In this document: piece by piece, positions 1 to 64,000 of the stretch
Numbering within the stretch: the first letter of the stretch is position 1
Layout of the letters: every line of letters starts with the position of its first letter
Assembly: GCF_003334785.1 (NCBI RefSeq)
Contig: NZ_QOWV01000002.1
Source of the DNA: Escherichia coli
GTDB taxonomy: Bacteria; Pseudomonadota; Gammaproteobacteria; Enterobacterales; Enterobacteriaceae
Length of the DNA: 64,000 nucleotides
Strand: one strand, 5' to 3'
Notes under the pieces: generated by a model
The model's input: the letters and a program-made list of their open reading frames with translations, nothing else
Database searches by the model: none
What the model was told of the DNA's origin: nothing
Translations under genes and position numbers: made by a program

Positions 1-602
1 TCATCGGTTTAATTGGCGCTGGCGGTAAGCTCTCGCAAAATCGGCTTTCGGGGCTGATTTTCGAAGGGTACACCACGCTGATTCGTGGCGTGCCGGACTT
101 AGTGTTGATGCTGCTGATTTTCTACGGTTTGCAGATTGCGCTAAACACGGTGACGGAGGCGATGGGCGTCGGGCAGATTGATATCGATCCGATGGTCGCT
201 GGTATTATCACTCTCGGTTTTATCTACGGTGCTTATTTTACCGAAACGTTCCGTGGTGCTTTTATGGCAGTGCCGAAAGGACATATAGAGGCGGCGACGG
301 CGTTCGGTTTTACTCGTGGGCAAGTGTTTCGGCGGATCATGTTTCCGTCGATGATGCGTTACGCCCTGCCAGGCATTGGCAACAACTGGCAGGTGATCCT
401 CAAATCTACCGCACTGGTTTCGTTACTCGGCCTGGAAGATGTGGTCAAAGCCACCCAACTGGCAGGCAAAAGTACCTGGGAACCGTTCTATTTCGCCATC
501 GTCTGTGGCGTGATTTACCTGGTTTTCACCACTGTTTCCAATGGTGTGCTGCTGTTCCTTGAGCGCCGCTACTCCGTGGGTGTGAAGAGGGCTGACCTGT
601 GA
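1..602 (+). CDS. hisQ: Histidine ABC transporter permease HisQ, 5'-truncated at window edge (C-terminal ~200 aa present)
   Basis: Reading frame open from position 3; translation IGLIGAGGKLSQNRLSGLIFEGYTTLIRGVPDLVLMLL... recognised as HisQ; stop at 600-602 overlaps hisM start (ATGA-type overlap). Confidence 0.93.
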   Translation, partial: IGLIGAGGKLSQNRLSGLIFEGYTTLIRGVPDLVLMLLIFYGLQIALNTVTEAMGVGQIDIDPMVAGIITLGFIYGAYFTETFRGAFMAVPKGHIEAATAFGFTRGQVFRRIMFPSMMRYALPGIGNNWQVILKSTALVSLLGLEDVVKATQLAGKSTWEPFYFAIVCGVIYLVFTTVSNGVLLFLERRYSVGVKRADL

Positions 603-1315
603 TCGAAATCTTACATGAATACTGGAAACCGCTGCTGTGGACCGACGGTTATCGCTTTACTGGTGTGGCGATCACTCTGTGGCTGCTTATTTTGTCGGTA
701 GTGATAGGCGGAGTCCTGGCGCTGTTTCTGGCGATTGGTCGTGTCTCCAGTAATAAATACATCCAGTTTCCAATCTGGTTATTTACCTATATTTTTCGCG
801 GTACGCCGCTGTATGTTCAGTTGCTGGTGTTCTATTCCGGCATGTACACGCTTGAGATTGTTAAGGGAACCGAATTCCTTAACGCTTTCTTCCGCAGTGG
901 CCTGAACTGTACCGTGCTGGCGCTGACGCTTAACACCTGCGCTTACACTACCGAGATTTTTGCTGGGGCAATCCGTTCGGTTCCGCATGGGGAAATTGAA
1001 GCCGCCAGAGCCTATGGCTTCTCGACTTTTAAAATGTATCGCTGCATTATTTTGCCTTCTGCGCTGCGTATTGCGTTACCGGCATACAGCAACGAAGTGA
1101 TCCTGATGCTGCACTCTACTGCGTTGGCATTTACTGCCACGGTGCCGGATCTGCTGAAAATAGCCCGCGATATTAACGCCGCCACGTATCAACCTTTTAC
1201 CGCCTTCGGCATTGCCGCGGTGCTCTATTTAATCATCTCTTATGTCCTGATCAGCCTCTTTCGCAGAGCGGAAAAACGCTGGTTGCAGCATGTGAAACCT
1301 TCTTCAACGCACTGA
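599..1315 (+). CDS. hisM: Histidine ABC transporter permease HisM (238 aa)
   Basis: ORF 599..1315; polar amino-acid permease sequence; position between hisQ and hisP. Confidence 0.94.
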
Positions 1316-1322
1316 GAATACG

Positions 1323-2096
1323 ATGTCCGAGAATAAATTAAACGTTATCGATTTGCACAAACGCTACGGCGAACATGAAGTGCTGAAAGGGGTATCACTG
1401 CAAGCGAATGCCGGAGATGTAATAAGCATCATCGGATCGTCGGGATCGGGGAAAAGTACCTTTCTGCGCTGCATTAACTTCCTCGAAAAACCGAGTGAAG
1501 GGTCGATCGTGGTCAATGGCCAGACGATCAATCTGGTGCGCGACAAAGACGGTCAACTCAAAGTCGCCGATAAAAATCAACTGCGCTTACTGCGCACACG
1601 CCTGACGATGGTATTCCAGCACTTCAATCTCTGGAGCCATATGACGGTGCTGGAAAACGTCATGGAAGCGCCGATTCAGGTGTTGGGCCTGAGCAAGCAG
1701 GAAGCGCGCGAGCGGGCGGTGAAGTATCTGGCAAAAGTCGGGATAGACGAACGTGCGCAGGGGAAATATCCGGTGCATCTTTCCGGCGGTCAGCAACAGC
1801 GTGTTTCTATCGCGCGGGCGCTGGCGATGGAACCGGAAGTTTTACTGTTTGATGAACCTACCTCGGCGCTCGATCCTGAACTGGTAGGCGAAGTGTTGCG
1901 TATTATGCAGCAACTGGCAGAAGAGGGGAAAACCATGGTGGTAGTGACTCACGAAATGGGCTTTGCTCGCCATGTTTCTACTCATGTCATTTTCCTCCAT
2001 CAGGGGAAAATAGAAGAAGAGGGCGCGCCGGAGCAGTTATTTGGCAACCCGCAAAGCCCTCGTCTGCAACGGTTCCTTAAGGGATCGCTGAAATAA
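1323..2096 (+). CDS. hisP: Histidine ABC transporter ATP-binding protein HisP (257 aa)
   Basis: Walker [13 protein letters not shown] signature LSGGQQQR, Walker [12 protein letters not shown] in translation. Confidence 0.96.
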
Positions 2097-2292
2097 TTTC
2101 CTCTCCGGTGGCTAACGCTGCCGGAGTATTTTCATGGGGAATTTGCGAGTCAGCTTCCGCTGAAATGTAAAAGTTACAGTCCGCTAAAAATACTTCTGAA
2201 TTCGCTGTCCAAAGATAAAAACTGCCTGCTGCATTGGGTGTTAATCGTGGTTATTGTCGCGTCATCTTAAATTTGAGGGGTGACGGAACGCC

Positions 2293-3183
2293 ATGACAAT
2301 ATCGACAACTTCCACGCCGCATGATGCGGTATTTAAATCTTTTTTACGCCATCCAGACACCGCGCGGGATTTTATTGATATTCATCTTCCCGCGCCGCTG
2401 CGCAAACTGTGTGATTTAACGACGCTTAAACTGGAACCAAACAGTTTTATTGATGAAGACCTGCGGCAATATTATTCCGACCTCTTGTGGTCTGTGAAAA
2501 CGCAGGAGGGAGTGGGTTATATTTATGTAGTGATAGAGCACCAAAGTAAGCCGGAAGAATTAATGGCTTTTCGCATGATGCGTTATTCCATTGCGGCAAT
2601 GCAAAACCATCTTGATGCGGGCTATAAAGAGCTTCCATTGGTGCTCCCGATGCTGTTTTATCATGGTTGCAGAAGTCCTTATCCTTATTCACTCTGCTGG
2701 CTTGATGAATTTGCCGAGCCTGCTATAGCCCGCAAAATATATTCATCGGCTTTTCCGTTGGTGGATATTACCGTGGTGCCGGATGACGAGATTATGCAAC
2801 ACCGCAAAATGGCGCTGTTGGAGTTAATTCAGAAACATATTCGTCAGCGCGATCTGTTGGGATTAGTCGACCAAATTGTTTCGCTGCTAGTTACAGGGAA
2901 CACTAATGACAGACAGCTAAAAGCCCTGTTTAATTACGTATTACAAACAGGGGATGCCCAGCGTTTTCGTGCATTTATTGGTGAGATAGCGGAACGCGCA
3001 CCACAAGAAAAGGAGAAACTGATGACCATTGCTGACAGATTACGTGAAGAAGGCGCAATGCAGGGCAAACACGAAGAAGCCCTGCGTATTGCTCAGGAGA
3101 TGCTGGATAGAGGTTTAGACAGAGAGTTAGTTATGATGGTGACCCGACTTTCACCAGACGATCTTATCGCGCAAAGCCACTAA
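2293..3183 (+). CDS. rpnB: Rpn-family recombination-promoting nuclease / PD-(D/E)XK transposase_31-like protein (296 aa)
   Basis: ORF 2293..3183; N-terminus [28 protein letters not shown] typical of YhgA/Rpn family; known yfcI position next to hisP. Confidence 0.88.
3022..3183 (+). CDS. Candidate intragenic small protein (53 aa) from internal in-frame start at 3' end of rpnB (RpnS-like)
   Basis: In-frame ATG at 3022 preceded by AAGGAG (3010-3015) with 6-nt spacer; would encode [53 protein letters not shown]. Confidence 0.4.
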
Positions 3184-3230
3184 TCCTGTAACACCGGGAG
3201 TTAACTGGCGGATGTTTGCTGTAAACCACA

Positions 3231-4124
3231 TCAGCGAACGACATCCGCCAGCGCCTCTTCTAAATCGTACCAGCGAAACGCAAAACCCGCTTCTTCCAGC
3301 CGTTTAGGCAGCGCGCGTTGTCCACCTAATACCAGTACTGAAGATTCGCCCATTAACAGTCGAATGGCGGTCGCGGGGACGCGCAAAATGGCCGGGCGAT
3401 GCAGCGCATGACCGAGCGCATGGGCAAATTGTTCATTGCGTACCGGGTAGGGCGAAACCATATTAAATGGCCCGCGCAGCTCGTTATCCAGCAGCCAGAG
3501 AATACCGTTGACCATATCATCAATATGAATCCAGGCCAGATACTGCCGACCAGAGCCAATCGGCCCGCCCAGGCCAAGACGAAACGGCGGCAGCATTTTA
3601 CCGAGAATACCGCCATCCGGTGCCAGCACTACACCGGTACGCAGCAGGCACACTCGCGTTTTGTCACTTTGCGCCCGGCAGGCAATTTCTTCCCAGCGAG
3701 CGCAGAGTTTATGGGTAAATTCGTTATGCGGCGGTTCCTCTTCGGTAACCACCACTTCACCTAAGTCACCATAATAGCCCGTTGCCGAGCCGGAAATGAG
3801 TACCGACGGTGGCGTGTCGCTGGCATTAATCAAATCGACCAGTTTTTGCGTGATATTCCAGCGGCTTTGGCAGAGACGCTCTTTTTGCTCGTGAGTCCAG
3901 CGTTTATCAGCAATCGGTTCTCCGGCCAGGTTGATTACCGCATCAACGCCGTTGAGGTTGCTTTGATCGGCAAGCCCTTGCCATAGTGTCACCCGAGGGC
4001 CGAGAACGGAACTGGCTTTCTGCGGGTTACGCGTCACTACCGTAATTTGATGGCCCAGCTCCAGCAAACGCGGAATCAAATGGCGACCAATTAATCCTGT
4101 CCCTCCGGTGATCACTATGTTCAT
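3231..4124 (-). CDS. yfcH: NAD-dependent epimerase/dehydratase family protein YfcH (297 aa)
   Basis: N-terminal Rossmann motif [16 protein letters not shown]; ORF 3231..4124. Confidence 0.9.
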
Positions 4125-4144
4125 GCAGCCTCCCGATATGGCGA

Positions 4145-4507
4145 TTAACGCTGCCAGCTTAAGGTCATGGATACCGAATCGGCGTAGCGCAGCGCGTGCA
4201 GTTTATCGATCTCCACTTCAGCATACGTCACCCAGTGATGTTCACGTGCGATATCGAGCACATCCTGAGTTAATTTTTCCAGCAAAGAGAAACGGTTATT
4301 CTCTACATGCTGAATAATGTTTTTCGTTACGGTGCGATAATTCAGCGCATCGTTGATATCTTCGCTAGTGCGCGCTTTATCGGCGGGGTAGTGGATCGTC
4401 ACATTGATAACAATATCCTGACGGTTGTTAATTTCTTCTTCCTTAATTCCGATAAACGTACGCAAACGAAGGTTCTTTATACGAATAATAGCGGCAGGTT
4501 GTGCCAT
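4145..4507 (-). CDS. folX: Dihydroneopterin triphosphate 2'-epimerase (120 aa)
   Basis: ORF 4145..4507, 120 aa, recognised FolX sequence and K-12 position. Confidence 0.92.
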
Positions 4508-4563
4508 TGCAGGTTCTCCGTTGTTTTACTTAGGATGAAATAATACACGAGAACCTGTTTCTG

Positions 4564-6040
<1,477 letters not shown>

Positions 6041-6043
6041 TGA

Positions 6044-6598
6044 GTGATGAAACTGATGTTTGCATCGGACATTCATGGGTCGTTACCGGCGACGGAACGT
6101 GTTCTGGAGTTGTTTGCCCAAAGCGGTGCCCAGTGGCTGGTGATCCTTGGCGACGTGTTGAATCACGGCCCGCGTAATGCTTTACCGGAGGGTTACGCGC
6201 CAGCCAAAGTCGCTGAACGGCTTAATGAAGTGGCACATAAGGTTATCGCTGTGCGCGGCAACTGCGACAGCGAAGTGGATCAAATGCTGCTGCATTTCCC
6301 GATAACCGCGCCGTGGCAACAGGTATTACTGGAAAAACAACGTCTGTTTTTGACGCATGGTCATCTTTTTGGCCCGGAAAATCTGCCTGCTTTAAACCAG
6401 AACGATGTGCTGGTGTACGGTCATACCCATCTGCCAGTGGCAGAACAGCGGGGGGAGATTTTCCACTTCAACCCCGGCTCGGTGAGTATTCCGAAAGGCG
6501 GTAATCCGGCGAGTTATGGCATGCTGGATAATGACGTACTTAGTGTAATCGCACTCAATGATCAAAGTATCATTGCGCAGGTCGCGATTAATCCGTAA
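6044..6598 (+). CDS. yfcE: Metallophosphoesterase (phosphodiesterase) YfcE (184 aa)
   Basis: Calcineurin-like motifs DIHG, GDVLNHGP, GNCD, GHTH in translation. Confidence 0.9.
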   Translation: MMKLMFASDIHGSLPATERVLELFAQSGAQWLVILGDVLNHGPRNALPEGYAPAKVAERLNEVAHKVIAVRGNCDSEVDQMLLHFPITAPWQQVLLEKQRLFLTHGHLFGPENLPALNQNDVLVYGHTHLPVAEQRGEIFHFNPGSVSIPKGGNPASYGMLDNDVLSVIALNDQSIIAQVAINP

Positions 6599-6655
6599 TT
6601 TACCCACAACTCAAAATGCGCCGTAAGAGCGCCAGAAAAAGAAGGTTTCCTGATA

Positions 6656-7198
6656 ATGGAACAGCGTCGTTTGGCAAGTACTGAATGGGTGGATATTGTC
6701 AATGAAGAGAACGAAGTCATTGCACAAGCCAGCCGGGAACAAATGCGGGCACAGTGTCTGCGTCATCGTGCAACTTACATCGTCGTGCATGATGGCATGG
6801 GCAAAATTCTGGTCCAGCGTCGTACCGAGACAAAAGACTTTTTACCCGGCATGTTAGATGCGACCGCAGGCGGTGTAGTCCAGGCCGATGAGCAACTGCT
6901 GGAATCCGCGCGTCGCGAAGCGGAAGAAGAGTTGGGCATTGCCGGTGTCCCCTTTGCCGAGCACGGGCAGTTCTATTTCGAAGATAAAAATTGCCGTGTC
7001 TGGGGCGCATTGTTCAGCTGCGTCTCTCACGGTCCCTTCGCACTACAGGAAGATGAAGTCAGTGAAGTTTGCTGGCTGACGCCGGAAGAAATCACCGCAC
7101 GCTGCGATGAGTTCACTCCAGACTCGCTGAAAGCGCTAGCGTTGTGGATGAAGCGCAATGCCAAAAATGAAGCCGTAGAGACTGAAACGGCAGAATGA
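6656..7198 (+). CDS. yfcD: Nudix hydrolase YfcD (180 aa)
   Basis: Nudix-box-like REAEEELG motif; ORF 6656..7198. Confidence 0.88.
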
Positions 7199-7200
7199 AA

Positions 7201-7231
7201 AAAGAGCCGCAATTGCGGCTCTTAACATTTT
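7201..7231. terminator. Bidirectional rho-independent terminator between convergent yfcD and yfcC
   Basis: GC-rich hairpin AGAGCCGCAA/TTGCGGCTCT flanked by an A-tract upstream and T-rich stretch downstream. Confidence 0.75.
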
Positions 7232-8751
7232 TAGTGGTAGCCCATCAACTGAGCGCCGATCACTACGACGCTGGACATAATAAACAGCAGTCCAAGTAGG
7301 GTCGCGCCCACCTTCAGCCAGTTACGGAAGTCCACCCTGCACACACCGAGCGTTGCCATTAACGACGCTGAGGTTGGGTAAATGATGTGACTGAAGCCAT
7401 CACCAAACTGGAACGCCAGCACGGTAACCTGACGGTTAACACCGACCAGATCGCCAAGCGGTGCCAGTAACGGCATGGTTAACGCCGCCTGACCAGAACC
7501 GGACGTCACGAAGAAATTAAATACCGCCTGGAAGAGCAACATAAACCAGGCCGCGACCGCGTTGTCCAGACCGCTAATGGCATTGGCAATGCTGTTGAGG
7601 ATGGTATTTAACACGCTGGCATCACCCGCTTCACCATTACCGACCAGCAGCAAAATCCCTTTGGCGAAACCCACCAGCAGGGCAGGGGCGATCATCATTC
7701 GCGCCCCTTCGGTAAAGGATGAAGCCATGGTATTAACCGTCATGCCGTTAAGGCGGAAAACAACGCCGATGATGCCAATCACCAGACCCATGGTGAAGAA
7801 CTGGCTGGCAATTTCTGGAATAAACCAGGCATTAACGATCACGCCCCAAATCACCCAGACCATTACGGCGGTCAGGACAATCAATACCAGCCAGTCACCA
7901 AAGGTAAACGGACGTTGTTCAACATCAGCCTGCTTTTCACGAAAGAAGCGGTCGGACTCATGCACGCGTGACAGAAGAGGATTCTTTTTCACTCGTGAGG
8001 CGTACACCATGGTAAAGATCAGGCCAATCAGAGTGGCGATAACCCACACCACGATGCGCAACCCGGAGCCAGAAAGCACCGGAACGCCGGCAATCCCCTG
8101 AGCAACGACCACACAAAACGGGTTCATCCACGAACTGGCAAAACCGATTTGCGTGGCAATATAGGTCACCAGGACGGTGGTAATACTGTCATAGCCCAGC
8201 CGGACCATTAGCGGTGCGATGATAATGGCAAAGGCGACGGCCTCTTCTCCCATACCAAATACCGCGCCGCCAAGTGAAAACAGAATAAACAGCGCAGGAA
8301 TAAAGAGAATTTCATTCCCGCGGGTATGGCGAATAAGCGCCAGGATACCGTTATCAATGGTTCCTGTACGCATCACAATGCCAAACGCGCCGCCAATCAC
8401 CAGCATAAACATGATGATGCCAACGGCTGTCCCGTATTTCGATCCTGAGGTTAATCCTTCAAACGGGAAGTTCATCAGGCCCGGGCGTTCATCGCCCGTC
8501 GTGAACAGCTGTACGCGGTGATACTCAGGTTCGCCTGCTTCGTTAGTCAGAATGCGAAATGAGTGTGGATCTACGACTTTGCGTGTTTTTGTTTGACCAT
8601 CAACCTGATACTGCACTTCCTGACTGTCAAACATCCCCACCGGAACTACCCAGGTGGCAAGGCTGGTTAAAATAGCAACAAAAAAGATAATCACCAACGT
8701 ATCGGGCATTGCCCATCTTCTTGTTGGTTTGGATTCAGTGATTGCGGACAT
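7231..8751 (-). CDS. yfcC: Putative inner-membrane transporter YfcC (C4-dicarboxylate anaerobic carrier-like family)
   Basis: Long hydrophobic ORF 7231..8772; start placed at internal Met (MSAITESKPTRRW...) giving ~506 aa; start uncertain by 21 nt. Confidence 0.85.
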   Translation of the reverse strand: MSAITESKPTRRWAMPDTLVIIFFVAILTSLATWVVPVGMFDSQEVQYQVDGQTKTRKVVDPHSFRILTNEAGEPEYHRVQLFTTGDERPGLMNFPFEGLTSGSKYGTAVGIIMFMLVIGGAFGIVMRTGTIDNGILALIRHTRGNEILFIPALFILFSLGGAVFGMGEEAVAFAIIIAPLMVRLGYDSITTVLVTYIATQIGFASSWMNPFCVVVAQGIAGVPVLSGSGLRIVVWVIATLIGLIFTMVYASRVKKNPLLSRVHESDRFFREKQADVEQRPFTFGDWLVLIVLTAVMVWVIWGVIVNAWFIPEIASQFFTMGLVIGIIGVVFRLNGMTVNTMASSFTEGARMMIAPALLVGFAKGILLLVGNGEAGDASVLNTILNSIANAISGLDNAVAAWFMLLFQAVFNFFVTSGSGQAALTMPLLAPLGDLVGVNRQVTVLAFQFGDGFSHIIYPTSASLMATLGVCRVDFRNWLKVGATLLGLLFIMSSVVVIGAQLMGYH

Positions 8752-8871
8752 AGCGCAAATATTCCCTTGCACAAAACAAAGTGGTAAGTATGCAAAGTGG
8801 GATGGCGCAATTCATTGATGCAGCGCAGTTAAGCAAGATAATCAGAAAGGATTAATGCAAATTAAGAGAAT

Positions 8872-8900
8872 AAAAAACCGGAAATAGTGATTATTTCCGG
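8872..8900 (-). terminator. Rho-independent terminator downstream of pta
   Basis: Hairpin CCGGAAATA-gtga-TTATTTCCGG; on the minus strand it is followed by a U-tract (plus-strand AAAAAA at 8872-8877). Confidence 0.75.
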
Positions 8901-8940
8901 TTCAGATATCCGCAGCGCAAAGCTGCGGATGATGACGAGA

Positions 8941-11085
8941 TTACTGCTGCTGTGCAGACTGAATCGCAGTCAGCGCGATGGTGTAGACGATATCGTCAAC
9001 CAGTGCGCCACGGGAAAGGTCGTTAACCGGCTTGCGCATACCCTGCAGCATCGGCCCGATGGAGATCAGGTCGGCAGAACGCTGTACCGCTTTGTAGGTG
9101 GTGTTACCGGTGTTCAGATCCGGGAAGATGAACACGGTAGCGCGACCTGCAACCGGAGAGTTCGGCGCTTTGGATTTCGCAACGTCAGCCATTACCGCAG
9201 CGTCGTACTGCAGCGGACCGTCGATCATCAGGTCAGGACGTTTTTCCTGCGCCAGACGAGTTGCTTCGCGAACTTTTTCTACGTCGCTACCTGCACCAGA
9301 AGTACCGGTGGAGTAGGAGAGCATAGCAACGCGCGGTTCGATACCGAAGGCCGCAGCGGAATCAGCGGACTGAATCGCGATTTCTGCCAGCTGTTCAGCG
9401 GTCGGATCCGGGTTGATCGCACAGTCACCGTAAACGTAAACCTGTTCCGGCAGCAGCATGAAGAACACGGAAGATACCAGGGAGCTGCCCGGTGCAGTTT
9501 TGATCAGCTGCAGCGGCGGACGGATGGTGTTTGCGGTAGTGTGAACAGCACCGGAAACCAGACCATCAACTTCATCCTGTTCCAGCATCAGCGTACCGAG
9601 CACCACGTTGTCTTCCAGCTGTTCGCGGGCAACGGTTTCGGTCATGCCTTTGTTCTTACGCAGTTCGACCAGACGACCAACATAGCTTTCGCGAACCACT
9701 TCTGGATCAACGATTTCAATCCCTGCACCCAGTTCTACACCCTGAGACGCTGCAACACGGTTGATCTCTGCCGGATTACCCAGCAGTACGCAAGTTGCGA
9801 TACCACGTTCAGCACAGATAGCGGCTGCTTTAACGGTACGCGGTTCGTCACCTTCCGGCAGTACGATACGTTTGCCCGCTTTGCGCGCAAGTTCAGTCAG
9901 CTGATAACGGAACGCAGGCGGAGACAGACGACGGCTGCGCTCAGAAGTGGCAGTCAGAGATTCGATCCAGTCAGCGTTGATGTAGTTAGCAACGTATTCC
10001 TGAACTTTCTCGATACGTTCGTGATCGTCAACCGGAACTTCCAGGTTGAAGCTCTGCAGGCTCAGAGAGGTCTGCCAGGTGTTGGTGTTCACCATAAATA
10101 CCGGCAGGCCGGTAGCGAAAGCACGTTCGCACAGTTTAGAAATGCGCGCGTCCATTTCGTAACCGCCAGTCAGCAGCAGGGCACCGATTTCTACGCCGTT
10201 CATGGCTGCCAGGCAAGCGGCCACCAGCACGTCAGGACGGTCTGCGGAAGTCACCAGCAGAGAACCGGCACGGAAGTGCTCCAGCATGTGCGGAATGCTG
10301 CGTGCGCAGAAAGTGACGGATTTAACGCGGCGAGTATTGATGTCGCCTTCGTTGATGATGGTCGCATTCAGGTGGCGAGCCATATCGATCGCACGAGTCG
10401 CGATCAGGTCAAAGCTCCACGGCACAGCGCCGAGAACCGGCAGCGGGCTGGATTCTTGCAGCTTCGCCGGATCAACATTGTTTACTTTAGCTTTGGAAGA
10501 GTCGTCGAAAATCTCGGACAGATCCGGGCGAGTACGACCCTGTTCATCAACCGGTGCGTTCAGTTTGTTAACGATAACGCCGGTGATGTTGGTGTTTTTG
10601 GCACCGCCGAAGCTGTTGCGGGTCAGTTCGATACGCTCTTTCAGCTGTTCCGGGGTGTCAGTGCCCTGAGACATAACGAAGACGATTTCCGCATTCAGCG
10701 TTTTAGCGATTTCGTAGTTCAGAGACTGGGCAAACTGGTGCTTACGTGTCGGGACCAGACCTTCAACCAGAACGACTTCAGCGTCTTTGGTGTTAGCGTG
10801 GTAGTTTGCGACGATCTCTTCCATCAGCACATCTTTCTGATTGCTGGAAAGCAGACCTTCAACGTAGCTCATTTTCAGCGGTTCAGCGGCCGTCGTGGTG
10901 GAAGAGTTCGCACGCACGATAGTCGTAGTCTGATCGGGCGCATCGCCACCGGTACGCGGCTGAGCGATAGGTTTGAAAACGCTCAGACGAACGCCTTTGC
11001 GTTCCATTGCACGGATCACGCCAAGGCTGACGCTGGTCAGACCGACGCTGGTTCCGGTAGGGATCAGCATAATAATACGGGACAC
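8941..11085 (-). CDS. pta: Phosphate acetyltransferase (714 aa)
   Basis: ORF 8941..11085; recognised Pta sequence ([23 protein letters not shown]...); upstream of ackA in the ackA-pta operon. Confidence 0.97.
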
Positions 11086-11159
11086 GGTTTATCCTCTTTC
11101 GTTACCGCCGATTTGGCGGGTTACAAAACAGCACCGCCAGCTGAGCTGGCGGTGTGAAA

Positions 11160-12362
11160 TCAGGCAGTCAGGCGGCTCGCGTCTTGCGCGATAACCAGTT
11201 CTTCGTTGGTTGGGATAACCACCGCAGGACGGGTACCTTCTTTGTTGATGAAACCAGATTTGCCGAAACGTGCAGCCAGGTTGCGTTCATGATCAACTTC
11301 AAAGCCCAGCACGCCCAGTTTGCCCAGAGACAGTTCACGAACCATTGCGGCATTTTCACCGATACCACCAGTGAATACAACAGCGTCCAGACGACCATCC
11401 ATCAGCGCAGTGTAGGCACCGATGTATTTCGCCAGGCGGTGGCAGTAAACGTCCATTGCGCGCTTCGCGTCTTCTTTCGTCGCGTAGTTGTCTTCAACAT
11501 AGCGGCAGTCGCTGGTCACTTCGGTCAGACCCAGCAGGCCAGACTCTTTGGTCAGCAGTTTGTTGATTGCGTCAACGCTCATGCCCAGGGTGTCGTGCAG
11601 GTGGAAGATGATCGCCGGATCGATATCACCAGAACGGGTACCCATGACCAGACCTTCCAGCGGGGTCAGGCCCATAGAGGTGTCAACGCATTTACCGTTG
11701 CGGATAGCAGAAACGGAACCACCGTTGCCCAGGTGGCAGGTGATGATGTTCAGTTCTTCTACCGGTTTGTTCAGCATTTTTGCCGCTTCCTGGGTTACAT
11801 AGAAGTGGCTGGTGCCGTGCGCGCCGTAACGACGGATGCCGTGCTCTTTGTACAGGTTGTAAGGCAGGGCGTAGAGGTAAGACTCTTCCGGCATAGTCTG
11901 GTGGAACGCGGTGTCAAATACAGCAACGTTTTTGTCTTTCAGCTGTGGGAAAGATTTCAGAGCTTCTTCGATACCGATCAGGTGAGCCGGGTTGTGCAGC
12001 GGTGCAAAAGAAGCTGCATCTTTGATACCCTGAATAACAGACTCATCGATCACTACGGAGCTGGTATACTTTTCGCCGCCGTGTACGATACGGTGACCGA
12101 TAGCAGTCAGCTGCGCAGACAGTTCTGGTTTTTGTGCCAGAATAGTATTAACGATAAAGTTGAGCGCTTCGCTGTGAGCGGCGCCTGCACCTAAAGCCGC
12201 TTCCTGTTTATTGCCGTCCATTTTCCATTTGATACGTGCTTCGGGCAGGTGGAAACATTCGGCTAAACCAGAAAGGTACTCTTCACCATTTACTGCATCG
12301 ATGATGGCAAATTTCAGTGAAGAACTACCGCAGTTCAGAACCAGTACTAACTTACTCGACAT
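11160..12362 (-). CDS. ackA: Acetate kinase (400 aa)
   Basis: ORF 11160..12362; [21 protein letters not shown]-terminus characteristic of acetate kinase. Confidence 0.97.
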
Positions 12363-12440
12363 GGAAGTACCTATAATTGATACGTGGCTAAAAAAACGTC
12401 AGGGAGCCATAGAGCGTAGCGCATGATGACACCGACATTT

Positions 12441-12454
12441 ATGATTAACATCAT
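12441..12454. promoter_or_regulatory. Candidate FNR/CRP-type palindromic site upstream of ackA
   Basis: aTGAT-TAAC-ATCAt palindrome, about 85 bp upstream of the ackA start codon. Confidence 0.4.
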
Positions 12455-12699
12455 GCACTGCAAATTTTTTTTGCATGATGGAAGAAATATCTTGAGTCTA
12501 TGCCATTTTGCGTAATTTTCAGCCAATGGCATAATGTATATGAATTTGACGACTCAATGAATATGTACTACTTAGGCCTTCAGGCTGCTAAAGGATACCT
12601 GATAGTGGGTATGGAAGACAAAATGTTTTGAACGTTGTCCCGCTGAGTTGTGAATTTGCACAAATTTTTGAATCTTTATATGTGAAGTTGAGGTGAAGC

Positions 12700-13155
12700 A
12701 TGTCAACGCCGGATAATCGTTCTGTTAATTTTTTTAGCTTGTTTCGCCGGGGACAGCATTACTCAAAGACGTGGCCGCTGGAAAAACGCCTTGCCCCGGT
12801 CTTTGTCGAAAATCGCGTTATCAAGATGACGCGTTATGCGATCCGTTTTATGCCGCCGATCGCCGTATTTACTCTCTGCTGGCAGATTGCCCTGGGCGGT
12901 CAGCTTGGGCCGGCAGTTGCCACTGCCCTGTTCGCCTTAAGTTTACCCATGCAGGGATTGTGGTGGCTGGGCAAGCGTTCTGTCACGCCATTACCCCCTG
13001 CAATCCTTAACTGGTTTTATGAAGTTCGCGGTAAATTGCAGGAGTCTGGACAGGTGTTGGCACCCGTTGAAGGCAAGCCTGATTACCAGGCATTAGCTGA
13101 CACGCTTAAGCGCGCCTTCAAACAACTGGATAAAACTTTCCTTGATGATTTGTAA
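12700..13155 (+). CDS. yfbV: UPF0208 inner-membrane protein YfbV (151 aa)
   Basis: ORF 12700..13155, divergent from ackA; followed by hairpin terminator. Confidence 0.85.
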
Positions 13156-13159
13156 TTGA

Positions 13160-13732
<573 letters not shown>

Positions 13733-13742
13733 GGAGGCCCGC

Positions 13743-14393
13743 GTGCGGTGCAAAGGTTTTCTGTTTGATCTTGATGGAACGCTGGTGGATTCCCTGCCTG
13801 CGGTAGAACGGGCGTGGAGCAACTGGGCCAGACGTCATGGGTTAGCGCCGGAAGAGGTGCTGGCTTTCATTCACGGTAAACAGGCGATCACCTCTCTGCG
13901 CCATTTTATGGCGGGCAAATCCGAGGCTGATATTGCCGCCGAGTTTACGCGTCTGGAGCACATCGAGGCCACGGAAACCGAAGGTATTACCGCGCTTCCG
14001 GGGGCAATCGCCTTACTCAGTCATTTGAATAAAGCAGGTATTCCGTGGGCCATTGTGACTTCTGGCTCCATGCCGGTAGCGCGAGCGCGCCATAAAATAG
14101 CTGGGCTTCCCGCACCAGAGGTGTTTGTAACCGCTGAGCGAGTGAAGCGCGGAAAACCAGAACCTGATGCGTATCTGTTAGGCGCGCAGCTGCTGGGGCT
14201 TGCGCCGCAGGAGTGTGTGGTGGTGGAAGATGCTCCCGCTGGCGTGCTTTCTGGCCTGGCGGCGGGTTGTCATGTCATTGCGGTTAACGCTCCGGCAGAT
14301 ACCCCGCGCCTGAATGAGGTCGATTTGGTCCTCCACAGTCTGGAGCAAATTACTGTGACCAAACAGCCAAATGGCGATGTTATTATTCAGTGA
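13743..14393 (+). CDS. yfbT: HAD-superfamily sugar phosphatase YfbT (216 aa)
   Basis: HAD motif FLFDLDGTLVDS; GTG start at 13743 preceded by GAGGAGG (13731-13737); ORF track gives the upstream ATG at 13725. Confidence 0.85.
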   Translation: MRCKGFLFDLDGTLVDSLPAVERAWSNWARRHGLAPEEVLAFIHGKQAITSLRHFMAGKSEADIAAEFTRLEHIEATETEGITALPGAIALLSHLNKAGIPWAIVTSGSMPVARARHKIAGLPAPEVFVTAERVKRGKPEPDAYLLGAQLLGLAPQECVVVEDAPAGVLSGLAAGCHVIAVNAPADTPRLNEVDLVLHSLEQITVTKQPNGDVIIQ

Positions 14394-14411
14394 AACACCT
14401 GATCATGATTT

Positions 14412-14436
14412 AGCCCCGTCTCGTCGGGGCTTTTTT
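14412..14436 (+). terminator. Rho-independent terminator after yfbT
   Basis: Hairpin AGCCCCG-tctcgt-CGGGGCT followed by TTTTTT. Confidence 0.8.
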
Positions 14437-14479
14437 ATGGCAGAATCAAGTCATCCCCCTCAATTAACAAGGATAAGTT

Positions 14480-16312
14480 GTGAACGGTGAATTGATTTGG
14501 GTTCTTTCATTACTGGCCGTTGCCATCGTCTTGTTTGCGACGGGCAGAGTGCGTATGGATGCGGTCGCTTTGTTTGTTATTGTCGCGTTTGCATTAAGCG
14601 GAACGCTGACAGTCCCAGAAGTATTTTCCGGCTTTTCTGATCCTAACGTTGTCCTGATTGCCGCCTTGTTTATTATTGGCGATGGTTTGGTCCGTACCGG
14701 TGTTGCCACCGTAATGGGAACATGGCTGGTCAAAGTTGCGGGCAATAGTGAAATCAAAATGTTGGTTTTGTTGATGCTGACCGTCGCGGGGCTTGGCGCG
14801 TTTATGAGTTCAACCGGCGTTGTCGCTATCTTTATTCCCGTGGTGTTAAGCGTTGCCATGCGTATGCAAACGTCGCCGTCACGTCTGATGATGCCGTTAA
14901 GTTTTGCCGGGCTGATTAGCGGCATGATGACGCTGGTGGCGACGCCGCCGAACCTGGTAGTCAACAGTGAATTGCTGCGTGAAGGCTATCACGGCTTCAG
15001 TTTCTTTAGCGTAACACCTATTGGCCTGGTCGTGCTGGTGCTGGGTATTTTGTATATGTTAGTGATGCGTTTCATGCTGAAAGGGGATACCCAGACCCCG
15101 CAGCGCGAAGGCTGGACGCGTCGAACCTTTCGCGATCTTATCCGTGAATATCGACTGACCGGGCGTGCGCGACGTCTGGCTATTCGCCCCGGATCGCCAA
15201 TGATTGGTCAACGGCTGGATGATCTCAAATTACGTGAGCGTTATGGCGCTAACGTCATCGGTGTTGAACGCTGGCGGCGTTTTCGTCGCGTTATCGTGAA
15301 CGTTAATGGGGTTTCTGAATTTCGCGCGCGTGACGTTTTGCTTATTGATATGTCTGCGGCTGATGTCGATCTCCGGCAATTTTGTAGTGAGCAATTGCTG
15401 GAGCCGATGGTACTGCGCGGCGAGTATTTTTCTGACCAGGCCCTTGATGTGGGCATGGCAGAGATTTCATTAATTCCTGAGTCAGAACTGATTGGTAAAT
15501 CGGTGCGCGAAATTGGTTTTCGTACCCGCTACGGACTGAATGTGGTGGGGCTAAAGCGCAATGGCGTGGCGCTGGAAGGTTCGCTGGCGGATGAGCCTCT
15601 GCTGCTGGGCGATATCATCCTGGTTGTGGGTAACTGGAAACTGATCGGTATGCTGGCCAAACAGGGCCGCGACTTCGTAGCGCTGAACTTACCGGAAGAG
15701 GTGAGTGAAGCATCACCCGCGCACAGCCAGGCACCCCATGCCATTTTCTGTCTGGTGCTAATGGTGGCGTTAATGCTGACAGATGAAATTCCTAATCCTG
15801 TTGCCGCTATCATCGCCTGCCTGCTGATGGGGAAATTCCGCTGTATAGATGCTGAAAGCGCCTATAAATCCATTCACTGGCCGAGCATTATTTTGATCGT
15901 TGGGATGATGCCGTTTGCTGTGGCATTACAGAAAACGGGAGGTGTCGCGCTGGCGGTGAAAGGGCTGATGGACATTGGCGGTGGTTACGGGCCACATATG
16001 ATGCTGGGGTGTTTGTTTGTCTTGTCGGCGGTTATTGGGCTATTTATCTCTAATACCGCGACGGCGGTGTTGATGGCTCCGATTGCGCTGGCTGCTGCCA
16101 AAACGATGGGGGTGTCGCCTTATCCATTCGCGATGGTCGTGGCGATGGCAGCATCCGCCGCCTTTATGACACCGGTTTCTTCACCTGTTAACACACTGGT
16201 TTTAGGTCCGGGAAATTACAGCTTCAGTGACTTTGTGAAGTTGGGGGTACCGTTCACCATTATCGTGATGGCGGTTTGTGTGGTGATGATCCCGATGCTG
16301 TTTCCGTTTTGA
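14480..16312 (+). CDS. yfbS: Putative transporter YfbS (ion-transporter superfamily with TrkA-C-type domains, 610 aa)
   Basis: ORF 14480..16312, GTG start; hydrophobic N- and C-terminal halves with a soluble middle region. Confidence 0.88.
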
Positions 16313-16320
16313 CAAGAGCC

Positions 16321-16360
16321 TGATGTCGCATCCGGCGCTTATTGCCTGATGCGACGCAGA
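16321..16360. repeat. REP-like palindromic element between convergent yfbS and yfbR
   Basis: GTCGCATCCGGCG...GCCTGATGCGACGC inverted repeat resembling REP consensus. Confidence 0.6.
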
Positions 16361-16370
16361 CTCCGGCTGC

Positions 16371-16970
16371 TTACAGCGGTGAATCCTGGCTAATCTCATC
16401 GAGCGAAAGATGGAAGCTGGGAACAAATATTTCCATGAAGTAGTCCATCTCCTGGCTGCGACGCGCTTCAAGCGTCGCTTCCAGTCGCGTTTTTGCCAGC
16501 AAGAATTCATTATTTCCGGCCGCGAGTTCTTCCAGACATTTCAGATATGCACACAGTGCATCTGCCTGTTTCACCAGCGATTTTTCTTCATCGCTATATG
16601 CATGCTCGTCAATTAACGGCGCAAAGATATCCCGCAGCTCTTCCGGAACCATATCGACCAGTTTTTGCTGAGCGATTTTTTCAATAGCCTTGTACTCCTG
16701 AGCGATTTGCGAATTGAAGTATTTCACCGGAGTAGGGAGATCGCCGGTGAGCACTTCTGAGGCATCGTGGTACATCGCCAGTAAAGCGATACGTTCGGCG
16801 TTGACATTACCGCCAAATTTTCGATTTTTGATAGCTGCCAGCGCATGGGCGACCATCGCTACCTGCAAACTGTGTTCGGACACATTTTCCGTCCGCACGT
16901 TGCGCATGAGCGGCCAGCGGTTAATGAGTTTCAGGCGGGAGAGATGGGCAAAAAAATGGCTCTGTTTCAT
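16371..16970 (-). CDS. yfbR: HD-domain 5'-deoxynucleotidase YfbR (199 aa)
   Basis: ORF 16371..16970; HD-domain residues (H...HD) in translation; K-12 synteny. Confidence 0.9.
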
Positions 16971-17053
16971 AGTGACCTTACGTATGATGACATCATCAGG
17001 TCATTGTGGCGGGATAACGCTGCCGGATGCAATCTCCGGCAGTGAAATTAAGA

Positions 17054-18271
17054 TTACAGCTGATGATAACCAGAAAGGAAACGCGCGAACTTGCTCAAAG
17101 ACAGCTCGATATCATCGACACGCGGTAGCGTGACAATGCGGAAGTGATCCGGCCACGGCCAGTTGAATGCCGTCCCTTGCACCAACAGAACTTTTTCCTG
17201 CAACAGGAAATCCAGCACCATTTTCTGATCGTCGTGAATGTTAAAGCGTTTGGCGTCGATTTTCGGGAACATATACAGCGCACCACGAGGTTTCACGCAG
17301 GAAACGCCCGGAATATCGTTGATCAGTTCCCACGCGCGGTTACGCTGCTCATAAAGACGACCGCCAGGGGTAATAAATTCACTGATGCTCTGATAACCAC
17401 CTAGCGCGGTCTGAATGGCGTGTTGCGCAGGAACGTTAGCACACAGGCGCATTGAAGCCAGCATTTCCAGACCTTCGATGTAGCCTTTGGCGTGTTTTTT
17501 CGGCCCGTTCAACACCATCCACCCCTGACGGAAGCCTGCAACGCGGTACGTTTTCGACAGTCCGTTAAAGGTAATGGTCAGCAGGTCAGGTGCCAGCGGC
17601 GCAATTGAGTGATGCTCAGCGTCGTCGTAGAGAATTTTGTCATAAATTTCATCGGCGAAGATAATGAGATTATGCTGACGTGCAATCTCCACAATCTCCA
17701 TTAAAAGCTCTTTGGAATATACCGCGCCGGTTGGGTTATTTGGGTTGATAATAACGATCCCACGCGTACGAGGCGTAATTTTAGCGCGAATATCATCGAG
17801 GTCCGGGAACCAGTCAGAGGATTCATCGCAAAGATAATGCACCGCTTTACCGCTGGAAAGCGAAACCGCCGCGGTCCAGAGTGGGTAATCTGGTGCAGGA
17901 ACCAACATTTCGTCCCCGCTGTTCAGCAATGCCTGCATTGCCTGAACGATAAGCTCCGATACACCATTGCCGATGTAAATATCTTCCACGGTAACATCAC
18001 GCATGCCACGAGCCTGGTAGTGCTGCATGATGGCTTTACGCGCGGAGTAAAGACCTTTGGAATCGCAATACCCTTGAGCGGTAGGCAGGTTGCGTATCAC
18101 GTCAACGAGGATTTCATCTGGCGCGTCAAAACCGAACGGGGCTGGGTTGCCGATGTTCAGTTTCAGTACCTTGTTACCTTCTTCTTCCAGGCGTTTTGCT
18201 TCTTTCAGCACCGGACCACGGATGTCATAACAGACATTCTCTAATTTGCTGGATTTTTCAATGGGGGACAT
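17054..18271 (-). CDS. alaA: Glutamate-pyruvate aminotransferase AlaA (405 aa)
   Basis: ORF 17054..18271; class I/II aminotransferase sequence; K-12 synteny (yfbQ). Confidence 0.94.
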   Translation of the reverse strand: MSPIEKSSKLENVCYDIRGPVLKEAKRLEEEGNKVLKLNIGNPAPFGFDAPDEILVDVIRNLPTAQGYCDSKGLYSARKAIMQHYQARGMRDVTVEDIYIGNGVSELIVQAMQALLNSGDEMLVPAPDYPLWTAAVSLSSGKAVHYLCDESSDWFPDLDDIRAKITPRTRGIVIINPNNPTGAVYSKELLMEIVEIARQHNLIIFADEIYDKILYDDAEHHSIAPLAPDLLTITFNGLSKTYRVAGFRQGWMVLNGPKKHAKGYIEGLEMLASMRLCANVPAQHAIQTALGGYQSISEFITPGGRLYEQRNRAWELINDIPGVSCVKPRGALYMFPKIDAKRFNIHDDQKMVLDFLLQEKVLLVQGTAFNWPWPDHFRIVTLPRVDDIELSLSKFARFLSGYHQL

Positions 18272-19187
18272 GAATCTTGACCTTTTTTGCTGTTATCGCC
18301 ACTCCCTGCCGTGGAAGTCAGCTTAGAACAATGTACTCCCCCAGGACGGTGTTTTGAAGGTCTGCAGAATAAGATTTTGCCAGAGGGGAAGGCTCGATTG
18401 TGCTGTTAATAACTTAATAATGACAAAATAATGAGGTGTATATGCTTTACATGCAATGTTATATAGTGAATTGTTCTGATTCTTAATTGTAAGTCTGGTT
18501 TTTTTATCTGTAAGATAATTGTGTGAAAATGCCTCATTTAAGAATTCACTAATGAAACGCGATGATGATATTTCCTCATTACGGAGAGTTTAACTGCGTG
18601 ATGATTTCCGAGGTGTCGCAATGGGGGCAAGGTGTGAAACTATTGTTAAGCGGAATTAATGAATGAGGATGATGCTAATTAATTATTATTTAATATTCAA
18701 AAAGGTTTTGATGTGCTTATTAATAATAGAAGATTACTTTGCCTAACATAACATAACTTTGCATCAGATAATTCGCAATGACCCTTATAAATAAAAGGTT
18801 TTTGGGGTAAAATGCTCGGATAAATGACGGATCCCTGCTCTTGATGCCGCCTCACCATTGCTGTTGGTACGTGTTCGCGTATGACCAGCGATGCTGCACG
18901 AGAGTGGAACAAGGACTCACATTTACATTTATACAAACACGCGCATGTCATAAATAGAAAAGAGTGAGTAACTTAATAGATATGCGATCCCTGAAGATAT
19001 ATTCTGTGATCTACTTCAGGCATTATAACGGAACAATGTGAGTCGCTTTTTTAGTGCAACTCATATGCATTTTTACTTTCGTCCGGGTTCCGGATGAAAC
19101 TGCCAGGGAGGCACATTACAAATGGAATTGCTTGTTTGTGTGTGCACAGCATTAACCAGCTCAGTATGAGCCGCCAGTAAGTGATAA

Positions 19188-20129
<942 letters not shown>

Positions 20130-20174
20130 TCGACGGACGATAGATAATTCCTGAGACAATAGTGTAAAAAACGA

Positions 20175-20212
20175 GCCGCTGGGGGTGTTTTAAACCCCAG
20201 CGGCTTTTTTTT
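20175..20212 (+). terminator. Rho-independent terminator after lrhA
   Basis: Hairpin GCCGCTGGGG-gtgttttaaa-CCCCAGCGGC followed by T8. Confidence 0.85.
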
Positions 20213-20759
20213 AGTAAAAATCCTTCATCGCATAGTGCAGAACGTACAAAACTGTTCATTTTTCAACCACCAGAGATTCACGTCCCGAACGCACAAATAA
20301 TCGCCTGAAAAAAATCACCTGCTACAATGATGTTAAAAAATACGTAAATTTGTTGCTGCGTTTTTGTTATGGAATGACAAAAGCGTGTCACAGATCAAGA
20401 AAATACTCTCTTTTGGGGGGAGGAATCGACACAAATTCCTGTCAAAATAGACCCGTATTTTTTCCATTGCTTCACAACGGACACGATTCAACAACATCTA
20501 ATTATCCTGGAGTCGTCAAGGATCTGGGGTGAAAGGGCATTAAATGCTAATGGTGTTGATATTATGTAAACTAATGTGAAGAAACTTTTGTTAAAGTTGA
20601 CAAAAGGTTATAGAAAGGAGTAAAAAACCACATCAATTAGCTGTATAAAAGAATTTCTACAGTGATTGTAAGGTTTTTTTTATTCCTCCCCATGAATCGA
20701 TGTGGCGTCCATCTGCCGTGAAGAGCAGTGAATCTGGCGCTACTTTTGATGAGTAAGCA

Positions 20760-21203
20760 ATGAGTATGTCAACATCCACTGAAGTCATCGCTCATCACTG
20801 GGCATTCGCTATCTTTCTTATCGTTGCCATTGGCCTGTGTTGCCTGATGCTGGTAGGCGGTTGGTTTTTAGGCGGTCGCGCACGCGCGAGGTCGAAAAAC
20901 GTGCCGTTTGAATCCGGTATCGACTCGGTCGGCTCCGCCCGCTTACGCCTGTCCGCCAAGTTTTATCTGGTGGCCATGTTCTTCGTTATCTTCGACGTTG
21001 AAGCGCTGTATCTGTTCGCATGGTCAACCTCTATCCGCGAAAGCGGCTGGGTAGGCTTTGTGGAAGCTGCAATTTTTATTTTTGTGTTACTGGCAGGTCT
21101 GGTTTATCTGGTGCGTATTGGCGCGCTGGACTGGACGCCCGCGCGTTCACGCCGCGAGCGTATGAACCCGGAAACGAACAGTATCGCTAATCGTCAACGC
21201 TAA
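20760..21203 (+). CDS. nuoA: NADH:quinone oxidoreductase subunit A
   Basis: ORF 20760..21203 (147 aa), first gene of the nuo operon. Confidence 0.96.
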
Positions 21204-21218
21204 CCGCGAGGCATTAAG

Positions 21219-21881
21219 ATGGATTATACGCTCACCCGCATAGATCCCAACGGTGAGAACGACCGTTACCCCCTGCAAAAGCAGGAGATCGTAACCGACC
21301 CTCTGGAGCAAGAAGTTAACAAAAACGTGTTTATGGGCAAGCTCAATGACATGGTTAACTGGGGTCGTAAAAACTCAATTTGGCCGTATAACTTCGGTCT
21401 TTCCTGCTGTTACGTTGAGATGGTGACTTCGTTTACCGCGGTGCATGACGTGGCGCGTTTTGGCGCAGAAGTATTGCGTGCTTCGCCGCGTCAGGCTGAC
21501 CTGATGGTGGTTGCAGGAACCTGCTTTACCAAAATGGCACCGGTTATTCAGCGTCTGTATGACCAGATGCTGGAACCAAAATGGGTTATCTCAATGGGTG
21601 CCTGTGCCAACTCTGGTGGTATGTACGATATTTATTCCGTTGTGCAGGGCGTCGATAAATTCATCCCGGTTGATGTGTATATCCCGGGCTGCCCGCCGCG
21701 TCCTGAAGCGTACATGCAGGCACTGATGCTGTTGCAGGAATCTATCGGCAAAGAACGTCGTCCGCTCTCCTGGGTGGTTGGCGATCAGGGCGTTTATCGC
21801 GCCAATATGCAATCAGAGCGCGAACGCAAGCGCGGTGAACGCATTGCCGTAACTAACCTGCGTACACCTGACGAGATTTAA
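21219..21881 (+). CDS. nuoB: NADH:quinone oxidoreductase subunit B
   Basis: ORF 21219..21881 (220 aa); Fe-S cluster N2 cysteine motifs. Confidence 0.96.
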
Positions 21882-21974
21882 TTTGCGCCTGTCGGCAAAG
21901 GGATTTTTCTTCGCTTATTCCTAAATCTATTTCGCGAAGCTTACTGCGCCGACAGTCACCACGGACCATTTGCA

Positions 21975-23777
21975 ATGGTGAACAATATGACCGACTTAAC
22001 CGCGCAAGAACCCGCCTGGCAGACCCGCGATCATCTTGATGATCCGGTGATTGGCGAACTGCGCAACCGTTTTGGGCCGGATGCCTTTACTGTTCAGGCG
22101 ACTCGCACCGGGGTTCCCGTTGTGTGGATCAAGCGTGAACAATTACTGGAAGTTGGCGATTTCTTAAAGAAACTGCCGAAACCTTACGTCATGCTGTTTG
22201 ACTTACACGGCATGGACGAACGTCTGCGCACACACCGCGAAGGGTTACCTGCCGCGGATTTTTCCGTTTTCTACCATCTGATTTCTATCGATCGTAACCG
22301 CGACATCATGCTGAAGGTGGCGCTGGCAGAAAACGACCTGCACGTACCGACCTTCACCAAACTGTTCCCGAACGCTAACTGGTATGAGCGTGAAACCTGG
22401 GATCTGTTTGGCATTACTTTCGACGGTCACCCGAACCTGCGACGCATCATGATGCCGCAAACCTGGAAAGGTCACCCGCTGCGTAAAGATTATCCGGCGC
22501 GCGCTACCGAATTCTCGCCGTTTGAGCTGACCAAAGCCAAACAGGATCTGGAGATGGAAGCCCTGACCTTCAAACCGGAAGAGTGGGGGATGAAGCGCGG
22601 CACCGAAAACGAGGACTTCATGTTCCTCAACCTCGGTCCGAACCACCCGTCGGCGCACGGGGCTTTCCGTATCGTTTTGCAACTCGATGGCGAAGAGATT
22701 GTCGACTGCGTACCAGACATCGGTTACCACCACCGTGGTGCGGAGAAAATGGGCGAACGCCAGTCCTGGCACAGCTACATTCCGTATACTGACCGTATCG
22801 AATACCTCGGCGGCTGCGTTAACGAAATGCCTTACGTGCTGGCGGTAGAGAAACTGGCCGGGATCACCGTGCCGGATCGCGTTAACGTCATTCGCGTTAT
22901 GCTCTCCGAACTGTTCCGCATCAACAGTCACCTGCTGTATATCTCGACCTTTATTCAGGACGTCGGCGCAATGACGCCAGTGTTCTTCGCCTTTACCGAT
23001 CGTCAGAAAATTTACGATCTGGTGGAAGCAATCACTGGTTTCCGTATGCACCCGGCGTGGTTCCGTATTGGCGGCGTAGCGCACGACCTGCCGCGCGGCT
23101 GGGATCGCCTGCTGCGTGAGTTCCTCGACTGGATGCCGAAACGTCTGGCGTCTTACGAGAAAGCGGCGCTGCAAAACACCATTCTGAAAGGTCGTTCCCA
23201 GGGCGTTGCCGCCTATGGCGCGAAAGAGGCGCTGGAGTGGGGCACCACTGGCGCGGGCCTGCGTGCTACCGGGATCGACTTCGACGTGCGTAAGGCGCGT
23301 CCTTATTCTGGCTATGAAAACTTCGACTTTGAAATCCCGGTGGGTGGTGGCGTTTCTGACTGCTACACCCGCGTAATGCTTAAAGTGGAAGAGCTGCGCC
23401 AGAGTCTGCGCATTCTTGAGCAGTGCCTCAACAACATGCCGGAAGGCCCGTTCAAAGCGGATCACCCGCTGACCACGCCGCCGCCGAAAGAGCGCACGCT
23501 GCAACATATCGAAACCCTGATCACCCACTTCCTGCAAGTGTCGTGGGGTCCGGTGATGCCTGCCAATGAATCTTTCCAGATGATTGAGGCGACCAAAGGG
23601 ATCAACAGTTACTACCTGACCAGCGACGGCAGCACCATGAGTTACCGCACCCGTGTTCGTACCCCGAGCTTTGCGCATTTGCAGCAAATTCCGGCGGCGA
23701 TCCGCGGCAGCCTGGTGTCTGACCTGATTGTTTATCTGGGCAGTATCGATTTTGTTATGTCAGATGTGGACCGCTAA
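21975..23777 (+). CDS. nuoC: NADH:quinone oxidoreductase fused subunit C/D
   Basis: ORF 21975..23777; alternative start at 21987 (MTDLTAQEP) is possible. Confidence 0.95.
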
Positions 23778-23779
23778 TT

Positions 23780-24280
23780 ATGCACGAGAATCAACAACCA
23801 CAAACCGAGGCTTTTGAGCTGAGTGCGGCAGAGCGTGAAGCGATCGAGCACGAGATGCACCACTACGAAGACCCGCGTGCGGCGTCCATTGAAGCGCTGA
23901 AAATCGTTCAGAAGCAGCGTGGCTGGGTGCCGGATGGTGCGATCCACGCGATCGCCGATGTGCTGGGTATTCCGGCAAGCGACGTCGAAGGTGTGGCAAC
24001 GTTCTACAGTCAGATCTTCCGCCAGCCGGTTGGTCGCCATGTGATCCGTTATTGTGACAGCGTGGTCTGTCATATCAACGGTTATCAGGGTATTCAGGCG
24101 GCGCTCGAGAAAAAGCTGAACATCAAACCAGGGCAAACGACATTTGATGGCCGCTTTACGCTGCTGCCAACTTGCTGCCTGGGGAACTGTGATAAAGGGC
24201 CAAACATGATGATCGATGAGGACACTCACGCGCATCTGACCCCGGAAGCGATCCCTGAACTGCTGGAGCGGTATAAATGA
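23780..24280 (+). CDS. nuoE: NADH:quinone oxidoreductase subunit E
   Basis: ORF 23780..24280 (166 aa). Confidence 0.96.
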
Positions 24281-25614
24281 AAAACATTATCCGTACTCCC
24301 GAAACGCATCCGCTGACCTGGCGTCTGCGCGATGACAAACAGCCAGTGTGGCTGGACGAATACCGCAGCAAAAACGGTTACGAAGGCGCGCGTAAGGCGC
24401 TGACCGGGCTGTCTCCGGACGAAATCGTTAATCAGGTAAAAGACGCTGGTCTGAAAGGGCGCGGCGGCGCGGGCTTCTCGACTGGCCTGAAATGGAGCCT
24501 GATGCCGAAAGACGAATCCATGAACATCCGTTACCTGCTGTGTAATGCCGATGAAATGGAGCCGGGCACCTATAAAGACCGCCTGTTGATGGAGCAACTG
24601 CCGCACCTGCTGGTGGAAGGTATGCTCATCTCCGCGTTTGCGCTGAAAGCTTACCGTGGCTACATCTTCCTGCGTGGCGAATATATCGAAGCGGCAGTTA
24701 ATCTGCGCCGTGCCATTGCCGAAGCCACCGAAGCGGGTCTGCTTGGCAAAAACATTATGGGAACAGGTTTCGATTTCGAACTGTTCGTCCATACCGGGGC
24801 AGGGCGCTACATCTGCGGGGAAGAAACAGCGTTAATCAACTCCCTGGAAGGACGTCGTGCTAACCCACGCTCGAAGCCACCCTTCCCGGCAACCTCCGGC
24901 GCATGGGGTAAACCGACCTGTGTCAACAACGTCGAAACCCTGTGTAACGTTCCGGCGATCCTCGCTAACGGCGTGGAGTGGTATCAGAACATCTCGAAAA
25001 GTAAAGATGCTGGCACCAAGCTGATGGGCTTCTCCGGTCGGGTGAAAAATCCGGGACTGTGGGAACTGCCGTTCGGCACCACCGCACGCGAGATCCTCGA
25101 AGATTACGCCGGTGGTATGCGTGATGGTCTGAAATTTAAAGCCTGGCAGCCAGGCGGCGCGGGGACTGACTTCCTGACCGAAGCGCACCTTGATCTGCCG
25201 ATGGAATTCGAAAGTATCGGTAAAGCGGGCAGCCGTCTGGGTACGGCGCTGGCGATGGCGGTTGACCATGAGATCAACATGGTGTCGCTGGTGCGTAACC
25301 TGGAAGAGTTTTTCGCCCGTGAGTCCTGCGGCTGGTGTACGCCGTGCCGCGACGGTCTGCCGTGGAGCGTGAAAATTCTGCGTGCGCTGGAGCGTGGTGA
25401 AGGTCAGCCGGGCGATATCGAAACACTTGAGCAACTGTGTCGATTCTTAGGCCCGGGTAAAACTTTCTGTGCCCACGCACCTGGTGCAGTGGAGCCGTTA
25501 CAGAGCGCCATCAAATATTTCCGCGAAGAATTTGAGGCGGGAATCAAACAGCCGTTCAGCAATACCCATTTGATTAATGGGATTCAGCCGAACCTGCTGA
25601 AAGAGCGCTGGTAA
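24277..25614 (+). CDS. nuoF: NADH:quinone oxidoreductase subunit F
   Basis: ORF 24277..25614 (445 aa); 4-nt overlap with nuoE. Confidence 0.96.
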
Positions 25615-25666
25615 CCGAATTTCGATTAACGCTCAGTCTCTGACTGAGAAAACTGGAAGCATGCTA

Positions 25667-28393
25667 ATGGCTACAATTCATGTAGACGGCAAAGAATACG
25701 AGGTCAACGGAGCGGACAACCTGCTGGAAGCTTGTCTGTCTCTGGGCCTTGATATTCCTTACTTTTGCTGGCATCCGGCGCTGGGAAGTGTCGGTGCTTG
25801 CCGCCAGTGTGCGGTGAAGCAATACCAAAACGCGGAAGACACGCGTGGTCGCCTGGTGATGTCCTGTATGACACCGGCTTCCGATGGCACCTTTATTTCC
25901 ATTGACGACGAAGAAGCGAAACAGTTCCGTGAAAGCGTGGTCGAGTGGTTGATGACCAACCACCCGCACGACTGTCCGGTATGTGAAGAGGGCGGTAACT
26001 GCCATCTTCAGGATATGACTGTGATGACCGGACACAGCTTCCGTCGCTACCGTTTCACCAAACGTACCCACCGTAATCAGGATTTGGGGCCATTCATCTC
26101 TCACGAAATGAACCGCTGCATCGCCTGCTACCGCTGTGTGCGTTACTACAAAGATTACGCTGACGGTACAGATCTGGGCGTTTACGGTGCGCACGACAAC
26201 GTCTACTTCGGTCGCCCGGAAGACGGCACGCTGGAAAGCGAATTTTCCGGTAACCTGGTCGAAATTTGCCCGACCGGCGTATTTACCGACAAAACGCACT
26301 CCGAGCGTTACAACCGTAAATGGGATATGCAGTTTGCGCCGAGCATCTGCCAGCAATGTTCCATCGGCTGTAACATCAGCCCCGGTGAACGTTACGGCGA
26401 ACTGCGTCGTATCGAAAACCGTTACAACGGTACGGTAAACCACTACTTCCTCTGCGACCGTGGTCGTTTCGGTTACGGTTACGTCAACCTGAAGGATCGT
26501 CCGCGTCAGCCAGTACAGCGTCGTGGCGATGATTTCATTACCCTCAACGCCGAACAGGCAATGCAGGGCGCGGCAGATATTCTGCGTCAGTCGAAGAAAG
26601 TGATCGGTATTGGTTCTCCGCGTGCCAGCGTGGAAAGCAACTTTGCGCTGCGTGAACTGGTGGGCGAAGAAAACTTCTACACCGGTATCGCTCACGGTGA
26701 GCAGGAACGTCTGCAACTGGCGCTGAAAGTGCTGCGTGAAGGCGGCATTTATACTCCGGCTCTGCGCGAAATCGAATCTTACGATGCGGTACTGGTGCTG
26801 GGCGAAGACGTTACCCAGACCGGCGCGCGCGTCGCGCTGGCAGTGCGTCAGGCTGTGAAAGGTAAAGCGCGCGAAATGGCGGCAGCACAGAAAGTGGCTG
26901 ACTGGCAGATTGCGGCAATCCTCAACATCGGTCAACGTGCGAAGCATCCGCTGTTTGTTACCAACGTTGATGACACCCGTCTGGATGATATCGCGGCGTG
27001 GACTTACCGCGCACCGGTTGAAGATCAGGCGCGTTTAGGTTTTGCCATCGCCCATGCGCTGGATAACTCTGCACCAGCGGTTGACGGTATCGAACCTGAG
27101 CTGCAAAGCAAAATCGACGTCATCGTGCAGGCACTGGCAGGTGCGAAGAAACCGTTGATTATCTCCGGGACGAACGCCGGTAGCTTAGAGGTGATTCAGG
27201 CGGCGGCTAACGTCGCGAAAGCCCTGAAAGGTCGCGGCGCTGACGTCGGTATCACCATGATTGCCCGTTCCGTCAACAGCATGGGGCTGGGCATTATGGG
27301 TGGCGGTTCGCTTGAAGAAGCGTTAACCGAACTGGAAACCGGACGCGCCGACGCGGTGGTGGTGTTGGAAAACGATCTGCATCGTCACGCTTCTGCTATC
27401 CGCGTGAATGCTGCGCTGGCTAAAGCACCGCTGGTGATGGTGGTTGATCATCAACGCACAGCGATTATGGAAAACGCCCATCTGGTACTTTCTGCTGCCA
27501 GCTTTGCTGAAAGCGACGGTACGGTGATCAACAACGAAGGCCGCGCCCAACGTTTCTTCCAGGTTTACGATCCTGCTTATTACGACAGCAAAACTGTCAT
27601 GCTGGAAAGCTGGCGCTGGTTACACTCGCTGCACAGCACCCTGCTGAGCCGTGAAGTGGACTGGACGCAGCTCGACCATGTGATTGACGCTGTTGTGGCG
27701 AAAATCCCGGAACTGGCAGGTATCAAAGATGCTGCGCCGGATGCGACATTCCGTATTCGTGGGCAGAAACTGGCCCGTGAACCGCACCGTTACAGCGGTC
27801 GTACCGCCATGCGCGCCAATATCAGCGTTCATGAGCCGCGTCAGCCGCAGGATATTGACACCATGTTCACCTTCTCGATGGAAGGTAACAACCAGCCGAC
27901 TGCGCACCGTTCGCAAGTGCCGTTTGCCTGGGCGCCGGGCTGGAACTCCCCGCAGGCGTGGAACAAATTCCAGGACGAAGTGGGCGGCAAACTGCGCTTT
28001 GGCGATCCGGGCGTGCGTCTGTTTGAAACCAGCGAAAATGGTCTGGATTACTTCACCAGCGTACCGGCACGCTTCCAGCCGCAGGACGGGAAATGGCGTA
28101 TCGCGCCGTATTACCACCTGTTTGGCAGCGATGAATTGTCACAGCGTGCTCCGGTCTTCCAGAGCCGTATGCCGCAGCCGTACATCAAACTCAACCCAGC
28201 GGATGCCGCGAAGTTGGGTGTGAACGCAGGTACACGCGTCTCCTTTAGTTACGATGGCAACACGGTCACGCTGCCGGTTGAAATCGCCGAAGGACTGACG
28301 GCAGGGCAGGTGGGCTTGCCGATGGGTATGTCCGGCATTGCTCCGGTGCTGGCTGGCGCGCATCTTGAGGATCTCAAGGAGGCACAACAATGA
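25667..28393 (+). CDS. nuoG: NADH:quinone oxidoreductase subunit G
   Basis: ORF 25661..28393; start placed at [13 protein letters not shown] (25667). Confidence 0.95.
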
Positions 28394-39000: not shown

Positions 39001-39972
39001 TTATTTACTGTTGTATAACAAAGTTATAACACCATCCACTACCTGAGCCATTTTCTGATAATTCAATCTGTCTGCGGTATCACCGGGCAAGTGGTATTGT
39101 TTATTACGATAAAAAGCGGTGTCAGTAATCATTATGGCGGGAATATCGTGTTGCCAATAATTCAGGTGGTCAGAGAAATCAATACCGGGAATAAACCCTG
39201 GGGTATTCATAGAATAAACAGATAAATCCTGAGATGACAACAATGCCGCTTTTACCTGACGAACGGCGTTGATATCCTGTATTCTGCCGACCACGGCAAT
39301 AAAGTCTCCCCGATCGGGATAAAGCCAGGACATTGCCGGGTAAGGGTAATTCTGGCTTCCAGGCGCAGAGTCGTAATAGCCAATCATCTCCAGTGCTATC
39401 ATTAATTTCACTGGACGCTCAAGCGAAGCTGCATGCACCGCGCTCCCCATTTCATCGCTACGAAAGAAGGGCGGTTCTTCCGACGCATAGGCGACCAGCT
39501 GCACGCCTGTTTTCGGTACTTGCTGATGTAACAAACGTGCCAGTTCGAGTAATCCTGCCACACCGCTGGCGTTATCATCCGCGCCCGGCGTATAGGTCAA
39601 TTGATCGTTTTCATAACTGCTGGCAGAGTCATAATGCGCACCAATAATAATCAGCGGTCCATCGGCAGGACCATAATCAGCAACAATGTTTTTGTAGGGG
39701 CCACCCGTAATGGGGACGTCCTGCGAGGTAACTCTGGCACCGCTACTGACAAAGACCTCTTTTATATATTCTGCGGACCTATTCAGATTATCAATATTGT
39801 CGGCACTACGTGGATGCACAGTTTGTGTAAGATAACGAACTGTTTTTTCTAATTGCTCAGGACTTGCGTGTCGGGGCGTTGACGGTAATGCATTGACCCA
39901 GGGTTGGTAAAAAATAATCATAGGGAGTAAAAACACAAATAATATAATAAAAGCAAAGATTATTTTTTTCAT
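39001..39972 (-). CDS. yfbL: Membrane-anchored M28-family zinc peptidase-like protein YfbL (~323 aa)
   Basis: N-terminal hydrophobic helix; M28 signature GADDNASGVAGLLELA and ASEEPPFF (Glu-Glu) in translation; start at 39972 or 39978. Confidence 0.85.
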   Translation of the reverse strand: MKKIIFAFIILFVFLLPMIIFYQPWVNALPSTPRHASPEQLEKTVRYLTQTVHPRSADNIDNLNRSAEYIKEVFVSSGARVTSQDVPITGGPYKNIVADYGPADGPLIIIGAHYDSASSYENDQLTYTPGADDNASGVAGLLELARLLHQQVPKTGVQLVAYASEEPPFFRSDEMGSAVHAASLERPVKLMIALEMIGYYDSAPGSQNYPYPAMSWLYPDRGDFIAVVGRIQDINAVRQVKAALLSSQDLSVYSMNTPGFIPGIDFSDHLNYWQHDIPAIMITDTAFYRNKQYHLPGDTADRLNYQKMAQVVDGVITLLYNSK

Positions 39973-40109
39973 ATGCAAATTATTAATGGGTTGCGTTGTT
40001 GAATCATTATTTGCTATGGGTTTCGATATTGTATTTTATTAAGATTAGCAGGATTATACAAAGAGTATATTTTATGTCTGGTGCCTGAGTTTATTTAAAA
40101 GGATTTTAT

Positions 40110-41837
40110 ATGCGAAATAAAAATATAATCATGTTGCTTATGAGTAGTTTGATTTTGTCAGGATGTGGGCCGCAACCTGAGAATAAGGAAAGTCAGCAAC
40201 AACAACCCAGTACTCCCACAGAGCAGCAAGTGCTTGCCGCGCAGCAAGCTGCAATAAAAGAGGCTGAGCAAAGCGCCGCCGCCGCGAAAGCCTTGGCCCA
40301 GCAAGAAGTGCAACAATATTCAGACAAACAGGCTTTACAGGGGCGATTGCAGGAAGCGCCAACATTTGCAAGAGCGGCTAAAGCAAAAGCTACACATATC
40401 GCAAATCCAGGAACCGCTCGCTACCAGCAGTTCGATGATAATCCGGTTAAGCAGGTAGCGCAAAATCCGTTGGCGACGTTTAGTCTTGACGTTGACACTG
40501 GCAGTTATGCGAATGTAAGGCGTTTCCTCAATCAAGGGCTGTTACCTCCGCCAGACGCTGTGCGGGTGGAGGAGATAGTCAATTATTTCCCGTCTGATTG
40601 GGATATCAAAGACAAACAATCTATTCCGGCCTCTAAGCCAATACCTTTCGCTATGCGCTACGAATTGGCACCTGCACCATGGAATGAACAGCGAACATTG
40701 CTGAAAGTTGATATCCTGGCGAAAGATCGCAAAAGTGAAGAGTTACCAGCTTCTAATCTGGTCTTTCTTATCGACACTTCTGGTTCAATGATTTCTGATG
40801 AACGTTTGCCACTTATCCAGTCTTCGTTGAAATTATTGGTCAAAGAACTTCGTGAGCAGGATAACATTGCCATCGTGACCTACGCTGGCGACTCCCGTAT
40901 TGCATTGCCTTCTATCTCCGGGAGTCATAAGGCGGAAATTAATGCCGCAATTGATTCGCTGGATGCCGAAGGCAGTACCAATGGCGGTGCCGGGCTGGAA
41001 CTGGCTTATCAGCAGGCGACGAAGGGGTTTATTAAGGGCGGCATCAATCGCATTTTATTAGCCACTGACGGTGACTTTAACGTTGGCATTGACGATCCAA
41101 AATCGATTGAATCAATGGTCAAAAAACAGCGGGAGTCTGGTGTTACTCTGTCGACGTTTGGCGTGGGGAATAGCAATTACAACGAGGCAATGATGGTGCG
41201 AATTGCCGATGTTGGTAACGGCAACTACAGCTACATTGATACCCTCTCTGAAGCGCAGAAAGTATTGAATAGTGAAATGCGGCAGATGTTGATTACCGTA
41301 GCAAAAGATGTCAAAGCGCAAATTGAGTTTAACCCCGCGTGGGTAACGGAATACCGTCAGATTGGTTATGAAAAGCGCCAACTTCGGGTGGAACATTTTA
41401 ATAACGACAACGTTGATGCAGGGGATATAGGCGCAGGCAAACATATAACGTTGTTATTCGAATTAACGCTGAACGGGCAAAAAGCATCAATTGATAAGTT
41501 ACGCTATGCCCCGGATAACAAATTAGCGAAATCGGACAAAACGAAAGAACTGGCCTGGTTAAAAATTCGCTGGAAATACCCGCAGGGAAAAGAAAGTCAG
41601 TTAGTTGAATTCCCGCTGGGGCCAACAATAAACGCGCCCTCTGAAGATATGCGTTTTCGCGCAGCAGTAGCTGCATATGGGCAAAAGTTACGCGGTTCTG
41701 AATACCTGAACAATACCTCCTGGCAGCAGATCAAACAGTGGGCTCAGCAGGCAAAAGGGGAAGATCCACAGGGTTACAGGGCGGAATTTATTCGCCTGAT
41801 TGAACTGGCGGATGGTGTGACTGACATCAGTCAGTGA
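40110..41837 (+). CDS. yfbK: von Willebrand factor type A domain lipoprotein YfbK (575 aa)
   Basis: Lipobox LILSGC at N-terminus; Q/A-rich low-complexity linker; MIDAS motif DTSGS (nt 40774-40788). Confidence 0.88.
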   Translation: MRNKNIIMLLMSSLILSGCGPQPENKESQQQQPSTPTEQQVLAAQQAAIKEAEQSAAAAKALAQQEVQQYSDKQALQGRLQEAPTFARAAKAKATHIANPGTARYQQFDDNPVKQVAQNPLATFSLDVDTGSYANVRRFLNQGLLPPPDAVRVEEIVNYFPSDWDIKDKQSIPASKPIPFAMRYELAPAPWNEQRTLLKVDILAKDRKSEELPASNLVFLIDTSGSMISDERLPLIQSSLKLLVKELREQDNIAIVTYAGDSRIALPSISGSHKAEINAAIDSLDAEGSTNGGAGLELAYQQATKGFIKGGINRILLATDGDFNVGIDDPKSIESMVKKQRESGVTLSTFGVGNSNYNEAMMVRIADVGNGNYSYIDTLSEAQKVLNSEMRQMLITVAKDVKAQIEFNPAWVTEYRQIGYEKRQLRVEHFNNDNVDAGDIGAGKHITLLFELTLNGQKASIDKLRYAPDNKLAKSDKTKELAWLKIRWKYPQGKESQLVEFPLGPTINAPSEDMRFRAAVAAYGQKLRGSEYLNNTSWQQIKQWAQQAKGEDPQGYRAEFIRLIELADGVTDISQ

Positions 41838-41857
41838 TGACTGTTTAGCAAACTATG

Positions 41858-41891
41858 TTCGACCAGTCAGCATATTTGCTGACTGGTCGAA
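41858..41891. terminator. Bidirectional terminator between convergent yfbK and elaD
   Basis: Near-perfect 14-15-bp inverted repeat TTCGACCAGTCAGCA-tattt-GCTGACTGGTCGAA with AT-rich flanks. Confidence 0.75.
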
Positions 41892-41907
41892 TTAATTAAC
41901 AATGATG

Positions 41908-43118
41908 TTAACTCACTCTTTTGCCGGATGCTCTATTTTTGGGTTGTGAGTGTTTTATTTCTAAGTTTCTATAATAATGATTGATATTTGCATCGCCATA
42001 TTTATCTAAATAACAATTTCTGTTTGCCAGTCGATGTTGAAAATCAATTTCGTACTGCTCTTCTGCTGAATATTTTTTAAATCTGTCAGCATAGTTTTTT
42101 AATAATGTATAGGGGGCGCTGTCAGAATTGCTTTCCCTTTGTTCAATCACTTCCTGGGCTGCCATGCACACAAATGCACCGCAACTTTGGCTTAAGTATT
42201 GCTGAAGATCGGCATGTAAAAATATTATCTCTGGTTCATTTAAATGAACTTTTATATTATTATTCGACATTTCTCCCATGAGTTCAGAATTAAAACTATT
42301 AATGACACGCTTAAGTGAATTTTCTTTATCATAGCCTAGTGCACGCAATGAGTTGAATATGACGCATTTTATTTGTAGTTTATTATTTTTTTATTTACTA
42401 TTTTCTGTAGCGAAACTAATATCCAGTGTCCGCCAGTATTTATGGGGAATAACTGGACTTCATTCGGCCATGATGGATCGCTCTTAATATTTTCATTGAG
42501 AGCGTCTTCCAGGTGAGTTCTGGTGGAGTAGGGGACGTAGAGACCAGTAGGATAATTGACTTGAGTATTTTTTGCATTAGCGGCGATCTTCTGAAGATAG
42601 CAAGCTATTTCATCTGTGGTTAATTGACGATTTTTATCCCAGAAGTTTGTACCATCACTCAGTTCATTATTCTCATCATTTAAAAGCACCTTTGAAAGCG
42701 ACTGTTTTTCAGATATAAGAGGAATTTCATCACCGATAATTGTCATTAATTTCGAAGGGGAGAATAGTTTTTTGAACAGGAGATCATCTGAATCATGTGA
42801 TTTGAGGGGGGAGTTGGTTGCGATATGTGCCAGATTATATAATTTTAAACAAGCATTTTTGATAAGTCGGATAATCGATAGGGTCTCATTTGTTGGGGTT
42901 CTAACAATATGGTAAAGAATATCTTCAGCTTCTTTCCCAAATTTATCATAACCTAACGCAATATTATGCAGTAACTCAATGCTTTCTTCATCTCCGGATA
43001 ACGCTGTTTTTTTTAAAGACTGCAGTAATTCCTCGGTCACAGTAAATTTTTCTGCAAATGTCTGACTGAGTTGCGTTTGAGATAATTGACAATAATTGCT
43101 GACAACTGTAACCATCAT
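41908..43118 (-). pseudogene. elaD: elaD (CE-clan deubiquitinase-like cysteine protease) disrupted by a -1 frameshift in an A7 run; two ORFs of 249 aa (42369..43118) and 146 aa (41908..42348)
   Basis: ORF track shows two adjacent minus-strand ORFs in different frames; adding one A to the coding-strand run at 42386-42392 restores a continuous 403-aa ORF; span is 1211 nt (not a multiple of 3). Confidence 0.85.
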
Positions 43119-43305
43119 GGGCTCCTTTTAGTTGCAAAGGTTGTGCTGAATCAAGATGAAAAGAGGCAACTTATTGCTCTGAATATAGTGCGTAAGGAGA
43201 TGAATAAATATCAAAAATCGCTCAATATGCCTGTGTGGGTGGATATATGTAGCGCGGGTTGCGATAACAGGGCAAGTTTCGCCCTGTTTTTAATAATAAG
43301 CAGAG

Positions 43306-44223
43306 TTAAACGTTAAACACGGTGAAATCATTCGCCAGTTCAGTCGCCGGGAAAATTGACCTGCATTCACGTAACAGGTGCTGACAACCTTTGTCATCAT
43401 AGCGCGAGCTGACGTGGGTAATGATTAGCTTGCCGACTCCAGCCTCACGGGCTAGTGTCGCAGCCTGGCGTGTAGAGCTATGGCCGCGACTATTGGCTTT
43501 GGCTTCCATGGTTATATCCAGCGTCGCTTCGTGCACCATGACATCGACACCTTTAGCCAGGTCAAGTGCGGCATCGCAGGGGCCGGTATCGCCGAAAATA
43601 GCGAGCGCTTTACCTGGCACTGGAGCAGCTAAGTAATCTGCGCCGTTAATCTGCCTTCCATCTTCCAGCGTGATTGTTTTGCCCGCTTTTAATTCCTGAA
43701 ACAGTGGGCCAGGCGGCACGCCAGCAGCTTTTAATGCCTGGGCATTTAATGCACCCGGTTTATCATGTTCTTCAATACGATAGCCATAACATTCCAGTGG
43801 GTGTTCCAGCGGATAAGCGGTTACTTTGCGCAGGCCATCATCGAGAATTTCGCCAGCGCCAATTTCGACAATTTCCAGCGGATAATCGGTCCATGAGCCG
43901 CTAATCCGCAGCGCGGTTTCCACAAATTCACGGATACCTTGCGGACCATAAATCGTTAAGGGTTGGATAATGCCTGACATAGAACGACTGCACAGCAAGC
44001 CGGGTAAACCAAAAAGATGATCGCCATGAAGGTGACTGATAAAAATCTTGTCCAGTTTTCCAGGGTTAAAGGCGGTATGCAGTAGCTGATGCTGGGTGCC
44101 TTCACCGCAGTCAAACAACCAAAGTCCGCTCTGGGTCGGATGTTGCAGGTTAAGCAATATTGCCGTGACATTGCGCGTGCGGGTTGGCACACCGGCTGAA
44201 GTACCTAAAAAAATTAATTCCAT
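43306..44223 (-). CDS. rbn: RNase BN / RNase Z (metallo-beta-lactamase fold, ~305 aa)
   Basis: HxHxDH motif (HLHGDHLFG) in translation; start placed at [11 protein letters not shown]; ORF track start is 44241. Confidence 0.9.
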
Positions 44224-44287
44224 GAGTTCATCACGTTTCAAAAAATATTCCGGCTAGTATAAGGCATACATCTAAAAGGAGAGCATT

Positions 44288-44749
44288 ATGATTGAATGGC
44301 AAGATCTGCATCACTCTGAATTATCGGTTTCCCAGCTTTATGCCTTATTACAACTGCGTTGCGCGGTGTTTGTTGTCGAGCAGAATTGCCCTTATCAGGA
44401 TATCGATGGTGATGATTTGACGGGGGATAATCGCCATATTCTCGGTTGGAAAAATGATGAACTGGTGGCGTATGCGAGGATTCTGAAAAGTGATGATGAT
44501 CTTGAGCCGGTCGTTATAGGTCGGGTGATTGTCAGTGAAGCGTTGCGTGGCGAAAAAGTGGGGCAGCAGCTGATGAGTAAAACACTCGAAACATGTACGC
44601 ATCACTGGCCTGATAAGCCTGTTTACCTCGGGGCGCAGGCGCATCTGCAAAACTTCTACCAGAGTTTCGGTTTTATCCCTGTGACGGAGGTCTATGAAGA
44701 AGATGGTATCCCACACATTGGGATGGCACGCGAGGTAATTCAGGCGTAA
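44288..44749 (+). CDS. elaA: GNAT-family N-acetyltransferase ElaA (153 aa)
   Basis: ORF 44288..44749; K-12 synteny. Confidence 0.9.
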   Translation: MIEWQDLHHSELSVSQLYALLQLRCAVFVVEQNCPYQDIDGDDLTGDNRHILGWKNDELVAYARILKSDDDLEPVVIGRVIVSEALRGEKVGQQLMSKTLETCTHHWPDKPVYLGAQAHLQNFYQSFGFIPVTEVYEEDGIPHIGMAREVIQA

Positions 44750-44803
44750 TCAACAACCCTTGTCTATAGTTAGTGACAGGTTTTACGCAAATGGAGAACG
44801 AGA

Positions 44804-45109
44804 ATGTCTAATCAGTTTGGTGATACACGTATCGATGACGACCTGACGCTGCTTAGTGAAACACTGGAAGAGGTGCTCCGCTCCTCTGGCGATCCCGCCG
44901 ATCAGAAATATGTTGAGCTGAAAGCGCGTGCAGAAAAAGCGCTGGATGATGTGAAAAAACGGGTTAGCCAGGCTTCAGACAGTTATTACTATCGGGCGAA
45001 GCAGGCAGTTTATCGTGCTGATGACTACGTCCACGAAAAACCCTGGCAAGGAATTGGTGTGGGCGCGGCCGTTGGGCTGGTACTAGGACTGTTGCTGGCA
45101 CGCCGTTAA
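44804..45109 (+). CDS. elaB: Ribosome-associated tail-anchored membrane protein ElaB (DUF883, 101 aa)
   Basis: ORF 44804..45109; C-terminal hydrophobic anchor GIGVGAAVGLVLGLLLARR. Confidence 0.9.
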   Translation: MSNQFGDTRIDDDLTLLSETLEEVLRSSGDPADQKYVELKARAEKALDDVKKRVSQASDSYYYRAKQAVYRADDYVHEKPWQGIGVGAAVGLVLGLLLARR

Positions 45110-45187
45110 AACCTCCCTACACCGGGGTACTGCATTTTTTTTGTAGTACCCCGTATAATGTGAGGCTTTTAACAGGGAGAGGTCCGC

Positions 45188-46483
45188 GTGCAATCACTTA
45201 CTACGGCGCTGGAAAATCTACTGCGCCATTTGTCGCAAGAGATTCCGGCGACACCCGGCATTCGGGTTATCGATATTCCTTTCCCTCTCAAAGACGCTTT
45301 TGATGCCTTGAGCTGGCTGGCCAGTCAGCAAACATACCCGCAATTCTACTGGCAACAACGTAATGGTGATGAAGAAGCTGTCGTCCTGGGCGCGATTACC
45401 CGTTTTACGTCGTTGGACCAGGCACAACGTTTTCTTCGCCAGCACCCGGAACACGCCGACTTACGCATTTGGGGGCTGAATGCTTTTGACCCGTCGCAGG
45501 GCAATTTACTTTTACCCCGCCTGGAATGGCGACGCTGTGGCGGTAAAGCCACGCTGCGGCTGACGCTATTCAGCGAAAGCTCCCTTCAGCACGATGCGAT
45601 TCAGGCAAAAGAATTTATCGCCACACTGGTGAGTATCAAGCCCTTGCCTGGGTTACATTTAACCACCACGCGAGAACAACACTGGCCGGACAAAACGGGC
45701 TGGACGCAATTAATCGAACTGGCAACGAAAACCATCGCCGAAGGTGAGCTCGACAAAGTGGTGCTCGCTCGGGCAACTGACCTGCATTTCGCAAGTCCGG
45801 TCAACGCGGCGGCGATGATGGCTGCCAGTCGTCGACTGAATCTGAATTGCTACCATTTTTACATGGCCTTTGATGGCGAAAATGCTTTTCTTGGCTCTTC
45901 ACCGGAACGGTTATGGCGGCGGCGTGACAAAGCGCTGCGTACTGAAGCGCTGGCGGGAACAGTAGCAAATAATCCTGATGATAAGCAGGCGCAGCAGTTA
46001 GGAGAGTGGCTGATGGCGGATGATAAAAACCAGCGCGAGAACATGCTGGTGGTGGAAGATATCTGTCAACGATTACAGGCCGATACCCAGACGCTGGATG
46101 TTTTACCGCCGCAGGTACTGCGTCTGCGTAAAGTGCAGCATCTTCGCCGCTGTATCTGGACTTCACTCAACAAAGCGGATGATGTGATCTGTTTACATCA
46201 GTTGCAGCCAACGGCAGCAGTTGCTGGCTTACCGCGCGATCTGGCGCGACAGTTTATCGCCCGTCACGAACCGTTCACCCGAGAATGGTACGCCGGTTCT
46301 GCGGGCTATCTCTCATTACAACAAAGCGAATTCTGCGTTTCCCTGCGCTCAGCAAAAATTAGCGGCAATGTCGTGCGATTATATGCTGGCGCGGGCATTG
46401 TCCGTGGTTCCGACCCCGAGCAAGAGTGGCAGGAAATCGACAACAAAGCGGCAGGGCTGCGTACTTTATTACAAATGGAATAG
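45188..46483 (+). CDS. menF: Isochorismate synthase MenF (431 aa)
   Basis: ORF 45188..46483, GTG start; first gene of menaquinone cluster. Confidence 0.93.
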
Positions 46484-46571
46484 TAATGAGTCGCATCATT
46501 ACCGATTCATATCAATAATCTATTTTTGTAGCTCCTTATACTTAGCCGCAATATTGATACCGGACAAACTC

Positions 46572-48242
46572 ATGTCAGTAAGCGCATTTAACCGACGCTG
46601 GGCGGCGGTCATTCTGGAAGCATTAACGCGTCACGGCGTCAGACACATCTGTATCGCCCCAGGCTCGCGTTCTACACCGTTAACGTTAGCGGCGGCGGAG
46701 AATTCCGCATTCATTCACCACACCCATTTCGATGAGCGTGGGTTGGGGCATCTGGCGCTGGGGCTGGCGAAAGTCAGCAAGCAGCCGGTGGCGGTGATTG
46801 TGACCTCCGGCACGGCGGTGGCAAATCTCTATCCGGCACTGATTGAAGCCGGGTTAACCGGAGAAAAACTGATTCTCTTAACCGCCGATCGCCCGCCGGA
46901 GCTAATTGACTGCGGCGCGAATCAGGCAATTCGCCAGCCGGGAATGTTCGCCTCTCACCCCACGCACAGTATTTCATTGCCGCGCCCGACCCAGGATATC
47001 CCCGCACGTTGGCTGGTTTCTACCATCGACCACGCTCTCGGTACGCTTCATGCGGGGGGAGTCCATATCAACTGCCCGTTTGCTGAACCGCTGTATGGCG
47101 AAATGGACGATACCGGGCTTAGCTGGCAACAGCGTCTGGGTGACTGGTGGCAGGACGACAAACCGTGGCTGCGTGAAGCGCCTCGTCTGGAAAGTGAAAA
47201 ACAGCGCGACTGGTTCTTCTGGCGACAAAAGCGCGGCGTGGTGGTTGCCGGGCGCATGAGTGCGGAAGAGGGCAAAAAAGTTGCCCTGTGGGCGCAAACT
47301 CTTGGCTGGCCGCTGATTGGCGATGTGCTGTCACAAACCGGGCAGCCGCTGCCGTGTGCCGATCTTTGGTTAGGCAATGCCAAAGCGACCAGCGAGCTGC
47401 AGCAGGCGCAAATTGTGGTGCAACTGGGAAGCAGCCTGACGGGGAAACGGCTCCTGCAATGGCAGGCAAGCTGTGAACCAGAAGAGTACTGGATTGTTGA
47501 TGACATTGAAGGGCGACTTGATCCGGCACACCATCGCGGACGTCGCTTAATTGCCAATATTGCCGACTGGCTGGAGCTGCATCCGGCAGAAAAACGCCAG
47601 CCCTGGTGCGTTGAAATCCCGCGCCTGGCGGAACAGGCAATGCAGGCGGTTATTGCCCGCCGTGATGCGTTTGGCGAAGCGCAACTGGCGCATCGCATCT
47701 GCGACTATCTGCCTGAACAGGGGCAATTGTTTGTTGGTAACAGCCTGGTGGTACGTCTGATTGATGCGCTTTCGCAACTTCCGGCAGGTTACCCGGTGTA
47801 CAGCAACCGTGGGGCCAGCGGTATCGACGGGCTGCTTTCGACCGCCGCCGGCGTTCAGCGGGCAAGCGGCAAACCGACGCTGGCGATTGTGGGCGATCTC
47901 TCCGCACTTTACGATCTCAACGCGCTGGCGTTATTGCGTCAGGTTTCTGCGCCGCTGGTATTAATTGTGGTGAACAACAACGGCGGGCAAATTTTCTCGC
48001 TGTTGCCAACGCCGCAAAGCGAGCGTGAGCGTTTCTATCTGATGCCGCAAAACGTCCATTTTGAGCACGCCGCCGCGATGTTCGAGCTGAAATATCATCG
48101 TCCGCAAAACTGGCAGGAACTTGAAACGGCATTTGCCGACGCCTGGCGCACGCCAACCACCACGGTGATTGAAATGGTGGTTAACGACACCGATGGTGCG
48201 CAAACGCTCCAGCAACTTCTGGCGCAGGTAAGCCATTTATGA
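46572..48242 (+). CDS. menD: SEPHCHC synthase MenD (ThDP-dependent, 556 aa)
   Basis: In-frame ATG at 46572 within the longer ORF 46221..48242; [24 protein letters not shown]-terminus. Confidence 0.93.
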
Positions 48243-48997
48243 TCCTGCACGCGCAGGCAAAACACGGAAAACCAGGTTTACCCTGGCTGGTGTTTTTGCA
48301 CGGTTTTTCCGGCGATTGCCACGAATGGCAAGAAGTGGGCGAGGCGTTTGCCGACTACTCACGGTTGTATGTTGATCTCCCAGGTCACGGTGGTTCGGCG
48401 GCGATTAGCGTCGATGGATTTGATGATGTCACCGACTTACTGCGTAAAACCTTGGTTAGTTACAACATCCTTGACTTCTGGCTGGTGGGGTACTCGCTTG
48501 GTGGACGGGTGGCGATGATGGCGGCTTGCCAGGGGCTGGCGGGGCTTTGTGGGGTTATTGTCGAAGGCGGGCATCCGGGGCTGCAAAATGCTGAACAACG
48601 TGCGGAACGTCAGCGTTCCGATCGCCAATGGGTGCAGCGTTTTCTCACAGAACCGTTAACGGCGGTATTTGCCGACTGGTATCAACAGCCTGTTTTTGCC
48701 TCACTCAATGACGATCAACGCCGGGAGCTGGTGGCGCTGCGCAGCAACAATAATGGCGCAACGCTTGCCGCCATGCTGGAGGCGACTTCTCTCGCCGTCC
48801 AGCCTGATTTACGTGCTAACCTTAGCGCCCGCACATTTGCGTTTTATTATTTATGTGGTGAACGTGACTGCAAATTCCGCGCCCTGGCGGCGGAACTGGC
48901 TGCCGACTGCCATGTCATTCCTCGCGCCGGACATAACGCGCATCGGGAAAATCCCGCTGGCGTAATCGCAAGTCTGGCGCAGATCTTGCGTTTCTGA
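48239..48997 (+). CDS. menH: SHCHC synthase MenH (alpha/beta hydrolase, 252 aa)
   Basis: ORF 48239..48997; 4-nt overlap with menD. Confidence 0.93.
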
Positions 48998-49011
48998 CTA
49001 AAGGACACAAT

Positions 49012-49869
49012 ATGATTTATCCTGATGAAGCAATGCTTTACGCACCGGTTGAATGGCACGACTGCTCCGAAGGTTTCGAGGACATTCGTTATGAAAAATC
49101 CACCGACGGTATCGCAAAAATCACCATTAATCGTCCGCAGGTGCGCAATGCCTTCCGTCCTCTGACGGTAAAAGAGATGATCCAGGCGCTGGCAGATGCG
49201 CGTTATGACGACAACATCGGCGTGATCATTCTGACTGGTGCAGGCGATAAAGCGTTCTGCTCCGGTGGTGACCAGAAAGTGCGTGGTGATTACGGCGGCT
49301 ATAAAGATGATTCCGGCGTACATCACCTGAATGTGCTGGACTTCCAGCGTCAGATCCGTACCTGTCCGAAACCGGTTGTCGCGATGGTGGCTGGCTACTC
49401 CATCGGCGGCGGTCACGTTCTGCACATGATGTGCGACCTGACTATCGCGGCAGATAATGCCATCTTCGGTCAGACTGGCCCGAAAGTCGGTTCCTTCGAC
49501 GGCGGCTGGGGCGCTTCCTACATGGCTCGCATCGTCGGGCAGAAAAAAGCGCGTGAAATCTGGTTCCTGTGCCGTCAGTACGACGCAAAACAGGCGCTGG
49601 ATATGGGCCTTGTGAACACCGTGGTACCGCTGGCGGATCTGGAAAAAGAAACCGTCCGTTGGTGCCGCGAAATGCTGCAAAACAGCCCGATGGCGCTGCG
49701 CTGCCTGAAAGCTGCACTGAACGCCGACTGTGACGGGCAGGCGGGGCTGCAGGAGCTGGCGGGCAACGCCACCATGCTGTTCTACATGACGGAAGAAGGT
49801 CAGGAAGGTCGCAACGCCTTCAACCAGAAACGTCAGCCTGACTTCAGCAAATTCAAACGGAATCCGTAA
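49012..49869 (+). CDS. menB: 1,4-dihydroxy-2-naphthoyl-CoA synthase MenB (285 aa)
   Basis: Crotonase-fold sequence; ORF 49012..49869. Confidence 0.95.

Positions 49870-64000: not shown

Follow-up and report, generated by a model that had tools for sequence, protein, structure and literature searches.

The 3′ end of rpnB in Escherichia coli raises the question of whether it encodes a second, smaller protein that is translated in frame from a start inside the nuclease gene. The window is the whole stretch of E. coli DNA that was analysed, 64,000 nucleotides, and its first 4.5 kb are the reverse complement of E. coli K-12 MG1655 2,421,000-2,425,500, with 0 mismatches in 4501 nt. The + strand carries hisQ, hisM, hisP, a hairpin, and rpnB in this order, followed by the convergent yfcH on the - strand. 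The stop of hisP is at 2096 (+), and the terminator-like hairpin lies just 3′ of the gene at 2103-2126. The gene rpnB (yfcI, b2305), which encodes the 296-aa toxin RpnBL, occupies 2293..3183 (+), and yfcH is placed at 3231-4124 (-) by the ORF list. The spacer from the rpnB stop to yfcH is just 47 nt.

RpnBL is a DNA endonuclease of the PD-(D/E)XK type. It matches Pfam PF04754 (Transposase_31) over residues 8-209 and model positions 1-202 of 203 with an E value of 2.8e-90. Its score against NCBIfam TIGR01784, titled 'Rpn family recombination-promoting nuclease/putative transposase', is 186.9 bits, where the cutoff is 52.1. RefSeq uses the name rpnB in MG1655 and for every full-length E. coli match listed. 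The residues D11, D63, E82, Q84, R94, and D165 (RpnA numbering), whose importance in RpnA was established by mutation (Kingston et al. 2017, PMC5350276), are invariant columns in the Rpn alignment, RpnB included. D165 is held in the motif PDDEIMQH at RpnB residues 163-170. The predicted catalytic core codons span 2479..2544 (+) and comprise D63 (2479-2481), E82 (2536-2538), and Q84 (2542-2544). Judged by its domain and active-site residues, the rpnB product is an Rpn / YhgA-like nuclease. Its over-expression kills 98.7 % of ΔrecA recipient cells, recorded as CFU loss, and RpnB is among the fastest SOS inducers when over-expressed; it is the more toxic paralogue when compared to RpnA, which is the one protein that the in vitro nuclease assay of that study covers (PMC5350276). 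No RpnB paralogue was found within the window by tblastn, where rpnB alone matched, and rpnE lies outside the window.

The internal start consists of the Shine-Dalgarno (SD) sequence AAGGAG at 3010..3015 (+), which coincides with codons K240-E241, the 6-nt spacer aaactg at 3016-3021 (+), and an ATG at 3022-3024 (+). This ATG is codon M244 and is in frame with rpnB, since (3022-2293) mod 3 = 0. The resulting rpnBS reading frame, 3022..3183 (+), comprises 53 aa and the stop codon 3181-3183, and its product is the C-terminal tail of RpnBL. The SD, the 6-nt spacing, the in-frame ATG, and the 53-aa product had been given in the initial annotation, and re-reading and translating the sequence reproduces each of them exactly. 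In the MG1655 RefSeq record, NC_000913.3 2422649-2423539, rpnB is one CDS and RpnBS has no separate feature; the short forms of rpnA, rpnC, and rpnE are likewise without one. The record still marks ypaA as a pseudogene, and PMC10400941 describes ypaA as a free-standing, expressed copy of the RpnE tail.

The frequency of such signals was estimated from ORFs of the window, on either strand, that begin with ATG and reach at least 150 aa; they contain 18,157 internal codons and 441 in-frame ATGs. An SD core of at least 5 nt, located 4-10 nt upstream, precedes two of these 441 internal ATGs, namely 3022 and 46013, and the full AAGGAG is found at ATG 3022 alone. The ORFs are mechanical calls, and the rate is therefore a rough one of about 0.2-0.5 %. 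The test shows the rarity of the signal at ATG 3022 and not its function, which comes from conservation and the literature. A 100-nt RNA centred on the internal start does not fold above shuffled controls (z +1.13), and both the SD and the ATG are unpaired in the centroid structure. The other site, ATG 46013, has AGGAG 8 nt upstream and is located inside a 431-aa ORF at 45188-46483 (+), upstream of a menD-like gene. This ORF is presumably menF, isochorismate synthase, and a start at 46013 would yield a 156-aa C-terminal product.

The small protein of rpnB has a published history. The long and short forms of MG1655 RpnB, RpnBL and RpnBS, are the subject of experimental work by Zhong et al., PNAS 2023 (PMC10400941), and the locus, gene, internal start, and 53-aa product are identical to those of the window, with no difference. 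Ribosome profiling with Onc112 and retapamulin gives a signal in rpnB (Fig 2C), and RpnBS was detected on an immunoblot from the SPA-tagged chromosomal gene (Fig 2G). Over-expressed RpnBL*, with its RBS and iTIS mutated, inhibits growth more strongly than the wild-type gene (Fig 3B). RpnBS provided in trans lowers the RpnB-dependent induction of dinD-lacZ (SOS) and RpnAS does not, and this suppression is lost when D29 of RpnBS is replaced by a stop codon. In rpnA, the equivalent SD and start changes K240R, E241D, and M244L abolish RpnAS (PMC10400941). The initiation signal, the product, the higher toxicity without the internal start, and the specific SOS suppression have thus been shown for RpnB by others. 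The internal start in rpnB is a published locus that was rediscovered correctly, and it is not a new finding.

The published numbering also fixes the position of the start. Residue 29 is D only if counted from M244 (ATG 3022), and not from any other in-frame Met. The D29 numbering fits solely M244, which indicates that the published RpnBS starts at ATG 3022, and by the same numbering the ribosome-profiling peak in rpnB would be at this ATG. ATG 3022 is almost certainly the start of the RpnBS antitoxin. The proposal of an intragenic antitoxin read from an internal start is borne out for MG1655 rpnB by the experiments in PMC10400941, the D29 numbering, the conservation of the start, and a structural match to 7TH0. 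The small protein, which had been introduced as a candidate, is real, and in view of its publication (PMC10400941) that word no longer applies. A reading made from the sequence alone thus recovered a validated internal start that MG1655 RefSeq does not list as a CDS.

Conservation was followed in 13 Rpn homologues from annotated records, comprising the four K-12 paralogues and nine plasmid homologues. The latter are 48-55 % identical to RpnB and come from Escherichia (two plasmids), Salmonella, Klebsiella, Yersinia, Raoultella, Pantoea, Arsenophonus, and Vibrio. M244 is invariant and is preceded by an SD-like core 5-9 nt upstream in 13/13 homologues, which share 48-70 % identity. The genes rpnA and rpnE likewise have AAGGAG, 6 nt, and ATG at codon 244, and rpnC has GGAGGGGAG ahead of its M244 equivalent. 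In all nine plasmid homologues the SD-like core is GGAG, GAGG, or GGGGA. The residues that the SD nucleotides encode vary between homologues as KE, ED, GD, EG, and EE. The core is kept even though the encoded residues change, and this suggests a constraint on the nucleotides rather than conservation of the residues.

The 53-mer also resembles a protein of known structure. A phmmer search of PDB sequences pairs RpnB 244-295 with residues 1-48 of 7th0_A, whose 49 residues are entered as 'Recombination-promoting nuclease RpnA'. M244 aligns with residue 1 of this chain, and the crystallised RpnA-S therefore begins at the homologue of M244. The fold of RpnBS is predicted to be a compact bundle of three α-helices with a long first helix: an AlphaFold2 model of the 53-mer, computed from an alignment of 16 tail sequences, has a pLDDT of 76.5 and helices at 3-29, 34-41, and 45-49. 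Foldseek places 7TH0, 'E. coli RpnA-S', first among the PDB matches to this model, with a probability of 1.00, TM scores of 0.69/0.78, an rmsd of 2.4 A, and 43 % identity, and no other match has an E value below 1.

Other searches with the short protein gave little. Designer pentatricopeptide-repeat (PPR) proteins were the top matches in the PDB sequence search, with E values down to 3e-10, and they were rejected, as the individual stretches have i-E values above 100. The PPR matches are an artefact, because the score sums many weak matches to a repeated target. The segment responsible is a helix-turn-helix at RpnB residues 253-287 (window 3049-3153), which weakly resembles every PPR unit. Designer PPRs rank above the true homologue 7TH0 here, and caution is needed with short helical queries. 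Some free-standing RpnS genes are annotated as Pfam DUF4351 (PF14261) (PMC10400941). This profile is matched neither by full-length RpnB nor by the 53-mer or any of the 16 aligned tails, so RpnBS is not filed under DUF4351; Pfam finds only sub-threshold HTH-like noise on the tail. No model of PADLOC-DB 2.0.0, a library from 2023 that may pre-date Rpn, matches RpnBL or RpnBS.

These data bear on two other accounts of the sequence at 3010-3024. The AAGGAG and ATG might merely reflect the coding of Lys-Glu-Lys-Leu-Met by coincidence, with no separate protein or a functionless one. SD-like hexamers do arise in genes by chance, 46013 being another in-frame 5-nt case in the window, and the single rpnB CDS of MG1655 RefSeq agrees with such an account. 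A coincidence, however, is hardly conceivable when 13 homologues all keep the Met and an SD-like core although their SD-encoded residues differ, and when ATG 3022 matches residue 1 of the crystallised RpnA-S; it had already been refuted in PMC10400941, where SPA-tagged RpnBS was detected and mutation of the RBS and start led to loss of the antitoxin effect. A small protein could instead arise from another internal start, such as ATG 3058 (M256, 41 aa) or ATG 3100 (M270). There are in-frame ATGs downstream at M256, M270, M281, and M282, and GAAGAAGG is present ahead of ATG 3058. However, all four are without an SD core of at least 5 nt at the proper spacing, and the downstream Mets are not conserved among the homologues. 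When counting from M256, D is found at 17, 21, 34, and 35, and not at 29, and the RpnA-S of 7TH0 begins at the M244 equivalent, which makes an alternative start extremely improbable.

A different question is what RpnBS does once it is made. It might be mainly a positive subunit or an HTH-like DNA-binding cofactor, as Cas11d is, rather than an inhibitor. The small fold of three helices, with its weak HTH-like similarities, would suit this role, and an HHpred remark in PMC10400941 points the same way. RpnD without its last 45 residues is less active and not more active (PMC5350276), which indicates that, as part of the long protein, the tail has a share in its activity as well. The behaviour of the separate short protein makes the cofactor role very unlikely, as loss of RpnBS expression raises toxicity, RpnBS in trans lowers SOS specifically, and RpnAS blocks cleavage by RpnAL in vitro (PMC10400941). 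An antitoxin that starts at ATG 3022 is by far the best reading of RpnBS.

On this basis rpnB is a gene within a gene, coding for both the toxin and the antitoxin of one pair. Translation from ATG 2293 gives RpnBL of 296 aa, whose over-production damages DNA, induces SOS, and inhibits growth. Independent initiation by ribosomes at AAGGAG-N6-ATG (3010-3024) gives RpnBS, a 53-aa protein with a predicted three-helix fold. This initiation takes place largely on a shorter and more abundant transcript that starts inside rpnB, according to published dRNA-seq. By analogy with RpnA, RpnBS would bind the matching tail of RpnBL via its long first helix and block the nuclease. Changes of 12 nt (four residues) in this helix would reset the partner specificity. 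RpnBL and RpnBS co-evolve obligatorily because both are read from the same DNA. An antitoxin read inside its own toxin gene, which forces this co-evolution, serves as a model of concealed "genes within genes", and the significance of this belongs to the 2023 publication.

The internal transcript is the step of this scheme for which the sequence offers little guidance. PMC10400941 reports from dRNA-seq that an internal TSS gives rise to a short transcript that outnumbers the full-length mRNA in all rpn genes. A search for the sigma-70 consensus promoter gave no match on the + strand at 2524-3022. When the 260 nt ahead of the start in rpnB, rpnA, rpnC, and rpnE were scanned with relaxed -10/-35 criteria, no convincing site emerged, and the only candidates were weak ones 181-253 nt upstream and within conserved codons. 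The shared -10-like hexamers are CATATT at -181 and GATTAT/AATCAT/GATCAT at -227. They are within the conserved QKHIRQRD and PDDEIMQH codons and therefore cannot be separated from protein constraint. As no promoter was found from the sequence, the internal transcript rests on the dRNA-seq cited in PMC10400941. The negative promoter search, like the negative DUF4351 and PADLOC-DB results, does not conflict with the reading of RpnBS as an antitoxin.

Among the paralogues, RpnAL/RpnAS (yhgA; PDB 7TH0) is the one whose structure and biochemistry have been characterised. As in rpnB, an AAGGAG-N6-ATG signal is present at codon 244, and the identity between the long proteins is 66 %. In contrast, the tails are about 47 % identical, with 49 aa in RpnAS and 53 aa in RpnBS, and the two antitoxins show no cross-protection (PMC10400941). 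The RpnS of RpnA is a dimeric three-helix bundle with the long first helices as its interface, and RpnAS co-purifies with RpnAL (PMC10400941). Direct binding and in vitro inhibition of cleavage were measured for RpnA only. In RpnC, one extra four-residue repeat in one partner breaks neutralisation, and the same repeat in both partners restores it (PMC10400941). By analogy with RpnA or RpnC, RpnBL and RpnBS may bind directly through such a dimer interface with a specificity that depends on the repeats.

Plasmid systems share the basic design. RpnP2LS, like rpnB, consists of a long nuclease and an internal antitoxin, and it protects against T-even and BASEL phages, with T-even protection being stronger at alkaline pH (PMC10400941). 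The four-residue repeats are more numerous in plasmid Rpn homologues, some of which are also followed by an additional, free-standing RpnS-like gene, whereas rpnB has neither feature. In the plasmid loci L011 (1173-1394) and L019 (1274-1468), a small 'hypothetical protein' CDS after E. coli rpn is a second copy of the RpnS tail. These free-standing copies show 61 % and 46 % identity to the tail of the rpn gene that precedes them, with E values of 2e-17 and 2e-16, and the L011 CDS as annotated has 21 extra N-terminal residues ahead of an MTIAERL start. Both correspond to the RpnSs class as it is described in PMC10400941, and no such copy follows rpnB in the window.

Two further comparisons concern the type of system. 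Classical type II toxin-antitoxin systems would resemble RpnBLS in having a protein antitoxin that binds the toxin directly and is made in excess. In contrast, the Rpn antitoxin is not a separate gene product but the toxin's own in-frame C-terminal proteoform, and for this reason the RpnBL and RpnBS sequences cannot diverge independently. The suggested trigger is release of RpnS rather than its degradation (PMC10400941). Cas10d/Cas11d is like RpnBLS in that a small protein comes from an in-frame internal start in a larger gene (PMC10400941). Cas11d, however, is a cooperating subunit required for function, while RpnBS antagonises its long form.

Within E. coli, the start signal and the remainder of the RpnBS tail have different degrees of variation. 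Four rpnB alleles have an identical SD, ATG, and first ten codons. Beyond these codons, nucleotide divergence in the tail is 5.6-13 %, compared to 1.5-2.7 % in the N-terminal 729 nt. The RpnBS-coding tail is 4-7 times more diverged than the nuclease domain, and the changes are mostly non-synonymous. Among the tail differences, a 14-residue stretch of K-12 is replaced by MMEKGFDHEVILTL in UTI89, and the ending DDLIAQSH is replaced by EELLNQKQ. In the strain GF131, homology to the K-12 locus stops inside the tail, and the next gene encodes a PLP-dependent aminotransferase instead of yfcH.

A site of four-amino-acid (12-nt) length variation is found at 3052..3066 (+), in the first helix of RpnBS and RpnBL, where K-12 has G11-A-M-Q-G15. 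In the rpnB allele of O104:H4, 12 additional nt directly follow codon E253 (position 3051), which is residue 10 of RpnBS, and the allele reads EGRNDGLILGK where K-12 reads EGAMQGK. A span of 1213 nt instead of 1201 nt is present in 6 of the 26 full-length E. coli rows sampled. The plasmid homologues contain 1-6 G-x-x-x units at the equivalent point, and PMC10400941 places the four-residue repeats 8-20 residues past the initiating Met. RpnS proteins might be annotated systematically by a family-wide signature that combines a Met without variation, an SD-like core preserved in the nucleotides, and, about 10 residues further on, hypervariable repeats of four residues.

The gene itself is also variable in its occurrence. 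A segment of about 1.0 kb, 2202..3204 (+), which contains rpnB with its upstream region, is found in most E. coli genomes and is missing from some. Window positions 2100-3300 are covered to at least 80 % in 4746 of 5426 complete E. coli genomes, and the remainder match the yfcH end alone. In about 680 of the 5426, the ~1-kb segment is missing and hisP adjoins yfcH. In strain Ec55, yfcH comes directly after hisP, and the ~1003-nt rpnB segment gives way to about 28 unrelated nt. By alignment, homology stops near 2201 and resumes near 3205, and no target-site duplication or mobile-element hallmark was seen at these junctions in the Ec55 comparison. According to PMC10400941, rpn genes move between genomes horizontally but are not conventional transposons, and the segment polymorphism fits this statement. 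About 12 % of complete genomes have hisP-yfcH without rpnB, so the adjacency to hisP, which had been presented as the context of the module, is incidental and has no functional meaning.

The module had further been described as toxin/antitoxin-like or as a phage-defence module. The toxin-antitoxin part has been demonstrated for RpnB, and defence has been demonstrated only for plasmid RpnP2LS in PMC10400941, whose authors add that some Rpn proteins may have roles other than defence. A role of RpnB in phage defence would thus be by analogy with RpnP2 only. It is possible but rather doubtful that chromosomal K-12 RpnBLS is an active phage-triggered defence, in which the short-tail allele, lacking the additional four-residue unit of O104:H4-type alleles, would set the releasing phage factor and the hisP-yfcH polymorphism would reflect selection on defence. 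The variation in alleles and occupancy is the sole part of the present data that touches this reading.

The region downstream of rpnB contains the inverted repeat CTGGCGGATG...CATCCGCCAG at window 3205-3251, which spans the end of yfcH (stop 3231-3233, - strand) and the rpnB-yfcH spacer. The right boundary of the rpnB indel, at about 3205, is at the left arm of this repeat, and the repeat may terminate transcription of the convergent genes rpnB and yfcH.

Follow-up and report, generated by a model that had tools for sequence, protein, structure and literature searches.

The ackA/yfbV spacer and its FNR-like palindrome

The window analysed, a 64,000-nucleotide stretch of Escherichia coli DNA, carries the acetate kinase gene ackA on its minus strand (11160–12362, from the gene call and the comparison with E. 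coli), pta further down the same strand, and the divergently encoded yfbV on its plus strand (12700–13155), a gene arrangement that the initial annotation had called correctly. The ackA and yfbV coding sequences are separated by an intergenic spacer of 337 bp. The 461 bases around the site studied here are 100% identical to E. coli chromosomes, and 5425 of 5426 complete E. coli genomes contain the spacer at 99% identity or more, between genes annotated as ackA and yfbV. Published positions (x) were converted into window positions (w) by w = 12362 + (2,413,470 − x) for NC_000913.3, in which ackA starts at 2,413,470, and by w = 12362 + (2,411,492 − x) for the U00096.2 numbering of the 2007–2013 papers, in which 2,411,492 is the printed ackA start. 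Acetate overflow and fermentative ATP production run mainly through the ackA-pta pathway, which also makes acetyl-phosphate, and its anaerobic switch-on is relevant to both physiology and strain engineering.

The palindrome aTGAT-TAAC-ATCAt is located at 12441–12454 (centre 12447.5; ATGATTAACATCAT, or ATGATGTTAATCAT in the ackA direction) and can be read directly from the sequence, as had been noted. Compared with the FNR consensus TTGAT-N4-ATCAA, it matches at 8 of 10 positions, with a perfect TGAT-N4-ATCA core and with both outer bases off consensus by an A in place of T (ATGAT...ATCAT). A weight matrix was built from the 63 ChIP-bound 14-mers that the FNR ChIP-seq study tabulates (PMC3688515, Table S6), by which the palindrome scored 11.95 bits, the best match in the 337-bp spacer (runner-up, 6.3 bits) and the third among 63,987 window positions; this score is barely within the range of the training sites, the minimum of which is 11.85 bits. 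Such a score is expected by chance at 2.7e-5 per position and 0.009 times in the spacer. The published PatSer ln(p) of the ackA site, −8.96, was under the stringent cut-off of −10.75 (PMC3688515). The bare TGAT-N4-ATCA occurs twice in the 64-kb window against 1.37 expected and is alone not unusual; conservation, described below, is stronger evidence for the palindrome than the chance statistics.

The palindrome had been described as an FNR/CRP-like site, and a CRP site, or a site common to CRP and FNR, would accord with its TGA-N6-TCA core, which CRP and FNR sites have in common, and with the dyad symmetry that it shares with CRP operators. The two regulators are, however, discriminated by the G:C pair that separates GTGA (CRP) from TTGA (FNR), and both half-sites here are ATGA, lacking the G of GTGA in either half. 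Placed on the CRP consensus TGTGA-N6-TCACA, the site becomes CATGA-N6-TCATA, which matches at 7 of 10 positions and has A for G in both halves, while the flanking bases preferred by FNR, T at position 5 and A at position 10, are present; in addition, no report of CRP at ackA was found in the literature searched. CRP recognition of this site is accordingly considered highly improbable, and the CRP part of the annotation was not upheld.

FNR occupancy at this locus is already on record. In 2007 a ChIP-chip study reported an FNR peak at yfbV/ackA (PMC1802558), and a ChIP-seq peak containing one FNR motif was called in 2013 by all four callers, MOSAiCS, NCIS, CisGenome and CMARRT (PMC3688515). The ChIP-seq centre (2,411,404) and summit (2,411,410) correspond to window positions 12450 and 12444, placing the palindrome within 3–4 bp of the published peak, although ChIP resolution is too coarse to prove which bases are contacted. 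In the same study, ackA-pta was classed as directly FNR-activated (‘Activated’, Table S8), with aerobic/anaerobic expression ratios of 0.11 for ackA and 0.10 for pta (Table S12), i.e. an ∼9-fold increase without oxygen, and sigma-70 occupancy was greater anaerobically (1268 against 5613) (PMC3688515). The earlier reading of an FNR half-site pair, consistent with anaerobic induction of ackA-pta, is thus borne out both by the matrix comparison that it had proposed and by the published ChIP-chip, ChIP-seq and expression data. The palindrome at 12441–12454 is, in other words, an already published FNR site, and since FNR binding and activation of ackA-pta are both in print, this core finding adds nothing new.

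A mutational test or direct footprint of the ackA FNR site was not found in the literature searched. The AlignACE motif of the ChIP-chip study, AAAATTTGCAGTGCATGATGTTAA (PMC1802558), gives a different register, TTGCA-GTGC-ATGAT, and this 14-mer was outside the eight best of the spacer, all of which after the first score 6.3 bits or less; because it scores poorly, the palindrome was taken as the site. What is added here is modest, namely a better-supported class II geometry (−41.5) and a conserved inverted repeat lying over the operator.

Conservation of the site and geometry of the proximal ackA promoter

For comparison, 80 loci encoding close AckA relatives were fetched. More than 30 Enterobacterales species carry the identical 14-mer, ATGATGTTAATCAT or ATGACGTTAATCAT, in front of ackA; they represent about 20 genera, including Escherichia, Citrobacter, Enterobacter, Kluyvera, Leclercia, Cedecea and Hafnia, and also Serratia, Yersinia, Rahnella, Photorhabdus, Pectobacterium and Brenneria. 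Erwinia, Pantoea and Budvicia retain the half-sites, (A/G)TGAy-N4-rTCAT, around a different N4, the pattern that would be expected of a dimer operator. Outside Enterobacterales, FNR-like sites upstream of ackA did not reach significance except in Photobacterium and a few others, and most Vibrio, Shewanella and Pasteurellaceae loci gave no significant FNR site there, so general conservation is not claimed beyond Enterobacterales. In four Photobacterium species a near-consensus FNR site, TTGATTCAAATTAA (14.8 bits), lies ∼270 nt upstream of ackA, and its score was matched in only 0–4 of 300 shuffles.

The SMRT-Cappable-seq operon table lists ackA-pta start sites on the minus strand at 12406 and 12402 (2,413,426 and 2,413,430 in NC_000913.3), from which a 44-nt leader is transcribed, and further ones at 2,413,333, 2,413,305 and 2,413,246 (window 12499, 12527 and 12586), with none at 2,413,459 (PMC6131387). 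The method captures primary 5′ ends, mapped to NC_000913.3, and the cultures were ordinary aerobic ones; a search of the 2016 Cappable-seq supplement for ackA starts gave no matches. The centre of the palindrome, 2,413,384.5 in NC_000913.3, is 41.5 bp upstream of 2,413,426, or 42.5 bp if the table is 0-based, which leaves an uncertainty of 1 nt on the start coordinates. A −10 hexamer, TACGCT (12413–12418, minus strand), occupies −12 to −7 from the 12406 start, within TGCGCTACGCT, a block that 17 Enterobacteriaceae share without change. In 37 of 40 Enterobacterales loci the site is followed at exactly 22 nt by the start of a TAnnnT hexamer, which is TACGCT in 31 of them, whereas the ATG lies anywhere between 83 and 154 nt from the site; the site is therefore tied to the −10 element and not to the start codon. 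At the −35 position, which a site centred at −41.5 overlaps, stands TAAATG, with one of six matches to TTGACA and so essentially no −35, a weakness typical of class II activator-dependent promoters.

Among the FNR-activated promoters with known start, 19 of 23 have their site at −41.5 ± 4 (PMC3688515). From three independent lines, the mapped start, the −10 hexamer and its fixed spacing across genera, we conclude that the palindrome probably serves FNR as its operator at the proximal ackA-pta promoter (P1), acting in class II position at −41.5, a placement that was not found for ackA in the literature searched. That FNR acts on the 12406 start in particular is what we infer from this geometry, and this start is not strictly FNR-dependent, because it was seen in aerobic cultures. 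Under the class II reading, dimeric [4Fe-4S]-FNR would bind ATGAT-GTTA-ATCAT when oxygen is absent, centred 41.5 (±1) bp upstream of 12406 and overlapping the non-existent −35 (TAAATG), and would recruit sigma-70 RNA polymerase to the conserved −10 TACGCT as at other class II activator-dependent promoters. The alpha C-terminal domain of the polymerase may then dock just upstream, on the A/T tract at −59 to −66, the position that this domain would take upstream of a class II activator.

P1 would in this respect resemble the class II FNR promoters of E. coli with a site at −41.5, in having TTGAT-type inverted half-sites 4 bp apart, a poor −35 under the site with a recognisable −10, and anaerobic, FNR-dependent expression; dmsA, frdA, narG and nrfA are among the FNR-activated operons (PMC3688515). 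It differs from them in that its site is sub-consensus with the outermost bases A/T-swapped, that it is also used in aerobic cultures, that its left half-site doubles as an arm of a conserved inverted repeat, and that its position is annotated as −74.5 in the literature. The class II fit would replace this odd annotation and make ackA an ordinary FNR promoter.

The −74.5 placement comes from Table 1 of PMC3688515, the starts of which were taken from EcoCyc or the genome-wide TSS study of Kim et al. 2012, and it implies a start at window 12373. The site would then act in a class I-like manner on a promoter starting 11 nt before the ATG, and the block TTTTTTTAGCCACGTATCA upstream of ∼12373 is indeed highly conserved. 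The Cappable-seq list, however, has no start at 2,413,459 and does have those at 2,413,426 and 2,413,430, and the candidate −10, TATCAA, is without a −35-like hexamer at workable spacing, CTGACG being merely 14 nt away. Class I activation by FNR or CRP works near −61.5, −71.5, −82.5 and −92.5, so that −74.5 would be ∼3 bp off phase. The fixed spacing between the site and TACGCT across genera would also go unexplained, and we therefore hold action from −74.5 to be quite unlikely, class II action at −41.5 being the preferred reading.

A promoter directed towards yfbV and overlapping the palindrome (ATGACA-17-CATCAT), suggested by a promoter scan and a SELEX paper, was rejected, as its −35 is not conserved and the mapped yfbV starts are instead at 12542 or 12582. 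A further published yfbV start lies at window 12039 on the plus strand (U00096.2 2,411,815), inside the ackA coding sequence, so the yfbV transcript from it is antisense to the ackA 5′ end and crosses the whole regulatory region. On the minus strand, the −10 region at 12411–12420 reads GCTACGCT. This sequence would fit KCTAYRCT, an extended −10 pattern of the sigma-S type in which C stands at −13.

Repeats of the spacer and the inverted repeat over the FNR half-site

Several other symmetric elements had been reported around the palindrome as unexplained. The direct repeat GCATGATG is present at 12421–12428 and 12473–12480, as located before, and a third, inverted copy of the 8-mer (CATCATGC, 12449–12456), which overlaps the left FNR half-site, had been missed. 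The copy at 12421–12428 falls in the −35/−10 spacer of P1 (−22 to −15), and its ‘GCA’ end, which belongs to TGCGCTACGCT, is invariant, while the five other bases vary among genera. In the five informative species in which the middle copy is changed, the upstream copy compensates in five of five and the downstream one in none. With three invariant bases and no compensation, the direct repeat is not a conserved feature, correct as its coordinates are, and an attenuator-like pairing of the middle with the downstream copy was rejected for the same lack of compensation in all five species.

The second element, a palindrome at 12459–12475 (TGCAAATTTTTTTTGCA), was also correctly located but wrongly written as TGCAAA-T8-TTGCA: since the run holds eight T in all, it reads TGCAAA-T5-TTTGCA and measures 17 nt, not 19. 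It is specific to Escherichia and absent from the other genera, and its spacing differs both in E. albertii, in which the run is A6T4, and among E. coli strains, on which grounds a fixed-spacing dimer operator (TyrR-box-like or CytR-like) was rejected; it is probably a by-product of a repeat arm and a homopolymer run. The T8 of the plus strand, A8 in the ackA direction (12465–12472), forms the loop of the inverted repeat described below and lies at −59 to −66 from P1. This loop position retains a tract of A in Enterobacteriaceae and of T in Yersinia and Serratia. The run length is polymorphic in E. coli (A7 in ETEC1702, A8 in most strains and A9 in 30COLEC), and the strains compared differ in nothing else within this part of the spacer.

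The upstream copy of GCATGATG belongs to a perfect 9-nt inverted repeat, CATCATGCA (12449–12457) with TGCATGATG (12472–12480), with 14 nt between the arms. In the ackA direction (minus strand), the upstream arm (CATCATGCA, 12472–12480) holds the second GCATGATG copy and spans −74 to −66 from P1, and the downstream arm (TGCATGATG, 12449–12457) consists of the left FNR half-site and two or three flanking bases. In an alignment of 30 species the arms read CATCATGCC...GGCATGATG, and 84.5% of the cells pair, compared with 16–43% when the partner is slid by 1–3 columns; neither the observed pairing nor the covariation was reached in any of 500 shuffles. Compensatory changes were found at at least three pairs (alignment pairs 16-47, 22-41 and 23-40), with pairing kept through C-G to A-T in Escherichia, C-G to T-A and G-C to C-G in Serratia, and C-G to G-C in one Enterobacter. 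In the five species in which the FNR half-site reads ATGAC for ATGAT, the upstream arm has the matching G, and three more species have a G-T intermediate in the inverted repeat.

By count from the alignment, wobble pairs are far commoner on the ackA-sense strand than on the opposite strand. For the stretch between 12499 and the ATG, the sense RNA has a better fold than its shuffles (z = −2.0), in contrast to the antisense RNA (z = −0.15), and the per-species hairpin z-scores are mostly −2.5 to −5. Judged by these patterns, the inverted repeat looks like a hairpin on the ackA-sense strand, which would form only in transcripts from the upstream starts. It would therefore be isoform-specific, transcribed only from 12499, 12527 and 12586, much like the 5′ UTR stem-loops of multi-promoter enterobacterial mRNAs, with which it also shares G-U intermediates and compensatory changes on the sense strand; unlike those, it has no known family and no U-tract, and one of its arms is a protein-binding half-site. 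The best scores against Rfam 15 covariance models were 14–19 bits, compared with gathering scores of 33–85. An intrinsic terminator at 12449–12480 was rejected, because the hairpin is followed by no U-run on either strand (sense, TTAATCAT; antisense, GGAAGAAA) and a terminator scan of 12300–12760 yielded 0 terminator-like sites. FNR does not need the inverted repeat, since Erwinia, Pantoea and Budvicia have the FNR site, though not the identical 14-mer, without it.

Taken within the one sequence, the repeats are only mildly improbable, each occurring in ∼3% of shuffles: of 2000 dinucleotide shuffles of the spacer, 61 had the 8-mer three times and 54 had at least one perfect 9-nt inverted repeat. 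The GCATGATG pair and TGCAAA-T5-TTTGCA could on this basis be functionless products of chance or slippage, with which the polymorphic T-run length and the lack of conservation of the downstream copy and inner palindrome agree. Chance does not account, however, for an upstream arm that is kept across genera and changes in step with the arm on the FNR side, and we rate this explanation of the repeats as a whole as somewhat unlikely. Of the elements left unexplained before, the upstream GCATGATG copy is thus a real feature, as an arm of the conserved inverted repeat, while the downstream copy and the TGCAAA...TTTGCA palindrome are without a conserved role.

Further constraint on the operator and possible pairing in the ackA leader

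Across many genera the site is invariant at each of its 14 bases, the central GTTA among them, and so is the AAATGTC that comes after it; since such invariance exceeds what FNR recognition needs, something else also constrains this DNA. A second DNA-binding protein overlapping the FNR site, be it ArcA, Fur or another factor, could account for the full invariance of CATGATGTTAATCATAAATGTC, the N4 spacer and AAATGTC being unchanged in more than 25 genera and TGTTA...TGTC resembling ArcA direct repeats. The TGTTA/TGTCx repeats are, however, spaced by 13 bp, whereas ArcA sites follow an 11-bp rule, and neither ackA nor yfbV is present in the ArcA ChIP paper or its 13 supplementary files, for which reasons an ArcA site was rejected; a Fur box is TGAT-A-ATCA, unlike TGAT-N4-ATCA. 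In a comparison by eye with consensus sequences, the Fur box, IHF, NarL heptamers, sigma-54 −24/−12, the TyrR box and CytR half-sites gave no fit in sequence or spacing. Pairing constraints offer another account of the invariance, and on all these grounds a second protein at this place seems very unlikely to us.

Such pairing would involve an invariant block of the ackA 5′ UTR, CTGACGTTTTTTTAGCCACG (12383–12402, minus strand). GTTAA (12449–12445) and AAATGTCGG (12440–12432) are complementary to TTAGC (12391–12387) and CTGACGTTT (12402–12394) in this leader block, respectively, and for the resulting helix of 12432–12449 with 12387–12402, 93% of the cells pair in 31 species, compared with 30–54% in the slid controls. 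Changes consistent with pairing occur at four positions, and most columns never vary. RNAalifold predicted the helix in a 19-sequence Enterobacteriaceae set and predicted no structure for the wider 31-sequence set, so the sequence evidence for this long-range helix is equivocal. After its 3′ strand comes the remainder of a U7 run, which makes an attenuator-like reading conceivable.

The overlap of the operator with the co-varying inverted repeat hints at an RNA-level constraint in the longer leader isoforms. Combining the hairpin with the long-range helix, we tentatively raise the reading that the long ackA leader folds into a conserved RNA structure of which the FNR operator is part, a reading that we still consider fairly unlikely. 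In the long transcripts (from 12499, 12527 and 12586), the left FNR half-site would form the 3′ arm of the hairpin, and the FNR spacer and right flank (GUUAA and AAAUGUCGG) would pair with the leader block (CUGACGUUU...UUAGC), while transcripts from 12406 would contain only the 3′ strand of the long-range helix. If true, the dual constraint on DNA and RNA would explain the invariance of all 14 site bases, and the isoforms would differ in leader structure and thereby in translation, stability or access of Hfq and the sRNA SdhX.

Further features were observed in the spacer and elsewhere in the window. A second perfect 9-nt inverted repeat, TATGCCATT / AATGGCATA (12499–12507 with 12525–12533, 17 nt between the arms), flanks the conserved GCTGAAAATTACGCAAAAT, adjoins the upstream ackA start at ∼12499 and is partly conserved in Enterobacteriaceae. 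We take ackA-pta to belong to the CreBC regulon. CreB binds the cre/blr tag, TTCAC-N6-TTCAC (PMC4689548), and this consensus is matched exactly by TTCAC-CTCAAC-TTCAC at 12682–12697 on the minus strand, directly in front of the yfbV start codon and ∼320 nt upstream of ackA; ACCTCAACTTCAC is conserved in Enterobacteriaceae, and a third TTCAC lies at 12651–12655.

By the FNR matrix, the window contains three more 14-mers of ∼12 bits, TTGATCTTAGTGAA (52041–52054), TTGTGCTGAATCAA (43141–43154) and GTGATTTCTGTCAA (61066–61079), with ∼1.7 matches at this level expected by chance in 64 kb. Just past the end of pta, towards yfcC, TTAATGCAAATTAA (8852–8865) scores 9.8 bits. For yfcC, an FNR peak (2,415,052–2,415,092) and FNR activation have been published (PMC3688515), and the peak maps to window 8762–8802, some 50–100 bp from TTAATGCAAATTAA.

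Follow-up and report, generated by a model that had tools for sequence, protein, structure and literature searches.

The genes yfbL and yfbK of Escherichia coli are transcribed divergently from the two sides of a short spacer, and the locus thus raises the question of whether their products work together. Two main alternatives are to be distinguished. The pair could be a co-regulated envelope module expressed from the shared AT-rich spacer, with the vWA/MIDAS lipoprotein YfbK recruiting or presenting a substrate to the peptidase YfbL, or regulating it; or the two proteins could be independent, with genes that are neighbours by common inheritance of the locus. The first-pass annotation had suggested coordinated expression. 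We considered the pair in its window, that is, the whole analysed stretch of 64,000 nucleotides, and in related genomes.

Layout of the locus and the intergenic spacer

The gene yfbL (39001..39972, minus strand) encodes an M28-family enzyme of 323 aa, as assigned by its ORF, the RefSeq annotation and Pfam (PF04389). On the plus strand, yfbK (40110..41837) encodes a predicted outer-membrane lipoprotein of 575 aa (ORF, Pfam). The region matches annotated E. coli chromosomes at 100% identity; these carry K-12-type yfbL and yfbK, and RefSeq names the products "M28 family metallopeptidase" and "vWA domain-containing protein"; ORFs and RefSeq annotation agree on the divergent arrangement described initially. 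Both are real genes rather than chance ORFs, already annotated and belonging to catalogued families.

The spacer (39973..40109), delimited from the sequence and a five-species alignment, is indeed AT-rich (27.7% GC). It is 137 bp long and not 131 bp as originally given, since the RefSeq start codon of yfbL is the ATG at 39972 and the earlier start was the TTG at 39978. In the alignment, a Shine-Dalgarno sequence (AAAAGGA, 8 nt ahead of the yfbK start codon) is conserved and a TATA-like element approximately 50 nt upstream of yfbK is partly conserved, while no shared operator could be called. Inspection of the sequence upstream of the yfbL start revealed no good Shine-Dalgarno sequence. The promoter scan of the region yielded 12 promoter-like matches, not clearly above the 7.3 (sd 3.2) in shuffled sequences, an example of a consensus-level match being CAGACA-16-TATAAT on the minus strand (40080-40053); the terminator scan gave three terminator-like sites, with 3.0 in shuffles. 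Neighbouring genes in bacteria are often divergently oriented, and orientation alone carries no signal. Only two regulatory mentions of the pair were found, a genomic-SELEX peak of LldR at yfbK and the induction of yfbL by MMS.

Downstream of yfbL, at a distance of 102 bp and on the same strand, lies yfbM (38395..38898, minus strand; YfbM family, cytoplasmic), which is kept in every E. coli haplotype examined. No terminator is predicted between the two genes, so yfbM may share a transcript with yfbL. The whole segment from nuoN to rbn is variable and low in GC (41.6%, compared to 54-56% in the flanks). An Rfam search over 35500-43500 produced zero matches. PADLOC models matched none of YfbK, YfbL, YfbM, YfbN, YfbO and YfbP, and with these six island proteins unmatched we rejected the reading of the segment as a defence island.

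YfbL is a predicted M28 exopeptidase

The N-terminal transmembrane helix proposed for YfbL corresponds to a hydrophobic helix spanning residues 2-22, with a Kyte-Doolittle maximum of 3.0. The proposed M28 signatures (GADDNASG, EE) are borne out by the Pfam Peptidase_M28 match (residues 95-317, E = 6.3e-25) and by the invariance of H113, D115, D132/D133 (within GADDNASG), E165-E166, E195 and H269 in 23 homologues. The putative co-catalytic zinc ligands are H113, D132, E166, E195 and H269, with E165 as the putative catalytic residue; in the alignment with 1amp they correspond to H97, D117, E152, D179 and H256, and to E151, of the aminopeptidase AAP. Thus, YfbL passes the check for the full M28 ligand set, with one conservative change, Glu (E195) at the fourth ligand position where M28 enzymes are expected to have Asp. 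The AlphaFold2 model (pLDDT 84.5) has an alpha/beta aminopeptidase fold and matches M28 structures, both aminopeptidases and type II glutaminyl cyclases, with Foldseek E-values of 1e-15 to 1e-17. By profile, ligand set and modelled fold YfbL is a member of the M28 family, and exopeptidase activity is predicted for it.

Compared to the M28 zinc aminopeptidases of Aeromonas/Vibrio proteolyticus (1amp) and Streptomyces griseus, and to Legionella LapA, YfbL has the same fold (Foldseek E approximately 1e-15 to 1e-16, TM 0.63-0.74), and the HxD, GADDxxSG, EE and SDH motifs align residue by residue. The identity is about 20%, and at the fourth ligand position YfbL has an invariant Glu (LEMIG), whereas these enzymes have Asp. 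They also are secreted in pro-enzyme form, while YfbL has an N-terminal membrane anchor and an activity predicted from sequence.

The alternative is that YfbL is a type II glutaminyl-cyclase-like or other M28-fold acyl-transfer enzyme, modifying the N-termini of exported proteins. We consider this unlikely, although it fares best among the alternatives to the explanation that we prefer. The cyclases of Bacteroides thetaiotaomicron (4fuu/7d1e) and Porphyromonas gingivalis (6qql) are equal-best structural matches: the top Foldseek matches are the Bacteroides glutaminyl cyclases 7d1e, 7d1d and 4fuu (E approximately 4e-17, TM 0.67-0.76), on par with aminopeptidases, and phmmer also matches cyclases (E from 4e-9 to 1e-5). 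Like YfbL, the type II glutaminyl cyclases of bacteria are tethered to the membrane and periplasmic, and glutaminyl cyclases retain the same five ligand positions, so the ligand conservation in YfbL does not discriminate between the two activities. Neither does the invariant Glu at the fourth position, which is typical of neither group. In sequence, however, YfbL is more weakly similar to the cyclases than to aminopeptidases, its best matches being those from Aneurinibacillus (2ek8, E = 5e-11) and Vibrio/Aeromonas (AAP, E = 2e-10), and it matches the NCBIfam LapA model (E = 2e-13). Further, E. coli is not known to require the formation of pyroglutamate.

YfbK and its relatives

YfbK carries the anticipated lipobox (L16-S17-G18-C19, in agreement with the pattern [LVI][ASTVI][GAS]C), which closes a signal peptide of residues 1-19 and is followed by G20, not Asp, at the +2 position; lipidation and sorting to the outer membrane are predicted from this signal. 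The long Q/A-rich linker noted previously spans residues 20-101 (23% Ala, 21% Gln) and includes a long helix at residues 38-78. YfbK is the namesake of a family with three Pfam domains, all present: vWF_A (102-199, PF12450), VWA (216-383, PF00092, E = 4e-22) and YfbK_C (393-568, PF12034). The last is a beta-sandwich with a helical bundle. The MIDAS motif DTSGS is intact, as claimed: D222, S224 and S226 (codons D222-T-S224-G-S226 at 40773..40787, plus strand), as well as T290 and D320, do not vary among 61 homologues.

Foldseek matched YfbK to vWA structures, the top ones being 8s05 (ArnAB), 4fx5, 6fpy (ITIH1) and Sec24, which combine a vWA domain with a beta-sandwich and a helical domain. The identity to ArnB, the Sec23-Sec24 trunk and the inter-alpha-inhibitor heavy chain is 12-17% with a whole-chain TM of only about 0.34, and the cellular compartments and partners of ArnB, Sec23-Sec24 and ITIH1 are unlike those of YfbK. 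Among solved structures, the best sequence match of the YfbK vWA domain is to Bacteroides BatA/BatB (3ibs, 4jdu; E = 1e-7), but the vWF_A and YfbK_C domains are missing from Bat proteins. The operon that encodes Bat proteins also includes a MoxR ATPase, and yfbK has none beside it. We dropped a MoxR-vWA pairing of the RavA-ViaA or Bat-operon kind, as no AAA+ ATPase is annotated between nuoN and menC. The paper on ArnAB counts predicted YfbK among the ArnB-like structures (PMC12852372). We also rejected a TonB/TolA-like "vWA force transducer" role (PMC12204202), as E. coli YfbK has no membrane helix; that paper itself terms it a free periplasmic protein. One YfbK relative (L085) adjoins a TonB_C gene.

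Among the 150 closest cluster representatives of YfbK, 108 have no N-terminal signal sequence, and a strict anti-sigma-like N-terminal motif is found in 57. Most of the first 40 representatives listed have a cytoplasmic N-terminus followed by a membrane helix near residue 75-150. N-termini of YfbK relatives match the NCBIfam "anti-sigma factor" model NF052375 (E = 1e-12 and 1e-6), and in both sampled loci of the anti-sigma type (P0275, P0263) an ECF sigma gene is directly upstream. For lipoprotein-type relatives on contigs longer than 10 kb, three of four sampled loci contain, in this order, a yfbK-like gene, an ECF sigma gene and a gene for a protein of 280-306 aa, with a clear membrane helix around position 58 in two of these three proteins. 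For the ECF289 anti-sigma factor, a fusion of DUF3520 to von Willebrand factor has been described (PMC7826278). YfbK and ECF289-type anti-sigma factors (Casas-Pastor et al. 2021, PMC7826278) have a common core of approximately 470 residues (vWF_A, VWA and YfbK_C) with 45-50% identity and identical MIDAS residues; the latter have a cytoplasmic anti-sigma domain and a membrane helix, where YfbK has a lipoprotein signal.

Thus, the YfbK core usually forms the outer domain of an ECF anti-sigma factor, or else it is a lipoprotein whose gene neighbours those of an ECF sigma factor and of a membrane protein with anti-sigma topology; since this holds in most bacteria, its ancestral role would be the sensing of signals for a sigma factor. 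E. coli YfbK itself has the lipoprotein signal only, with neither an anti-sigma domain nor a membrane helix, so it does not qualify as an ECF anti-sigma factor, and tblastn with ECF sigma queries found no match in the 64-kb window. It is best viewed as an orphan copy of an ECF-signalling module.

Conservation of the gene pair

If the two proteins formed a module, their genes might be expected to stay together. On the YfbL side, we used the best 80 of at least 600 stretches from a genome scan, which is a sample of species and not an exhaustive set. Seventy-six of these loci are non-enteric, 54 of them flanked by 3 kb or more on each side. A YfbK relative is adjacent at none of the 76 (tblastn and HMM searches). 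Near the best 80 loci, YfbK-family matches are confined to E. coli (a remnant), E. albertii, Pseudocitrobacter, Superficieibacter and one fragment, the lone non-enteric match, situated 7.7 kb from the YfbL locus in a Flavobacteriales MAG. When the neighbours at these 80 loci were clustered, no family was common to more than nine, the most widespread one (nine loci) being a generic ABC ATPase; hence YfbL has no detectable operon partner there. On the YfbK side, relatives were collected by a 50%-cluster search for diversity, with Salmonella reached by a Superficieibacter query, and no M28 gene was found beside non-enteric relatives in the sampled contexts (about a dozen, three of them on contigs of 2-9 kb whose flanks are short or missing). 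The adjacency is not conserved across the unrelated taxa sampled, and the proposed functional coupling of YfbK and YfbL fails the co-conservation test on both sides.

In the sampled genomes the pair occurs at one syntenic site only, in Escherichia, Salmonella subsp. salamae, Superficieibacter and Pseudocitrobacter. In the first three (S. enterica subsp. salamae for Salmonella) the genes are adjacent and divergent, which favours a module; in Pseudocitrobacter a 210-aa ORF splits them, which counts against one. Adjacency in at least four genera would also be expected from a weak or clade-specific functional link. In S. enterica subsp. enterica (a cluster of 2821 sequences) nuoN is followed by a yfbM-like remnant and then by yfbK, with the M28 gene absent. 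Approximately 89% of the ~170 bp upstream of yfbK is conserved there despite the missing yfbL, which again counts against a module.

Among 5426 complete E. coli genomes, with presence defined as at least 80% coverage, yfbK was scored in 2514, yfbL in 3293 and both in 2523; full-length yfbK is missing in approximately 54% and full-length yfbL in 39%. Essentially all yfbK carriers have yfbL too (2514 vs 2523), and yfbL decay, seen in about 2060 genomes, followed the deletion of yfbK and is confined to the yfbK-deleted background; both observations favour a module. Against it, about 770 genomes retain full-length yfbL without yfbK. The same 1.56-kb yfbK deletion is found in haplotypes with intact yfbL (L091) and with yfbL deleted (L002, L092), and the divergent allele L003 retains intact yfbL next to an independent yfbK deletion. 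This order, yfbK and then yfbL, is compatible with yfbL losing its value once yfbK is gone. The two genes are not jointly present or absent within the clade. Natural E. coli haplotypes carry both genes, yfbL only or neither, B derivatives and O157:H7 being without both.

Phenotypes and the remaining alternatives

Deletions of yfbL and of yfbO confer resistance to phage N4, with complementation, and the main text of this 2025 preprint does not mention yfbK (bioRxiv 10.1101/2025.09.29.679331), although yfbK could be a weaker hit in its list of screen hits (Figure S5). Two screens picked up the yfbK deletion, one on rifampin-induced persistence and one on the efficiency of RP4 conjugation. An N4 phenotype reported for yfbL and yfbO but not for yfbK also speaks against a co-regulated module. 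So does the nature of the predicted partner: the N-terminus of mature YfbK would be acylated and thus blocked, so it should not be an aminopeptidase substrate. Although a periplasmic location is predicted for the domains of both proteins, we regard a co-regulated module as quite improbable.

It is very improbable, too, that yfbL and yfbK in K-12 are inert, horizontally acquired and poorly expressed remnants drifting to loss. Such drift would agree with the low-GC variable segment, with the missing Shine-Dalgarno sequence of yfbL, with the deletions and IS insertions frequent in both genes, and with the yfbK pseudogenes reported in Salmonella serovars; but all catalytic and MIDAS residues are preserved and do not vary even among distant homologues, and both the complemented N4 resistance of the yfbL deletion, as given in the preprint, and the two yfbK screens are at odds with inert genes. 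Finally, YfbK as an ECF-type sensor lipoprotein that lost its sigma and anti-sigma partners and was rewired to YfbL in the Escherichia-Salmonella lineage, forming an enteric-specific envelope module that shapes the surface structure required by phage N4, would, if true, explain why E. coli has no yfbK without yfbL and why yfbL decays after yfbK loss, yet we hold it to be the most doubtful reading of all.

We conclude that YfbL and YfbK are probably two independent envelope proteins whose genes are adjacent by inherited synteny and form no functional unit. YfbL would be anchored in the inner membrane by its uncleaved N-terminal helix, with an M28-fold, two-zinc-type active site facing the periplasm; it is most likely an aminopeptidase-like exopeptidase, and its activity may somehow condition the envelope for infection by phage N4, given the phenotype reported by others. 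YfbK would be lipidated at Cys19 and, by the Lol sorting rule with Gly at +2, placed in the outer membrane, its vWA, beta-sandwich and helical module extending into the periplasm on a flexible tether of about 80 residues and presumably binding a ligand through the MIDAS metal site. Without a sigma partner, the enteric YfbK appears to be dispensable and undergoing loss. The divergent arrangement likely predates the split of Escherichia and Salmonella, within the low-GC nuoN-rbn segment, and would since have decayed in both directions.

Implications

As a discovery the pair is of small value: the genes are annotated, their families catalogued and the partnership unsupported. The clear negative on YfbK-YfbL coupling spares two-hybrid or pull-down work on the two proteins. 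The natural haplotypes of E. coli are ready material for probing the reported role of yfbL in phage N4 infection, and the view of YfbK as an orphaned ECF sensor provides a concrete hypothesis for a protein of a model organism that has no assigned function.

Organization of the locus

The region 38900-41900 of the window is 100% identical to annotated E. coli chromosomes, with the gene order nuoN, yfbP, yfbO, yfbN, yfbM, yfbL, yfbK, elaD, rbn, elaA, elaB, menF. The gene yfbL occupies 39001-39972 (minus strand), and yfbK 40110-41837 (plus strand; 575 aa). The first-pass annotation had described the two as a divergent pair sharing a 131-bp control region and had suggested their coordinated expression. 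The divergent arrangement stands; the spacer (27.7% GC) is 137 bp long if measured from the RefSeq start of yfbL, the ATG at 39972 (323 aa), the smaller value coming from an in-frame TTG 6 nt upstream. Apart from this choice of the start codon, the sequence observation was right, as were the protein annotations.

Both genes belong to a 7.3-kb low-GC segment (35868-43118; 41.6% vs. 54-56% in the flanks) comprising yfbP, yfbO, yfbN, yfbM, yfbL, yfbK, and elaD. The content of the segment varies between E. coli strains: three of the compared loci (L002, L091, L092) lack yfbN, yfbO, and yfbP, and in L092 an IS3-family element is inserted beside nuoN. In the window, elaD (41908-43118 overall, minus strand) is represented by two ORFs, 41908-42348 and 42369-43118; in strain AST46 it is a single 1212-bp gene. 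The window is one base short in a T/A homopolymer run near 42386, and the split is either a true frameshift or a homopolymer sequencing error.

Domains and active sites

In YfbL, a strongly hydrophobic helix (residues 2-22) follows MKK, and, as the family alignment has no conserved signal-peptidase site, this helix would be a membrane anchor. Right behind it lies a Gln-Pro pair (Q23-P24; window positions approximately 39901-39906), invariant in 23 of 23 homologues, down to 49% identity, which could be a processing site or a structural cap. The Peptidase_M28 domain spans residues 95-317 (Pfam, E 6e-25). In the alignment with the prototype of co-catalytic zinc aminopeptidases, the Aeromonas/Vibrio proteolyticus enzyme (1amp), H113, D115, D132, E165/E166, E195, and H269 correspond to H97, D99, D117, E151/E152, D179, and H256, respectively, and all these YfbL residues are invariant in the 23 homologues over the same identity range. 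The sole departure from the classical M28 enzymes is an invariant Glu (LEMIG) replacing one Asp. Thus, the refuting condition named in the first-pass annotation, a YfbL short of M28 metal ligands, does not apply. The AF2 model of YfbL (pLDDT 84.5) is as close to bacterial type II glutaminyl cyclases as to M28 aminopeptidases (E ~4e-17 to 2e-15), and sequence searches slightly prefer aminopeptidases. Since glutaminyl cyclases retain the same ligand positions, the two chemistries cannot be distinguished in silico, a peptidase being the more likely.

The YfbK N-terminus, MRNKNIIMLLMSSLILSGC, contains a lipobox (L16-S17-G18-C19) followed by Gly. Under the Lol sorting rule, lipoproteins without Asp at position +2 are directed to the outer membrane, which predicts this location for YfbK. 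An Ala- and Gln-rich stretch (residues 20-101; 23% and 21%, respectively) precedes the Pfam domains vWF_A (102-199, E 2e-32), VWA (216-383, E 4e-22), and YfbK_C (393-568, E 6e-66). The residues of the metal site (MIDAS), D222, S224, S226, T290, and D320, are invariant in 61 homologues with 41-69% identity. The AlphaFold2 model (mean pLDDT 86.6) consists of a disordered tether with a single long helix (38-78) and a compact body formed by the N-domain, vWA, a beta-sandwich (396-503), and a helical bundle (512-574). The top structural matches are the archaeal ArnAB complex, the Catenulispora vWA protein 4fx5, inter-alpha-inhibitor heavy chain 1, and Sec24; the ArnAB authors independently name predicted YfbK among ArnB-like structures (PMC12852372).

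Conservation and loss of the pair

In S. enterica subsp. salamae, nuoN, the opposite-strand M28 gene, and yfbK are arranged as in E. coli (identity 65% for YfbL and 62% for YfbK), and thus the arrangement is older than the Escherichia-Salmonella split. Subsp. enterica has yfbK (a YfbK cluster of 2821 sequences) without yfbL, a YfbM-like remnant occupying the place of the latter; despite this absence, the stretch of approximately 170 bp preceding yfbK shares 89% identity with that of salamae. Salmonella yfbK, on record as STM2315, is listed as a pseudogene in some strains and serovars. Directly downstream of it, two Salmonella loci carry a CheW/response-regulator fusion gene (L086:9832-10833, L087:9871-10872), at the position taken in E. 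coli by the deubiquitinase gene elaD. In Pseudocitrobacter, yfbK and yfbL are separated by a 210-aa lipoprotein-like ORF (L005:6867-7499, minus strand; N-terminus LLFMGC), which E. coli, Superficieibacter, and Salmonella lack.

Among 5426 complete E. coli genomes, at a query coverage of at least 80%, yfbK was found in 2514, yfbL in 3293, and a 3-kb query over both genes in 2523. These counts yield three haplotypes: the K-12 type, with both genes intact; a type with intact and annotated yfbL in which a 1.56-kb deletion (about 40241-41797) has removed yfbK (L091); and a type with the same deletion and a further one of 326 bp within yfbL (O157:H7, B-strain derivatives). In a more distant E. coli allele (L003, nucleotide identity 84%), yfbK was lost by a different deletion and yfbL is intact. 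Thus, considering E. coli and Salmonella together, each gene survives the absence of its partner in at least one lineage. Within E. coli, yfbK was not seen without yfbL, and yfbL decayed only after the loss of yfbK; owing to this asymmetry, a clade-specific link retains a small probability.

For a chromosomal locus, the alleles of 39001-41837 diverge unusually far across these genomes (nucleotide identity to the window of 80-90% in 1993 genomes, 90-95% in 1899, 95-99% in 525, at least 99% in 948). There are YfbL protein alleles at 80-93% identity, one form being 378 aa long.

We also searched one genome per species with a profile of 23 YfbL homologues, retaining the best 80 of at least 593 loci, down to 42% identity, and sought YfbK relatives near yfbL by tblastn and a YfbK-family HMM on six-frame translations. 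Among these best 80 loci, those of E. albertii, Pseudocitrobacter, and Superficieibacter were the only ones with an adjoining YfbK relative; the locus representing E. coli retains just a 48-residue YfbK remnant, and one Flavobacteriales contig has a YfbK-family fragment 7.7 kb from yfbL. None of the 76 non-enteric loci in this set has an adjacent YfbK relative (flanks of at least 3 kb on both sides in 54, at least 5 kb in 45), and clustering of all neighbouring ORFs in the best 80 loci gave no family present in more than nine. By its gene neighbourhoods, YfbL is a stand-alone gene in Proteobacteria, Bacteroidota, Verrucomicrobiota, Acidobacteriota, and others. With no co-conservation in the non-enteric loci sampled and with independent losses, the comparative evidence does not support the proposed functional coupling.

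Published phenotypes

According to a 2025 preprint, Keio deletions of yfbL and yfbO, and of no other gene of the segment, make BW25113 resistant specifically to phage N4, both being complemented by ASKA plasmids; its main text does not mention yfbK (10.1101/2025.09.29.679331). This phenotype is common to yfbL and yfbO (36775-37251) though yfbN and yfbM lie between them; YfbO has no recognisable domain and no PADLOC match. Deletion of yfbK features in a screen for lost rifampin-induced persistence and among mutants with low RP4 conjugation efficiency, and an LldR genomic-SELEX peak with a weak box match lies at yfbK; yfbL is among MMS-induced genes in an ada mutant. None of these reports links yfbL with yfbK.

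Relatives of YfbK and ECF sigma systems

The YfbK core family comprises 7150 clusters (50% identity) at E<=1e-30. Conservation (45-50% identity) covers residues ~100-570, and the N-termini differ widely. Among the 150 closest representatives, a lipobox occurs in 19 and a different N-terminal hydrophobic signal in 23, the other 108 having no signal of either type; 57 of the 150 carry a strict anti-sigma-like N-terminal motif. In most of the first 40 on the list, the N-terminus is cytoplasmic and there is a membrane helix around residue 75-150. The N-termini of two anti-sigma-like relatives match the NCBIfam 'anti-sigma factor' NF052375 (E 1e-12 and 1e-6), and in both sampled relatives of this type an ECF sigma gene is immediately upstream, in one case with a 4-nt overlap.

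The sample also included four lipoprotein-type relatives, whose architecture is nearest to that of E. coli YfbK, on contigs of more than 10 kb. In three, the gene is followed by a same-strand ECF sigma gene and then by a gene for a 280-306-aa protein, a membrane helix being clear in two of these three proteins, around residue 58; the fourth has neither gene. The sampled non-enteric YfbK-relative loci contain no M28 gene. Thus, the recurrent partner of the module is an ECF sigma/anti-sigma system rather than a peptidase; the E. coli window contains no ECF sigma gene.

The non-enteric three-gene cassettes occupy L093:6001-9327, L095:6001-9676, and L096:6001-9361; their 280-306-aa proteins have no Pfam domain, those of L093 and L096 having a short similar stretch in common. 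In one metagenomic relative (L085:1996-4524), the gene of the YfbK-like lipoprotein is preceded on its own strand, at a distance of 55 bp, by a gene for a 220-aa protein with a TonB_C domain, an arrangement reminiscent of the 'force transducer' class that has been proposed for vWA proteins (PMC12204202).

Everything described here falls within known families. YfbL would reside in the inner membrane and trim peptide N-termini at a periplasmic two-zinc site. YfbK would be lipidated and anchored in the outer membrane, its MIDAS binding a ligand; as triacylated Cys19 would block its N-terminus, it is implausible as an aminopeptidase substrate. YfbK may descend from an ECF-signalling sensor module and would now be an orphan under weak selection.

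Follow-up and report, generated by a model that had tools for sequence, protein, structure and literature searches.

The elaD gene in the stretch of Escherichia coli DNA analysed here (64,000 nucleotides, GCF_003334785.1 NZ_QOWV01000002.1, in the following the window) is very probably a real and inherited loss-of-function frameshift pseudogene that was formed at a recurrent slippage site. Replication slippage in a run of eight A residues at codons 243-245 would have removed one A. Translation now stops after 249 residues, so that the N-terminal domain and His231 are kept and Asn256 and Cys313 lost, and without these two residues the catalytic triad of a CE-clan protease would not form. The deletion goes back to the ancestor of a small K-12-like lineage, in which a 9-bp deletion in arnB is found as well, and across E. 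coli the run has been hit independently many times.

Results

A one-base deletion disrupts elaD

In the window, elaD lies between rbn and yfbK, and the gene order is that of MG1655. Around the lesion, the coding (minus) strand reads CAG AAA ATA GTA AAT AAA AAA ATA ATA AAC TAC AAA TAA. The run of seven A residues in this stretch will be referred to as tract 2; in the intact allele it is A8, read as AAT AAA AAA AAT and encoding N-K-K-N. The shift falls at codons 243-245, within the catalytic domain. A7 against A8 is the sole length difference between this elaD and the genes of MG1655, C and 300709, and it disrupts the open reading frame as in a pseudogene. The features of the locus are collected in Table 1.

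Table 1. Features of the elaD locus, in window coordinates.
Feature	Position	Strand	Remarks
Inverted repeat	41858..41891		Perfect, 15 nt, 4-nt loop; between the stop codons of convergent elaD and yfbK
elaD pseudogene	41908..43118	-	1211 nt, against 1212 nt when intact
C-terminal ORF	41908..42348	-	146 aa; native downstream frame; Cys313 present, His231 absent
N-terminal ORF	42369..43118	-	249 aa; ATG start; TAA at 42369-42371; out-of-frame tail IINYK
Catalytic Cys313 codon (TGC)	42181..42183	-	In SQSCGAF; downstream of the shift
Asn256 codon (AAC)	42352..42354	-	In IFNSL; putative third triad residue, assigned by alignment; lies past the shift, in the other frame
Tract 2 (A7)	42386..42392	-	Gene positions 727-733; site of the 1-nt deletion; T7 on the plus strand
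Catalytic His231 codon (CAC)	42426..42428	-	Upstream of the shift; aligned with SseL 5HAF
Tract 1 (A8)	43007..43014	-	Gene positions 105-112, codons 35-38; intact in the window

A first-pass annotation, made from the sequence of the window, had already described this lesion, and its coordinates and residue numbers are all correct. The T7 of the plus strand, A7 on the coding strand, is present in the sequence, and the ORF list contains the two fragments that it had reported in different frames. The TTG with which the shorter fragment opens is only a mechanical ORF boundary. As that annotation had proposed, the addition of one A to the run produces a continuous ORF of 403 aa, and the protein encoded has the same sequence as WP_001326980.1, the intact ElaD found in strains 300709 and C. 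It had also suggested an alignment to intact elaD alleles, and in this alignment MG1655, C600, C, 300709 and E2865 all have A8 at tract 2.

Compared with ElaD of K-12, the repaired protein differs at a single residue, number 343. At this codon (window 42093), Tyr is encoded in the window and in the common allele, and His in K-12 strains. The form of ElaD that is usually studied, from K-12, is thus a minority variant at residue 343. One further change is private to the window: at 42106, the codon of Thr338 is ACA instead of ACG, a synonymous substitution absent from 5426 complete genomes and from ten extra contigs.

The catalytic residues are divided between two frames

The identification of the gene as elaD is borne out by family profiles. 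Against NF008812, the NCBIfam model of ElaD/SseL family deubiquitinases with a curated cut-off of 250 bits, the repaired 403-aa ORF reaches 455.7 bits and covers the whole profile (positions 1-343). In Pfam, it matches ElaD_SseL-like_N (PF22103) at residues 30-138 and Peptidase_C48 (PF02902, CE clan) at residues 165-362. Taken separately, the 249-aa fragment reaches 314.5 bits against NF008812 over profile positions 1-238 of 343, and the 146-aa fragment 115.3 bits over positions 248-343. The longer fragment contains the complete match to the ElaD/SseL N-terminal domain as well as the beginning of Peptidase_C48 with His231.

Intact ElaD is a ubiquitin-specific protease with isopeptidase activity, its triad consists of His, Asp/Asn and Cys, and the exchange C313S abolishes its activity (Catic et al. 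2007, PMC1847702). The repaired ElaD aligns with the solved structure of Salmonella SseL (5HAF). In the repaired protein, GGHWILV starts at residue 229 and SQSCGAF at residue 310, and the shift lies between the His and the Cys of these motifs, exactly where the first-pass annotation had put it. The three residues are consequently not found on a single polypeptide: His231 is on the 249-aa product, and Asn256 and Cys313 lie past the premature TAA.

Judged from its sequence, elaD of the window is a member of the deubiquitinase family by descent, with no complete enzyme encoded. With His231 split from Asn256 and Cys313, standard decoding would give no active protease, and ElaD activity has presumably been lost in this allele. 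The Lys/Asn-rich stretch encoded by the run appears as a six-residue insertion in the alignment with 5HAF, and may form a variable surface loop that is tolerant of A-rich codons.

Tract 2 has changed length repeatedly

To describe length variation at tract 2, 19 sequences were aligned over 1620 nt, comprising the gene and its flanks. In the case of the K-12-like haplotype, 720632 (A7), 300709 and C (both A8) and W60 (A9) differ only in the length of the run, and so do QDFD216 (A9) and MG1655 (A8). In the case of a second haplotype, 36 SNPs away, CP042934.2 (A7), E2865 (A8) and O26 97-3250 (A9) likewise show no other difference. Divergent alleles have a G-interrupted run, which is G+A7 when intact (AAT GAA AAA AAT; C5 and 2024CK) and G+A8 when shifted (AR13438). 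Altogether, at least six independent length changes, in both directions, are needed among the 19 sequences.

Because A7, A8 and A9 occur on identical haplotypes and on two backgrounds, tract 2 is a recurrent slippage hot spot. A single ancient deletion spread by descent is rejected, since identical haplotypes are found in three tract states on two backgrounds. A spread of A7 across backgrounds by recombination is unlikely: the nearest SNPs that separate the two main haplotypes are at gene positions 674 and 787, 113 bp apart, which leaves less than 113 bp for any transferred patch.

Frameshifted alleles are frequent among E. coli genomes

Prevalence was obtained from exact matches among 5426 complete E. 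coli genomes, with a 97-mer as the query for A7. An elaD match is present in 4477 of the 5426, and the gene is missing from about 17%. With flanks of the window type, tract 2 is A7 in 387 genomes, A8 in 1663 and A9 in 32; with the G-interrupted flanks of the C5 type, it is G+A6 in 17, G+A7 (intact) in 775 and G+A8 in 46. These counts cover the two flank types, about 1,200 elaD-bearing genomes with other flanks lie outside them (identity bands being uninformative for the state of the tract), and they describe prevalence and not the number of events, as clonal sampling inflates both sides through outbreak clones and laboratory derivatives of K-12.

The A7 set includes HS, O103:H2 12009, O121:H19 strains and NCTC86. 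Among draft genomes, JGI metagenomes and Logan short-read assemblies, at least 24 contigs encode the exact 249-aa product, and the run is A7 in all ten of those that were inspected. Shifted alleles make up 7.5% of the G-interrupted haplotype against 20% of the A8 haplotype, a difference whose direction fits length-dependent slippage and which is confounded by clonal sampling. The 46 genomes with G+A8 include the O104:H4 outbreak clone (C227-11, HUSEC2011, 2009EL-2071 and others), which thus carries a +1 frameshift on the G-interrupted haplotype.

A second A8 run and the decay of elaD

A second A8 run, tract 1, is located near the start of the gene and is intact in the window. At least 66 complete genomes have A7 at this place, as do HS and O26 97-3250. 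If elaD were intact, its two tracts would be the only runs of eight or more A/T in coding sequence within the 64-kb stretch. Other runs of this length in the window (12465-12472, 13200-13207, 20205-20212, 20674-20681 and 45135-45142) are all intergenic, and several of them follow or sit in terminator-like hairpins.

Several older shifted alleles have accumulated more than one lesion. The elaD of HS has been hit three times, by A7 at tract 1, by IS1A, inserted at roughly gene position 250, and by A7 at tract 2. O26 97-3250 combines A7 at tract 1 with A9 at tract 2, and the elaD genes of O121 RM8352 and NCTC9088 have internal stops. UPEC 536 retains only a remnant of 111 nt, in which homology stops at tract 1. 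Most of the shifted alleles sampled are otherwise intact. Taken as a whole, elaD behaves like a dispensable gene that is lost repeatedly. In the window allele there is no second lesion, only the private synonymous change described above, and this identifies it as a young pseudogene.

Possible residual expression of the A7 allele

The sequence of the run itself raises the question of residual expression. The A7 allele could be leaky instead of null: if tRNA-Lys slipped by -1 on U-AAA-AAA, which is followed by the rare codon AUA, full-length ElaD would be made at a few percent of the normal level. The zero frame reads AAU AAA AAA AUA, and after the slip AAU AAU AAA CUA gives the wild-type reading, N-K-K-N-N-K. 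One recognised route is slippage in the P-site ahead of a 'hungry' codon, and unprogrammed suppression by -1 frameshifting has been measured at about 4% in E. coli (PMC10861913). A close likeness is found in the attB1 sequence of pDEST17, an X-AAA-AAA site with C in the first position, at which -1 frameshifting in E. coli reached 25-60% and single-base deletions were rescued (Belfield et al. 2007, PMC1851650). As in elaD A7, there are two in-frame AAA codons and a -1 slip restores the frame. The vector, however, has C before the AAA codons and is driven by T7 for over-expression, whereas elaD has U, is expressed from the chromosome at a low level and lacks a stimulatory structure.

Compared with the slippery heptamer X_XXY_YYZ, the site is U_AAA_AAA followed by rare AUA; the A-site half is perfect and the P-site half would have one mismatch after the slip, as the U that precedes the two AAA codons would make the re-pairing of the P-site tRNA imperfect. 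The 96 nt 3' of the run do not fold into a stimulatory structure (-9.5 kcal/mol, z = +0.75), and the 20 nt upstream contain no motif resembling a Shine-Dalgarno sequence. Nor is the two-frame arrangement conserved: A8 or G+A7 keeps the gene in frame in 1663 + 775 genomes, against 387 + 32 + 17 + 46 that are shifted. A programmed frameshift signal was rejected on both grounds, the missing downstream structure and the missing conservation. Transcriptional slippage was rejected as a rescue, because the RNA polymerase of E. coli slips appreciably only on runs of more than seven A residues (PMC6260861). In addition, the secondary lesions in older A7 lineages argue against selection on the rest of the gene or on the downstream frame. 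Overall, we regard leaky expression of the A7 allele as unlikely.

Slippage hot spot or contingency locus

The repeated length changes could also mean that the A8 run is a contingency locus, with a slippery tract retained by selection as a reversible off/on switch of elaD within lineages. Like the simple-sequence contingency loci of host-adapted bacteria, which show homopolymer-mediated phase variation, elaD has a coding homopolymer that varies by +/-1 among near-identical haplotypes and turns the ORF off. The A7/A8/A9 polymorphism on haplotypes identical over 1620 nt, the two A8 runs that are the only coding runs of this length in the intact version of the stretch, and the otherwise intact state of most shifted alleles sampled all point in this direction.

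Against this stand several properties of the gene. A8 is not maintained as such, as the divergent alleles with G+A7 are intact in 775 genomes. Second and third lesions in several shifted lineages indicate that the loss of elaD is terminal there, and the gene is deleted in many lineages, as seen in the 4477 matches among 5426 genomes and in the 111-nt remnant of UPEC 536. The low G+C content of elaD, about 35% against about 47-50% in adjacent genes, by itself predicts A runs. Eight bases are short for a classical phase-variable tract. Set against the general background on classical contingency loci, the elaD run differs in being short and G-interrupted in other alleles, in the decay of its off-alleles, and in that the compared sequences demonstrate no reversion event and no high switching rate.

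Selection for reversible switching is very unlikely on this evidence, and the tract can be called a 'contingency site' only in the weaker meaning of a mutational hot spot. The joint reading, in which elaD is a slow reversible on/off gene operated through its two A8 runs and A7 is not fully off owing to the -1 slip, seems quite unlikely; it would turn hundreds of E. coli 'pseudogene' alleles from dead genes into low-expression alleles of a ubiquitin-directed effector. The favoured interpretation continues to be that of a pseudogene formed by slippage at a hot spot.

The deletion is inherited and not a sequencing error

Homopolymers of eight bases are a weak point of some sequencing chemistries, and the missing A could be a miscall in a strain that truly has an intact A8 elaD. 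This was addressed by comparing the window with its relatives. Over 46.4 kb compared with MG1655, the window shows 4 SNPs, the 1-nt deletion in elaD and one in-frame 9-bp deletion in arnB; there is no further single-base indel, and all four remaining A/T runs of 8 nt within these 46.4 kb have their full length.

The arnB deletion (window 59474/59475, minus strand) proved to be a useful marker of descent. Diversity was too low for the SNPs of the 25-kb neighbourhood to resolve the A7 clade, but the arnB marker resolved it. Only two of the 5426 complete genomes share this deletion, JKHS016 and AST198. Both have A7, and over 41-46 kb they align collinearly with the window and differ from it by 4-6 SNPs and by no indel. 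As three independent assemblies of one small lineage all have A7, the deletion is inherited. JKHS016 and AST198 are both from Japan. The gene affected, arnB, encodes UDP-4-amino-4-deoxy-L-arabinose aminotransferase; its deletion sits between AATGGCG direct repeats and removes three residues in frame (approximately 141-143, DIDAIRAIGERYG).

A baseline for the error rate was taken from a comparable T8 run that lies 2 kb away in the loop of the elaB terminator (45135-45142). In the same 5426 assemblies, this run is T7 in 12 and T8 in 4042 genomes, so that about 0.3% are shortened, a figure that bounds the error rate and not the neutral mutation rate, as selection may act on a run that belongs to the loop of a terminator hairpin. 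At tract 2 of elaD, the share of A7 among A7 and A8 is about 19%. Miscalls at the rate of the control run would therefore explain only a handful of the 387 A7 genomes. A7 is also found both in older finished genomes and in short-read assemblies.

Thus the relatives, the error baseline and the lack of other 1-nt indels indicate, if indirectly, that the missing A is in the DNA of the organism and is inherited. A precedent for the opposite view exists, as a frameshift in an A-rich region of elaD in strain 53638 was put down to 'sequencing slippage' by Catic et al. (PMC1847702); on the evidence given here, a miscall in the window is highly improbable, and we rejected it.

Surroundings of the gene

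Downstream, the inverted repeat listed in Table 1 is probably a shared transcription terminator of elaD and yfbK. It has no T-run and was not called by the terminator scan, which found no terminator-like sites at elaD on either strand. An RNA gene or other feature overlapping elaD on either strand was rejected: there is no Rfam match in 41000-44000, and promoter-like sites are below chance expectation.

The genes beside elaD are themselves variable. In E. coli C, O103:H2 12009, O121 RM8352 and C5, yfbK and yfbL are replaced by a short gene annotated as 'hypothetical protein, frameshifted'. In the extracted loci, the replacement lies downstream of elaD at 3097-3729 (L003), 3122-3758 (L007), 3118-3753 (L009) and 3123-3752 (L015). 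This is a presence/absence polymorphism flanking elaD.

Discussion

The first-pass annotation had left three options for the split gene: a true pseudogene, a slippage-prone contingency site or a homopolymer sequencing error. The inherited pseudogene is upheld, the contingency site survives only as a mutational hot spot, and the sequencing error falls.

The closest characterised relative is ElaD of K-12 (b2269; WP_001393504.1), a CE-clan deubiquitinase orthologous to SseL of Salmonella, with which the window shares locus, gene order and protein families. The K-12 gene is intact, whereas that of the window has one A fewer at codons 243-245 and a frame broken between His231 and Cys313.

Pseudogenes of elaD are already known. 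Catic et al. [quoted passage not shown] More recently, full-length elaD alleles with 'premature termination' were reported in 88 of 530 strains, clustered in two regions of the tree (Wang et al. 2025, PMC12575377); the word 'frameshift' and any mechanism are absent from that report. Like the window allele, the published pseudogenes have a single-base frameshift that leads to a premature stop, and HS has the same A7 at tract 2. The deletion shared by the alleles of Catic et al. is most likely that of tract 1 at gene position 105 and not that of tract 2, because HS has A7 there and the homology of the 536 remnant stops there. Neither of the two papers names the homopolymer of tract 2 or counts its length variants, and the window allele has the tract-2 lesion only.

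RefSeq also flags the allele as frameshifted: PGAP labels the identical 1211-nt allele of strains 720632, AST198 and JKHS016 'deubiquitinase ElaD, frameshifted'. The increment of the present analysis is the identification and counting of two homopolymer hot spots. The results suggest that frameshifts in the A-rich runs of elaD are usually real, and the one in strain 53638 that was set aside in 2007 as sequencing slippage may be real as well.

In conclusion, elaD of the window should be annotated as a frameshifted pseudogene, and not as two small ORFs or as an assembly error. A count and a mechanism are thereby added to the published finding that elaD is prematurely terminated in many E. coli. 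Most such cases can be traced to +/-1 changes in two A8 runs, repeated on unrelated backgrounds. Neutral and favoured loss are not distinguished by this pattern, and its repetition fits a gene that is not needed by most lineages of E. coli.

Follow-up and report, generated by a model that had tools for sequence, protein, structure and literature searches.

In Escherichia coli the elaB message ends at a stable hairpin, the menF operon starts from the TATAAT hexamer that directly follows this hairpin, and only part of the transcription that reaches the junction reads through it. As regards the elaB 3′ end, we consider it probable that the hairpin is a partly efficient terminator that works without a U-tract and afterwards protects the message, and that the same DNA provides the −35 region and spacer of a promoter that depends on its −10 box. 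Both end points already stand in public high-throughput tables, undescribed as a unit, and the junction is a compact but ordinary terminator-plus-promoter arrangement.

The elaB–menF junction and its hairpin

The window, by which we mean the whole 64,000-nucleotide stretch of E. coli DNA that was analyzed (contig NZ_QOWV01000002.1), carries rbn on the minus strand followed by elaA, elaB, menF, and menD on the plus strand. An earlier reading made from the letters only (below, the sequence-only reading) had named the genes on either side of the hairpin elaB and menF. These names are correct; in 5,422 of 5,426 complete E. coli genomes the flanking ORFs are so annotated and the 601 bases around the hairpin are present at 95–100% identity. 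The plus strand of the window corresponds to the K-12 minus strand, and a K-12 coordinate equals 2,425,831 minus the window coordinate, a relation that was verified for each base on the K-12 sequence. The features of the junction are the following.

44804..45109, + strand: elaB coding sequence, 101 aa (ORF list; elaB in E. coli genomes, K-12 b2266)
45107-45109, + strand: elaB stop codon TAA
45113..45118, + strand: CUCCCU, candidate anti-Shine-Dalgarno (anti-SD) sequence in the elaB 3′ UTR (core conserved in most of 33 taxa)
45123..45134, + strand: hairpin 5′ arm CGGGGTACTGCA (folding; GGTACT invariant in 33 taxa)
45135..45141, + strand: U7 loop (folding; lies in the T8 run and in the promoter spacer)
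45142..45153, + strand: hairpin 3′ arm TGTAGTACCCCG (folding; ACCC invariant; abuts the −10 hexamer)
45154..45159, + strand: −10 hexamer TATAAT of the menFDHBCE promoter (TATAnT invariant in 33 taxa; start site 8 nt downstream)
45157 (K-12 2380674, minus strand), + strand: 3′ end of the elaB and elaA-elaB mRNAs (Term-seq and SMRT-Cappable-seq)
45167 (K-12 2380664, minus strand; ±1 nt for table convention), + strand: start site of the menF-menD and menFDH transcripts (SMRT-Cappable-seq)
45174..45183, + strand: menF Shine-Dalgarno (SD) region AGGGAGAGGT (inside the 21-nt leader, 45167-45187)
45188..46483, + strand: menF coding sequence, with its GTG start at 45188 (ORF list; K-12 b2265)

The inverted repeat described in the sequence-only reading is real, with CGGGGTACT at 45123–45131 and AGTACCCCG at 45145–45153. 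The 9-bp stem given there is present but too short, as an extra G·U, C-G, and A-U pair bring it to 12 pairs; the hairpin as folded (45123–45153) begins 13 nt after the elaB stop codon and has a 12-bp stem, including the one G·U, with 7 nt between the arms. Similarly, the T8 run that was placed in the loop exists at 45135–45142, but the folded loop is U7. TATAAT does adjoin the end of the stem (45153) directly, and its distance to the menF GTG, estimated at about 30 bp, comes to 28 nt when counted between the hexamer and the start codon.

A 48-nt stretch with the hairpin folds at −21.9 kcal/mol, which is z = −5.0 relative to dinucleotide shuffles (mean −9.3, SD 2.5); not one of 200 such shuffles is as stable. 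Only seven inverted repeats in the 64-kb window, the hairpin among them, reach 12 nt with no more than 40 nt between the arms, and the element is found at a single place per E. coli genome, without annotation. An Rfam scan of 44000–46000 at E ≤ 10 gave no relevant match, the only matches being chance snoRNA matches elsewhere. In being a stable GC-rich stem-loop the elaB hairpin has one hallmark of an intrinsic terminator. The 8 nt after the stem, GUAUAAUG, contain only three U and do not amount to the U-rich tract of such terminators, and a terminator scan that requires at least five T in eight did not call the hairpin. The word “atypical,” which the sequence-only reading had used of a possible elaB terminator, is therefore apt, because no U-tract follows the stem.

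Two other structures were tried as terminators and rejected. A small hairpin, ACCUC...GGGGU, with the T8 run as its tail has the U-run 6 nt off the stem, and the mapped end at 45157 lies outside T8; a compound terminator made of a CCUC:GAGG closing helix and CUUUU is unlikely, the mapped end being upstream of it. We also note two further inverted repeats in the window. A perfect 15-bp repeat with a 4-nt loop at 41858–41891 (TTCGACCAGTCAGCA / TGCTGACTGGTCGAA) sits between the convergent ORFs 40110–41837 (+) and 41908–42348 (−) and has no T-run, and is another hairpin without a U-tract at gene ends. The repeat at 20167–20212 (AAAAACGAGCCGCTGGGG / CCCCAGCGGCTTTTTTTT), which is preceded by an A-run and followed by a T-run, has from its sequence the look of a bidirectional intrinsic terminator.

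Mapped transcript ends and the menF promoter

The sequence-only reading had proposed 3′-end mapping for elaB and start-site mapping for menF as checks, and published data supply both. Term-seq and SMRT-Cappable-seq agree on an elaB 3′ end at 45157, which is the fourth base of TATAAT and lies 4 nt beyond the stem; an end in vivo just past the stem is characteristic of intrinsic terminators. In the Term-seq data K-12 2380674(−) is a “primary” elaB 3′ end (Adams 2021, PMC7815308, Supplementary file 1). It is entered three times in a file that covers three growth conditions, two of the three entries score 54,112 and 221,851, and the flanking sequence that the file gives is identical to that of the window. 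In SMRT-Cappable-seq (Yan 2018, PMC6131387) 2380674 is a “novel TTS” of primary transcripts initiated at the elaA start site, 2381565. Among its 30 reads from M9 medium 10 stop at 2380674 and 16 pass it, no reads end at ≤50 bp beyond it, and the median read-through is 199 nt; the operon table of that study also has an elaA-elaB-menF read-through variant. Read-through is thus substantial, at 16 of 26 informative reads in M9, a figure from a single condition and only 30 reads. Even so, the combination that the sequence-only reading had named as contrary to it, a menF start elsewhere together with pure read-through of elaB, is not what the data show.

A literature search on the elaB–menF terminator, Rho-dependent termination, and ProQ, Hfq, and RIL-seq returned nothing on the elaB–menF junction, and a paper on CsrA and elaB covers the elaB 5′ end only. 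The same public tables contain two other sites of note in this neighborhood. In the rbn–elaA spacer (window 44250–44266) the operon table of Yan 2018 places divergent start sites for elaA-elaB (K-12 minus, 2381565) and rbn (K-12 plus, 2381581) that are 16 bp apart. In the menF–menD spacer, window position 46550 (K-12 2379281) is at once the start site of menD-containing transcripts (Yan 2018) and a Rho-termination region (Adams 2021, Supp. 2), which suggests a second termination/re-initiation junction within the men operon.

The menF start site is given by the SMRT-Cappable-seq operon table, in which menF-menD and menFDH start at K-12 2380664(−) (Yan 2018, PMC6131387). This is window position 45167, 8 nt after TATAAT; entries of the form 23806xx or 23807xx are absent from the Cappable-seq supplement (PMC4782308). 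The hairpin is not part of the native menF leader, which measures only 21 nt and begins beyond it; the other possibility raised in the sequence-only reading, a “regulated structure,” finds no support. The perfect TATAAT and a primary (triphosphate) 5′ end in the range of 6–9 nt downstream of the −10 are the properties of a sigma-70 promoter. The −35 region lacks them: the best candidates, CTGCAT and TGCATT (45130–45136), which overlap the 5′ arm of the hairpin at the DNA level, match TTGACA at 2 of 6 positions. A promoter consensus scan called no promoter and no −35 at the junction, and there is no TG extended −10 motif, the bases at −15/−14 relative to the hexamer being CC. With so poor a −35 the promoter therefore depends on its −10 box alone. 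TATAAT by itself is not significant, since the 64-kb window has 12 copies and 23 are expected from shuffles; it acquires its meaning here because it is conserved and the start site has been mapped.

Conservation of the junction

The comparison covers 80 ElaB-encoding loci, one genome per species. A spacer of the same design joins elaB to menF in 35 Enterobacteriaceae, whose genera include Escherichia, Citrobacter, Salmonella, Enterobacter, Lelliottia, Leclercia, Silvania, Phytobacter, Trabulsiella, and Pluralibacter. In a 33-sequence alignment the invariant parts are GGTACT in the left arm, ACCC in the right arm, TATAnT, a TTT around the transcription start, the GG within the SD (with nearly invariant flanks), and the CGTG that contains the start codon; all 35 taxa examined begin menF with GTG. 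The loop and everything upstream of the hairpin diverge, and the length of the loop differs by at most 2 bases between genera. The TATAnT pattern agrees with the known hierarchy of −10 positions, and such conservation is what a working −10 box should leave in an alignment.

The core stem pairs never vary in the 33 sequences, and the comparison therefore neither proves nor disproves an RNA structure. The apical pairs do vary, with some double changes, and 79.6% of cells are paired compared with 29–54% in slid controls. Within E. coli, genome L002 has two wobble-compatible stem changes, C45123T and T45144C, and uncompensated mismatches are found in UTI89 and PE144 (A45145C) and in PKF8 (C45152G). 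Pluralibacter has an intact left arm and a degenerate partner arm. Matches to a CCCC...GGGG hairpin that the scan returned in Salmonella and Pseudenterobacter are weak 4-bp stems and were ignored. As a separate observation, the menF leader of Yokenella regensburgei contains one more perfect hairpin, GAACCTGCCTCAGGCAGGTTC, located after the −10/start-site region and before the SD; all other genera compared lack it.

In genera that lack the GGTACT hairpin, a canonical stem with its T-run mostly stands after elaB, and so elaB transcription normally ends at the position of the hairpin. Cedecea davisae and Enterobacter sp. R1 have a canonical terminator, a stem with T9, that precedes CACGTATAAT by about 17 nt, and in Atlantibacter CACGTATAAT comes after a GC-rich stem at which the scan called no T-run terminator. 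The −10 region CGTATAAT is kept in genera without the GGTACT hairpin as well. The presence of CACGTATAAT in these genera means that the −10 box is shared more widely than the hairpin, and from this distribution of sequences the box is apparently older than the hairpin design.

The alignment also bears on a candidate pairing upstream of the hairpin. CUCCCU in the elaB 3′ UTR is complementary to AGGGAG (45174–45179) in the menF SD, and the match extends to ACCUCCCU at 45111–45118, the SD partner then being AGGGAG(AGGU) at 45174–45183. The two partners flank the menF start site; the SD complement is thus upstream of the gene’s own start, and therefore only read-through RNA could form the CUCCCU:SD helix. 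In several genera the flanking positions change in concert (CCCCUCCCU with AGGGAGGGG, CUUCUCCC with GGGAGAAG, and CUCCCCCG with CGGGGGAG). In a register-free test cognate duplexes have −15.5 kcal/mol versus −13.8 for permuted ones, and 0 of 20,000 permutations are as low; in a column-based count 73.8% of cells are paired but the covariation score is weak, at 0.111 versus 0.098, a value reached by 33 of 500 shuffles. Both strands are low-complexity runs of C and of G that are able to pair elsewhere too. Partition-function folding in 28 taxa predicts a mean probability of an unpaired SD of 0.21 in read-through RNA versus 0.42 in native RNA. Measured against shuffled upstream sequence, this predicted occlusion of the SD is clear in Phytobacter, Silvania, Leclercia, Salmonella, and others, and is absent in the window (0.50 vs. 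0.43) and in all other Escherichia.

Interpretation and comparison with known systems

The scheme that we favor is as follows. RNA polymerase arriving from elaA/elaB would transcribe 45123–45153 into a very stable 12-bp stem-loop, and part of the polymerases, about 40% in one quantitative dataset, would stop just past the stem. The RNA–DNA hybrid at the stop would be the A/U-rich GUAUAAUG, so that the −10 hexamer replaces the missing U-tract; the released RNA would be trimmed to 4 nt from the stem, giving the end at 45157, and the hairpin would then shield the elaB mRNA against 3′-to-5′ exonucleases. At the DNA level the same bases would be the −35 region and spacer of a sigma-70-type menFDHBCE promoter in which TATAAT drives initiation at 45167, and the product would be a 21-nt unstructured leader beginning past the hairpin. 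Such a double use, as RNA stem and as promoter DNA, would explain why the arms are conserved in sequence and do not covary. The sequence-only suggestion, that an atypical terminator of elaB and the −10 element of menF are combined here, agrees well with the 3′ end at 45157, the start at 45167, and the missing U-tract. We infer that the 45157 end comes from hairpin-dependent, Rho-independent termination and not from trimming alone.

It is possible, although we doubt it, that the hairpin is only a stabilizer. All polymerases would then enter menF, where Rho or pausing would end them; menF would be poorly translated on the read-through RNA, ends would be heterogeneous and lie a few hundred nucleotides downstream, and the 3′-to-5′ exonucleases PNPase and RNase II would trim the RNA to the stable stem and leave the sharp end at 45157. 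A hairpin without a U-tract, an end just 4 nt from the stem as is typical of trimmed ends, and read-through reads that reach a median of only 199 nt are all consistent with this, and exonucleases are stated to trim back Rho-terminated RNAs (background in Adams 2021). The first ~170 nt of menF, moreover, are C-rich and G-poor, with a GC skew down to −0.25 at 45220–45360, and in base composition this C-over-G stretch looks like a Rho loading site, while the CUCCCU:AGGGAG pairing could block menF translation on read-through RNA. However, no bicyclomycin-sensitive region is reported between 2379281 and 2382764 on the K-12 minus strand, even though elaB is abundant, in a list that by its authors’ account underestimates Rho sites (Adams 2021); the nearest Rho-termination region on that strand is 2379281 itself, 1.4 kb downstream. 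Rho mostly requires >50 nt of untranslated RNA (Adams 2021), and 13 nt are available between the elaB stop codon and the stem. It is because of these two points, and because the 50 bp beyond 45157 are free of read ends, that we favor termination over pure trimming; in addition, the folding model for Escherichia shows no SD occlusion beyond shuffled controls, contrary to a block of menF translation. Counting against termination are the missing U-tract, the 16 reads that pass compared with the 10 that stop, and the small read counts, and a 3′ end at +4 agrees equally well with exonuclease trimming from any downstream end. The hairpin may thus be read either as the cause of termination or as a mere block to exonucleases. 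Read-through RNA also figures in a wider idea, that menF is functionally insulated by a fold-back like that of IS10, which is suggested by sequence complementarity and which we put forward tentatively, with little confidence. Equally speculative is its extended form, in which the junction would be a two-level insulator made of hairpin, anti-SD, and Rho, IS10-like and conserved at a housekeeping operon boundary across the Enterobacteriaceae. The hairpin would stop part of the sigma-S-driven elaB transcription, and escaping transcripts would carry CUCCCU paired with the menF SD and yield no MenF; their untranslated RNA would be cut short by Rho on the C-rich start of menF, in line with the short median read-through, and only transcripts from the promoter embedded between the pairing partners would be translatable.

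Two readings that give the inverted repeat some other role are far less probable than these. It could be a DNA operator for a dimeric factor, covering −44 to −14 of the menF promoter, with the hairpin as a by-product; we regard this as very unlikely, and likewise its specific candidates, a LuxR-type protein such as SdiA or a LexA-like CTG-N-CAG site. The arms contain TACTG...CAGTA, which is reminiscent of CTG-N10-CAG boxes. The conservation of both arms without covariation would suit an operator, as would the left arm that Pluralibacter keeps although its partner is degenerate, but the spacing of the arms varies among genera, from 13 to 15 nt between GGTAC and GTACC. The half-sites accordingly run from CTG-N9-CAG to CTG-N11-CAG in place of a fixed spacing, and a hairpin therefore fits better than a rigid dimer site; the LexA/lux-box reading was rejected for this variation. 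The in vivo RNA 3′ end at the base of the stem, too, speaks against an operator and means that the RNA structure matters. As for SdiA, the menFDHBCE promoter responds to it in Salmonella (~2-fold) and in Enterobacter cloacae, where a menFDHBCE fusion shows ~100-fold repression that is sdiA-dependent and AHL-independent (PMC11619404). The E. coli menF fusion, in contrast, is not SdiA-regulated, and the SdiA operator was dropped on that account and for want of a usable SdiA consensus to compare with. We note separately that the E. coli fusion is unregulated although its hairpin/−10 block is nearly identical to that of E. cloacae (PMC11619404). The last reading, a bidirectional or antisense element or a repeat or known RNA family (REP/BIME, riboswitch), is highly improbable and has largely been refuted already. 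The reverse strand of the hairpin region does fold well (−29.3 kcal/mol over 81 nt, z = −3.9), but elaB and menF are both on the same strand and Rfam gave no match at the junction. One copy per genome means that the element is not a dispersed repeat, and a hairpin that precedes the start of the menF leader cannot be a menF riboswitch.

On the terminator-plus-promoter reading that we prefer, the last bases of the elaB mRNA lie within the −10 box of the next promoter, a tight packing of two transcription units, and one stretch of DNA would be RNA stem, promoter spacer, and substitute for the U-tract at once, and its unusual sequence conservation would thereby be explained. The junction separates stationary-phase elaB expression from menaquinone biosynthesis and is a natural case of a hairpin without a U-tract that still defines an mRNA end. 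If the anti-SD pairing were functional, it would insulate the operon at the level of translation as well, a feature to look for at other gene junctions.

The menF promoter resembles −10-dependent sigma-70 promoters in its perfect TATAAT and in a start 8 nt downstream, and differs from them in its 2-of-6 −35 region and in having no TG extended −10. Fold-back inhibition in the transposase mRNAs of IS10 and IS50, reportedly described by Davis, Simons, and Kleckner in 1985, is said to guard against read-through from outside promoters. The likeness is that a complement of the ribosome binding site lies upstream of menF’s own start, where only entering transcripts can sequester the SD; the differences are that elaB–menF is a chromosomal operon junction and not a transposon end, and that the pairing in E. 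coli is short (6 bp, or 8 bp with a bulge) and is not predicted to dominate. The stem-loops at processed 3′ ends of Rho-terminated mRNAs (Dar and Sorek 2018, PMC6061677; summarized in Adams 2021) resemble that of elaB in that the hairpin lacks a U-tract and has the 3′ end at its base and in that read-through products are short and heterogeneous, whereas no bicyclomycin-sensitive region is reported at elaB. Closest to our preferred reading are the intrinsic terminators with imperfect U-tracts (“novel TTS” of Yan 2018, PMC6131387), with which elaB has in common a stable GC-rich stem-loop after the stop codon, an in vivo 3′ end a few nucleotides past the stem, and partial read-through, as at most E. 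coli termination sites. It differs from them in that its hairpin is followed by no U run at all, in that its read-through, at ~60%, is at the high end, and in that its tail, GUAUAAUG, is the −10 box of the next promoter.
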